A DNA stretch of 64,000 nt. Origin: Raja brachyura. Taxonomy: Eukaryota. The notes under the pieces are model-generated. The model ran no database searches. It had not been told where the DNA came from and was given only the letters and a program-made list of their open reading frames with translations. Location: contig OY740797.1 of assembly GCA_963514005.1 (NCBI GenBank), positions 12,462,001-12,526,000 of the forward strand. The letters run 5' to 3'. The position numbers and the translations under genes are program-made. Shown here one piece after another: positions 1 to 64,000 of the stretch. The stretch's first letter is position 1; each line of letters begins with the position of its first letter.

Positions 1-275
1 CACACTAAACATACCCTAATTTCATTTCATTCTCTTACTATTCCTCAGATGTTACCACTCATCTACTGCACAAACTGGGAGCAATTTACTGTGGTCAGTT
101 AACCTTCCAGCCTGCACTTGTCTAGAAGGTGGCAGGATACTGGAGCACCTTGAATAAGCCTATACAGCCTTAGGGGGGGACATGCTAAATTCACACGGAC
201 AGGACCAGGAGTCAGGAGAAAACACAGATTGCTGGAGCAATGAGGCAGCTGATTTACTAGCTTTGCCACCATACT
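1..275 (-). mobile_element. Old, degenerate tRNA-derived (HE1/V-SINE-like) SINE
   Basis: Degenerate resemblance to the younger SINE copies at 42125 and 59238 (cacacggacag...gctggagc..tgaggcagc...ctttgccacc end). Confidence 0.5.
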
Positions 276-2639
276 GTTCTAAAAAGTTAAAGTAAGCCTT
301 ACATGATGTTGTCATGTTTGATTTTATTGGTCTCTGCACAGTCGGAAATGAAATGCTCTTGTAAACTCTTGGTTAATCTTAACACTAATGCTTCCACTTC
401 ATTTTGGTGAAGGAGGATCATTTGCAGGTCAGAATTGAAACCGAACCAGGTCACTAGAATTGTGATGCGGCAGCTCTGCCAGCTGTGTCACTGTGTAACT
501 CGAAGGGTGGGGAGGAGAGGTCTTTACGCCACATTGTGTGGCAGTAATTGAGGTCTCATTTGTTTTTCACAGGAGCTTCCACTGTGTGCACTTTAGCATC
601 AGGACATTTATTTATATGGATGAAAATCAGATGCAAATAATTTTCAGTTTGTTTTATAATTCATAACTTGCCCCTAATCTTGAGACAGCTTAGACACCAA
701 AGTCAGTTGTGTTTTCTACAAAGTAATTATATTGAGAATAAATGTTTCTAATTATGTTTAAATAAATGGAGGTAATAAGTGACTTTAATCTTGACTATCC
801 AGATAAAATGAAGCCTTCTTTTAAATACCACTGCATCTACCTTACGGACTTCTGCTGAATCCGCATCCATTCCTCCCTCACCCCACACACTAATTCTCAA
901 ACATTAACCCTCCCCTGAATCATCTACTTGCATTCCAACCTATCCTTGGGCAATGCTTTGAAGTCTGGCTGGTGTGATTTTGATGAGATTTATTTTTGTT
1001 GCTCCAAGTTTGTCTTCCTTCAATGCTAAACTTGAAAATGTTCCTCTTTAGTTCACGACAATGCGATGGAACTAAAATAACATTTATTGAAGTTTTAAAC
1101 AAAGTTTTCCACAAATCTAACATTCAAAAAATCCCTCTGGCAAGTGTGTTTTTCAGAACCAGTAGAATAATGACAGATAACTGGTTTGAAATACTAACCC
1201 TATTTTACTGTCTCCACAAATACTTCAACTATAGACTGCTTTTGGTTGCACGAAGACTTTGGGCTTTTCGCACTAGTAGTGGAGTTATTCGTTTATTAAA
1301 TTTTTGCTTATTATATGTACCAACAGGGCTGTTACACTGCTTCAAGTAAGAATTTATTTTTCCGCGCTCGGTACATATGAGAATTAAACAGTTGACTCTT
1401 GGCTACCTTATATTTCTAGCAAGAGATTGTTTTTGTTTCACATTTCCACAGTCTCAAAAAACTCTTAATAGATGTCTAACATTAGTTTGCATTTTATTCG
1501 ATCTTTATGGCATTTCTCATCAATCAGAGAGCAGTAATGAAAAAACAAAAACAGAAAGTGCTGGAGGCGCTCAGCAGGTCAGGCAGCATCTGTGAAAAGG
1601 AACGCAGTTAATGATTCAGGTTTGAGACCCTTTTGTTACATCTGCTCTGATGAAGATGCAAGTTATAAACTGAATAATAAACGGAATGAGATGAACAAAT
1701 GAGTGGGTGGGTGAATCATCCTTTAGATTAGATAAAGCTACAGTTTTTCAGTTGGAGAGTTGACGTAAGACGTGGGCATGTGATTATCACTCGACATTCA
1801 GACAGAAAAGCCTCTGCTTATTCTTATGCTGTTTGAATGTATGAGGCTCGTTCTTGCAGAAATACAACCTAACGAGAAAGTATTTGCTAATGATTATCTT
1901 TTGTCAGAATGAGAAGGGAAAGATAAACAATACCTTTGGATGTGGTTTAATTGCGATGTGATTGAAAAGATTTTAAACACTTTTCTATTAGATCATACTT
2001 CCTCAAAAACTGCAGTGCCTTATAGAATGTGAGAATGAACCAAAATAAATTCGAGGCCATTTCTCCTCACCCATAAATATTTATGTCTGTCTGGGTTGCT
2101 TGTGCTGTGGACAAATGGAGAGACTTTCACCGGACTTAATTGTTACTGGATTTTTAATCTCCTACATTTAAAACCCCATTGGCTTTGTCAATACTGAATT
2201 ATGTAACAGTAGCCTAATATTCTGTTACAATCAATTCTGGATTTGAGGTACAGAACAGGATTAATGATCACTTGTAAAGGCAGGGACTAACTAATCAGAG
2301 ACCCAACATGGCTTAGTCAAGGGAAGATCCTGCCAATGTCACATACAGAGATGCAGTGAAAATCTTTGTTTTACTCTCCAGGCCAATCGGACCACGCTGA
2401 GAACAATAAAACGATACCCAAGGAGAACAGGTAGCAGAGAAAAACAAGCAGAATGCAGAATATACTGCTATTGCGACAGAGAAAGTGCAGATAAAAAAGT
2501 GCAGGTCCGCAACAAAGCAGCCTGGGAGATCAGGACTCCGCCCTTATCTTTTGAGAGGTCAGTTCAATAGGCCGCTAACAGTAGGATAGCAGTTCCTGTG
2601 TCCGATGTGACATGCTTTCAAGCTTTCAAGATTCCATTT

Positions 2640-3084
2640 TTGAAGACGTAACACAGAATTATGATGAGGGCAGTACAGTTGATGCAGTTTACATGAACTG
2701 CACTAAGGCCCTTGACAAGATCCCACATGGTTCTAAAGGTTAGTGCCCATGGGATCCATGTAGAGCTCCGTCTAATTGGATCCAAAGTTGGCTTAGTGAA
2801 AGGAGACAGAGAGTGATGGTAGAAGGTTGTTTTTAAGACTGGATTCCTCTGTATAGTGGTGTTCCACAGGGATCAGTGCTTGGATCTTTGCTGTTTGCTA
2901 TATATGTGAATGAGGGAGGCGGGATCAGTAAGTTTGCACATGACATGAAGATTGGTTGAGTTGTTGATAGTGTGAAAGGTAGGCTTAGGCTATGGGGTGA
3001 TATTGATGAATGGGTGAAATGGGCTGAGAAATGGCAGATGGGCTTCATTCCTAATAACTCGGAGGTGATGGATTGTAGGAATAA
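2640..3084 (+). mobile_element. CR1-clade LINE ORF2 (RT) fragment, interrupted by a Helitron
   Basis: Decayed CR1 RT signatures: gatgcagtttacatg...aaggcccttgacaag (VD.VY.DF.KAFD-like), agtggtgttccacagggatcagtgcttgga (SGVPQGSVLG), agtaagtttgcacatgac (SKFADD-like), tgggctgagaaatggcagatg (WAEKWQM). Confidence 0.85.
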
Positions 3085-3121
3085 TTAGACCAAGTGGGAC
3101 CCATTGGGGCGGCCTGCAGCA

Positions 3122-3362
3122 TCACACACACACTACCCACCCCCCACACACACACTAACTACCCCCCACACACACACTACCCACCCCCCACACACACACT
3201 ACCCACCCCCCACACACACACTAACTACCCCCCACACACACACTACCCACCCCCCACACACACACTACCCACCCCCCACACACACACTACCCACCCCCCA
3301 CACACACACTACCCACCCCCCACACACACACTAACTACCCCCACACACATTCAGACACACAC
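3122..3362. repeat. ~20-bp minisatellite (CACACACACTACCCACCCCC)n inside the Helitron
   Basis: Tandem units are directly visible; they explain the H/T/P-rich spurious ORFs. Confidence 0.95.
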
Positions 3363-3577
3363 TAACCGCCCCCCTTGATATTAGGGGAGGAGAGAGGGGG
3401 GGGAGAGGGGTGGAGAGAGGAGGGAAAGGGGGGGAGAGAGAGGAGGGGGAGAGAAAGGGGGGAGAGAGAGGAGGGGTAGAGGGGGAATGGGGGAGAGGAG
3501 GGGGAGAGAGGGGGGAAGAGACAAGGGGGAGAGGAGGAGGAGAGCGGGGCGGCAGCTCGCAGGGGATGGCAGCTCAT

Positions 3578-3750
3578 GTGGGGGGGGAAGCAGGTCGCAG
3601 GGGGGCAGCAGGTCGCGGGGGGCAGCAGGTCGCGGGGGGCAGTAGGTCGCGGGGGGCAGTAGGTCGCGTGGGGGGCAGTAGGTCACGGGGGGCAGTAGGT
3701 CGCGTGGGGGGGCAGTAGGTCACAGGGGGGCAGTAGGTCGCGGGGGAGCA
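3578..3750. repeat. ~17-bp G-rich minisatellite (GGGGGGCAGTAGGTCGC)n inside the Helitron
   Basis: About ten tandem units are visible, preceded by a G/A-only tract at 3384-3545. Confidence 0.95.
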
Positions 3751-4134
3751 GCAGCTCACAGGGGGGACGTCGAATTTTGACTCCAGGGGATAAATCTCTA
3801 CCGGAATAAATAAAAATTTTCCCATTAGCGCGTCGTTTCTTCGAGTAGCTGTGATCACACACAAACAAATAAATACACACACACACACACACACATCCAC
3901 ATCCAAGATCAGAGTTTTATAAAGATAAGGATAAGGATAAAGATAAGGATAATATAGCTAGGGGGAGAGGAGGGGGGAGAGAGGGGGGAAGAGAGGAGGG
4001 GGTGAGGAGGAGGAGAGTGGCGGCAGCTCGCAGGGGAGAATTATAGTCTGAGAGAATAATGAGGAATAGATAGACTTTTAGAATCCAAATCCAAATATCC
4101 TTGAAGATCGCAGCGCAGTTTTAGTGCTTGAAGA

Positions 4135-4775
4135 TGGCCTTCATTATTCAGGACATTGAATACAGGATAAGGTAGGTTGTGCTCCAGATTTATAAAACAT
4201 TGGTCAGACATCAGATGGGGCACTGCGTGCAGTTCCAGTCACCACACTATGGGAAAGATCCGGACGGGATTCATCAGCATGGTGTTTCAGCTATGAGGAG
4301 AGAAAGGAGATGCTAGGTTTGTTTTCCCTGGAATGGAGGTAAAGAGGGGAAATGATTGAGGTATATAAAATTGCGAGGTAAGGTAACCTGCAGGAAACGT
4401 TCATCATAACAGAGATACATAACTCTGGCAGGCATAGAATTAGTGTAAGGATTAGGAAATTTGGCAAGAATCTGATGGGGATCTTTATCACCCAGAGGGT
4501 TGTGAGTACCTGGAATGCGCTGCCAGAGAGAGCGCTGGAAGCAATGGTTCTGACAGCATTTATGAAATATCTTGACAAGTAATTAAAATTGGTTAAGCAT
4601 AGAAGGCTATGGGCCAAATATTGGAAGATGGAATTAATATAATTGCACTCATGTAGGGTATAACCTGCCTGGATTTTTCATTCTATCTCAGGACATGTGA
4701 CTAAATAAACCATATCAATACCAATAATATAGATGGGTGCCTACTGGTTGGCATAGACGTGGGTGGCCAAATGGT
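4135..4775 (+). mobile_element. CR1 LINE 3' portion (probable continuation of the 2640-3084 element)
   Basis: tataaaacattggtcagac..., gtgcagttccagtcaccacactatgggaaagat, gaggtatataaaatt, cagagggttgtgagtacctggaatgcgctgccagag are all typical CR1 ORF2 C-terminal/3'UTR blocks. Confidence 0.8.
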
Positions 4776-6404
4776 CTGTCATGATGACTATGATTCAATT
4801 ATCTAAATGAGTAATGGTGAAGCACATTCCCCAAGCAAAGTGAATGAAAACAGAAACTCATTGGAATTTAGACCTCAGTCCTACACTTCTACGTTACGTG
4901 GCAATGTTTACGGGAGTGGGAGTGTGCAGGGAGATAGCAGAGCAGTTTGTTGACTTTTCAGTTCTTAGTCAGTGAGTCAGATAATGGTGAATGTGCACTA
5001 TTTTTTTTAAACCAAGGAAATGAACTTACAGTTATATAGCACCTTTCACAAGACCAGCAGGACCTAAACTAAAATAATATTTATGACATGTACGCATTGT
5101 TTTCCTCTTCTGCATTCCAAGGAATAAGGATGGCTTGCAGCCATTCCAGTTATATGTGTTCTGAGGTTGCAGACTTTGTCATTGATGGGCTGGAAGTGCT
5201 TAACAGACAAGAATCTGTGGAAGATCTTTGTCATGCTCCCATGGCTGAGACTCAAATTGCGCAAAGAGCTGGTCCCACGCCTGCATTTAGTCCATATCCC
5301 TCCCCACCATTCCTATCCACATCCCGGTCCAAACGCCTTTTAAATGTCATAATTGCACCCGTCTCCACTACTTTCTCTGGCAGCTCCCTCTGTGGCAAAG
5401 AGATAGGAGGAATCATTGCCCAGTGACCTCTAGGTTCGAGAGAGAGAGAGAGGGAAATCAGCCAGGGATCCTGCTCCCCATCACATCCCGGTGACCTACG
5501 GATTTAAGACAGAGGTGGTATCAGTCAGGATTCCTAATCACTCTCCATCTCTGTCCTTTGATCCCCTGATTAGAGAAAGTATGAGAATGCCCTTTGAAAC
5601 ATTTCCTCTATCCTGGAACTGTATTGGTGAATACAGCTTGGAGTAGGGCAGGGAGATGTCCAGCAATAAAGTTAGTTGACCTTGAGGAGAACCTATGCGC
5701 TGGGGATTTTAACTTGGGCAAGGATGCTGACACTAGTTTGGCTTTCCTGCCAATGGATTTGGAGGATTGAGTGATGAGAGTGCTGGTGTAATTTCTTCTG
5801 AACTTTCACATATTTGCTGTAGGTTGTCCATGTCGGAAACTTATCACTGTCAGATCACTACTGCTCAAAAGTGTGCGGATGGGTTGGAGGTCTAGTTCTT
5901 TGTTCATCCTTTTTTTCAGTCATCTGAAGGCTCTGCTGGCACTCTCGACATAGTGGTAAATTCACCAAATTATGGTTTTTCAAAATATGGATAGCGATAC
6001 ACGCATTCCAAGGATGAGGACAGGCTAGTACAAAAGGGGCAGCTTTTTGCAAGACACTTATTCACATGTTTACTCTTAAGTCTCATACATTTGTACCCTT
6101 AAGGGGAAGAGTCGATTTACATGGAATAAACATGCAGCTGTTTCTGAACGCACAAATATCTGCGCAATTTATCTCAATGACTGACATTAGGTGATCTTGG
6201 TTCTGGAGTGGAGATGTCATGGACTGAACCGGTCCTTGTTTAATCTGTACATTCACATCATTCCAGTATTCAAGACAAGATACGTATAATTCCCACATAG
6301 CGTATCTGCTCTTACTGTATACACTGTACATCAGTTAATAAAGGAAAGGATGGTTGCATGCATTTTAACCATTTTTTTAATGGAACTGTGACACTTAAGG
6401 ATCT

Positions 6405-7080
6405 GTGAACGTACATTTCAAGGATCCTTTGTTCCTCCACACTACTTTACATCCTTCCGTTTATCATGTAGTCCTCTGCCATATTCAACCTTCCCAAATA
6501 CACTGTCATACTTAAATAATTTTACAAGGATGTTGCCTGGACTACTTTGCGATTATGTGTCCCTTCTCTGGATTAAATTCCATTTGTGACTTTTCTGTCC
6601 AACGACCAAACCATCTTTATTCTGCCTCATGCTGAAGCTTTCTTCCTCACATTTATTCACTCAGGCATTTTTTTGATAGATCTGCCACCATCATCATCCA
6701 TTTAAGTCTAACTTGTTAATATGTATTACAAAAAGGAATGGACCAAATACTGAGCCCTTTTGAAACCTATAAGTGACAGCCTTTCAGTTTCAAAAGCATG
6801 CATCAACTTTCCACTTTGCTTCCCACAATTGGACCAATTCTGAATCCAATTTATCATTCTTCTGTATATTCCATGGGCTTTTACTTTTTAATCTAAAGGA
6901 CACAGAACATTGCAACTTATTCCTTAATTTGCCAACTTTCTTACTCAATGCCCTGACTGATGAAAGCAAGCTTGTTGTATTTATTATTTACCATTCTATC
7001 CACTGAGATGACTTTCAGAACCTATGGACTTGCACCACAAGATTATACTGCACATCAATGCTTATGTGTCCTACCATTTA
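6405..7080 (-). mobile_element. Old CR1/L2-like LINE fragment
   Basis: Degenerate reverse-strand RT blocks (ggaccaaatactgagccc, ccaattctgaatccaa, ggattaaattccatttg). Confidence 0.5.
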
Positions 7081-7590
7081 GAAACATAGAAACATAGAAA
7101 ATAGGTGCAGGAGTAGGCCATTCGGCCCTTTGAGCCAGCACCGCCATTCAATATAATCATGGCTGATCATCCAGAATCAGTACCCCGTTCCTGCTTTCTC
7201 CCCATATCCCTTGATTCCATTAGTCCTAACAGCTATATCCAACTCTCTCTTGAATACATCCAGTGAATTGGCTTACATTGCCTTCTGTGGCAGAGAATTC
7301 CACAAATTCAAAACTCTCTGGATGAAAAAGTTTTTCCTCATCTCAATGGCCTACCACTTATTCTTAAACTGTGACGCCTGGTTCTGGACTCCCCCAACAT
7401 CGGAAACATTTTTCCTGCATCTAGCCTGTCCAATGCCTTAATAATTGTATATGTTCTATAAGATCATCTCTCATTCTTCTAAATTCCAGTGAATATAAGC
7501 CCAGTCGATCCATTCTTTCATCATATGTCAGTCCCGCCATCCTGGGAATTAACCTGGTGAACCTACGCGGCACTCCCTCAATAGCAAGAA
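7081..7590 (-). mobile_element. Young CR1 (HER1-like) LINE 3' end with (AGAAACAT)n tail
   Basis: ORF 7421-7651 reads LAIEGV.RRFTRLIP.MAGLTYDERMDRLGLYSLEFRRMR.DLIE; 3'UTR ataggtgcaggagtaggccattcggccc; near-identical family member at 46321-46828. Confidence 0.92.
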
Positions 7591-7857
7591 TACTGACATA
7601 TGGTAATTTGCCAGAGGACCTATTAAAATGCATGCAGCCCACATTAAACACCTTGCCCTGATCAACTTTCCCCTTACCTCAAAAAACGTAGTTAAGGTTA
7701 CTATGATAACTTGACTTAACAATACCATGCTGGCCATCGCTGATTAATTTGTGTCTTTGTTATATACTGCAACGTAGTGTAATAATTTGTTTCTGAGATG
7801 AATATTTGGTCTTTTTATCATTTATCCCACCAAAGTAAGCCGGAATTATATCATGTG

Positions 7858-7985
7858 CAAGAAGGAACTGCAGATGCTGGTTTAAACCGAAGATAGACAC
7901 AATACCTGGAGTAACGGCGGGACAGGCAGCATCTCTGGAGAGGAGGAATGGGTGATGTTTTGGGTCGAGATCCTTCTTCAGACCC
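7858..7985 (-). mobile_element. Penelope-derived short repeat (pLTR/3' end)
   Basis: aaggaactgcagatgctgg...gacaggcagcatctctggag...gatgttttgggtcgagatccttcttcagac; same family as 12904 and 20448. Confidence 0.75.
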
Positions 7986-8869
7986 TATATCATGTTAGTC
8001 TCTATCTGTTAATATCAGAATCAAATTATGAGATGGTTGAAGTGTTTGTAAAAAAGTCACAGGCTCAAATTATTCAATTACCAAGTTGGAAACCTCAAGT
8101 TATTACTCCCTAATAAGTTTTCAATGCATTTTCAAGGTAACTTGTCATCATTATATGGGTAAGATCTTTTCTTTAAAAAATCCCCCTCATTCTCATTTTA
8201 CCATAGTCAGCACCAGCAAATCCTGTCGCATGAGCGACAAACAGGGGAAACTCATCAGATTTCAGATTGATGTTAATTTTATTCGACGTTTAACTTTGAG
8301 TTTCTTAATTGTAGAATACATTTAATTTCAACACTAGGTGCGGTAAACCACACTAATGAGTAGGATTTGTGCGGTATGCATCTTCTTTTGTTACATTTTG
8401 ACTAACAAACATGGACCATGTGACAAACAATCAATGTCTCAACTATATTAAATTTGCTATTGGTTTAATCCGCAAATAAAGAAGAAACATTGGTTTTCCA
8501 GACTAAGCATAATAACCCATGCAGAAATGATTGCAGAAGCTGAAAAGAAATCCAATATACAAAGCTGTGTAGCAAGGCCCGAGTGAGGTATAGTCCATGA
8601 TTACAACACTGAAGAATATTGCTGAAATTACAGTTTCCCAAGGAAATAATAAAAAAGCTTCTCTTGCGAGACATTTTGAGGGAAAAAAGCCATCTGAAAT
8701 GGAATTATTGTTCTGGAAAAAGCAATATAAAATCTCCAAAGATTGAAGTTGTTTTTACTTCTACACATAATATCTGATAATAGTTGAGTGCCAGCTAAGA
8801 ATAGGGTAGATAACTAAACCAGATGGGCCTCCAGATAAAGTCTAAAATGCCATTGATCCCTTTATGTAA

Positions 8870-9320
8870 AAAATGGAACTCAGATGTTGGTTGACAAAAA
8901 AAGACACAAAGCGATGGAGTAACTCAACGGGTCAACAAACATCTCCAGAGAACATGGATAGGTCCGGACCTTTCAGACTGCTTGTGGTGGGGCAGGAAAG
9001 CTGGAAAGCTGAGGGGGGGGGGGGTGAGAGGCAGATGGTTGGACAAAGGTCAGGGATGAAAGGATAAAATATGCATGATTAGGATAGAAGAGTTGGGAAT
9101 TATAAAGCCAGAGGAAGGAATGTAGGTGGAAGGAAAGGGCAGGGGAGGGGAGAAATGGTTGTGAGTCCAGGTTGGGCATGGGGAAGATAGAGGGAGAAAG
9201 GAGGAAGGGGAGAAAAAGGGGGGGGGGGGGGGAAGAGGCATGGGATTTGGTTAGCTGCCTAAAATTGGAGAATTCAATGTTCATACTGTTGGGTTGTAAG
9301 TTACCCAAGCGGAATATCTA
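8870..9320 (-). mobile_element. Penelope-like element 3' fragment
   Basis: aaattggagaattcaatgttcatactgttgggttgtaagttacccaagcggaatat closely matches 20591-20666 of the GIY-YIG-bearing copy; minus-strand reading LGNLQPNSMNIEFSNFR. Confidence 0.75.
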
Positions 9321-9432
9321 AATGGGGTATCTAAACAATGACTATTGCCTGCTCCCAGTTTGCTGGAGTTCTCCCGTATTCAGCATTGTTGGCCTCCTCT
9401 GCACTGAACATCCCCAAATGTCTTGAAGTCTT

Positions 9433-9613
9433 GATACTTTCAAGAGAGAGCTAGATAGGGCAATTAAAGATAGCGGAGTCAGGGGATATGAGGAGAAGGC
9501 AGGAACGGGGTGCCGATTGTGGATGATCAGTCATGATCACATTGAATGGCAGTGCTGGCCCGAAGGGCCGAATGGCCTACTCCCGTACCTATTGTCTATT
9601 GTCTATTGTCTAT
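9433..9613 (+). mobile_element. CR1 LINE 3' end with (CTATTGT)n tail
   Basis: ttcaagagagagctagatagg...ggatatgaggagaaggcaggaacgggg...cgaagggccgaatggcctactcc, followed by the tandem tail. Confidence 0.9.
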
Positions 9614-10222
9614 TCTTGCTACCAGTGGTATGCTTAACTTGCATGGCAAAATCTGAGCTTTCACAATGTGTAAAATAGCCAAATGTCAGCCATCAAATGC
9701 GATATGATGGGTGGATTTCCAGTTGCACAAATGTTGCTCTGCACTGCTCTATGCTTCTATGGATAGGTTCCATGCTGTAGAGATACCTGTGCAAAGTTTT
9801 TGCTGCATGTTATTGGGCATCTTATCATTGCACGCACAATTTCAGGTGAGCCTGCCAAATTGCTCTTTGTGCACATAAGTTATTTTTCTTAAAAGTAAGT
9901 CCATCTTCATTGGCCTACCCCAAAGTCATAAGCTCAGTCATCTGCAACAGGATCCATGTAAACCTTTTCCTAGGGAAATTGGGATTTCCTCTCTCGGTTT
10001 GCTTGCCTTGTGCTCGGGATTCATCATGTGTAGAACCCATCACTAAACAAAGCAGTATATGAGCTGGTAGCTGGGTGTTTTAAATCAAGCTTGGGAATGT
10101 ATTTTTCCCTGTTCTCAATATATTACTATTTACCTGGCCATAATGCAGTTCTTGCATTTCAGAAATGAGAAAGGCATAAGGTTGATTGGAAGAGAAAGGG
10201 AGAATTAGAGGTACATCCAGCT

Positions 10223-10298
10223 ATAGTTTGCAAATCAGAAGAGATTCTGATTTGCAAACTATGTTCACGGCGAGTCAAGTATATCGCTCGCCGTGAAC
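10223..10298. other. Two abutting perfect inverted repeats (18-bp stem/4-nt loop and 12-bp stem/12-nt loop)
   Basis: ATAGTTTGCAAATCAGAA-gaga-TTCTGATTTGCAAACTAT (10223-10262) is immediately followed by GTTCACGGCGAG-tcaagtatatcg-CTCGCCGTGAAC (10263-10298). Confidence 0.95.
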
Positions 10299-10384
10299 TC
10301 ACAATTACAACCTATATACAGTGCGCTTCATGATGGTGGATTTGTGTTCGAGCACCTCTTTACTGCTGCATTCCCCCGTGTCTT

Positions 10385-10485
10385 TCAGCCTGAAGAAGGG
10401 TCTCAACCCATCACGTCACCCATTCCTTCTCTCCAGAGATGCTGCCTGTCCCGATGAGTTACTCCAACCTTTTATGTTTATCTTC
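10385..10485 (+). mobile_element. Penelope-derived short repeat
   Basis: ctgaagaagggtctcaaccc...cgtcacccattccttctctccagagatgctgcctgtccc. Confidence 0.75.
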
Positions 10486-10514
10486 ACCTGTTGAATTTAG
10501 TTTATTTAATTAAA

Positions 10515-10862
10515 CTGTCCCTGAATCTGGAAGTGTGCGTTTCCACACTTCTATACCTTTTGCCTGATGGGAGAGGGGAAAAGGGGCTGTGGCCAGTGTG
10601 ACTCATTCTTGATTATGCTGCTGGCTTTGCCGAGGCTGCGTGAGGCATAAAAGGAGTCAATGGAAGTGAGGTTGGTTTGTATGATGGTCTGGGCTGCATC
10701 CACAATTCTCTGCAGTTTCTTGTGGTCTTGGATGGAGCTGTTCCCAAACGATGCTGTGATGCATTCCGGTAAAATACTTTCTTCGACACACCTGTAGAAG
10801 CTGGTGAGAGTTGTTGGGGACCTTCTAAGCCTTCTAAGGAAGTAGAGATGTTGGTGTGCAAT
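10515..10862 (-). mobile_element. Rex1/Babar-type LINE fragment (C-terminal DUF1891-like region)
   Basis: ORF 10551-10931 reads QHLYFLRRLRR..TTLTSFYRCVEESIL..CIT..FGNSS.QD.KKLQRIV.AAQ.II, the characteristic post-RT region of this clade. Confidence 0.85.
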
Positions 10863-11379
10863 TGTATCCTCAACTGTGTCTTTTGTCAAATCATCGTCAC
10901 CTCGATAACAATCCCCACCTTCTGCAGGCACACTAAACCTTCCCTTTTGGAAATGCTTCTAGGATTTTAAGTAATGCAATGGGACCCTCACCAATGGCGA
11001 AAACGCTATCTGGGGCACCAATAATGTTGACTGATTAAAGTAATTATTATATCAAATAAGCTCCAAGATTTGGCGACCTAACCGAATCACTGGGAGAGAG
11101 GGCGGGTGTATTAAGTTTAACTCACTGAGTGTTGGTCACATTGCTATCTGTAAAAGTGTTGTTTTATACAAACATGGCAGTTACTTTTGCTTTAATGAAT
11201 CTCTGGGTAGCATGTTAATCATTCTACATGTCGCAGTTTGAAATGATTCAGGCATGACGAAATGACATATGAATGCAAATTTGCTGCTGCTAGGTATTTG
11301 AAGGGCTTAACAGAACGATGTGAACATGGGAAGCGTGTTCTTTCGCCCTGCCTTACACATCCCTGGGAATGATTCATTC

Positions 11380-11691
11380 CGAACGATACTTTTACAATCG
11401 CGTTCCACTGTTGCCATCGTTACTCGACGGCAACATTCTTGATGACATCACAATGACACCTGTCCCGGCCCCGCCCCCGCTGCCACCAGCAGCCATTCAT
11501 TAATTTCAGGAGGCGGGAGGCGTCAGCGTGCAGTGACGCAGCGGCAGTAGCAGTATCGAGCGGTGGGTTGTTGCAGGAGTCAGTCAGTGCGATACTGTAA
11601 CAGTGCAGCTACCTACCTGCCTTGTGCCTGCCTGCCTGCAGTGGAGTTTCCACGGTGCATGGTTCACGTATACAGCGGGGGAGAGAAGACC
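11380..11691 (+). promoter_or_regulatory. CpG-rich promoter/5'UTR of the Par6 gene
   Basis: Local CpG enrichment in a CpG-depleted genome. GC boxes ggccccgcccccgc (~11467-11480), CRE/ATF-like tgacatca, ggcgtca and tgacgca, and an RFX-like gttgccatcgttac (11410-11423). TSS not determinable. Confidence 0.7.
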
Positions 11692-11754
11692 ATGTCCAAG
11701 TACCACAGGACGCCCGCCAGAACTATGGACAATCTTATCGAAGTGAAGAGCAAG
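11692..11754 (+). CDS. PARD6A: Partitioning defective 6 homolog (alpha-like), coding exon 1
   Basis: accATG; encodes MSKYHRTPARTMDNLIEVKSK (21 codons), then phase-0 donor AAG|GTAGAA. The EVKSK exon end is Par6-diagnostic; RTPAR matches my recollection of the PARD6A N-terminus better than PARD6B/G. Confidence 0.9.
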
Positions 11755-12413
11755 GTAGAAACGTGTTAATTGCTGGATGCATTTATGTAACTTTCAGCAT
11801 TGTCCTCAGTGCTAGATTTGAATGCATGCTTTTAAACGCCGTGAGTTTTTTTTAATAATAACCGAAGGTAGCTCGGATTATGCAACAATGCAACAAAACG
11901 GTCTTGGTTCAACGGATCGTTCGCTTATTTTCGGGATATTTTCCAGGGACTGCGTGTGTTTTATCCCTAAATGCGTGCGGACCACAGTTGCTTGCGCCGC
12001 GCTGTTCCTCGGAACGAATTGATCTCGCTATTGATGTAAACAAACCTCACCTTAAAAAAAATTCCAAGGCGTTTGCAGCGGTTAAAATATGACTGGGTTT
12101 TTTTTTGTTATTGCGGCTATTTTATATTTCTGTCAATGTTCTTCCCTCTCTGGGCACTCGTAAGGCGACGATGCCCGTTTCTCGCCATCATAATTCGCAT
12201 TATTGGCTGTTATTATTGGAGCCATATTTAATGATATTACGTGTTAGAAATAATTTGAAAGGTTGCGCTTAGATTTGGTTATAAAAATAGGCAGATTATA
12301 AATCTAATGTTTGGGATTCGCGTATTATTTTCACATTCATTGGGAGCCTGCCTGGTTACGTGTGTTTAGAGAGACGCAGGTGCTACAAACTCTTCATTTT
12401 TCTCCCCTCACAG

Positions 12414-12636
12414 TTCGATGCTGAATTCCGAAGATTTGCTCTAAAACGTTCCAACGTCGGGGGTTTTCAGGAATTTTACCAGCTGATTCAAGCCGTCCAT
12501 CAGATCCCGTACGTGGATGTATTGTTAGGATATACCGACATCCACGGGGACTTGCTGCCCATCAACAACGATGACAATTATCACAAAGCGGTCTCCTCTG
12601 CCAACCCTTTACTGAGAGTCATCATTCAGAGACGGG
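12414..12636 (+). CDS. PARD6A: Par6 (alpha-like) coding exon 2, PB1 domain
   Basis: Acceptor tcatttttctcccctcacag|TTC; encodes [74 protein letters not shown]; 223 nt; phase-1 donor G|GTAAGT. Family identity is certain; paralog assignment rests on [19 protein letters not shown]. Confidence 0.93.
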
Positions 12637-12903
12637 GTAAGTCGAACGCAGGAGCTACCTTCCATTGGCGCCTGAATTATATCCCATTTAAAAAAAAATA
12701 ACAATCTCGAGATACATAACTGGTAATGTCGGATGGTGCCTTGGCATTTCATGTGACTTATTATAATCTGTGTATAAATAGTCGCGGCTCTTTAAGTGCT
12801 CAACATAGTGCGCTTGTCTTTTTAAATGTAGGAGGTATCTTAACACCGACACCTCTGTGCACTGAACGGATTCCGCTATGCAAGGAATTCGGTTAATCTT
12901 AAC

Positions 12904-13011
12904 CGACACCCACCAGTCTGAAGAAGGGTCTCGACCCGAAACGTCGCCTATCTCCTTCGCTCCTTAGATGCTGCTGCACCCGCTGAGTTTCTCCAGCGTT
13001 TTGTGTAACCC
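12904..13011 (+). mobile_element. Young Penelope-derived short insertion with 15-bp TSD and hammerhead-like core
   Basis: Direct repeat TCGGTTAATCTTAAC at 12889-12903 and 13012-13026; internal CTGAAGA-A-GGGTC-tc-GACCC-GAAACGTC at 12918-12945. Confidence 0.85.
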
Positions 13012-13756
13012 TCGGTTAATCTTAACTTTTTCTAAAGAACCGGGAAAGGGTGGTGGTGGTGTCAGGAGAAAAGGTCGTGGCGTTGTAAGTCACTTACAAT
13101 GAGATCTATTTTTAGCAAAATATTTCTCCATTATTCATGTTCCCTTGTTTTATCTATTTTTAGCACAAGGCACATTGACTCGTCGCTATTTGTGCCAGAA
13201 ATGGGTGCGTTAAATAACTATTCCACTATTATGCAGGTTAAGCAATTAAACGTGGTCTTGGTTCGTGCATGTTAGTTATATGGGTTACATTTTATTTTTA
13301 TAGTGTTTGCTTAAAAAGCAAAACCTCATGCCATAACAACCATTATGTTTGTCCAGATACAAACAATTGCATTTTCATTCCACATGTAAATCATTAGTCT
13401 TCATAAAGCCTAAGTTTTCAAACTGAAGGGTGAGGTAAAGTTAGATTGGAATTGCGGGGGATTACCTCAGATATGGAGTGGAGCAAAAACCTCTTTGAAA
13501 CTGTATTGCAGAAATATTCTGGCCCTTTTTTGCAATATAATCCTAATATTTTCCACTCTTCCCTTTCCACGGGCAGATGAAAATCGTCAGTCCCCACATA
13601 AATCAGCTTTGTCGTGGGCAGCAAACTTTGAAACAATTAAAACAACCTCCTAATCAGTTCCTTTCCTCCCACAACCCTAACTGTATTATCACTAATTGGA
13701 GAACACAGCTGAGGGAGTCCCAGCTGCTAATTGCTTTGCCTATATGGCCTGCAAAT

Positions 13757-13850
13757 GATAGACACAAAATGCTGGAGTAACTCAGCGGGGCAGGCAGCAT
13801 CTCTGGAGAGAAGGAATGGGTGATGTTTCAGGTCGAGACCCTCCTTCAGG
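13757..13850 (-). mobile_element. Penelope-derived short repeat
   Basis: gatagacacaaaatgctggagtaactcagcggggcaggcagcatctctggag...gatgtttcaggtcgagaccctccttcag. Confidence 0.75.
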
Positions 13851-14289
13851 TTTGCAGATGGGTGGCCCATGATGCCCCTTCTAAACTTTTCATTGATGCT
13901 ATTGTAGTCGTCTCTGGAGCGACCTCCAGTATTTTGTAAACAACAAGGGCAAGGTGGTTTCATATCCTCTGCAACCCATGAATTGAACGTAGTTTTGGAT
14001 TACAATGAGTGCATTTATTTTGCAAATTAGATCTTTTAATTGCATGTTCTTTTTGTTTTGAGCTGCAGTTCCATTAGAAGTCCACTTCTTGTGAATGATA
14101 TTGATGATAAATGCAATAAGCATTTTTTTTCTTCTAATGTTAGATGGGATTGAATTTACACCGCATAATGATGTTGGTCTCGGGCTTTACCTTTCTGAAT
14201 GGAGAAAATGTCAAATAGTTCATGGCTGGTAAAGTTGCAGCCTCAGTGCCAGTGACCTGGCTTTAATCCTGTCCTCTGGCGCTGTTTGT

Positions 14290-15061
14290 GTCCCCCAAAA
14301 CTCCCTCCCCTCTTCACCCTTCCTCTTCTTTCCCCTCTCCTCCTCCCCTCCCCCAATCTTTTCCTTTCCCCTACCCTCACACCCTCCCTCCATAACTCCT
14401 CTCCCACTGCCCTCCTCGCCCTCTATTTCCCACTCCCTACCTCCCCCACTCCTCTCCCTCTATTTCCCCCTCCTCCCCCACCAGACATGAGACAGGAAAC
14501 TGAAAAAAGAGGAAGAGATAGATTTCTCCACTGATTTTGAAATTTGGCAAGGCCCCACTGCCGCCGCGAGGCCCCCACCGGGTCGGACGAAGCGGCCGAT
14601 GGCGCCCACGGCTGGGCACCATGGAGGCCGTGAAGTAGGCTTGGCTGCTCGCCACCACAGAGACACCCGCAGTTGCAACTCCAGCCAGTGGCGCGTTAGT
14701 GATGCTCAATCCGCTCCTTCTGCTTTATATTATCCTCGCCGGGCGAGGTGGACTCCGCCCATGATTGACAGCGGACCCGGCCAATCAGTGCGGTGATCGT
14801 GCAGGGAGGGGCGCCGCCATCCTGGTGACTGACAGGAGAGGAGACCAATCTGCGCATGCGCAGTTTTGAAGATTTTTAAACATTAATAACTTTTACAATA
14901 TACCATCAATCGGAACAAAACTTGTTGCCCTTGTAGCACAGGTAAATGGTGAGTAAGGTGGCAAAAAATCGTAGCGTTATCGTGTACTGTTTTTGTGCAA
15001 ATAGAAAAAACCGCAAAACCGGAAGAGCTCAAGATCAGAGTTTTAGTTATGGATAGATAGA
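14290..15061 (-). mobile_element. Second non-autonomous Helitron-like element (3' end apparently truncated)
   Basis: Minus-strand start A|TCTATCTATCCATAACTAAAACTCTGATCTTG, sharing 16 bp with the 3085-3949 element. CpG-rich body and a polypyrimidine tract; no CTRR/hairpin end found. It follows a SINE head at ~14227-14290. Confidence 0.6.
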
Positions 15062-16659
15062 TCCTCGCCTCCCTCCAGGGGAAAATGTAAAACAAACTTA
15101 AAGGTTATTGCTGTATTATTTTTTTATGCCTGCCAGGTGAACGTAGTATACACACAAAACTTGAAGCGAGTTGAGCAACCATTTACTTTAACTTATTAAT
15201 TTGCAATCCCCAACAATAGGAAAATTCCTGTCTTTACCAGCACTTAAATCTGAATACATTGCTGAGTACAATGTTATGAACAGGACATTTGAATTCATGT
15301 GGTTCCATTGATCATGTTACTTCCTTTAAACTTGCGTTTATAAGTTTGTTGAATTCCAGGGTTGCAGCCACAACAGTTCTCTATTTTTTCGGTCAAGCCC
15401 ACCACATGGGATGTTGGAGGCACTGCCAAGATGCTGCTTTCGCACTCTATATTTCAATATCAAACTCACCTAGAATATTTTCCACAATCAATCACGGACA
15501 CTTTGTGCACTATCCATTTCTGTGACAACTTCACCTTTGTTTACCACCTTGTGCAACCCTCAAATGTTCTACAAACTTCTAGTTCTTCTCCTCCCCCTCC
15601 CCAGTGGCAGCCATTTTTAATCAAATATTACTTGTCTATGTGACAAAATCAAGTGTTCACTGACTGTTTTATTATTAAATTATTCTCCATTACATTTTAA
15701 AGTGGATTGTATTTTTGGGGAAGCGCCGAAGCATTTTTATAACAAGATGCAAAGTGATTAACAGTTGCTAAATCTTTACAGACTGAAGAACTGAATCTGA
15801 GTTTATTAGTGTACTTGCTTGTGTTAAGTGCTTTGGGATCTTTCTCTGTTGAAAGATGCTATATTTGTCATATTGCTCCTGGGGTAGGGAAGTGTATCAG
15901 TGAGCTGCAATTTATCTTTCAAACTGTAGGTGATCAAGTCTGATGTTTGCTGATGATGCAAAGAGTCACAAGCTTGGTAACTTCTGACCTTTTAAAAGCC
16001 AATGGCACTTTGTCTTCAAGTGCTTCAATTAGCTAATGTAGCAATACTGTGGACATAAAACTAGGCAGCAGGAATGATTTAGTGTGTCTGATGGAATTCC
16101 TTGATAGTTGCAAGATTAAATGTGGTTGTGCTCTTCTTCCCAACTTCTCACCAATTTACAATAGCTGAATGGCAGACTTTGTAAAGTTTCCAATACATGG
16201 TCCGGATGATGGACCTGGGAATTGTGGCTTGTGTTCTAAATCGCGTCTGAGTTGGTGGCTAGAAATTGGTCTATTCAGTTCTGGTGTGATTAGAAAATTT
16301 AGTGTGTACTTATGGAGGAGGGAAATACTCTTTTTGGCATACAGCTATAACTGGGAAGCAAAATATCTGATTATGTGGAGGTTAAGATGAAGTACATCAC
16401 ACACTTGGATATTGCCATGCTATAAATTTTCACTAGAATAGGTCCCTTTCTGGAATTATTTATTCAGATTTATGGTTGTGTCTGTGAGCGTTAGGTCTCC
16501 ATAATGTGATTGCATTTTGTGTCCACAGATGGATTTCTTAACCCTTTGTGTCATTGCTTTGTACATAAAACTGGCGTGGAGTCGGTTTAAAATGTTGCTA
16601 TAATTGTAAAACTGTCACTGCTACCTGTGATCATGGGAAGCTTGAAACTATTCTATTAT

Positions 16660-16845
16660 GGTGCCCTAAAATATGGGGGGGGGGGGAAAACTATGTATAA
16701 ACGTGTAAAAATGGCCTTTATTAAAATCTGACAATGTGCTCTTTAACCACATGCAATATTTTTCTATTACAAATCTCAACTTGTGGAGTACAGAGGCAAA
16801 TAAAGAAATTATGGCTCTTTGTCGCAAACATTATGGAGGGCACTG
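16660..16845. mobile_element. Tc1/mariner-type MITE fragment (one terminus)
   Basis: Ends ...cattatggagggcactg|ta (reverse complement TA|CAGTGCCCTCCATAATG), a Tc1-like CAGTG terminus with TA target; partner TIR not found. Confidence 0.55.
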
Positions 16846-17715
16846 TATTTACTTGCACTGACCTGACACTATGATTTAGTTGATCAAATGTTCAGGCAGT
16901 CCAGTGAACTAGTGTATATTGAAGACTATTTATCTGAATCATCTGTACCATTGATACTCTTGTCAAATCTTATTTGTATTGTTAGCTTACGTGGTCCACA
17001 TTCAAATAGTAAAGAAAGTTTTGTGGTTCATTTATTCACTGAAGTTAATTGAGATATCTATTGGTGCTTTTGAATGTAATATTGCAACTTGCCTTTTCTC
17101 ATGGTATGCTGGTATTTCCCGGATGGATGCCAGTTTAGGTCTAGATTTGGATACTAATGAAAAAATGTTTACCTCGTCTGTTGCACACAAGACCATCTCA
17201 TTTTGAGCTTTTATATGACTGGATTTTACTCGTTTTAAATGGTACCTTTAGTGTTCCCTGAAAGGCAGGCACATGTAATCGCTGTTACAAAGCAAGAAAT
17301 TGTACTGACCACTTTGTACACAGCAACGTGATCATTTGGTCAAGGATTTGGCAACTAATTTGCTTTTTGAAATAATATTGGATTTTGCATGCATCTGTGG
17401 AAACACAAGTGGCTTTATTTGAAATGTTATCCAAAGGATGACTCCTAGAATGTAGCCCCCCCCACCCCCCCACCCCCCACCAGTAATGCACTTGAGATTT
17501 ATGATGGGGGGGTTCCTCTTGGTAACTCGAGTCCAAGCCAGAACCTTTTGACTTGGGTGACAAGTGCTGGCCCTCGGAGAACAATAATTTCAAGTTAGGA
17601 CATTTAAATATTTCAAAAACGACTTGATTGTTAGCACATAACTCGCGTTTTAAAGATCTGTGATGAAAATCACTTGCTAAATTGCTCATTTCTAAAATGA
17701 CTAAAATCACTTGAA

Positions 17716-17885
17716 TAGACACAGAGTACTGGAGTAACTAAGCAGGTCAGGCAGCATCTCTGGAGAAAAAGGATGGATGATGTTTTGGGCCGGAACTCTT
17801 CTTTAGACAGTCTGACCCGCTGAGTTACTGCAGCACTTTGTGTATATCATCGGTATAAACCAGCATCCACAATTCTTTCCTACAG
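17716..17885. mobile_element. Fold-back pair of Penelope-derived short repeats
   Basis: A minus copy (…ttctttagac) is fused directly to a plus copy (ctgacccgctgagttactgcagcactttgtgt). Confidence 0.7.
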
Positions 17886-20447
17886 AAAATCACATGGATG
17901 CATATTTTTCTAAACATCGTTTAATTGCATGGTAAAGTCTAAATCGCTTGTTAATCAGCCTTTTAGCTAATTTGCTATGAGGTGGGAAATGATGCCTTGT
18001 TCTAATAACTCTTGAACAACCATTGATAACTTGTAAAGTTCCCTGCTAAGTGAGTAGAATGCCATATGTACATTTGTTTGAAAGCTATGTGAAAACAAAA
18101 ATAATAATTTGTGTGAGTGTCAACATGGAAATTATTTTTCTTACTTGATGTTGATGTAACTTGAATAAAGTTAATCTTTCAGTTAGAGACTGGGGGTTAT
18201 GCGTTCCACTTGAGATGTTGGGGTGCTTTTCATGTGTATGAATAGCCATTGCAAGTAGCAGTTTTGCAAATACAATGTGTTTATTGCAAAAGATAGACAC
18301 AAAAAGCTGCAGTAACTCAGTGGGTCAGGCAGCATTTCTCTTGAGAAAAGCAATGGTTGATGTTTCAGGTCAGGACCCCATCTTTGGACCCTGAATGCAA
18401 ACCAGTTTTTCTTGAATGCAAGTTTTGGCAAACCTGCAACTTTGTGGCTTCAGACTGCGTGAGCATGGTGCACTAAAAACTTACTGCTCTTAATATTTGA
18501 TATTTAATATTATGAAATTAAGTGACCTCTGCTAATATTTCTCAAACTGGACCTTAAGATATTTGAAAATGTTCTTCACAAGCACATAAATTAGTGTGGT
18601 TTCTTTCTTGTCTAAACCTGTATCTAGTTGCAATTCTGCAAATGCCCTTAATTTGCAACTAATTTGCATCAGTAGTTTTAATAGGACAATCTCTATTTAG
18701 AACGGAACTATCGGAGTTCATTTCTACAAACGTAGGTTTGATTAACTTCAAGCTTGTAAATCAAATTGGAGGCTTTGGCATTGGTATCAAAAACATTTTG
18801 ATGAGATGAGAGAACTTGTTGGTGGCAGTGTGGAGAATAATGGAAACTTTGAAAGTTGGTAAAGTGTGGTTAGTTCATTAATCAGGTCATTTATGTTTGA
18901 TCTCAGCTGGTGACAGCAAAACACCATCTAAAGGTGGGAATGACTTAACAGCATAGGGGTTTTGAAGTAAAAACTTCACTTACAACCAAATACTTGTATG
19001 TTAATTTTTGCTTGTTACAACTATCAGTGAGGTGGAAATATTAATTACTGGAACAGTATCCCAATGAGCAGTGCTTATTACAAAATAAAATTGGGAAGGA
19101 AATCTTGTTTCCAGATTTAGTTTTGGGACAATAACACCATGTCCACAAATTAGCAAGTTTTCAGAAGTCACATTGACCATTCATTGTGTAGGCCACATCT
19201 GTACAATAACAAAAAAAGGGCATGTTACCACTTGAAATATCGAGGATGAAGTAATTTGGCATAGCTTTTTAAAAACAATCCAATGCTATTTTGTTCTTGG
19301 ATACTATGTACTGTTCACTATGTGGGGACACAAGACCTGGCATTATTAGTTGTTTGTCTTTTTGGTTACCTTGCTCATTTGGTAAATTAGATTGAGTTGC
19401 ATGACAATTTTCACCTACTTGCACCAAAAAAGGCAGCTGTCTTGATTTTGGGGGAGAGGAGGGAAATAAATTAATTATAAAATCATAGCTGATTTTGGTC
19501 CACAAAGCAAGTAAATCATTCGCTAAAGTTTAGAAGTACAAGTCGCAAGGTTGTCCTTGGTATCCATCAGTTTCTTTTACATGTTTACATTTTTCTTCTG
19601 AGACCTTGATGGAAAGAGAAGGGAATGGAATGGAAAAGACACAAGTCTATAACAATGCTAAGCAGAACATACTGCACTTGCATAGTCAGTTGATTAGTAC
19701 GTGTAGAGGGACAGTATTTTGCACCAAAAGCTGTTTTTAATTTATATTGGGGCAACGCCAGGTGATCATGTTTATTACATGCAACCTTGTCTTAAACACA
19801 GCAAAAGGCAGTTTGTGTCGCACACAAGCTGTTAACAACAATGCGATCGTTGTGGTTGCAGAACCTGCACCAGGTTTCGGTTCAAAGTTGACCATTGGAA
19901 ACAACTAGTTAAAGTACTTAGAATTTTTTTTTTCCCCATTTGTCCTACCCAACATCATATAACACAACACAAACGGGTTAATAAAGCTCCTTTCTCTTTT
20001 AGGTATCTGAATATGCCTTCCATCAATATTTGCTTTCCTTGAGTAAGTGGATTCCCAGTCTGTATGTTTTAATATTTATTATGGTTGCTGTGTAACTCCT
20101 ACAGTTGGGAGTTACCTTGCTGCTTTTCTAATGGACATATTGTTCCATTTTTTTGTGGCAGAATTCTTGCTCTGTAGCCAGTGGTCAAACCACATTCCAA
20201 CAATCAACTTTTTGACTTGGTTGATAACACACTTTGATGGAGTTCATCTACTCTCCTAGTGATAATGCTAGGCTAAAATATTAGTGCAGTGATGTAGTGT
20301 GGCAATGTGGTAGGCGCTAAATTTTGGGTGAGATGTTAAAGTGCAATATGTAGATACAAGATCCCTCGGCACTGCTCTGTAGAGAAGGTCTCCCTGGTGG
20401 TCTCCCCAAATCTTGATTAACATGGGTGACCTGCTTATTATTCCAAG

Positions 20448-21126
20448 GTAGATAAAAATGCTGGAGAAACTCAGCGGGTGAGGCAGCATCCATGGAGCGA
20501 AAGAAAAGGTGACGTTTCGGGTAGAGACCTTTCTTCAGACTGATGTGGAGGTGGGAAGAAGAAAGGAAGAGGCTGGAGGAGCTGGGGAGGGAGAAAGCAA
20601 GGACAACCTGAAATTGGAGAAGTCAATGTTCATACCACTGTGGTGTAAACTACCCAAGCGAAATATGAGGTGCTGCTCCTCCAATTTACGTTGGGATTCA
20701 CTCTGGCCATGGAGGAGGCCCAGGACAGAAAGGTCTGATTCTGAATGGGGGGGGGGGGGGGGTTGAAGTGCTGAGCCACCGGGAGATCAGGTTGGTTATT
20801 GCGAACTGAGCGAAGGTGTTGGGCGAAGCGATCGCCAAGCCTACGCTTGGTGTCACCGATGTAGAGCAGCTGACACCTGCGGATGCAGGTGAACATCTGT
20901 CGCACCTGGAAAAGGCTGCTTGGGTCCTTGGATGGTCAAGGGGGGCGGAGGTAAAGCGACAAGTGTAGCATTTCCTACGGTTGCAAGAGAAAGTACCGGG
21001 GAGGGGGTGGTTTCGGTGGGAAGGGACGAATTGACCAGGGATTTACAGAGGGAGCGGTCTCTGCGGAAAGCCGAATGAGCAGGAGATGGGAAGATGTGGC
21101 AAGTGGTGGGATCCCGTTGGAGGTGA
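20448..21126 (-). mobile_element. Penelope-like retroelement fragment with GIY-YIG endonuclease remnant
   Basis: ORF 20630-20905 reads CIRRCQLLYIGDTKRRLGDRFAQHLRSVRNNQPDLPVAQHFN (C..C..LYIG.T.R.L..R..H). It is contiguous with the abundant short repeat, linking that repeat to PLEs. Confidence 0.9.
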
Positions 21127-21622
21127 CTTATTATTCCATTAATGTTTGGGTGCTAGCTGTGAGCAAATTAACTGCCAGGTTTCTGTCATCGACTAATCCT
21201 CCGATGTAGGCTATAAAGAGAGCTTGTTTAATATTTGCATAACCTAGTTTGTGCTGGGATGATATTTTAAAAGTTTTGTTGTAGCTGCTATGCTGCTTTC
21301 TTAAACTTGTGGGCTAAAATTTCAGCTAGTAAGAACAGTTGTATCAAATACATACACGATGTTCAGGTTTTACAGTTGGGATTGGTGTTTATGTGTGTGG
21401 GGTATCTGCAGAGTTTTAATGTGTTGAAAATTTGTTGATGTCCTTTTTTTACATTTATGGCACGGTACCCCTTTAGGTGTTTGTTTCTGGGAGAAATGGG
21501 TTTTTGTATTTGACATGCAGATTTGGGGGAAATCAAGATTTAACAACATTTCAGACATGCCATGTCTGTCTTAAGATTTTGTTTCCAGTCATGGACTTTT
21601 CATGTATTGATTTATAGCTAAT

Positions 21623-21952
21623 AGCCTTGTCTCACGGTACGAGTTCATTCCAAGAGCTCTCCTGAGTTAAAAAAAAAAATCAAACTCGTGGTAAGCACGG
21701 AGAATGAACATAGCGGGTACGTCGGAGCCCGGGGACATCACTTAGCGGCTCGTAACGCTAACGGCAGGTACTCGGGAAGACTCGCTAATGGCAGATAAGC
21801 ACGGGACGACTCGTGAAGATTTTTCAACATGTTGAAAAATGTCCACGAGAGCCCAGAGTACCGACGAGTAGCCATTACCGTAAATCTCTGAGTTCGAATC
21901 GGGGCAAACTCGGGAGAGCTCTTGGAATGAACTCGTACCGTGGGACAGGGCT
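21623..21952. mobile_element. PIF/Harbinger-like MITE (330 bp)
   Basis: 46-bp TIRs at 21623-21668 and 21907-21952, 43/46 identical; right flank TTA, left flank imperfect; CpG-rich interior. Confidence 0.8.
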
Positions 21953-23569
21953 TTAACTCGGAGTTGCAGAATCTCCTCAAGCATAACTTTACAAGGAACT
22001 AATGGAAGTGATCTTTGAATATCACACCCAAAATAAATGCATTCAAGATTCTAAAAGACATTGAACAAATCCACTTCTGGATCCCAGTGTATCCCCACTA
22101 AAATCCAATGCTATTTTGACTCTGCTTGGTGATCATTTCCTGGTAAATGTCATAATGGCAGTATGTTTTTTGCTATTTTTGAAATGCCGTAACTATTTAA
22201 ATGTCACCAGTACACGATGTCCAGAGATTGTGAATGATAACTCGGACCCCAAGGTATGCACAGTTTTGATTATCACGAAAGTGCTGCACTTTAACAAATC
22301 CTCGTTTAACAGGTCTAATTCTGATCTGCTTGTGCACTGTTTCATTACTACAGGCAAGCAAACTGTTAAGGTGCATATTGATCTTTTGCTAAACAAAAAG
22401 AAGATTCAAAACGTAATCTGCACTTGTTCTCTCCCGTGCACTTCCAGCAAAAGGCACTAGAGGCTCAATAATTTGTGATTTAATTCCAAACTCCCAAATT
22501 GAAAATGCAGATGTTCCCTGTACAGAGCTGGGGTGAGCTATTGACCTTTTAGTGAACAGCAATTAAAATGTTTTATTGACTGTCATACTTGATGTGATAG
22601 CTCTAAATTGGATATCCTTAGTACTTCTCTTATTCTGGCCTCCTTCATAATCCCAAAATTGAATCATTCTGCCATTGGTTGTTGCATCTTTAGCTGCCAG
22701 GGCTCTAAGCTCTGAAATTCTCTCTAGCATGATCCTCTCCTCGTAAAATATTCAATATTTTGGTCATCTGCCACAACATTTCCTGTTGGTTCAGTGTTTA
22801 CACTGTTGAGAAAGACCTTGACGCTTTCTATATTAAGTGTACACCATTGTACGTTGTTGGAATTGGAACCAAGCTGCACAATATGGTCAATTATTACACA
22901 CATTTGGACTAATGTTTCTGCATTAACTATTCCCTTTTCCTGCATGTGATTAGACTTGCCTTCAGGGACTGTCCAATTGACCACTTATTTCTGCCTGTTC
23001 AGTCACACAGGACGAGTTTCTCATCCCTCTTTCTCCCAAGTCCCACCAATGAATGCCATCCTGTAAATGTGCCTTCATTTCTAATAAAACAATTATACAT
23101 GTCATCCAGTTTGTAATTTTTAAAAAGCACATGGCAACTGCTGGTTTGAACGATAAAGGCAGATTATAGATTACCGAGTGGAAAATTTATGTTAAGATTT
23201 GATCCATATAGGCAATTTTAAATGAGGGCAATAGAGATGGGTGAAAAAGCCTTGTACCAAATTTAGAGGGTGTAAAATAAAATTAGGGGACAGAGTACAG
23301 TGGATGTATTGAAAGTAACGGCAGCACCACTTTAATGCTGCCAAAACTAAATTGAGTTGGAGGATGAGGGGAAGGAATGACTCTCAAATTTGTATTCTGT
23401 TTAGACTTTTGCTAAAGATTTTAATTTGATGCTAAGTTTGCTTTGTGCTAACATTGACCTCTTACTCAATTTTCATCTTTCTTAAAGATGTCAATGTAGG
23501 ATTTTCTATTTTTAACCAGTAACTGCTCCCTGTCTTTGTAACAAAGAAAGCATCACTTTTAATTTGCTT

Positions 23570-23945
23570 GTGACATCAAGAGATTTGGAAGAACATTTTT
23601 AGGTGGGGTCTAAACCAGTGAGTCAAATCGCCATCGACTCCAACTGACTTTTGTACTGGATGTGACTGTCTTTACTGACTCATTCCTCAGGCAGTAATCT
23701 GTGCATTCTACTCAGCATTCTACTACGTCACAGCTTTTACAGTGTACCTGTTTTGTTAGCAATGACGGAGTTACACAAGGGTGTGGTGTGCTCTTAATTG
23801 TAGTTGGCAAAGCAATGTTTGTTTCTGACTTGACATTGCACAATGCATTGTTACAGAAATAGTTTATCTAAAAGTTACTGCTGTGTACCTTGTGTTTGGT
23901 GACGGAAGTTCCGGAAATTCTTGTATCGAGGTGTGTGCGTAAGTG
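23570..23945. promoter_or_regulatory. Candidate intronic enhancer or alternative promoter
   Basis: TGAGTCA 23619-23625, TGACTCA 23676-23682 overlapping CATTCC, duplicated GCATTCTACT, TACGTCA 23724-23730, paired ETS-like CGGAAGT/CCGGAAA 23903-23917. Motif evidence only. Confidence 0.35.
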
Positions 23946-24546
23946 GGGAGGGAGGGTCATCACGTTGGCATAATAAAAAGGATTCGGGAAGAACATTAGC
24001 TGAATTGAGGCAAATGTGTAATCTAAATCAGTGCATTCATCTTTGTAATCTACGCAACGTTTCCTGTCACTTGTCTTGTTAGTGGGCTTCATCAAGGTCA
24101 CCAGAGGCCAGCAACTCCCTGAGAATGATCTCCCTCTTGCAGGTCTAGTGTCCAGACCTACGGACTGTGATGTGGTCACTTGTTGAGCCGGAGATCTCGG
24201 GCCTCTTGCCTTGCCCAATCCCATTTGTTGGAATGGGGTCGCTGACCTTGAGCACGAGGGTTTATTTCTCTTAATTACAGAAACAGTCTAAGAAGGTTCA
24301 AAGGTGTCAAGGTTGTGGTCTTGGGTCACTGCTTGGGGGCTTGCTATGCTTTTAATGAGAATTCTCTGGTATGGATTATTCGCTCAATTGGCCCTTTCAG
24401 TGGACATTCAGGTTGGGTAGCTGGCTCTATCTTGTGTGGTCCACTCCAGTGTAAAAGACAAAGCTTTCATTGCCTGATTAAATGGAGAGGATACAAAGCC
24501 TATTTCTGCCTAACCATATTATTGCATCTGACCGACCTATAGTTGC

Positions 24547-24800
24547 AGTGCTGGAGTAACATGGTGGGTCGGGTAGCATCTCTGGAGATAAAGGATAGGT
24601 GAAGTTTCTGGTTCAGACCCTTCTTCAGACTTATTATTCACTAGGTTGCTCTTGACAGCCTAACTGCTAAAATCATAAGTCTGAAGAAGAGTCCCGACCC
24701 AAAACGTCACCTATTCCTTTTCTTCAGAATGTTGTCTGACGCACTGAGCTACTCCAGCTTTTTGTCGCTCTTTGGTTTAAACCAGCATCTGCAGTTCCTC
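24547..24800. mobile_element. Head-to-head pair of Penelope-derived short repeats
   Basis: Minus copy 24547-24630 (…cccttcttcagactta) and plus copy 24677-24800 (taagtctgaagaagagtcccgaccc…) separated by a ~45-bp spacer. Confidence 0.75.
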
Positions 24801-27097
24801 CCCACTCTTTTGCTATGTACTACCCAACTCTGGAGTTACTGAATGAAAATCTAGATATATGCTTTGTACTTGGATTTGAAAGATGCATGGAGTAGCTGCC
24901 ATACACTTTATTTTGAATGTTGTAGTTTTCAAGCTGCTGATTCATTCTGAAGATTTCTGGTTTATTCCCAAAGTAATCCACCTACAGCTGGATGCTAGAA
25001 ATTTGCTGGGCAGCTAATAACGAACCACAGGCAGAGCATTTTCAATAGCATTTGGTGTTTGGATAATGCAAAGTAATTTGATCCATCCATCAAAATATTT
25101 TTTTTGCAGAGTGAATGATATTGGAAGCCATTATCACCATTTCCTACAGGTTTGGATGTTTTGAATGCTCTCAGGGGCTCAGTTATTAGACTAAAGTGCA
25201 AACGTTAGACTAGACTAATTTAATAATCCAGACTCTTGTGCAAAGCATGACTTTAGCAGCGAGGTTGTCAAGAGTCACCAAATGAATAATAAGAGCTCTG
25301 GGCCCAGACAAGAAAAGTTGTATATTTCAGTCAGGCCATCAGTACTGGAAGTCTTGTGGAGTGCTATTCAGATTTGAAGGTACATAACCATAATGCAGCC
25401 CCTCATGGATTTGGTACTGATGTAATCCTAGCGCTTTGCTGTAGACAAATGTTTAAAGCTTCACTAGAGTTGGCGAGGAATTAAAAACCAAATACATGAA
25501 TCAAAGATGATGTTGGCAAGACGGACGGATGATGGTCAGAATGGGTTTCGAAGAGGGCTTGGGAGAACTTCAAGGTTTTGAAGGTGAAGCTGGCTGTTGT
25601 GGGCAAAATGGTAGCTAGTCGTGGGTAGAATGGTTAAGTTACTGTGCTGGCAGGTGGAATCTGAACCTTCCCTCAGACACACTGGTTTGATTTTCAAGAT
25701 GGATGTTGCAGAATGTTTAAATAATTCAAAAATCTTTAACTATCTATGAATACAAACAATACAATAATACTTTATTAGCCAAGGAATTTCATTTGCTAAG
25801 TCAGTCGTACAAATAAAAAGCAGCGGAACACACAAAATACATTCTACAAACACCACTTCCTCTCTAATGTACATCAGGAAAGAAACTATATCTTTACCCA
25901 GTTTGGCCTGTGTGACTCTAACTAGGATCTATACAAGGGTACTGCTTGTGTGGAGGGAGCAATTGAATTGACCCTGGTCATTGTACCATAGTGACTGACA
26001 AAATGTATGCAGGCAGTCCAAATTAAATGTGGGTGGCTAGAGCTTTGAGGCAGCAGCCTTAAAACATTTACAATAAATCTGGGATTGACATTTTTGATCT
26101 TGTTACTATGAAATGTTCATGGCATTAAGATTTAATTGCTGTATTTAGAATTCAAAGAGGTACTTTGATATCGGTGCGTGACATAAAATATGTTAATGAC
26201 AAATACTAGAACTTTATCAAATATCATAGACATGGAGTGCTCGTTAAGCTTTTACTTGGTTAATGCAATTAAAATGTTAAATAAAAGAGGATAATGTGCA
26301 GGTGTAATATTTTCAACACTTGGTTAGTTTAATATCAGGACATTATATAATTGACATTTTATGAAAGGCTTCGTGTTTATACTGCCTACAAACTGCTCAG
26401 CATGTATGTGATGTATCTATTATAATTGTAAATGATCTTTCAACTTGACGACAATTCAATTAGAGTGTCTAATTTTTTTTTCTAGCTAGTATAGTATTGT
26501 GATGCTTTTTCCTGAGTACTGACTTGAGTTATGAAAGCACCCTGCCTCAACTTGCCGTATCCAGCTTCACCTGGTCGTTTTCTTGTGTATGGCGTCCACA
26601 GCCTAAAGTTGTTCAATTTGATCTTATTTGATTGTGCACATCAGGCTGATTGCATTTGTGGAAACGGGGCAGACCACATGAAGGTTGCAATCTCCCACCC
26701 CAAGCTTCATCTGGTGTACAGCTGTTTGTTTCCCAGCTCTGAAGTATCTGCCTGGTGTCTTTTCGATGCTGGCTCCAACTACTGAATGGTCTGGTTAATG
26801 GGTAAAGACAAGGAGTGCAGCCCAGTGCCAGATTTCTGGCAGACAAGCTGCATTGAAATATGTGATCTGGAAAAAATGCTCTTGAACTCTTGTTGTTAGG
26901 ACACCTTACTTTATTGTGAAGATTAATTTCCTTGCAGATATTTAAAATTATTTTTCGGTGCATGTGACATTTGGGTCGAAGTTTAAATCCCGTGCTGCAA
27001 TGTATTATTCTAAAAAAAAAACTGCTTCCATTTAAAATGTTTATTGCAGACAGAACAAAATTTGTGGAAGATTCTTTATTGGTTTAATAGTTTAAGA

Positions 27098-27636
27098 GTA
27101 TGGTGTACAATTTTGGTCGCCTAATTATAGGAAGGATGTCAACAAAATAGAGAGAGTACAGAGGAGATTCACTAGAATGTTGCCTGGGTTCCAGCAACTA
27201 AGTTACAGAGAAAGGTTGAACAAGTTAGGTCTTTATTCTTTGGAGCGCAGAAGGTTAAGGGGGGACTTGATTGAGGTCTTTAAAATGATGAAAGGGATAG
27301 ACAGAGTTGACGTGGATAAGCTTTTCCCATTGAGGGTAGGAAAGATTCAAACAAGAGGGCATGACATGAGAATTAAGGGACAGAAGTTTAGGGGTAACAT
27401 GAGGGGGAACTTCTTTACTCTGAGAGTGGTAGCTGTGTGGAATGATCTTCCTGCAGAAGTGGTGGAGGCAGGATCGATTTTAACATTTAAAAGTAAAGTG
27501 TATAGGTACATGGAAGGGAATGGAGAGGGTATGGTCTGAGTGCAGGTAGATGGGACTAGGGGAAAATAAATGGTCGGCACGGACTGGAAGGGCCGAGAGG
27601 GCCTGTTTCCGTGCTGTAATTGTTATATGGTTATAT
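27098..27636 (+). mobile_element. Young CR1 LINE 3' end
   Basis: ORF 27177-27539 reads MLPGFQQLSYRERLNKLGLYSLERRRLRGDLIEVFKMMKG...TRGH...FFTLRVVAVWNDLP; tail gcctgtttccgtgctgtaa. Confidence 0.95.
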
Positions 27637-29223
27637 TAAGTTGTTGAGATGATAACGATCAAAGTTTAGGAGCTGATCTGGCTGGATTGAAACTGTGTGA
27701 CAGAATTTAGGTGCTTGAATCTAGTTCCAGCAAAGACAATGGTGAAAATTTGACAGCAGATGAGTTAAGACACATGCAGATTAAGTTGCCTTTCTTGAAC
27801 GTGAATACCTCGCATTCCTTTGGTGCTCTGCTTCTGGACAGTTGCCATAACAAGTATTACAATTTGTTATTTGTGGATCCAATCTGGGTGACTTTATATT
27901 GCCTCAATTGAAGCCCACCTACACTTGACTGAAGCTCCTTTTTGTCTCTTTCCCTAACCTTTTGTCACACCCACACCTCAATATACAACATCGCATTGCA
28001 CAAACGTTCAAAGGTCTTTTATTGTCATGTGTACCAATTAAGGTACAGTGATATTCGATTTACCATACAGCCATACTAAAAAAAAAAGCAACAAGACACA
28101 CAACTACATAAAAGTTAACATAAACATCCACCACAGTCGAACCATCCTCAGTCAGGGCGATCTAAGCTCCTGAAGCCAGGGCAATCGAATCCCCCGAGTC
28201 ACGGCGATCGAAAAGTAATTTCCAGAAACCTTAATAAAAACATCCTAAGATGCTCTCTTAACACTGATCACTGACTTTCTGATTTGGATTGGTTGGATAT
28301 GCATTTAAACATCTTAATTTTTCAGGTTCTCAATCAGTGATATTCCAGTAACTTTTCCACAATTCGGCAGACAAGCCTAGTTTCATTCTTCCCTCTTAGT
28401 GCAATCATCTTGCACTCCTGAAAAATGGATACAAACTACAAATTGAATAGATCTGCTACTTTTCTTTCAAGCTGGTTCAGCTTGCACGTACGGTCGAATA
28501 ATATCTTGGATTTTTGTAATACTTTATCCATTGGTTTTCCCCTTGTTTTACTGTGAGCTACCTTCATATGATACAATTCCTGTCTCATTTTCTTCATGGG
28601 TATTGCCTACCGCACACCATAGATTATTTAAAACTACTTTAAGTGATTTATGCACTTAATTATTTGGGATACTTTCTCTATTCAGCCAGGTTTGCTGTGG
28701 CTAATTAATTTCTCATTCTTTTAAGTCTGTCTTACTTAGCTTTGGCACTGTTTCTGTGCTACTCCCTCGCATACTTGGTGTTAGGTGCATAATCACTAAA
28801 AGGGCAAAGGTAAAGCCATGGTATGTAGTAGACTTTGTGACAGGTTTAAAGTTATGGTCACAGTTAAGGAAGTCTAATTCCAGTTGATTACTAAATCCAA
28901 TTATATCTTGGGCCATTATTGATAATGCAAACAAACATGCAATATTCCACATATTCATTGGCTTTGCAGCTCCAAACTATTCTGTTCCTCTCAGTAAATG
29001 TTAAATATCCCTTAACTCTCCATTACACCCTGCTTATTTCTTTGTTTCCCCCTAACCCTGTATTCAAGACTGTTAACAATACCTTTGCCCTGCACACTTT
29101 CTCCCCGTTTCCAGTGCCTCGCCACTCGTGTTAATCTATCTCCTGCAATTACATCTTTTTGTCACATTACAGGAGAAAGATGTATTCCTCCCCCTCCTCA
29201 CTTCCTATCATCTAATTAAAAAT

Positions 29224-29505
29224 ACGGCAGCCTGCGAGAGCAGCTGCCTCAGAGTGGCAGAGACATGAGGTCAATCCTAACCACTGGTGCTGTCATTGTC
29301 GTGTTTTCAGGTTCTCACTGTGACTGAGAGTGTCCTCCCACATCTCAATGCGTGTGATTTTGCAGGTTAATTAACCTTTGCCAATTTCCCCTGGTGTGCA
29401 GGGAGTCAATGAGCAAGTAGTGTAATATAGAACTAGAACAAATGGGTGATAAATTCTTGGCATAGTTTCAGTGGGCCGAATGCCTTTTTTGCATTTCTCT
29501 ATACT
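29224..29505 (+). mobile_element. Degenerate HE1-like SINE
   Basis: tRNA-like head (cagctgcctcag..ggcagagac...tcaatcctaaccactggtgctgtc), core cctcccacatc, tail gtgggccgaatgcct. Confidence 0.6.
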
Positions 29506-32029
29506 TAGGTTGGATTTAACGGATTGGTTCACTTTTCATTGTAATGTTGTGTAATCATCAGATTATGGAATCCAATTTTGCAAGCCCGACATTGGAATCC
29601 AACTTTACAAGCCTGTCATAGTTTGAAGAGACTTGTGACGCTTAAATTGGGGAGTTGACCTAGAGCGGAGACCACTTTCTCCAAACCTTGTTTGTAAAAA
29701 AAATATTTTGTGATCCTTCTGCCTAGGCACATGTACCTTCCTGTTGTGGCCAGGACACTGTAGGACAGCAGCAAGGGCTACAGGGGGCTCCGAAGGAATT
29801 ATTTGAGTACTTGCAAGCTCTAGATGAAAAGGCTCGTTTTTTTTTGTTTAAATGTCTTGTAACCTTATCAGGTAATTGGTCACCTGACTGGATTGACCTT
29901 GCTGAGAGAAGGATCATGTCACATGAAAGTGATCCTCTTTATTGTACTGAGAATGATGCCTCAGTTGCACCATCAGGCACGCCTATTTGCTTTTGGCTTC
30001 CCTTCCATTCTGTCCTCGCCAAATGAGAATGCTCATGGTTGAGCCAATGCCTTTTGGCTGAAGTACTAACGTGCCTTTTGGCTTATTCTCTGTCCGCACA
30101 TTTTGTCTGTGATCAGTAATTTAGTGTAAATGGATGCATTGAAACTAGTGGATGAAATATGCTTTGTTTAGAATTACAACACTAAATGGAGGCTATATAC
30201 GTACCTTGCATGTTATGTGCTTACTGAGTCATTTAGACTTACAATCTTAAATAGAGTTACAGTATGCTTACCAAGTCCAAAAGCGGAATCCTAATTGCAA
30301 CCTTAAATAACACCCTTCCTCTAGTGCTTCATGATACTAAACGATCCATGCATTATGGTTATTTAGCATTATGATACACAATTTAAGGTTTTAATTTGAA
30401 TTCAGTTTTTGGACTTGGTAAGGATGTGCAGTTCAGATTAAGAAAGAAATGAATGTGAAAGATGTTGGCTTGCTCCAAATTAATTGCTTTATTTATACAA
30501 TACTATACCACAGGACATGCTGGTAGTCACAAATTAATTTCAATGGATAAATTATGCATCTAATAGATTCTTAAAAATGAGCATTTTTTTTCAGTAAATG
30601 CAATATCATTAATTCTAATCAATTAAAATGCAAATTATACTGCTGTTGCGATCTAATTTGGTAGACTGCCAGTGCAATGCTGTGGCATTTTTAATTATCA
30701 TTGATATGTGCTATGAGGTGGACATCAATGATCTGTAGTACAGGGAGACTCGTGACAAATGTTCAAGGCTATCCATTTAAACAGCAAGACTGGATCAAAC
30801 TTCACAATTTCCTGTTGTGATCTTCATGTCGTGAACAGATATGATTTCATGTTTGGAAACCTTTTTCAATTTGGAGAACAAGAGGAGCTTTTGTAGCTCT
30901 ACATAGAAATCCGTTGATATAACATTTCTCCCCTCCAAACATCAAATTACATCAATTTTATCGAGATGCATTCAGCGAATGGCATAAGATGGTGGTTTGT
31001 ACTACAGCTCAGCAAGTCAGTCAGCGTCTCTGGAGAACATGGAAAGGCAACGTTTTGGCTCGGGATTTTTTTTTAATTCAAGGGTCTGACCCTCGAAACG
31101 GAATCCAGATGGGTCCCAATCCAAAACATTGCCTTGTGTCGACAATTAATTGACCAGATTTTGTTTGATTTGAAATGGACAGATTATCCCTGTCTATCAA
31201 ATGGCATTGTCTATGGCTTCTTGATAAATTGGGAAAGTTTCCATGTCTAATCAAATGGACTGTTTTATTAACTATGCGGATATTGTACTTCTATATCGAG
31301 ATGTGGAAAAGTCATAATTAGCACGAGGAGGATAAAATGAATTCTCTCTACTCTCTGTAATAGCAATTTATGCAGTCCTACCAAGCTGTCTGCAGATTTA
31401 CATGCAAGTATTAATCTGGATTAATTTTTTTCAAATTGACAATTGAATCTCTCCTGTCATCCTTTCAAACATTTTAACAAAATAAATATACAGGAAATTC
31501 AGTACGCCTTTAGGTACAAGGCAACGCATTCATTGTCATTAAAAAAAAAAAAGGTTTGTCCAGTTTTTAAATTATTGCAATCATAAAATGGCCAGATGTG
31601 GGTGGTGCGAATTTGAGCGGTCTCTTCACTTGCTGCTCCAGTTGATTTTAAGCAAAATTTCAACAGTGCAGGTCTGTCAATCAGATTATCCTGTTGTCAT
31701 ATTAAACCTAATACTGGTATGGTATATCTGGAGAGTATAGAGACAATCGGGATTCAGTTTTGAGTTGGCTGTATCTTGTTGCGTTTGTGCGGTGGAGAAG
31801 GTGTTAGATTTACAGCAGGCCACATTCCAGAAGTAAACCAACTGGTCTGAATAGTTTTAGATTGGGTACGCATTCAACAATGCCAAAAATGCAGGCTGCT
31901 TTTACTGTATATTGTTGACTGGCTGTTTACATTATTTGAGCTTGTCCTTTTGAGTAGTTTCATATTTCTCTCTCATTACTAGCGATAATACAGAGCTGGT
32001 GAGAGACTTATTACGATTTTTTTTATCCT

Positions 32030-32390
32030 TGTGATACCCTGCCTCGGATGGAAGATGGGCAGCATTTAGAAATGAGAGGGAAGAGCAAGGCAGAAGCTAG
32101 TACTTGATCGATGGAACCAGATAAGGCAGAGACTATGATAGATGGAACCAGGTGGGGGAGGGTGATGTTTAAGTAACGATGGGAGGAAAAGATGAATAAA
32201 GGGAGAGAGATCCTGGGTGGGTTTGCATCATTGGGAAAGGGACCGGACTTGCAGTGAGTTACCTGAAATTGGAAATTCAATGTTCATGTTGTCAGGCTGT
32301 AGGTACCTCGAGTGAATTGAGGTACTGTTCTGCTGGTTTGCGTTTGGCCTCATTGTGGCAGTGGGCAAGGCTGTGGATGGACAGATGAGA
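32030..32390 (-). mobile_element. Older Penelope-like 3' fragment
   Basis: gttacctgaaattggaaattcaatgttcat...gaggtactgttc...ttgcgtttggcctca parallels 20586-20720. Confidence 0.6.
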
Positions 32391-34603
32391 GAAGAGCTAA
32401 TGCTGACATTGCTAATGTGGGTGATGAAACATAGAGACCATTCTTAAGTATTAAGCAATCTATCATCACTTTGAAATTTGATTTTATTCATTAAAATAAT
32501 GGCAGTCACTGTCAGACTGAGGGTAATTTGTTTTTTTTGTTAAAGACTACATATGATTAAATTGTTGCAGCTTTTTTAGATAATGGGGAATTGGAAGGTT
32601 GGGGTTTTAAATCACAATCTGGGTCTTCAAATGGCTCATGAGCAAGATAGAGCTGGCAATATTATGGACTAGATCCCATGCAATGCTCTCTGCAGCGCCC
32701 AGAATCATCCTTCCTCCAATGTTCCCTGCCACTTGCCTGGACCAGATGCCAAGTCTGATCTAGCTGATTATCTGAAGTAATTAAACTTTAAAACACAGTA
32801 CTAATAAATAATGGCGCAAGCAAATAATTGAGAGATCTTGGCTTCATCGTTACATACTAATTGGAGAACCTAGAATCTCCACTTGATATCAATGGATCTT
32901 GATTGTGCATTGTGTACCAACTGTGACCTGACGTGGGTCGGAGAGGTTTTTTTTTTTCTCTGCGAAATTCAAGCACGATAGTCTAGACTCCAGATGTCTG
33001 ACAAAGTGGAAAAATCTCTCTCCTTCCATTTATTAGCAAGCCCTGCACCTGTATCCCATGTAGTAATCCAGAACTTAGTTCCATTTATATGGCTGAACCT
33101 TGACCTTCCGATCCATTGCCACAGCCATCATAATCTAGCCCAGGAGTAAACACTGGGATATGATGACCATTCTAACGCGCAGAAAATAATATTCTATTGA
33201 AAATTACATGTGAAGATTCTTGTGGTACACAGCTCAGTACTGGGACGTTTGTATTGCTGAGTTTATGAAATATTGTATCCATAATTTCCTTGCTTTCATT
33301 TATTGATCAGCAAATTCTGCAGTGGCAATGCATCTAGCTATCCAGGTCTTGAACCAAGGCTATTACTGATCAATCGATATAGGCAGCATTAACTGTTTCT
33401 GCAATCCTAATTATGGTGTAGATTTTAATATTGTTCCTGAATCTTCGCCTGTAACTGGTTGCAAATGGACAGTGAAGATTGCCCCAGGGTATCTTGAATC
33501 CTGACTGTATTAAGTAATGGAATTTGCATAAAACCGTATCGCACCAGTCACTTCAAACATTTGGCACATTTCTTGGCAGCAAAGCATGAAGATGAATGGT
33601 CTATTCTGTTTGTCAGAGAAATGGTCCCCAGGGCACTGTATTCTACAGGGCATTTGAATCTACATGGAATCCTCCATAAAAGGAGTTGAGTGCAGAGAGT
33701 CTTGTTACAGCACAGGTTATATGCATGCCAGTGACCAATTGCATGTTTTTTTTCTTTAAACAAATCTTTGCATTCACTTTTTATCAAGCCCCTTCCAGTG
33801 CCAGAATACCAATAATCACCACAATAGCAGTAAATGCACAGTACATTATTCTTGATTCTGTGATAAATCGTAAGGTTGTTCCTAAATTAAATTGCCTGGG
33901 TTGAAATCTTAGCCTTGAAGGCGATCGGCTGCAGAGGCAGTAGGGGTTCCCCCTCCCGCACTCGTGCCCCCCCCCCCCCCCCCCCCCCCCCCGAACTTCA
34001 TGAGTCCAGCTCTCCTCATGAGTTCCATTGTACCCTTGTTATGTAGCTAAGAAATAATTCTCAGAAGCCGAGAGCCAGGTACATGTCACTTAAAAAATTG
34101 AAGCACCTTTTGGTGCCAAAAAAAAAAATCTTTTGAATATAAGAAATTTCATTTCACACGTCATATTTCCTCTACCATTAGGTCATTAGAACAGGTGCAC
34201 GGGGGTGGGGGGGACAGTTTTAAACTGGAATAACTAAAAGGTTTGCACTTTTGAATTTCTTCCTTTTTGCAAGGTTATTCTTAATGTAAATATACATGGA
34301 CAGGCTTGTTACTTGAGAGTTAATTTAGAAAAAAATCAAGATAAGGCATTAATTGCTTAAATTCATGATTAGTTTTTTTTCTCCCGGTGATATTTTAGTC
34401 AATCTTGAATTAGCATAATTCTCCTCCAGATCAAATGTAAACATTATTTCTAGGCCCTCTTCCATACTGTTTTTGGCTTGTAACTACTGTTGGCTTTTGC
34501 TGTATTTAAAATTGCAGCTGGCTTACAAGGACAACATTTCTAATCAGAATTGATCAGATTAAAACTGACAGTGACTGCCTGAGACAAATCTAACTGAACA
34601 ATG

Positions 34604-35097
34604 AAGACGCAAGGAACTGCGGATGCTGGAATCTTGAGCAAAACACAAAGTACTAGAGGAACTCGGCGAGTCTGGCAGCACGTGGAGGGAATAGACAGGC
34701 GACATCTTCAGACTGACTGGATGGGGGTTGGTGAAGGCTTAAAAAGAAAGTTGGGAACAAAGCCAGCCAAGTGTTAAGTGGGTACAGGTGAGGGGGTGTG
34801 ATTGGCAGATGGGTGGAATAAATGACAGTCAATGGGTGAGAAGGAGAGATGGGTGTCTGATAAGCAAGAGGGAGCAATGGTGACATGTAAAGCTGGAGGA
34901 AGGGATGTGGATGGAAGGGAATCTGAAATTGTGGTGAGTTTTGGATGATATATGGGACTCGTGGCTTCTCCTCCCTCTTTTCCACCTCTGCCCCGACTCC
35001 ATCTGTCTGAAGAAGGGTCCCAACCTGGAACATTTTCTATTCATTCGCTCCACAGATGCTCTCTGACCTGCCGGCGCCTTCTCGCACTTTGTTTTTT
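34604..35097. mobile_element. Penelope-derived element with inverted terminal segments
   Basis: Minus copy from aaggaactgcggatgctgg; plus copy ccatctgtctgaagaagggtcccaacc…cacagatgct at the right end; inner arms tcttcagact / gtctgaaga. Confidence 0.65.
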
Positions 35098-35999
35098 TAG
35101 GTTGAAACTGAACAAGGTGTTAGACTTGATGCGTTGTTAACTTCAGCTGGGTGGTTATTCAGTTTTTTCCACAGTGTTAGTTATGTGAGCTGTGTGATAT
35201 TTGGATTTTGGATGTTCGAAGCATTTAAGCAGCGGTTTATTGTCGTGACTTTTTTTTGGGGGGAAGGGCGGGTGATCATTTTTCAGCACTACAATATGCA
35301 AATCATCAAGTTTTAGCAGATTGGATAAGAAGTAGGTTGCACATGTGTGAACTCTGCAAATGTGCAACGTACTACGTATCCAGTTCCCTAAAACCTGATT
35401 AAAATCTTCAATTCAGGACATCTTATTTATTTGCATTTAAATTGCTTCTCTGCTTCTAGAATAAGCTGAAGTTATGTGTATAGTATTCCAAATGAGAACT
35501 GACAAAGACTTGCTCTATAAGCTTTCAATTAAGGTAGTGAACACAACTTGTGCCTTGCAGCCTGTGGTTGTATTAATCAGATTGGCTTAAGGCCTGTTTT
35601 CTATCTTGATGTAGATCCATCATTGCTGTCTGCTGTGCAACAATTCATCCATACTGCCAGCTGTGTGATTTATACATGTCAAGTTTTTTTTGTTCCTGGA
35701 TATCGAATATGAGAAGGAGAGGCAGTTTGAGGATGAGGTGACTTTTTTTAACCCTGTGTTGGAGCTTCATATCCAATTGCTAATTGGATCATGATCCTGT
35801 ATTTTTGACCGTAAGCCCAGGAATTTATAAGTCGACATTACTGCTGCCATTGCTGATGTCTACTTGGTTGGAGCTCTCGACTGAATGTTTAGTTGCACCT
35901 TGCATTTTTTCAAACTGCTCTGTGGCATAGTATTTGCAGAGCAAAACTGGGACACTTAATCCAGTAGTAAGCGTTTCACCTTAACACTTGAGGTTGAAG

Positions 36000-36400
36000 T
36001 CATGGAATAATGGAGTATGGAAATAAGCCCTTTGGCCCAACCCGTACATGCTGACCAAGATGTCTATTTGAACGAGTCCCACCTGCCTGATTTGGCCCAT
36101 GTCCCTGCAACTTTCCTATCCATATGACTAAATATCTATTAAACACTATTTTTACCCACCTCTGGCAGCTTCCTCTGGCACTTCGTTCCATGTACCCACC
36201 TGCCTCTGTATGTAAATGTTGCCTCTCGAGTCCCTTTTAAATGTCTCCCCTCTAACCTTAAACTTATACCCTCCAGTTTAGACTCCCCTATCCTAGGAGC
36301 GTAGCCATCAATCGCCTCTGCCCTTCATGATTTAATATACCTCTATAAGGTCAGTCTTCAACCTCGTGCGCACTTGGGAAACAGTCCCAGCTTCTCCTGC
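36000..36400 (-). mobile_element. CR1 LINE 3' fragment
   Basis: ggaaataagccctttggcccaac...ctctggcacttcgttcca...tatacctctataaggtca. Confidence 0.75.
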
Positions 36401-37334
36401 AGAGATTAATTCCTGGTACAAATTAACAATGCAGGTAAACACTGGTTCTGTTTTATTGCTTTTTGTCACCCCATTAAAGTAATTGGATTTTGAAGAAAAA
36501 AGAAAGCATTAAACACTTATTGGTCTGTCCAGATTTTGTAATTTATAGCAGAAATGGGCCATGCATTCATGATTGTTGGTGCACACAGCTGTCTGATCTA
36601 GCAGCAGTGCTCTACAGGGCATTTTGGCTCCCGGTACAGCAAGCAACATTCAGTCATTCAGACTGAATTCTCACTGAAACAGCATAAAAATAATATTTAC
36701 TTTAAAACATAACGTTACAGAAGGGGAAAGAAGATACGATTAAGTATTTAAAATCTGCATTATTTGAAGAACACTTTTTTTTCCCTCTTCCTGAAAATGG
36801 ACCTTTGCTAGAATCCAGTGGCATAAATACCAGCAGCATTCCTTTACCTTGGCAAATGCATATTCCGCATTGGCATGCTCTGATTCCTGCTTGAAGCAAC
36901 TCTGTTTTGCCCTCTGATATTGACAAATTCTTTCCTTTAAGATCACAAGAGTGTAGAGCGGAATTCTTACTCGAGACTCTAAGTACTATTGCTCAATGTT
37001 CTTGTATCAGAGACGGGATGCATGCGTGGCCAACTCGCGTGAATGCATCATGGCCTGTGTTTTTCTTTCCACTGTTATAACTAATAACGACCACTTCAGT
37101 GTGCAGAATTTATTTAACCATTGCTTCTGGTATATTTCATTATCTTGGATGCTGATTAACTGGTTGTTTTGTTTGTAAAAAAACTCCCCATCCCATCTTA
37201 ACAATTTGCTATTTGTCATGAATGGGATCATATTTCCATTGTGGACAAATCAACAACTGATTGCTACAGGTATCAGGACCTGAAGTGTTTTGTGCCAGTT
37301 ATCGGGTCCACGTTTCCCATGAGGCCTTCCATTA

Positions 37335-37775
37335 AGTCACACAGCACAGAGGTAGGCCTTTCAGACCACCTTGCCCAATGGTGACAAAGTTGGCGTTCCA
37401 GGTAGTCCTTTTTGCCTGCATTTGACCCATAGCTCTCTAAAACCCTTCCTATTCATATATTTGTCCAAATGGCATTTCAAAATTCATAGTTGTATCTGCT
37501 TCTATAGCTGCTTCTGGCAGCTCATTCCAGGTATGAACCACTCTCTTAATGGAAAAAAGTTGGCCCTGTGGCCCTTAAACCTCTCCCTTCTCATCTTGAA
37601 CCAATGTTCCCTAGTTTTAGAATCCTCTATCCTGGGAGTAAGACTGGGTGTTTATCCATGCTTCTCATGATCTAGTACACCTCAATAAGGTCACACTTCA
37701 GCCTCCTGCACTCTAAAGAAGGAAATCCAAGCCTATCTAATGTCACCCTACTCAAGCCAGCAAGTGCAGGTAATG
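37335..37775 (-). mobile_element. CR1 LINE 3' fragment
   Basis: ttctggcagctcattccagg...tacacctcaataaggtcacacttcagcctcctgcactctaaagaa. Confidence 0.7.
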
Positions 37776-40700
37776 TTCCAAAATGTATTTCTTTCCCCCC
37801 GCCCCCCTCAAACACTAATCTGATTTATTTGTGATTTTGAATATTTCATATACGTACAGCAAATTGTTTTTTCAATGTAGCTCTTCCTACAAAACCAATA
37901 AATGGCCACGTTTACTGAGGTGTGTTTTCTATTCTAAAATAACTTGAGAATCTGCTTTTTTTTTTAAACTCACTACTTTTATCTCCTGTTTTCTACTGGA
38001 TCAGATAACGTCTGTGTCACATTGGTTTGGTTTTTAGTGCAATAAGAAAAAATAAATTAATAATTTAAGGATCTTAATATGATCTCGAGTCGTGACCATC
38101 ATGAGGCAGTTGTCACAATAAAGGTTTTAGCAATGCAAGTTTTTCAGGAATTGAAAATCTCCAGCATCTTGGCTGCTTTGTTCACTGCAGGTCACATTTG
38201 TAATGAAGCTTGGAGCAACTTTTAGAATGAGAATTGGGTTAAATGGATTGTGGACAATCTGAGGAAAGGCGGGCAGATAATAACTTTATCCATCATGTGT
38301 TGCATTCAGTTACTTGTGGCTCTTCAGGAGTTTTTAATTTGCAATAAACATTCATGCATGTAGTTTCCCATTACATTTCTAATTTCTGGCCTGTAATACT
38401 ATAACATAAATGCAAAGATAATGAAGTAAATGGATTTGTCCATTTTGCTCTATCTAAGCCATCATCATTTTATACACTGCAAGCCTACTCATTCCAAGGA
38501 AGACTACTCAAACTTATTCAATGTTCTTTTCATAATTGTGATTTTCCACTCCAGTCAATATCTTTGTAAATTTTCTCTCGATCACCCTCATTGCAGTCAT
38601 ATCGTTCCTCTAATTGGGTGACTAAATATTATTCTGGCCCAACCCCCTCTTTTTTTTTAGTCGCATGCAGAATACAAGAAAATCTCTTTATACCTTAACC
38701 AATGTTCTTGTTGACCTGTACTACCTTAAGCATTTGTGGTCATGGATCTTCACACCATTCAGTGTCTTGCATATTCCTTTCCCTTACTGTACATCCCATG
38801 TGCACCGTCTCATTTTGTCATGGTCTTATCCAACTGACCAGACCATCTACATGTTATGCAATCTAAAACGTTGCTTCACCAGCCATGTAGTCGATTTTTT
38901 TCCAGTGTGCCAACTTTTAATCTACTTTGCTGCTCTGCCTTTGATCATGTGAACTTTTTGCAAAAGTGCCATGTGGCACTGTGTCAAAGCCTTGCTAAAA
39001 TTCCATGTAGTCTACATCAAATATACTGGCCTTGTACACCCACTTTACCTTTTAAAAGAAAATCAATCAAGTTTGACATGACCATCTTTTAATACATCCA
39101 TTCTTGGAGTTGCTGATGAATCTGTACTTTTCCAAATGAATATAGTGTCCCTTGGAATTTTAGTAATGGTTCAAAGATTATCAGCCACTTGGCCAGAACT
39201 GATCAGGCATTTTACAGGCATTAGGATTAGTTGTCGATTAAATTCATTTCGCAACAAATGCAGTAGTTTTATTAACAATTCTTGTGTAAAATCCAATCTT
39301 TCAAAGCATGAGCCGTACCAGGAAAAGTAAAGACCATGAATATATTGAATTGTTTAAAAACCCAAATGATCCCCCATTAATCCGCTTCAGAAAACTCTCT
39401 TGAATACCATATATTGCCTCTGTGGGCCTCAATTCCATGCTGTTATTGCCGCTTGATGTCTTAGATGTTTGAGGATAAACGTGGTAACACATTCCGAGAC
39501 TTATCTTTCTTCTGGTTTTTAATAAAAGCATGTTCTGTCTTCAACTTTTCCTCCTTGGGTTTCATTTTTTGTGATTGAGTTTTAATCTCCCCGCCCACCC
39601 TTCTAGTTTTCCTCAGGATATTAACAGCGTGTATATTTTTGCTGTAGATCTATTCTCTCCTTCCCATATCATCAATTCCCAGCTTTTAATGAATATCTTT
39701 ATTAATTTGCTGCCCCTCGGTCTTGTACATGTGAGAAGGAGTGAACCTGCTTTGGTAACTAGCGCAAGTAAATTCCATTCCTATTTTTTTTTCATATTGG
39801 AATGTGCTTTATGGAAATTGCTCATTCTAGGACATTAAGTAAAGCTTTGTTGAAGCCACTTGTTCTCTCTTAAAGAAATACTCACCTTAAGTGTCAGAAA
39901 AGGATAAATATTTCCTTTTTGGAGAAAGACAAGCAGCCGTTTAATTTGGTAGACTTGTCGAATCAGTCTAGGACTCAAAATAAAATGAGGAAATGTAGTC
40001 AAATTTTAGTAGAGCAATAATTTACATTCACATGTGGATCTATCTTGATGTCATTGTTTGGATTAGAACGTAATAAAATTGATTAATTTTTAAACTCTGT
40101 TCTTATTTTAGAACATCTGTTGAGCAAAGCAGAAATAACAAATCTGCTTTGGAGGCTTGGCTTGCCTCGGAACCAAGAACAATCTTTGAGGTTGCGTAAC
40201 CAGGCACAGTACTGTCATTGTCACACACTGCTGATTTAAGAACTCTGTTTAATCATGCCATAGATTTGCCTTGGAGGTATACGGTTTGGGTTCCATTCCA
40301 CGAATGTTGCTATATTATCCAGACCAGGGTTTTGAATTGCATTTATTCAGTGGGCCTATTTGTGCTTTGGCTTGTCGTGCGAGTGTTTGGCAAGTGTTAT
40401 CTGGATGTACTGCTAGAAACAGCATGTATTTTTGTTTCTTTTGGCCAAGCATGCAGAGTGCAAGGTGATGCTGCTGGTGCCCCCCCCCCCCCCCCCAGTA
40501 AACTGGATTTGATCCAGATAATTGATGTCTACACATCTCCTTGTGATCATGCGCATGTCCCCTGGTAACTTGGTTCCCTCCCGTTTTCCAGAGAGTTGGT
40601 GGGTTAATTGAGTTCTGCAGATCCCCCCTCATTGTAAATGGTTCTTGAGAGAATTGGTACAACCGGTACTTCTGAAAGAGCAGGTGATTAGAAGCGGAAT

Positions 40701-42124
40701 GTGAATGGTTAGGGTTGCTTGGACAACCAGCATAGTATTGAAGGGCTGAATGGCAGCCTCTGCTGTAATAAAATGTGAGATGAAGAAGCATGAGTATAAT
40801 AGACCAAGCTTCCTTTTCCAGCACCTTTGTTGTTCTTGGGCACACCTGCAATTAGTTTTGTTTAGTTTAAATCTGCAATAAATGTTTCTGCACCCGTTCT
40901 AAGAGCTTCTGCCCTGCGTGGGGAATAACCAATTCTATAAAAGCCTGTAAGATTCTCCACACTTTGCGCTTGCTTCTCACTTCCCACAACTGTCACATTT
41001 ACAATTGATCCCCTGCAGATATGGTGCTGTGAAACACTTTGAGGTGTCCACAAATATGACAGATGGAGTAAATGTGTGTCTATTGTAACCAAAGGTGCCT
41101 CCTGCAGCATGAGATAGTTCTGACTGGAAGAAAACCTGATCGGTTGTTTGCAGCTTGCTTTAAAATTTACTTTCTGGGTGAGTTGCAACGTCGTAATTGT
41201 AGAAAGGATTGTAGAAACCAGGAACTGAAAATGCGAGAAAATGGCACAAAGTGCCTGACTAACCATTGATTGTGTTTGTTATCTATGGAAGTGTTTATCT
41301 GAATGCTGTGCAGGAACTTTATCATAGCTGTGGAAGCAGTCCGTCCAGCTAAATGCCTGCTCTTGCTGGAATAGTGAAGGGTTGATTTTTTTTTTTAACT
41401 GAAGTTCGGGCCAACAGCACATACCTGGGGAAATTCTGATTCTATACAAAATATCTGAAGAATGTTGTAAGCAGTTAAACATAAAACGACATTGGCCCAA
41501 ATGTTGATTTTTTTTTCTTTTTTTTTCTTTTCTTTAGAATTTTGGTATTTAGATTCGCAATAAAGCACTTGTAATTTATTGAACAATGCTTTTGTTAGTC
41601 TTTTGGGAGGTTGGTTACAGATTAGTCCCTGAAACCACAAAACGTTAATCAATTTTTAATCTCGTTTGGATTAAACTTTTATTAGTGCAATCATGTAGTC
41701 GGTTTCCTTGGTAATCTAAGTTTCTGGTTACCTTATCTGTTTTCTTGTCATGTTTGTTTTCTTATCAAATGTATTTTCAGGTGGTGGCCTTTTGGATTTC
41801 TTGTTCTCCATCCCGTGGGAAATATTTTAACTTTGTTTGTGTTTGGGCCTAGCCAAGATCACAACAGCACACGTACAAGTGATCATTTATTGGAACTGTC
41901 TCTGGTTTGTTTGCATGCTTATCACAATAATTTCCATTATTATTAGAGACAAATTACTGAAATATTCATGCTGTCGAAATATTTGCACGTCTATCGTGTC
42001 ATGCGATTATACATGCTTGTTTCCTGTCAGCTCTTAAAAATTCTAAGAATTTTATTTCAATTAATTTGCTTTCAGTTTAGTAGATAGATAATTCTGGGGA
42101 AATGTAAAGAGTTGAATCTTTCAG

Positions 42125-42381
42125 TTTAGGTTATAGATACAGCGCGGAAACAGGCTCTTTGGCCCACCGGGTCCGCACCGACCAGCGATCCCTGCATATT
42201 AACACTATCCTACACCCACCAGGGACAGTTTTTACATTTACCAAGCCAATTAATCTACATACCTGTACGTCTTTGGAGTGTGGAAGGAAACCGAAGATCT
42301 CGGAGAAAACCCACACGGGTCACAGCACTCGTAGTCGGGATCGAGCCCGGGTTGGGCAGCAACTCTACCGCTGCGCCACCG
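42125..42381 (-). mobile_element. Young HE1-like tRNA-derived SINE
   Basis: Minus-strand head ACGGTGGCGCAGCGGTAGAGTTGC (A-box-like) and tail TTTCCGCGCTGTATCT resembling the CR1 3' tail; sibling at 59238. Confidence 0.85.
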
Positions 42382-42394
42382 TTACAAAGCCTGG

Positions 42395-42632
42395 TCATAG
42401 TCAACTATTTCAGAGGGTGGAGGATATATGGGACAAGCTGCCAGAGGAGGTAGTTGAGACGGGTACTATCACACATTTAGATGGCTCAATGGAAAGGCAA
42501 GGTATAGAGGGATATGGGATAAACATGGACAGGTGGGACTGGTGTAGATGGGGCACCTTAGTTGGCATAAGTAGGTTGGGCCGAAGGGCCTGTTTGTGCT
42601 TTATGCTCTATAACTTCAGACTCTATAACTCT
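42395..42632 (+). mobile_element. CR1 LINE 3' end
   Basis: cagagggtgg..atatgggacaagctgccagaggaggtagttgag...ggttgggccgaagggcctgtt, with (actctata)-like tail. Confidence 0.85.
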
Positions 42633-44831
42633 AAGAGGTCCTCAATGTGTGGAAGAAGTTTTAAACTTGAGTTTTTTAAACAGGGTAAAAGCTTTTTTCC
42701 CCCTCGTCAACGAATGAAAGGGCTTCAACTGACCTTTTGCCACTTTCTAATACTTAATTCCCTTGAGTCCATTGAAATTGTTGCCTCGTACAAAGCTGTG
42801 GTCAAAGATCATGAAGGAGTTGAGGATGTCATATTATTTAAAAACCATAGAGCAAAATGTACTTGCAGCAATACCATATGGGAGACTACTATCAAATTTG
42901 CATGAATTGGGTGATGTAAGGAGACCTTGGGCATGGTCTTGGTGACAGCAAAGTAAATGTACTGTTTAACAAATGTGTCTTGGCTTGTTTTGACTTAAAT
43001 AGCATTCACCTTTAACACTGACAGTGGATGGGGCGACCAAGCTGCAAGGATGAGGGAGCAAAGTTTAAACAATCAATCTATGGCCCAGATCATGTTTGTA
43101 ATACCATTCTTCTGATAGCTGACAATATTGCGTAGGCCATTGTAATCCCTGCTTCCTTGCTGTGTGCTGTCGGAGTTGCTACTGCTCCACTTGGCACTTG
43201 CTCGATTGTCCCTGGCCCTTCTGCTTTGCACCAGCCCAGCAAAATCCCATTCATTTCATTTGGATCACTGACGTTGCGTGGGGAAAAATAATTGGTTTGG
43301 TGTTTCATTTAGTAGCACTTAAAATTGACTCGTAAACAAAATATTTAATATTAAATCTTTCCAATGTCCAGTCCGACATATTGGAAGTGGTTGGAAAGGC
43401 CACCTGACGACACAACTTATGGCCATTTGGGTAGGGCCTCGTCTGCCGCCTGCGAACTGCTCTGCCTCCTGAGGTGACTATGGCAGCAATGCTTCCAGCT
43501 TCATTCCACCTGCAACCCTGTGGATCATTTAAAGTACAGGTTTGCGCCGAGCATAATTTGTCTCCAGTTATCGGGAGGGGCAATATGAATGCCTCGACCT
43601 GATGTGAATCTGTTTGCTGTTAAGAGTGTCTTGGAATGGACAAAATGTGGGAGTGGCATTTCTTGGTACTGAGGGGTTGTTTTTGCCCAAAATCGCTGAA
43701 CGGATAAAACCTGGACTGGAGCCGAGGGAAGATATTAATCTCACTGAATAAATACATCAAGTAGCACACTGATTTATTTGTGTTCTGGGATGGGAAGTAC
43801 ATGCATTCCAAGTATTTGGTTTGTGAAAAGCAAGGTATTGCAGGAATGCATAATTCCAACCAGTCATTCCTCATTCTTTACCTGAATGTCTTTGCTTAAT
43901 GTATTCCTTTCATGTACTGCTGGGCAGTGTGCGTAATCGGATTGCTCACAACAACTGATTTACTGATAATTGAATCAGGTGATTCATCGCTGTATTGAAT
44001 GGAATGTGTAGTCAGATACCACAAGTTGCACATCATTCCGTGTATGCGGTGCGCAGGCACACTTCGCTATGTTACAGCAGTTGCATTGTTTGCTAGTAGA
44101 TAGCTAATGTTTACAACAAAGCCATACCCTATTCCCATCTGTAGCAATCATCTCTGACAATGCCGGGAATTATGTTTTTAGCGTAAATTAAAATATTATA
44201 GTGCGGAATGGTTCAAGAATTACTCAGCAGAACAGGTGGTTTTACCAGCTTAAAATTGCGTAATAGTTGAGGTGAATTTAATATTTTGGTCAGCCCACAC
44301 GGTCAAATGCCTAACATATCACTACATGCAGGATTCTGAATAAAATCAATCCTCAGTTCCTTCTGATAGGCCTGCTGTGGTGAATGCTCCTGAGGATTTT
44401 AAACACTGCAGTGCATTTTCAGGATAATTTGACGATTTTTACTTTTGGCTTGGAGGAGTCCTCGCCCTTCAAGGTTGGCCTAGTATTAGTTTGGGGTCAA
44501 CTGCCATGCAAGCATTTAGTTGCTCCAGCACATCAAGTGAATTGTACACTTGGAACCCAAAGCGTCATCTGTCCACTCTCTCCACAGATGCTACCTGTCC
44601 CACTGAATTACACCAGCATTTTGTCTTACTGATATAAACCATCATCTGCAGTTCCTTTTTATTACATACGTGAGCAGTACACTAGGGGAAATGAATGTAT
44701 CAATACTAGGGTACTAATAGTACTTACAATCGTAAAGCTGTTAACTGGACTAGAGTGGTGCACTACTCCAATTTACTTGTATTTTCCTTAAGCGTGGCAG
44801 GGTGTACATTTGACACATTCGCATCTGGTAC

Positions 44832-44930
44832 CAGTCTGAAGAAGGGTTTCGGCCCGAAACATTGCCTATTTCCTTAGCTCCATATATGCTGCTGCACCCG
44901 CTGAGTTTCTCCAGCACTTTTGTCTACCTT
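44832..44930 (+). mobile_element. Penelope-derived short repeat (same subfamily as 12904)
   Basis: cagtctgaagaagggtttcggcccgaaacattgcctatttcc...gctgctgcacccgctgagtttctccagc. Confidence 0.8.
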
Positions 44931-46077
44931 TGATCTCATGTGACATGTCTAGCTTTGTGTTATGTTCTGTTTATTAGATGGTTAAAAATTGGCCGTTCTG
45001 GATGTATAGTATGTGGGCTAGAGTGGGCAAAAATCTGTGAATTCCCTTTTCACACGAGTGAACATGATGAGCTCTATGAATCTGCAAAGTTGCCATCCTC
45101 TATTATTGTCAGTAGATTTTAATTATCTGTTGCTGCTTTAGCCAAATTTTAAATTCTCCATTATCTATTTTGATTTTACGTTTGTGTCAGTCTAGATCTA
45201 TAGGTATAGCTATTGATGTGTGACTAATATCTGGATGGAACTGCTTAAGCATGTAGGTTATGGGTTAAATACCTGGTAGTTAACCCTTGATCTACATGCG
45301 TAAGTGGAACAACCGGCTAAAGGGCCGGAGGCAGTTAGGGTTGGGATACAATCTTGTTTAGATTCTGTACATGCTGTCTCCACTAGTCAATCAGTATTCT
45401 TTACATCACCTTTTACACCAGACTATGTGATGCTTGCCTCCGTCTAATGTCCTGTGATGTGGCTGCAAGCTGTTGAAGCGCATTGTGAATAAGCATCCTG
45501 ATAACCGGACATGCTATTTAATATATTTGAAGGAAGTTTAATACATTTTTCATTCTAAACCTAAAACAATTGGTTGGATAGGTGTTATATGAATATTCCT
45601 GGAGGGGAGAATAATTGGACGGTTCCTCTAATTGGGGAAAACTCCCTAAACCTTGCAGTCGCATAAATGAGATTCTTACAGTTATGTGTTTTAATTGCTG
45701 CAATTTTGCTCGGATCTCTGGTGTGATAAGACTATTATCAAAAGGGGGTCTGATGTGATCTTAATGGTTTTCTGGCACTTTGGCTACTTGTCCGTTCAGA
45801 TTTGTCCCAAGAAGAGACCTGACTGAGTTCCTCCAGCACTTTTTGTTTACAGTAGAAATGGGATGTCAGGTCAAGGTTGCGCATGTGAATGATGTGGTCA
45901 GTCCATGTGGTCAACTGAATGACTAAAGCTGCAATATTGTAGATGTTAACCTGGGAGAGGATGCTGCTTGTTGGTCTGCTTATTCTTGGAGAATTCATTG
46001 GAGGATGTGAAGGATTTAGCAGCAACCCATTTTGTGATGTTCCGTTACCTAGAGATGCCGGCTATGAGACGTCCAAG

Positions 46078-46318
46078 TCTCAGTTCAGTTTATTGTCACG
46101 TGTACCGAGGTACAGTGAAAAGCATTTGTTGAGTGCTATCCAGTCCAGTGAAAGACAATGCATGATTACACTCGAGCCCTTTATAGTGTATAGATGCATG
46201 ATAAAGGGAATAACGTTTGGTTCCAGGTAAAGCCCGCAAAGTCCGATCAAGGCTAGTCCGAGGGTCACCAAAGAGTTAGATAGTAGTTCAGCGCTGCTCT
46301 CTGGTTGTGGTAGGATGG
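46078..46318 (-). mobile_element. LINE 3'UTR fragment (Rex1/Babar-like)
   Basis: tttattgtcacgtgtaccgaggtacagtgaaaagc is the reverse complement of the tail following the Rex1-type copy at ~56250 (gctttt..ctgtacctcggtacac). Confidence 0.6.
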
Positions 46319-46320
46319 TA

Positions 46321-46828
46321 CAATAGACAATAGGTGCAGGAGTAGGCCATTCGGCCCTTCAAGCCAGCACCGTCATTCAATGTGATCATGGCTGATCATC
46401 CCCAATCAGTACCCCGTTCCTGCCTTCTCCCCATATCCCCTGACTCCACTATCTGTAAGAGCCCTATCTAGCTCTCTCTTGAAAGTATACAGAGAACTGG
46501 CCTCCACCGCCCTCTGAGGCAGAGAATTCCATGGACTCGCAACTCTCTGAGAGAAAAAAGTTTCCTCGTCTCCGTTCTAAATAGCTTACCCCTTATTCTT
46601 AACCTGTGGCCCCTGGTTCTGGACTCCCCCAACATCAGGAACCCGTTTCCTGCCTCTAGTGTGTCCAAACCCTTAATAATCGTATATGTTTCAATAAGAT
46701 TCCCTCTCACCCTTCTAAACTCCAGAATATACAAGCCCAGCCGCTCCATTCTCTTAGCATATGACAGTCCCGCCATCCCGGGAATTAACCTTGTAAACCT
46801 ACACTGCACTCCCTCAATAGCAAGAATG
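46321..46828 (-). mobile_element. Young CR1 LINE 3' end with (CAATAGA)n tail
   Basis: ORF 46468-46869 reads ILAIEGVQCRFTRLIPGMAGLSY..RMERLGLY.LEFRR.RG.LIETY.IIKGLD...SRTRGH.LRIRG. Confidence 0.93.
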
Positions 46829-48262
46829 ACCAGGTTCAGTTGCCTGGTCATTGATGCCTGACAGACCATGAGTTTTATGCCAGGTCAAGTGCATTGGTGA
46901 ATTTTATTGATGTCTGCCTTCACCTGAGAGGTGCGTCTACCATAGGGGAAATGGTACCATTGTCTTTTTTTTTAATTGTTAGAGGACTATGTGATGCAGC
47001 TGGGGAAAGGTGTTATTTCAGAAGTATTAGCAGTACATCTTAATTATTTTAACATATTAAATGAATTTATTAGTTACTGTAGAGTCTTCCACTAATTCTA
47101 TTCTAACTGTACATATCCTCCATCTAAACTAATCCTTTGAAGAAAATAGTGCCATTACTCATGAGAGTCAATGGTGACTAGTATACAGTGTAGCTGAAAC
47201 TGTTTTGAATCCAGGGTACTAAATTGTAAAGAAAAAGCTCTTTTAACATTTGTTTCCTGTCTGTGCTGCTGGCTATTGTGTAACCAGCAACAATGCTGAA
47301 GAGTTGAACAATCAGGCAGCTATATGAGAGTTGCTCTTTTAGCAAGAAAGGTAAATGCTGTAAATTTGAGCCATTGCTGGGGTATTTTTGGTCCAGAAAA
47401 GCATGATACTTCAGGAGGTAAAATAGGCTTAAAATTAAGACTGCCAAATGAGATTTAAACGACCTAAAAACTTGCTTGCACAGATGAATTCTTGAGGGAA
47501 GGGTGGTGAAGTAGAAGATTGCTTGGGGAATTCCACAACAAACACCAGGCTGTGGTGAGATAGCAACAATGGAAGAAAGGGAGTAAGGAATGCACGAAAG
47601 TTGAGTTATACAGTGTTTGGGCAGGAAGTTGAAAATAATTTTGTGCAATGGGGTGGGTTGGACCAAAGGTCATAGAGCGGTGCAAGATGCTCCACTCCTA
47701 CGTAATCCAACGCACTGAGGTGTAGTACGTAACGGAGCGTCACGGCCTCCATCTTTCAATGCAAAACACGACTTGCGTTATGCCTCTCACAGTGTAATCC
47801 GTGTTGTTGGGGAACAGTGTGTGATGTAGCTCATCTATCACTTCACATATTTTAGTTAATTTTATTTTTAAATGTTTTCCCCCTGCTTAATCTATATTTC
47901 TGGCCATTTCATTCCCATTCTTCCTCCCCAGCCCCCTCCTTATGCAGTTTCCCTAGTATTGCTTTAGCACGCATTGTGCACAAAATAAATATATGTGTGT
48001 GTATGTGTATAAGCTAAACAGCACATAAAGATATGACATATGGGGTCAAATTTCAAATTCCTTGACAAGCACTTTATTGGGTTCATGACTAACATAGTAT
48101 CAACAACAAATATAAGAAAAGATAGCACATTGACGGCAAGTCTCCGAAAATAGCATCAGACTACACAAATACATTTTGTGTAACAGTTGTCGCGTGGTGT
48201 CCACCAGAGACCTGGTTGGCACAGTAAGTGCACATATTTCTTATTCCTTTCTATGTTTATGA

Positions 48263-48801
48263 CAGGCACTTGCCGTGAGCAATTAGTCAGGGTAGGCAGT
48301 CAGTATCTTTGGTCAGTCGGCTTTTAAAGCAAATCTTGAAAACCGCGCATGCGCAGATTGTTCTCTCCCCGGTGAGCTGTCAGTTGGCTTTTAAAGGAAA
48401 CTTGCGCTGCACACGCACATGAGCAGTGCGCTGCGCAGCACATGCATGTAGTTCATGTTGTAAAGGCAGAATTTCAACTGCCTTTATGGACCGTTGCCAC
48501 TGACAGCTTGAAGCAGCGTAGACGGCTTCCGCTTGGTAAATGTACTGCGGATGAAAGGCATGGGAGAATTATGCCTACCTAAGAGATCGATCTCTTTTAT
48601 TTGATTATAAAAATTGATTATAATGACATACCTGCAGAATGGATGATATTTCACTTAAGTGCAATTGTTTTTAGTTGTGGGGAGAGACCTGTAAATTGAA
48701 GATGCATTTTGCCGTTACTATTTATACTTAATAGTTACCATTTTATAATTTTATTCAGGGTAGGCACTGCCTACCTTGCCTACCCTGACGGCACTGGCCT
48801 G
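48263..48801. mobile_element. hAT-like MITE nested in the P-like element
   Basis: Termini CAGGCACTTGCCGT / ACGGCACTGGCCTG (11/14 complementary), subterminal AGGGTAGGCA repeats at both ends, flanks GTTTATGA / ATTGATGA (6/8, putative 8-bp TSD). Confidence 0.55.
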
Positions 48802-49254
48802 ATTGATGAATACCACATGGAACAATAACATTGCAAACACCATTTCCACTTAATTCACCTGATCATGTAGTAGAATACTGCATCCATCTGAGTGGACACC
48901 GCATGTGATCTAAACGGTACATTACCTTATGGATCTGAGTGCCATAGATGGCTGATGAGACAGTGTGTTGCCAAATTGCAGATCGGCTCAGTTTCTTAGT
49001 TTTGATGACCAATATTATGTAAACAATTTACGATATAGATGTATATGTACAAGGAAAAAACTTATTTCCGTTATTCATGGCAATATTTACATAATTTACG
49101 TTTTGTGTGCTAGATATAGAGGGTTGCAGTATTTTGCATATCAGCTAACCAATGAAAGTGATGTAAAATTCAACAGATTTTAAACAATGATAGCCCCACC
49201 CCTTGCTTACCCCAAAGGACAAAATTTCCAACTATTATACAATAATAAATAAAT

Positions 49255-49509
49255 CGTCATTTGCACAATTTTGTGTGGGTAACGGGAAGTTCTCATTCTT
49301 CCTCTTGAGTGACCTGCGTTTGGAAAACAGACGTATCGACGGGTTAGGGATGTCAAATAGCGTTGGAACTGCATTCCAATTTAGCCTGTTATTGGTCTGT
49401 CTGTTGGAAAACTGGTCAAGTTCAGTGTTCAGAACAAAGAGAGCAGGTGTTTGACAAGTACACCGGAGTTCAGTGTAGTTCTTGAGTATTCTGGACCCGC
49501 TGTCGACAT
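49255..49509 (-). pseudogene. THAP domain remnant, exon 2
   Basis: Acceptor ttttctgtaatttcag|A; then CRQRVQNTQELH*TPVYLSNTCSLCSEH-[frameshift]-ELDQFSNRQTNNRLNWNAVPTLFDIPNP...KRRSLKRK. Contains LCSEH(F) and the AVPTLF box (49355-49372). Confidence 0.85.
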
Positions 49510-49808
49510 CTGAAATTACAGAAAATATCATATAGGATTAACTAATAAGAAAAAAATTGATTATAATGACATACCTGCAGAATGGATGATATTTCACTTA
49601 AGTGCAATTGTTTTCAGTTGTGGGGAGAGACCTGTATATTGAAGATGCATTTTGCCACTAATATGTCAATTTACCTTAAATATAGAAGAGCTTATTAAAA
49701 TCTTCTTACATAGACCATTTAAGTATTTTCTTTCTATCCTCTTTTGGACCTAAGACACTAGCAGGGCTGCCAACTCTCAGGCAGAGAGAGCGACGGGGGG
49801 GGGGGGGG

Positions 49809-50270
49809 GGCAGATAGGGCAGAGGCAGAGAGAGAGGCAGATAGGGCAGAGGCAGAGAGAGAGGCAGATAGGGCAGAGGCAGAGAGAGAGAGGCAGATAG
49901 GGCAGAGGCAGAGAGAGAGAGGCAGATAGGGCAGAGGCAGAGAGAGAGAGGCAGATAGGGCAGAGGCAGCGAGAGAGGCAGATAGGGCAGAGGCAGAGAG
50001 AGAGGCAGATAGGGCAGAGGCAGAGAGAGGCAGATAGGGCAGAGGCAGAGAGAGAGGCAGATAGGGCAGAGGCAGAGAGAGAGGCAGATAGGGCAGAGGC
50101 AGAGAGAGAGGGAGGCAGATAGGGCAGAGGCAGAGAGGGAGGCAGATAGGGCAGAGGCAGAGGCAGATAGGGCAGAGACAGAGGGAGAGGCAGATAGGGC
50201 AGAGACAGAGGGAGAGGCAGATAGGGCAGAGACAGAGAGAGAGGGGCAGATAGGGCAGAGACAGACAGAG
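49809..50270. repeat. Purine-rich minisatellite (GGCAGATAGGGCAGAGGCA(GA)n) in the THAP intron
   Basis: Many tandem ~25-31-bp units are visible; they explain the low-complexity ORFs 49706-50329 and 49777-50409. Confidence 0.95.
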
Positions 50271-50716
50271 AGGAACAACGGAACGTTATAACGCGCAGCC
50301 GTCCCATTCTGACCGCCGCTGATCCCCACCGCACCATTGCACCCTTCTTCACGGCGGCCCAGTGATGTCTCGGCTTTGACAATTCGAGGGATCTAACCGT
50401 TATCAACACTAAGAGCAGCCCCGGTCCGCCGCGCTCCCCGACTCGAATCTGAGCTTGAAAAATCTCATGATGGCCTGATGTGTCCCGCAGGCCATATTAT
50501 GGAGACTCCTGCCTTACAAGAACAAAAACTAAAATGTACAGAAGTACAAAAATTGATGACTTTATTATTGTGGTAAGTGTAGATCTATTAAAAAAAAATC
50601 TAATAACTTTCTAATGTACCGACAAGCCTAGTTTCCCAATGACCGTTGATGGTGGAACAGAAAATAACATTTTCAGAACAGAATAACATCGACTGAAAAC
50701 AATAATATTTCCTCGC

Positions 50717-50804
50717 CTTTTATGTTATTTGGGAACCTGAAGAGAGGCGGGCAGGGTCCTCTACATTGGCGATTAGAGTAATTTATAGCAGAACAGTCAG
50801 CTGT
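50717..50804 (-). pseudogene. THAP domain remnant, exon 1
   Basis: Reads (T)ADCSAINYSNRQCRGPCPPLFRFPNNIK, matching the THAP N-terminus C.A.NC.N.......FRFP with the second Cys changed to Tyr and no ATG. It is followed by a donor-like AG|GCGAGG and starts ~120 bp inside the right TIR. Confidence 0.75.
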
Positions 50805-50980
50805 AGATGTCGACGCTATGACAGTATCGAGGCAGCCCAGTAAAATGACGCTAACAATCACCCATGATGTACTACGCTTTTTTTCGCCGAATGTCGTATC
50901 TTGCTCCGCTCTATGATCTTTGGGTTGGATTAGAGTATTAATGTAGGAGTGATGACAAAATAACTGGCCTTTAGGGTAAG

Positions 50981-51170
50981 GGCACAAAGTGCTGGAGTAA
51001 CTCAGCTGGTCAGGCAGCATTCTGGAGAATGTAGATAGGTGATGTTTTGGGAAGGGATCCTTCTTCAGACCCAAAATGTCACCTATCCATGTTCTCCAGA
51101 GATGCTGCCTGACCTGCAAAGTTACTCTGGCACTTTGTCCATTGTCTATTAACCAGCATCTGTTGTTCTT
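50981..51170. mobile_element. Fold-back pair of Penelope-derived short repeats
   Basis: caaagtgctggagtaa..ggtcaggcagcattctggagaatgtagataggtgatgttttggg pairs with cccaaaatgtcacctatccatgttctccagagatgctgcctgacc..gttactctggcactttg. Confidence 0.8.
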
Positions 51171-53384
51171 TGTTTCGAACCATTTGGGGAAAATTAGCTG
51201 GAGATGGGAGTACTTTTGAGAATAAGGTGTTGGATTTTCAGCAAGGGGTTCAGGGCATTGAAGTAGGCCAAACTGTTTGGCTGGTCTTGAGACATTGGCT
51301 GGGAAGAGGCAAGGATTTGGCATTAATTATACAGGTGCTTTGGCTTCAGCCTTCGAAACTGAAGGCTTTGTGACTCTGCCCGTGCACAGGCTAAGCAGGG
51401 TGACCACATGCCGGTAGTTGAGACGAGTGCTGCCCGAATGTGGAAGCAGAACACCATCTATTGCCAAATGAATGCCATGGAAGAACAGTAATTGTTGAAG
51501 ATGCCATTGGCTGCTTAATAGTCAAAACAAGTGACCAGTCCCAATTGATTGGCGTTGGAGGAAGAAGTAATTGTCAAATCTGCATGAGATTGAGGATTTT
51601 TCCAATATGCCATTTGAAATGTTTGCGCCATTTAAGTAATTTAGGAATTTTAAGTAACGTTATGGGCGTAGAGTTGGCAAGGAAGATCGTCTAACACGGG
51701 TGATTTCATTGTCATTGCAAGTATTTGGAAATTAAAATTAGTCAGCCTAAAGTTTTAGAAATGTGTGTAAATGCATTGAACTAGTGTGAATTGACTCTTT
51801 CAATCCTCTGATTCATTCATGTTGTATTCACTGAAATGGAATTTGACTAATCTGGGGCTGCTGGACTACTGACGTTTCCCATGCACCTTTTAACCTCCGG
51901 TATTCTCAGCATGAAGATGCTCTGCTGTGGCTTTTAAAATCTGGTTTAAAAATAAAAAAATAAAAATAAAATGTTTCTTGTGGCTTCACCGCAAGTGCCC
52001 CGTCATGACCAGAGCATGAGATTCTTGAAGCAAGTTATAAAATTGTGAAATAGCTGTACTGAGAATCCAGTTTATATGGGAGTGTAAGTTTTGAAATGCC
52101 TTCGCCAGTAGTGCAGCAGCTTGTGACCTGGTATCTAAGCAACTGTATCTAAATTTCACTATAACCTTGTGTTGTAACCTATCTACAGAATTGAGTTTGC
52201 TGGTGCAAAACAAAAAGGCAAGAATCTTTTGGGGGTGTGGGTAAATTGCTGGCTGTTTGCAAAGCAACGCCTGTACAACTTGTGTAGCTGTACGAGGACT
52301 TGAGTTTATCATTGCCGTACTTTAAAAACTAAAATTTAACACAACACTTTGATGCAAGGCTTCTTGATCGTGAATAAATACCATTTTAGAACAATATCGG
52401 GGCTTTTTATGTTTAACTTTAATTGACTACTTGAGAAGCTCAAGATGCTGGAGCCCCCTTCAGTAGCCATGACAATGTACAAGTTTAAATCGCATGAAAA
52501 ATTCTTCCACGAGTCCTTTTATAGCTAACTAGAATCTTAATGCATGAAATTCAGCCTTGGCTACCAAATTAAATTTTAACCAAGAGCATTTTTTTAAGAA
52601 TCTAAAATAACATTAAGTTTGAATTTGGTGTCGGCTCATGGATTTGAGCTCCATTTGAAGACCTTTTGAATTTAACAGATGTTTCGGTGGTTTCATGCTT
52701 ATGTATAACCTTCAGGACTCTATTGGGAGATCTAAATCCCTATCTTATCAATGTCCTGAATAATACTTCTCTCAGTTGCAATATACAAATGGATTACAAT
52801 ATTTCTAACAAAAGTAATTTATTGTCTGTGACATAATGTTTGAGAACAAGCTAAGTAGACATTTTAGAAGGGAGCCACAATTAGATATTCTGGGATGTTA
52901 CAAATTGTGCACTTTGCTTTGCGACTTGGATTTAAAGTGGCAAGTTTAAACTTGAGTGGAATTAGCACTTTACATTAATCATTGACCATAAGAATCTGAA
53001 ATCAGATCCCAAATTCTCAAAGCTCAAGGTTATTTTTAAGTATGATCTGATGTTAAAATAGATTCTTAATGGTTAAACCATATCTCCAAAGCTCCATTGT
53101 ACTGGTCTGTATGCAAATGCTAGTCAGTATTGATTTCCATTCTTGTCCCTTGACATAAACAATTTGCACTTGAACATGCAGCACTTGAAGAGAAATGTTC
53201 CTGTCGAGTGTTTCCAAACAATGTAATGCAGAGCCAAACATATTGAGGGATATGCTCATTGTTGTAGATTATTATGATTGTGAGCTAGAGGCAGTGGTTT
53301 GGAAAGAAACCTAGACCTTTACCATATGCACCAAACGCTGAGGATTATGTGTGCAAAATGAGGACTAGAGGACCAATGCCCATT

Positions 53385-54535
53385 GCTGTTTGTGGTTTAT
53401 ATCAGTGATGTAAATGAGTGTGCAAGCATGATTAGTAAATGTGCAGTTGACACTGAAGTAGGTGGTATCATAGACGGTCAAAAGGATTAACAAAAATTCC
53501 AGCAGTATCTTGATCAGCTGGGCAAGTGGGCTGAAGAATGGCTCGTGCAGTTTAATGGAGATAAGTGAAAGGTAACAATTTTGGGCAGGATCTTCACAGT
53601 GAATGGTAGACCCTCGACAGTTATAGGGCAGTGGGGAGCTTGGAGTACAGGTGTTCAGGTCCCTGAAAAGAGAGAAGAATAATGCTGTTGCATTAATTGG
53701 TTGTTTTGATTACAACTGAACGAAGAAAAGTAGAAGAACGTATTTCAACCACTCAACACACAATGAAAAGGATACTGATTTCACTTTGGCGTGTCATACC
53801 AGGGCAGGATTTGTGCAGTAAATGGTAGAGTTCTGGCGAGGGCGGCATGTCTGAGAGCTAGCGGTATGAGTGCGTGGTTCCATAAAAGTGGTGAGTCAAG
53901 CGGACAGTGCAGTGATGGCAGCATTTGGCGCACTTGCCTTCATTGGGAAGGATATAGAGTACAAATGTTGGGACATCAGGATGCAGCTGTACACGTCATT
54001 GGTGAGACCACACTTGTTAGTGAATATCAAACGCAGTAATGGTTGCTCAACCCATATCATTAATTCGGAAAGGGTTCCGTAGAGATTTACTGGGATGTTA
54101 CCTGGGCTTGCGAGGTTCAGTTATAGGGAGAGGTTGGATAAGCTGGGACTTTATTCTCTGGAGCCTATGGGGTGACCTTGTTAAGGTATACAAATTCAAG
54201 AGGGGCATGGTTAAAGTGAACACGGTTTTTTTTTCCCCAAGGTAGAGGTTTTTAAAGCCAAGCCAAAGGGCATAGCGTGAGGGGCGAGATTGAAGAGGGA
54301 CCTCAGGGAAACTTTTCACTTGGAGGACATCTGTATCAGAATGAACTGCTAGAGGAAGTTATAGAAGTGGATGCAATTATAGTTTATTAGAAGCATTTGG
54401 GCAGATATATGGATAGGAAGAGTTTGGAGGGCTATGGACCAAATTCCAGCAAATGGAACCAGCCCTGTATACCAACTTGATTAGCATAATAACAGATTGA
54501 AGGACCTGTTTCCTTGCTGTATAACTATAAGACTC
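53385..54535 (+). mobile_element. CR1 LINE 3' region (rearranged or composite)
   Basis: gatcagctgggcaagtgggctgaagaatgg, AFGALAFIGKDIEYKCWD..MQLYTSLVRPHL, ggtgaccttgttaaggtatacaaa, plus the 3'UTR. Confidence 0.85.
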
Positions 54536-55837
54536 TGTTTACTGAGAAGGGGAAAATTCCTTCCTCGTGATTACTAATACACACGCAGGGACATTGTGAT
54601 TTTAGAATGCTGTCTCTCTTTGATGTTTTAAAGGCAATTAAGGGTCGCATTTGTGATCCATTATTTTATTTAAAAATAAAGCGGCTAGCAGATGGAGTTG
54701 GTTATTACTTGGCTCATTGATGCCGCAGTTGCTTGTTCTTCAGCAAAGGCCGACAAGCTAAATGTGAATTCTAGTAGTAAATTACTAGATTGTATGAAAG
54801 ATCTATAGATGCTGCTGTTTGAAAGGGAATATTGAGCTTGCATACTAATAATGTTAGCTGCTATCATTTGGTATGATATGAATCTTGAGAATTTTGGTCA
54901 CCATTACATGGCTTGGATGAGGTTACTGTCTTGTATGAGTGCCCAATATCTACTGTTCAGTTATCTTGCTACAGTATGCTACATTTCAGACTGTAATCAC
55001 AGCTACTGCAAATCTGTTGGAAAAGGCTGTTTTGCACTCGTATAATATTTGCAGTCAAGAGTATTATTGTCATGTGTCCCAGATAGAACAATGGAATTCT
55101 TACTTGCAGCAAAACACAACAGAATATGTAAACATAATACACTGTAAACAATATAATGGACGAGGGAAAAAAGTGTTAAGAGAACAGCCACGAAGCACTC
55201 TTTTCTACGTTAAAACAAATGTCTTTTGGGTACAACTCCAAGTCATTAAAAACCTATTGAAACATACCAAAATAGCCTGCTTTCATATGGAAGTCTAGAC
55301 TGTGGGAATTTGGTTGAACTTTGATTAGAGGTGGCAGTTGAATGTAGCCCAAATGCTGCATTTTCTGTTAAAGAACTTCTGTCCCAAGAGTCCTGACTCG
55401 ATGTTGTCTGTCCATTCCTGCACAAATGAGTTCCTCTGACACTTTGCGTCTTGTTCATGTTTCCAACATCTGTAGTTCCTGCTACTGCTGGAATTGCTCA
55501 GTTTATGACCGATCTAGGGTGATGCCTGGCAGCAGGGAGGATAGCCAATATTTTTCGGGATTTAAAAAGCATACTGGGTGTACCATGCAGTATAAACCTA
55601 TGAGCAGCCCCACGCTGGACCTGAGCTTGATCAATGGGGGATTAAGACAAGTATCAATTCCCTTTTATTGCATGTGGACATTGACATCCTGCTAACTGTC
55701 CTGGTTGATATCAATTATTTTGGGTCATTAGTCCAGAACACTAACATTTGCAGTATACACCCCTCTGGAATCTGCATTGGGATTTGGCGGAGGTTTTGTT
55801 GGGATGTGGGGGAGGGGGAAACAGCAGCTCTGCCCAA

Positions 55838-56280
55838 GTCCCCAAGAAATTGCAGAGAATTGTATATGTAGCCGGGTCCATCACACCGACCAGACTCCCC
55901 ACCACTGACTTTATGCTGCCTTGAAGAAGCAGCCAACATAATCAAAGACTTGTCCCCGCCACAGTCATCCCTTCTTCCTGCTCCTCTCTGGAAGATGATG
56001 AAGAAGCTTGAAGGCTCTGGAACAGCTCCTTCCCCTCTGTTATCAGGCTTCTGAACAATCCATTCATAAGCGAAGATGCTGTCCGATTCTCCTCTTGCCT
56101 ATTGAGCTTTGGGCTTTATGTGAAACTGATGCGCTACCATGCTGAGAACTATATTCTGCACTTTGTCTCTTTCCCTTTACTTTTTCTATTGCACTTCAGT
56201 TTGTCTGTATTTATGGGTAGTATATGATTGGATAACATGCAAAACAAAGCTTTTTTTGCTGTACCTCGGTACACAATAAT
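55838..56280 (+). mobile_element. Rex1/Babar-type LINE 3' end
   Basis: aagaaattgcagagaattgt...gcagccaacataatcaaagac...aacagctccttcccctctgttatcaggcttctgaac; same family as 10515-10862. Confidence 0.75.
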
Positions 56281-57379
56281 ATACCTAGTCTAGTGAGCTT
56301 GAGCTTTATCCACCCAAATCAATTGCATCTCTCAATTTCAATATGGACAAGTAACCATCTGTAAGTAAAAACAATATTGAACAATGCAGTCTTTGGCTAA
56401 CCTTTGTTCAGTAATGCATGCTTTCAAGAGACCTTGTTCAACTACCCATTTGAAACAGTTGAGAGGCAATGGAATGATGCCCAAATGTTGGGTTGTCTTG
56501 TTCATGATGCCAGGCAACTGTTGCCAAAAGGAGAAATGCCCAGCCAAATAAAGCTCGAGGGAGAAGGCTAGCTATTGCTGGAGCTACAGTGGATACCTTC
56601 AGCAAAATAGACTTGGAACATTACCAAGTGTAATATACCAGTCACAAGATGTTGTTTGTAGCATTTGGCCGGGGATGTTTCAGTGTTGTGACGAAAATGG
56701 AAGCTCTGGAAGGATTTAATGGAATATTTTGGGACAGATGGACACTGTTGGGAGGTGAACATCTGAAGTTCCTGCTGTTTAAAGATGGGTTAGGAAATGA
56801 AAAGGATAATTTAGTTTTTTTTTGTTAAGGGACTCTTTTTACAGAATGTATCATTCCTGTTTCAGCATGATTGAATTTGAACAAACAACTATGTACTGTA
56901 CAAAGCCATAACCAAATATACCAGATGCTGAATCTGAATTTAGCAAGTTGGGTAGATACTGAGGAGAAAAGCCCAAGTGGGCTTGTTTCCCACAGGTTTC
57001 GGATGGAACGAGAGAACAATTGTTTCAAGCCAAATATCACAGAGCTACTGTACATGGCTTTCCCTGAACTTTCGGATGCTTTACCATTAGCGTTACATTA
57101 TTCTTGATTTGTTTTTGGCAGAGCCTGCTTCTGGCTTTGGTGCGTGGTTAAAACATTAGAAATCACCAGGTAAACAAACCAGCATCTGCAGTTCTTTCCT
57201 ACACATTAGAAACCACCAGTTGGACAGAGCAAAGTGCAAACTTCCATCTTTCTGGATTCTAAATGAAACAATTTGACAAAATCCTTCAGGAAAATGCTTC
57301 CTGGCTGCCTTCAGTTTTTCATCTACCTTAGAACTCAGCAGTTATGGAAACCAAGGGATGTCAAGTCATATAGGCCTAT

Positions 57380-57573
57380 CTTTCTCTCTACATCCCCTCT
57401 CCCTTCTCAGTTCTCCCGCTAGTCCTACTGTCTCCAACTACGTTTTATCTTTGTCCCGCCCACTCCCCTGACATCAGTCTGAAGAAAGGTCTCAACTTGA
57501 AATGTCGCCGATTCCTTCTCTCCAGAAATGCTGCCTGTCCAACTGAATGAGTCAAGCGTTTTGTGTCTATCTT
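57380..57573 (+). mobile_element. Penelope-derived 3' repeat
   Basis: ctcccctgacatcagtctgaagaaaggtctcaacttgaaatgtcgccgattccttctctccagaaatgctgcctgtcc. Confidence 0.75.
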
Positions 57574-59237
57574 CTGCCTAAAAGACTAGTCTGTGGGGCC
57601 ATTCTTTGGATAGTGAACCAAAATGTCTCACACAGATGGCATTACATAAAGTTATAAAATTCTTGTAAGAGATTAATCTTATTCATTGCTATTTTCCTAC
57701 CTACAGACCTATAATGTATGTCTGCTAAAGACATCAACATTTAGCTTTTTAAAATTCAGTTTGTAAGATAAAACTAAGTTATGAAAAAAATGCTTCCATG
57801 TGAGGTCACACACGTGACCAGTCATATTTGACCTCTGACCTTAAACAAACATTGTCAGCATAACCTAAACATTTCACTTGATAAACTTTAAAAAAGAAAT
57901 ATGGATCATATATACAGTACAAAACAATATACCTGTAATGCTTTTAGAATTAGAAGAGATGTATTCCACAATTTTTCATATCTTTGGTCACACACGTGAC
58001 TAAGAATGGGCCTATCATAGAAATCAAGTCGGGTCAGTGTATTTGTTTGTAAACTATTGGCCAAATAGTGTATACAGCGGTTTAAATGGTTGCCACTCAG
58101 TTCAGTTTGCATTTAAGGATGCCTGAAATAATGTACTTTTAAATGTGATTGCCATTTTACACAATATAGGGAGTAATCTTTCTACAGCGCATTGGCAAGT
58201 TTAGATTTGATCGTCAGTTAATGTAATCCATCATACAACCGTGACTATTGCTGTAAGCGAAATGCAAAAATTCTGTTCCAATGTGATGTTTGGAATGAGA
58301 GCTGGAAATGGAGCACCTTGAATCTGCAACATAGGGCAAGCACAAGTATTGTAAGCATACTGCATCCTAGTGACAGATCCACTGATACATATTCTGCCCC
58401 ATTTGTGGCAGTCTGTGGATCCTGCATGGAATCCTGCAGTGCCCACACAACTGGAGTGGAAGGAAGTTCACCTCCACCTGAAGGAACAGCCAAATGAAAC
58501 TTTCTCAATCAATATCAGCACTATGTTGTCACGTTGTTTGCAAGATACCATTGAAAGCAAAATATTTACATTTGTGACTAAATTTAAACTGCATGTTTGT
58601 TTGCTTTGATAACGTGGGTTTTGAAGAGATCTGTTTGTCTTGCCTTGTAAATTTTTTTTAATTTGGACTAAATGTTAAAATTTCCTTTTTTGAACAATTG
58701 AATGAGCATCTTTAAGGGACTGTGGATACAGGTGATGGCAAGCTTCCTGGTCTGAAGTTACCAGCTTGTCTTAAACTCTAAACAAGAATGAAGATATAAC
58801 CTTGTTTAAATACACAAAAAACCTACCTGCTGAAGTTATAACAATGATCACATTTGTATTCTGGGCAAGTCTGTGGTTTATACTAGAACTTGTCAAGACA
58901 GGTTCTCATCTAGGTACCATGCCAAAATTATTCACGGGTGAATGGGGGGAAAAATGGATTTTAAAGTGTTGAATTGTCTCCTAAATGAACAGCTGATAAC
59001 TGAATTTGTCCAAACTAGGTAGTTGATTCTTTACCCATTTCAAAACTTGGACAGAATCACTGTTGATCAAATGTAGCTCAAGCAGCACATTTTCCAGTCT
59101 GGGCAAAACCTTGTTATTTTGTCCCAGCGATTAATTTTCAGTCACTTGCTATCTTGTCTGACCAACGAGTAGATTTGTTTCTTTCATGTCCCTGAAGTCT
59201 GCATTAATTTTGCTGTGTTCATTAGTTCAAAACTAAT

Positions 59238-59517
59238 TTTAGTTTAGTTTAGAGATACAACGCGGAAACCCTTCAGCCCACCGGGTCTGCCCCGACCAGC
59301 GATCCCTGCACATTAACACACACTAGGGACAATTTTTACATTTACCAAGCCAATTTACCTACATGTACGTCTTTGGAGTGTGGGAGGAAACCGAAAGTCT
59401 CGGAGAAAACCCACGTAGGCTACAGGGAGACCGTACAAACTCCGTACAGACAGCACCTGTAGTCGGGATCAAACCCGGGTCTCCGGCGCTGCAAGCAACT
59501 CTACCGCTGTGCCACAA
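59238..59517 (-). mobile_element. Young HE1-like tRNA-derived SINE with (TTTAG)n tail
   Basis: High similarity to 42125-42381 (cgaccagcgatccctgca.attaacac...gtacgtctttggagtgtgg.aggaaaccga...caactctaccgctg.gccac). Confidence 0.85.
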
Positions 59518-60839
59518 TACAATACAATACCGTTTATTGTCATTTGAGCCTCATTGAGGTTCAAACGAAATTTAGAACCGGTGCAGCCCCAGGATTTCGA
59601 GAAATACTGTATTGCTATATTATTTAATTCAAATGTTTTTTGCTGCCAACTTTATTATCCAAACTGCTCTGCCTGTTTGCAATGCCCTTTTTGTTCATGG
59701 AAAATGGATTTAACCAACTAGGCTAACATTTTGTCCTTGATAGCCCTTGACTCGCTACAATCAGTAATACAATGCACGCTATTATATTATTTAGAGTGGA
59801 ATGTGTTAGTGGCTCCAGGTATCTCCTGCCCTTGTCCTTTGTGAGGTTGAATTTGGGAAGAGCTACCAGCAAGCTTGCTGAGGTGGAAGTGTAATGTGTA
59901 ATAGATAGAGAATGCCTAGAGTGGTAGAGGGGATGCCAATTACTGTAATTTATTCTGGATGACGTGGAGCTGCCCTCTATCCAATTAGGATGTATAACTC
60001 GTGACCTTTTACAGCAAAGGATTAGAAGAACAAATCAGCAGAACACTCGGCCTCTGACCTGCTTTTGGTGCTATAGTTTGGGGGCTAATCTCAATGAAGC
60101 AACCCCCGACTTTTCTTTTAAATCCTCTGTTATTTTGTTTTCACACCAGACCTGGCTTCAGTTTTGGTAAATGCTGCCCACAAGTTTTTGCAAACTTATA
60201 AATTCATTGGGAAAGTCTTGCGGAAATCTTTCTGGTCAGTCTTGTGCTAATTACAAAGACTGGAAACTACATTTGAACGTTGCCTTTTTAGCCCCATGAA
60301 AACATTTCGAACAATTCAGTGCTCATTTTCAGTGTGTTGCCCCCCCCCCCCCCCCCCGTGTGTTTCCATAACCTGTTAAATCAGTGGGCAGTGGTGTAAA
60401 CAGCACAGGGATGAGGGCAGATTTTGAAAACCTTCAAAATGAAATTACCAAATTAAGTTGGTATTGGTTATAATTGTTCTTGACATGTTCCTTTTATAAA
60501 CATGTTAACATACAGTTGATGTGAATCTTCCCTGATGTTCAATCCACAAGTGCTGTTTACAGATCACTATATATACTTGTCTAATACTAATTAAAAAAAA
60601 ACATGATAAAAGTACAATCTAAATGCTTGTGTTTATGAATGCTGCATCTATCTGAACTGTTTCCAGCTAGATTCCTATTTCAGATCATTAACTACGGAGA
60701 AGGGGATCTGATTAAGTGGATTGATTTTGAATGTACTGTACATCTGCTAAGAGTCGTATCAATCCAATAGTTCCATAGGAGTGTCACGTTCAGCAGGAAC
60801 TTTTATCGGGTTATCTATTACAAAATATCCTCTTTATAA

Positions 60840-60942
60840 TCTCGTGTGCTGTCTCCCCGACGCAAATTACGTCACGCATGTACTCACCGCAAACTCCGCT
60901 TCCGTTTGGTCGCGCCAAATGCATGCAAGTGGGACAGGCCCT
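60840..60942. mobile_element. Harbinger-like MITE fragment (one terminus)
   Basis: CpG-rich patch ending gtgggacaggccct|tta, similar to the gtgggacagggct|tta end of the 21623-21952 MITE; left TIR absent. Confidence 0.55.
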
Positions 60943-61299
60943 TTAGTCCCTAAATTACAAGTTCTTCCTCTGTGATGGTTTCTTTGAAAGGACTGTTGCA
61001 AATACAGTCCTCTTGACATTGAATTGTAAGTCTATGAAATAAAACTAGCTTGCAGGAAGTATAACTGTTAAACTTGAGATTGGCATGCAATGGTGCATGT
61101 TTTGCAAGAGCAACTGAGACTACATACTAGGAAGCAAAGCAATTGGTCATGTTATGACAGATAAATGAGCGCAAAACCACCACAGAAATTAGGGTTTTTT
61201 TCTACAACTGTTAATTTTTCCATTTATAACATTTAAAAAGCATGCCTACAAAGTCTCATTAGAACATACTTGATAGTTAAAAAAACATCAATGGAATCA

Positions 61300-61475
61300 A
61301 TGGGTCTGGCAGCATCTCTGGAGAACATGGACAGGTGACTTTTCGGGTTTGACTGAAGGGTCCCAACCTGAAACATCACCTATCCATGTCCACTAGAAAT
61401 GCTGTGTGACCCAATAAGTTACTCCAGCACCTTTAATCTCTTTTTGGAAACCATCATCTGCTATTCCTTTGTGTC
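61300..61475. mobile_element. Fold-back pair of Penelope-derived short repeats
   Basis: ctggagaacatggacaggtgac ... catcacctatccatgtccactag inverted arms around ctgaagggtcccaacctgaaac. Confidence 0.7.
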
Positions 61476-62871
61476 TCCATACTTGATAGGTAAACCTGGC
61501 AGCAGGAAGCAATTTAAAGTAACCTGAAGTCTTGGCTAGATCCCAAATGCCAATCTGCATTGCAACCTGCCAAGAAATTGCAGTTTGAATATAACCTGAA
61601 TGGGAACATATTTTCCGCATCATTGCTATTAGCAAATTGCAATTAACAAGATTAGTAATAGCTTTGTTCTCCTGTGAGCAATTTCTGGTTCCTTGCACGT
61701 AAGCAATTACGTGCATTTGTATATTGTCTTTCTCATCCATCACTGGGTTGCACCAAATTGCACCGAGACTTCTTGAGCCAGTGAAGCACTTTTGATGGCT
61801 GATCATTTATAATACTGGAACTATGGCAGCCAAATCGAGCAATGAGACTGCAAGCAATGACAGGGGACATGGCGATGAGATGTGTTTTTTAATAATGCCT
61901 GCAAAGAAGACACCTGTGCTCACCACCTTGCTTTTATTAATGTCATAGCTTTTTATAATCCATCTGAGAGTGCATTTAGTCTCTGTTTAATGACTCTTCC
62001 AGAAGATGGCACCAATCACACTAAAGATTTTAAAAGTAGGAACAGGTTGATCTTAATAATCACTTACCCGCACTAATCCCACAATCTTTTGATTCTCTTC
62101 AAGATTTATAATTGTGAATATGCCGCAGTTCTCTTGCATAAAGAATACCAAAGATTCACTACCTCTTAAAGAAGAAATGTATTCTCCTGAATGGCTAGTC
62201 TTTTATATTGGGACTGGGACCTCTGTCTGTGCAACCTACTTCCTCCATCTCAAGCTTAGATTTGTTTTTTGTGATTTACTGTCTGGAGTAGGACTTTAGA
62301 AACTACAGCAGTGAAAGGCGAAACTGTTGATCCTGATAATTTGCAAAAAAAAAATCAAAGTTCTTGGAACTTTCTAAAAACAAAATTTATGTACTAGAAT
62401 CCAAATGCCTGTAATATATGAACAGAACTAAGTGTATCAGTTTGCACTTATCTAATTATTACCCAGTCTGTTTTTCTATTGTGCTAATTCCCTTATGGGA
62501 AGCAGCATCTGATACTGCCAGAAAATGTGTTGTCTCCTACTATCTGTGAAAACTGAATCCTATCGAGTTAGTGTTGCTGCACTAGAAAAGTGTGCCATCA
62601 ACTATTAGAGAGATACAAGACTGCAGATACTGGAAGAAAACAAAGGCAATGACATGACAATAAAGGCAATTCAATTCAATTCAAAGGACTGGAGGGCATC
62701 TGTGGAGGGAATGGTAGACAACATTTGGGTCCAGCTGAAATGTGTCTGTCCATTTTCCTCTAAGGATGTCACCTGACCCAGAGTTCACGTGGCAACTTCA
62801 ATTCCTTTGAAATTAACAACAGGAGTTTTAAACAAGTATTTTTTTCCAACTGTAACTTCCATCTTTTATGG

Positions 62872-63317
62872 GAGGGGTCGGCATAGAGGCCAGGTGGCAT
62901 GTCTGAGCGGATGGTGGGCCACATCTATCACGTGTTCACATAGATCCCGCCCCCATCCGGCCCCGGCTGGCAGGCATCAAATCACATGTTCACATAGATC
63001 CCGCCCCTTCGAGGACGCAACCCGGAGCATTGGCCCAAAGTTACCGGTGCTCACGAACATGGCATACCTACAGTCCATTGCCTTGGCTCTCCTGAAGGCG
63101 GTGGCTCAAATACTCACACTCTCTCGTCCCCAGCCTATTGACAACCCTGATCCCGATAGTGAAGCCCAGACACAGAAGCTGCGCGGCCGTGCTGGCGGCT
63201 TTGCACAGGATGCAGTACAGCCAGAGCTCTGCCCCGTTCGGGCGGATGACTACGAATAAAAAAAATACGCCTGCAGGACGGATAATTTCGGCCCGCGGGC
63301 CATATGTTGCCGACCTG
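62872..63317. mobile_element. hAT (Charlie-like) MITE, 446 bp
   Basis: Perfect 8-bp TSD TTTTATGG at 62864-62871 and 63318-63325; termini gAGGGGTCGGCA / GTTGCCGACCTG; subterminal GGCCCGCGGGCC; internal 27-bp direct repeat atcac.tgttcacatagatcccgcccc (~62927 and ~62981). Confidence 0.85.
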
Positions 63318-64000
63318 TTTTATGGCCTAGGTTAGTTAATGCACAATGTAAAACAGATGCCATATGATTTACCTCACCAAGTATTTAAAGACTATGGGAT
63401 CCGTTTAAAATCTAGAAATGCCAACAGCATAGCCCATCCCACTCAGGTGACCCGTGCGGGCCAATGGAAACTAGTGTCAGAAGGTTTTTAATGATTATAG
63501 GAATGAATTGTGCTTAATCTTCTACTTCCTTCTCCCCTATCTTTGTCTGTCCTGCTCTTTGTGGCCAATCTTGTCCATTGTGATTATGGGGTTGATTGTC
63601 ATGAGGCCTGGATTCCACAATTGTCCAGGAGGCAGCAATTGGACCACCATCAATGTATTCTAAGCTTCTGACTCCTGAACACACGTGGCCTGGGACAGCA
63701 TACAACATATTGGATGCCTTTTGAACTGCTTTTAAGAAATCAATGAAACCTGATTTCAGAAGCTTGGTAGAATACTAAAAGGCATGGGTTAGATCAGGGT
63801 AAATTAGACATTCACTGTCACTCCAATTGTTCACTTTCAATTAAGTATATTACTGAGAATCGGGTGTCACTTAAGTGGTGCAATGTCAGGTCTAGGTTAA
63901 ATGTAAGAGCTTATTTCCTACAGTATCAGGACCAGGCTGCCAAGTTATGTGGTACAATTCCTTATTCCAAGCACTGGAGCAAATTAGAAGGTACTTGAGA

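What the first reader, a model, noticed from the sequence alone, without database searches (positions are those of the whole stretch)
47664..50922. P-element-like transposon with both ends, a TSD and a spliced THAP-domain gene hidden in Par6 intron 2
Seen: 25-bp TIRs (23/25), an 8-bp TSD (7/8) and CA...TG termini. On the minus strand two exon remnants join into a recognisable THAP domain: ADCSAINYSNRQCRGPCPPLFRFPNNIK | CRQRVQNT..TPVYLSNTCSLCSEH/ELDQFSNRQTNNRLNWNAVPTLFDIPNP, followed by a basic KRRSLKRK patch. They are separated by a ~1.2-kb intron (49510-50716), so the ORF track shows only broken pieces. Established: an N-terminal THAP domain, introns and 8-bp TSDs typify P-superfamily transposons, and in vertebrates P elements are known mainly as domesticated THAP9 and zebrafish Pdre elements. 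Inference: this is a deletion derivative of a once-mobile chondrichthyan P-like family, and no catalytic domain remains that I can recognise. A THAP-bearing hAT (THAP12/PRKRIR-like) is the alternative, since hATs also make 8-bp TSDs.
Basis: partly seen in the sequence, partly recalled or inferred. Interest (0 to 1): 0.8.

Follow-up and report, generated by a model that had tools for sequence, protein, structure and literature searches.

The report
Dead P-element transposon in a skate
This is a broken copy of a P-element jumping gene, most likely in a skate, and its family has an unexpectedly close relative in a priapulid worm, which suggests the element crossed between animal phyla in the sea.

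Summary
The element is real: 25-bp terminal inverted repeats (23/25), CA...TG ends and an 8-bp target duplication (7/8). The minus strand holds two decayed THAP exons. The P-versus-hAT question is settled for P. The closest relatives are dispersed skate gene models (73-81% identical). They run from THAP into the P-element HTH domain and overlap at 74-77% with uninterrupted P catalytic cores that align to Drosophila transposase. None of the 57 top relatives scanned carries a hAT domain. The window copy has lost everything after exon 2 and holds two nested hAT-like inserts. Medaka Izanagi is a close published precedent, so the architecture is not new. The new point lies outside the window: the best non-skate relative is from Priapulus caudatus, 72-76% identical to a skate copy. 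In the fast-evolving linker it is 68% identical, against 28-30% for hagfish and teleost members. That points to cross-phylum horizontal transfer; tree tests support it only moderately (p 0.009-0.07). Other copies' ends, Dfam/Repbase and Par6 exon 3 stayed unchecked.

The parts
47656..47663 (+). Left target-site duplication copy (GGTTGGAC)
   Evidence: 7/8 match to the right copy
47664..47688 (-). 3' terminal inverted repeat (element reads on the minus strand); starts CAAAG, fitting the P terminal consensus YARNG
   Evidence: consensus quoted from PMC2820524
47689..48254 (-). 3' non-coding body; CpG-rich subterminal ~150 bp; no transposase remnant
48263..48801 (.). Nested 539-bp MITE-like insert: 14-bp imperfect inverted ends (11/14), 8-bp flanks matching 6/8; hAT/Tip100-like ends (label recalled); carries a copy of part of the P intron
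   Evidence: ends and flanks read from the sequence
48609..48730 (.). 122-bp duplicate (93%) of intron-1 stretch 49552-49673
49275..49509 (-). THAP exon 2 remnant (second half of THAP, AVPT box, basic patch); conserved Trp lost, 3-codon deletion, in-frame stop at 49472-49470, frameshift near 49424; similarity to relatives ends near 49275
49510..50716 (-). Intron 1 (GC at the donor site, AG acceptor), enlarged by a nested insert; stretch 49675-49600 is shared with a Leucoraja copy
49762..50511 (.). Nested ~750-bp insert with hAT-like ends (label recalled; no matching flanks found) holding a 27-bp minisatellite, 17 copies, at 49809-50273
50717..50819 (-). THAP exon 1 remnant; start codon position reads ATA (103 bp from the element end); second zinc-ligand Cys reads Tyr; one base short of the phase used by relatives
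50820..50897 (-). 5' untranslated region; weakly shared with read-through N-termini of two Leucoraja gene models up to 50888
50898..50922 (-). 5' terminal inverted repeat
50923..50930 (+). Right target-site duplication copy (GGTTGGAT)
11692..11754 (+). Host Par6 coding exon 1 (context)
   Evidence: found with a recalled motif
12414..12636 (+). Host Par6 exon 2, PB1 domain (context)

Best explanation
A non-autonomous, dead copy of a P-superfamily cut-and-paste transposon, inserted antisense to Par6 in a genome that is most likely a skate's (Rajidae). Shown: both ends, the duplication, a THAP pseudogene, and loss of everything after exon 2. Shown through relatives: the parent gene had THAP, a ~110-residue linker, the P HTH, an RNase H core with three acidic catalytic residues and the GTP-binding insertion. 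Inferred from Drosophila P biology: THAP bound subterminal DNA, the GTP-dependent core cut at the TIRs and joined them to a target with an 8-bp stagger. This copy either arrived whole and was later deleted, or was moved in trans after internal deletion. It then took up two hAT-like inserts and decayed. Inferred with less certainty (about 0.7): the skate family is linked to a Priapulus element by horizontal transfer, direct or through unsampled marine hosts.
For: Ends and duplication. All 6 skate hits among the 8 hits to the window's own exon-2 piece are 73-81% identical. P0007 (XP_032888325.1) is THAP plus Tnp_P_element (E 1.3e-4, 22.7 bits, just under the cut-off of 23); P0016, P0017 and P0019 pass that cut-off. 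P0007's C-terminus matches P0013 (75/102) and P0014 (75/98). Both carry all four P Pfam domains. P0013 aligns to Drosophila transposase 6P5A, E 3.4e-43, its only PDB match. 41 of 57 top relatives scanned carry a P domain at E<=0.001 and 0 of 57 a hAT, Harbinger or Kolobok domain. The window piece sits in a starred clade with these proteins (97/99; 100/99). Seven Amblyraja models lie on contigs of seven different lengths, and Leucoraja models on five contigs, so the family is dispersed.
Against: No second copy's DNA was seen, so the TIRs and the TSD length rest on one insertion; a 6-bp reading also fits. No single protein of this family spans THAP to C-terminus; the link is a chain of overlaps. 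The 57 proteins were found with a query that already held the P HTH, which biases that count, and they are 57 of the 150 listed. The window's THAP is short and only 60-71% identical to its skate relatives. No catalytic remnant is in the window (best E 0.17 by tblastn; best iE 2 by profile).
Confidence: 0.9

Rival explanations
1. A THAP-bearing hAT (THAP12/PRKRIR-like) element.
For: hATs also make 8-bp duplications (established knowledge). Several relatives are auto-named '52 kDa repressor of the inhibitor of the protein kinase-like'. hAT-like ends occur inside the element (label recalled).
Against: Those names rest on the THAP domain alone: one such protein (P0016) continues into Tnp_P_element. 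No hAT domain in 8, 4 and 57 proteins scanned. The hAT-like ends belong to nested inserts, not to the outer boundary.
Confidence: 0.02
2. Composite: the outer TIRs belong to another family (possibly with a 6-bp duplication) that captured the 5' part of a P element.
For: A perfect 6/6 duplication appears if the ends are moved out one base. The element is a patchwork with nested inserts and an internal duplicate. No tool could show TIRs on other copies; the P0008 read-through did not clearly include the TIR.
Against: CA...TG and CAAAG fit the P consensus. The start codon site is 103 bp from the end, and 5' UTR similarity to another copy reaches 50888, ten bases from the TIR. A 25-34 bp TIR fits P elements (27-31 bp in Anopheles).
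Confidence: 0.07
3. A domesticated THAP host gene or exon used by Par6.
For: Relatives appear in gene models fused to host domains (THAP + B-box/TRIM coiled coil in P0011/P0012).
Against: This copy lacks a start codon, a zinc ligand and the conserved Trp, has a stop and two frameshifts, and is antisense to Par6.
Confidence: 0.01
4. On the family's history only: the skate-Priapulus similarity is not horizontal transfer but contamination of the Priapulus assembly, or old vertical paralogy.
For: Vertebrate monophyly is only marginally rejected (p-AU 0.046, 0.046, 0.072), and the groups were named after a first tree was seen. Skate monophyly is not rejected. The Priapulus + skate branch is not starred (89/90 and 88/93). 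One Priapulus protein only; no host-gene control was run.
Against: The Priapulus model lies on a 188,746-base contig and is only 68-76% identical to skate copies, not near-identical. Its linker is 68% identical to P0007, above other skate subfamilies (52-62%) and far above hagfish, teleosts and sea urchin (27-30%). Jawed-vertebrate monophyly is rejected (p-AU 0.015, 0.009).
Confidence: 0.3

Closest known systems
Izanagi, medaka non-autonomous P element (PMC2820524; passages read)
   Same: Non-autonomous; TIR of similar length (27 bp); CA start fitting YARNG; 8-bp TSD; degenerate multi-exon THAP; no transposase; interrupted by a nested insert.
   Different: Different TIR sequence; 1.3 kb against 3.26 kb; teleost host; many copies with TSDs were shown there, one here. 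Whether it belongs to the same P clade was not tested.
Zebrafish Pdre2 / THAP9 (bioRxiv 10.1101/2024.03.22.586318 and PMC7776569; passages read)
   Same: Vertebrate P element with CA...TG ends, 8-bp TSD, THAP and internally deleted copies.
   Different: Pdre2 has 13-bp TIRs of unrelated sequence and distant 12-bp subterminal repeats. No protein named THAP9 was among the best 120 of 484 relatives of the core P0013, while gastropod (Batillaria) transposases were. This suggests a separate lineage; no tree with THAP9 was built.
Drosophila melanogaster P element transposase (PDB 6P5A)
   Same: HTH, RNase H core with aligned D/D/E, GTP-binding insertion (P0013, E 3.4e-43); 8-bp TSD.
   Different: Remote in sequence; 31-bp TIR (PMC3698922); the window copy has no core.
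Priapulus caudatus XP_014671368.1 (P0016)
   Same: THAP, linker and P HTH, 202/281 identical to Amblyraja XP_032888325.1; 65% to the window piece.
   Different: An annotated gene model, not a described transposon; truncated after the HTH; its ends are unseen.

Membership tests
P superfamily | Terminal inverted repeats with the YARNG terminal motif | tested here: met
   23/25 TIR starting CAAAG; motif from PMC2820524
P superfamily | 8-bp (7-8) target-site duplication | tested here: met
   7/8 at this one copy; a 6/6 alternative exists with shifted ends
P superfamily | N-terminal THAP domain | tested here: met
   Family profile hits all three pieces; relatives score Pfam THAP above cut-off; the pieces alone do not
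P superfamily | P-type transposase (HTH, RNase H with DDE, GTP-binding insertion) in the family | tested here: met
   In relatives linked by 74-77% overlaps; deleted from the window copy
Autonomous P element | Intact transposase gene between the TIRs | tested here: not met
   No core remnant; THAP exons disabled
P superfamily (mobile family) | Many dispersed copies with the same TIRs and different TSDs | not testable with these tools
   No eukaryote genome collection; dispersal shown only at protein level
hAT (THAP12/PRKRIR-like) | hAT transposase domains after the THAP domain | tested here: not met
   0 of 8, 0 of 4 and 0 of 57 proteins
Kolobok | TTAA duplication and Kolobok transposase (features recalled) | tested here: not met
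   Flanks are not TTAA; relatives carry P domains
Harbinger/ISL2EU | 2-3 bp duplication and DDE_Tnp_4 transposase (features recalled) | tested here: not met
   0/2 and 1/3 flank match; no such domain
THAP9/Pdre lineage | Pdre-type 13-bp TIR | tested here: not met
   Published Pdre2 TIR shares only the first CA with this TIR
THAP9/Pdre lineage | Transposase groups with vertebrate THAP9 | tested here: inconclusive
   No named THAP9 in the best 120 of 484 hits, but most hits are unnamed; no THAP9 sequence in hand for a tree
Horizontally transferred transposon | Synonymous divergence below that of host genes (criterion in PMC7070016) | not testable with these tools
   No DNA for the relatives; the protein proxy points that way
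Horizontally transferred transposon | Tree conflicts with the host tree; patchy distribution | tested here: inconclusive
   Jawed vertebrates rejected (p 0.009-0.015), vertebrates marginal (0.046-0.072), skates not rejected; P content 0 in elephant shark (PMC6817897 Table S5)

The most novel reading that the evidence does not exclude
A P-element lineage separate from THAP9/Pdre has moved between marine phyla: into skates from, or to, or alongside a priapulid worm, with older branches in hagfish, moray, pipefish and sea urchin. It multiplied in skates before Amblyraja and Leucoraja split. Uninterrupted catalytic cores of the same lineage still exist in unnamed public records (P0013, P0014, P0165), so an active P transposase of a vertebrate-invading lineage may be recoverable. 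Its THAP exons may also have been spliced into skate host genes (TRIM-like and coiled-coil models).
Probability: 0.6. Interest if true: 0.72.

Novelty: new member of a known kind. Interest (0 to 1): 0.55.

Why it matters
The window copy is an ordinary dead transposon of a known architecture. Its value is as a pointer. It gives both ends and the target duplication of a P family that my searches did not find described in cartilaginous fish, a group reported as poor in DNA transposons (PMC4350176, PMC6817897; P content 0 in elephant shark). If the Priapulus link holds, it is a transfer of an intron-bearing P element between an ecdysozoan and a vertebrate lineage. The transfers that the P papers read here describe are between insects. 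Zebrafish THAP9 excises but does not integrate, so a lineage with uninterrupted cores and known ends offers a second route to test P transposition in vertebrate cells.

Tried and rejected
Pfam on the three window pieces: no THAP hit. tblastn and profile searches for linker, HTH or core remnants in the element and the whole window: nothing better than E 0.065 (P0007 HTH against a frame overlapping exon 2, treated as chance) and iE 2. Second copy of the TIR in the window: none. Rfam on the window: 0 matches. TIR read-through in the P0008 N-terminus: not convincing. Subterminal repeats: two 7-mers at similar offsets from both ends, not tested against chance. Idea that intron 1 of the family is only ~163 bp: not decidable, since the shared stretch in P0022 may be read-through or a predicted small exon. 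MORC identity of the P0008 C-terminus: recalled only; Pfam gave coiled coils under cut-off and the Atlas gave bacterial hits under 0.9. Organism names for the intact cores: cluster look-ups returned none. Rows left out of trees: one search dropped P0005, P0022, P0033 and most unnamed rows; one search also dropped the window row, P0006 and P0284, and in one run Diadema. Literature searches that found no paper on a skate or shark P element or a skate-Priapulus transfer: (judged from listings and abstract openings). A term search of PMC10824691 gave no hit for shark, skate or fish. The library lacks most subscription journals. Dfam, Repbase, eukaryote genomes and the viral and metagenome contig collections were not searched; the bacterial genome collection was not used as it cannot hold skate copies. 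No structure was predicted.
Full report
Observation. The element spans 47664-50922. Its ends are inverted repeats matching at 23/25 and 28/34, starting CAAAG, flanked by GGTTGGAC and GGTTGGAT. The repeat occurs only at these two places in the window. Ten Markov resamples of the window gave no inverted pair of this quality; of 149 overlapping pairs in the real window only this one had a 7/8 flank match. Moving both ends out one base gives a perfect 6-bp duplication instead, so the 8-bp reading rests partly on the family assignment.

Host. Par6 exons 1 and 2 lie at 11692-11754 and 12414-12636 on the plus strand. Exon 3 was not found by recalled motifs or among ORFs of 90 codons or more. 'Intron 2' is therefore likely but not shown. 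The host is most likely a skate: the nearest proteins are from Amblyraja radiata and Leucoraja erinacea, and an intron stretch is shared with a Leucoraja model.

The gene remnant. Three minus-strand frame pieces match skate THAP proteins at 53-78%. Pfam does not recognise the pieces alone; a profile of six relatives finds all three (E 1e-8, 7e-10, 5e-23). The copy is dead: the start position reads ATA, a zinc-ligand Cys reads Tyr, the donor reads GC, the conserved Trp is lost, and there are a stop, a 3-codon deletion and two frameshifts (compared). Similarity ends near 49275. No linker, HTH or catalytic remnant was found in the element or the window. Two inserts sit inside: a 539-bp MITE-like piece at 48263-48801 and a ~750-bp piece at 49762-50511 with a 27-bp minisatellite. 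Their hAT label is from recall.

Superfamily. The window's exon-2 piece found 8 proteins among 10 candidates; 6 are skate models at 73-81%. P0007 runs from THAP into the P-element HTH (22.7 bits, just under the cut-off); P0016, P0017 and P0019 pass the cut-off. The end of P0007 matches two unnamed proteins, P0013 and P0014, at 74% and 77%. These carry Tnp_P_element, both RNase H halves and the GTP-binding insertion. P0013 aligns with Drosophila transposase 6P5A over the D, D and E positions (E 3.4e-43). A quick tree of cores puts P0013, P0014, P0165, two Amblyraja fragments and the Priapulus fragment in one starred group (96), though the named rows fill only 10-16% of columns. Of the 150 proteins listed I scanned 57 of the top 58: 41 carry a P domain and none a hAT, Harbinger or Kolobok domain. 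That query held the P HTH, so the count is biased; the chain of close overlaps is the stronger argument. The family is dispersed: seven Amblyraja models on contigs of seven different lengths, and Leucoraja models on five contigs.

Mechanism. Shown: ends, duplication, pseudogene, deletion. Inferred from P biology (PMC7776569, PMC3698922; passages): a THAP-guided, GTP-dependent cut-and-paste reaction made the 8-bp duplication. Whether the copy was deleted before or after insertion cannot be told. It cannot now encode a working protein.

The unexpected relative. The best non-skate match to P0007 among 1.84 billion representatives is XP_014671368.1 of Priapulus caudatus: 202/281 identical, on a 188,746-base contig. 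Further members are from Diadema, Myxine, Gymnothorax and Dunckerocampus at 47-53%. All form one starred clade with the window piece; the next relatives are about 34% identical. In the linker, P0007 is 68% identical to Priapulus, 52-62% to other skate subfamilies and 27-30% to hagfish, teleosts and sea urchin. Vertical descent over the protostome-deuterostome split would not keep a linker that vertebrate members have already lost. The tree tests are weaker. Jawed vertebrates as one clade are rejected (p-AU 0.015 and 0.009), all vertebrates only marginally (0.046, 0.046, 0.072), deuterostome members 0.051, and skates are not rejected. The groups were named after a first tree was seen. The Priapulus-skate branch has 88-89/90-93 support, short of a star. 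Direction and route are unknown, contamination was not excluded, and no host-gene control was run. I put horizontal transfer at about 0.7. P0007 and the THAP part of Leucoraja P0008 are 95% identical, which suggests activity before the two genera split.

Comparison with what is known. It works like a P element and meets the P features that could be tested at this locus. It is not autonomous. Medaka Izanagi is a close precedent: non-autonomous, 27-bp TIR, 8-bp TSD, degenerate split THAP, nested insert (PMC2820524, passages). Pdre2 has unrelated 13-bp TIRs (bioRxiv 2024.03.22.586318, passages). No named THAP9 was among the best 120 of 484 relatives of the core, whereas gastropod transposases were; most hits are unnamed, so this is a hint only. 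Surveys report elephant shark as poor in DNA transposons (PMC4350176, PMC5381603, PMC6817897; passages), with P at 0 in PMC6817897 Table S5. The figure of PMC4350176 that lists superfamilies by species, and the supplements of PMC7070016 (passages only), were not seen and may bear on novelty. Ten searches (listings only) showed no paper on a skate P element or a skate-Priapulus transfer. Dfam and Repbase were not available.

Verdict. Observation confirmed; P assignment supported at 0.9; a new member of a known kind. The copy itself is ordinary. The likely cross-phylum transfer and the surviving uninterrupted cores lift the interest to 0.55.

Noticed in passing
P0011, P0012 (Leucoraja erinacea gene models): The family's THAP and linker are joined to a B-box and TRIM coiled coil: exon capture by a TRIM gene or a gene-model artefact.
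   Followed up: partly
P0008 (Leucoraja erinacea LOC129702495): The THAP part (95% identical to Amblyraja P0007) is joined to a coiled-coil C-terminus that looks like the end of a MORC protein (recalled; Pfam and Atlas did not confirm).
   Followed up: partly
window 48609-48730 and 49552-49673: The nested MITE-like insert carries a 93% copy of part of the P element's own intron 1, a stretch also seen in Leucoraja model P0022; capture of neighbouring DNA or local duplication.
   Followed up: partly
window 48331-48365 and 14841-14875: A 35-bp stretch of the MITE-like insert recurs (91%) in another CpG-rich repeat near 14.8 kb.
   Followed up: no
P0165 cluster (unnamed): 32 members; the 15 listed are all 677 aa and 98-99% identical; an uninterrupted P core, 64% identical to P0013, with changes beside the second catalytic Asp: a recent or a domesticated copy.
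   Followed up: partly
window, first 80 bases inside each end of the element: Two 7-mers (GTAGTAC, AGCGTCA) recur in inverted position at similar distances from both ends; possible transposase-binding sites, not tested against chance.
   Followed up: no
window 50984-51138 and about a dozen other places: A short repeat with fold-back arms lies just right of the element and recurs through the window; probably a common SINE/LINE tail (recalled).
   Followed up: no
window 27096-27536, 46471-46884, 10554-10958, 20633-21152: Reading frames that look like decayed LINE and Penelope-type retrotransposon proteins (labels recalled).
   Followed up: no
window 49809-50273: 27-bp purine-rich minisatellite, 17 copies, 91% matches.
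   Followed up: no
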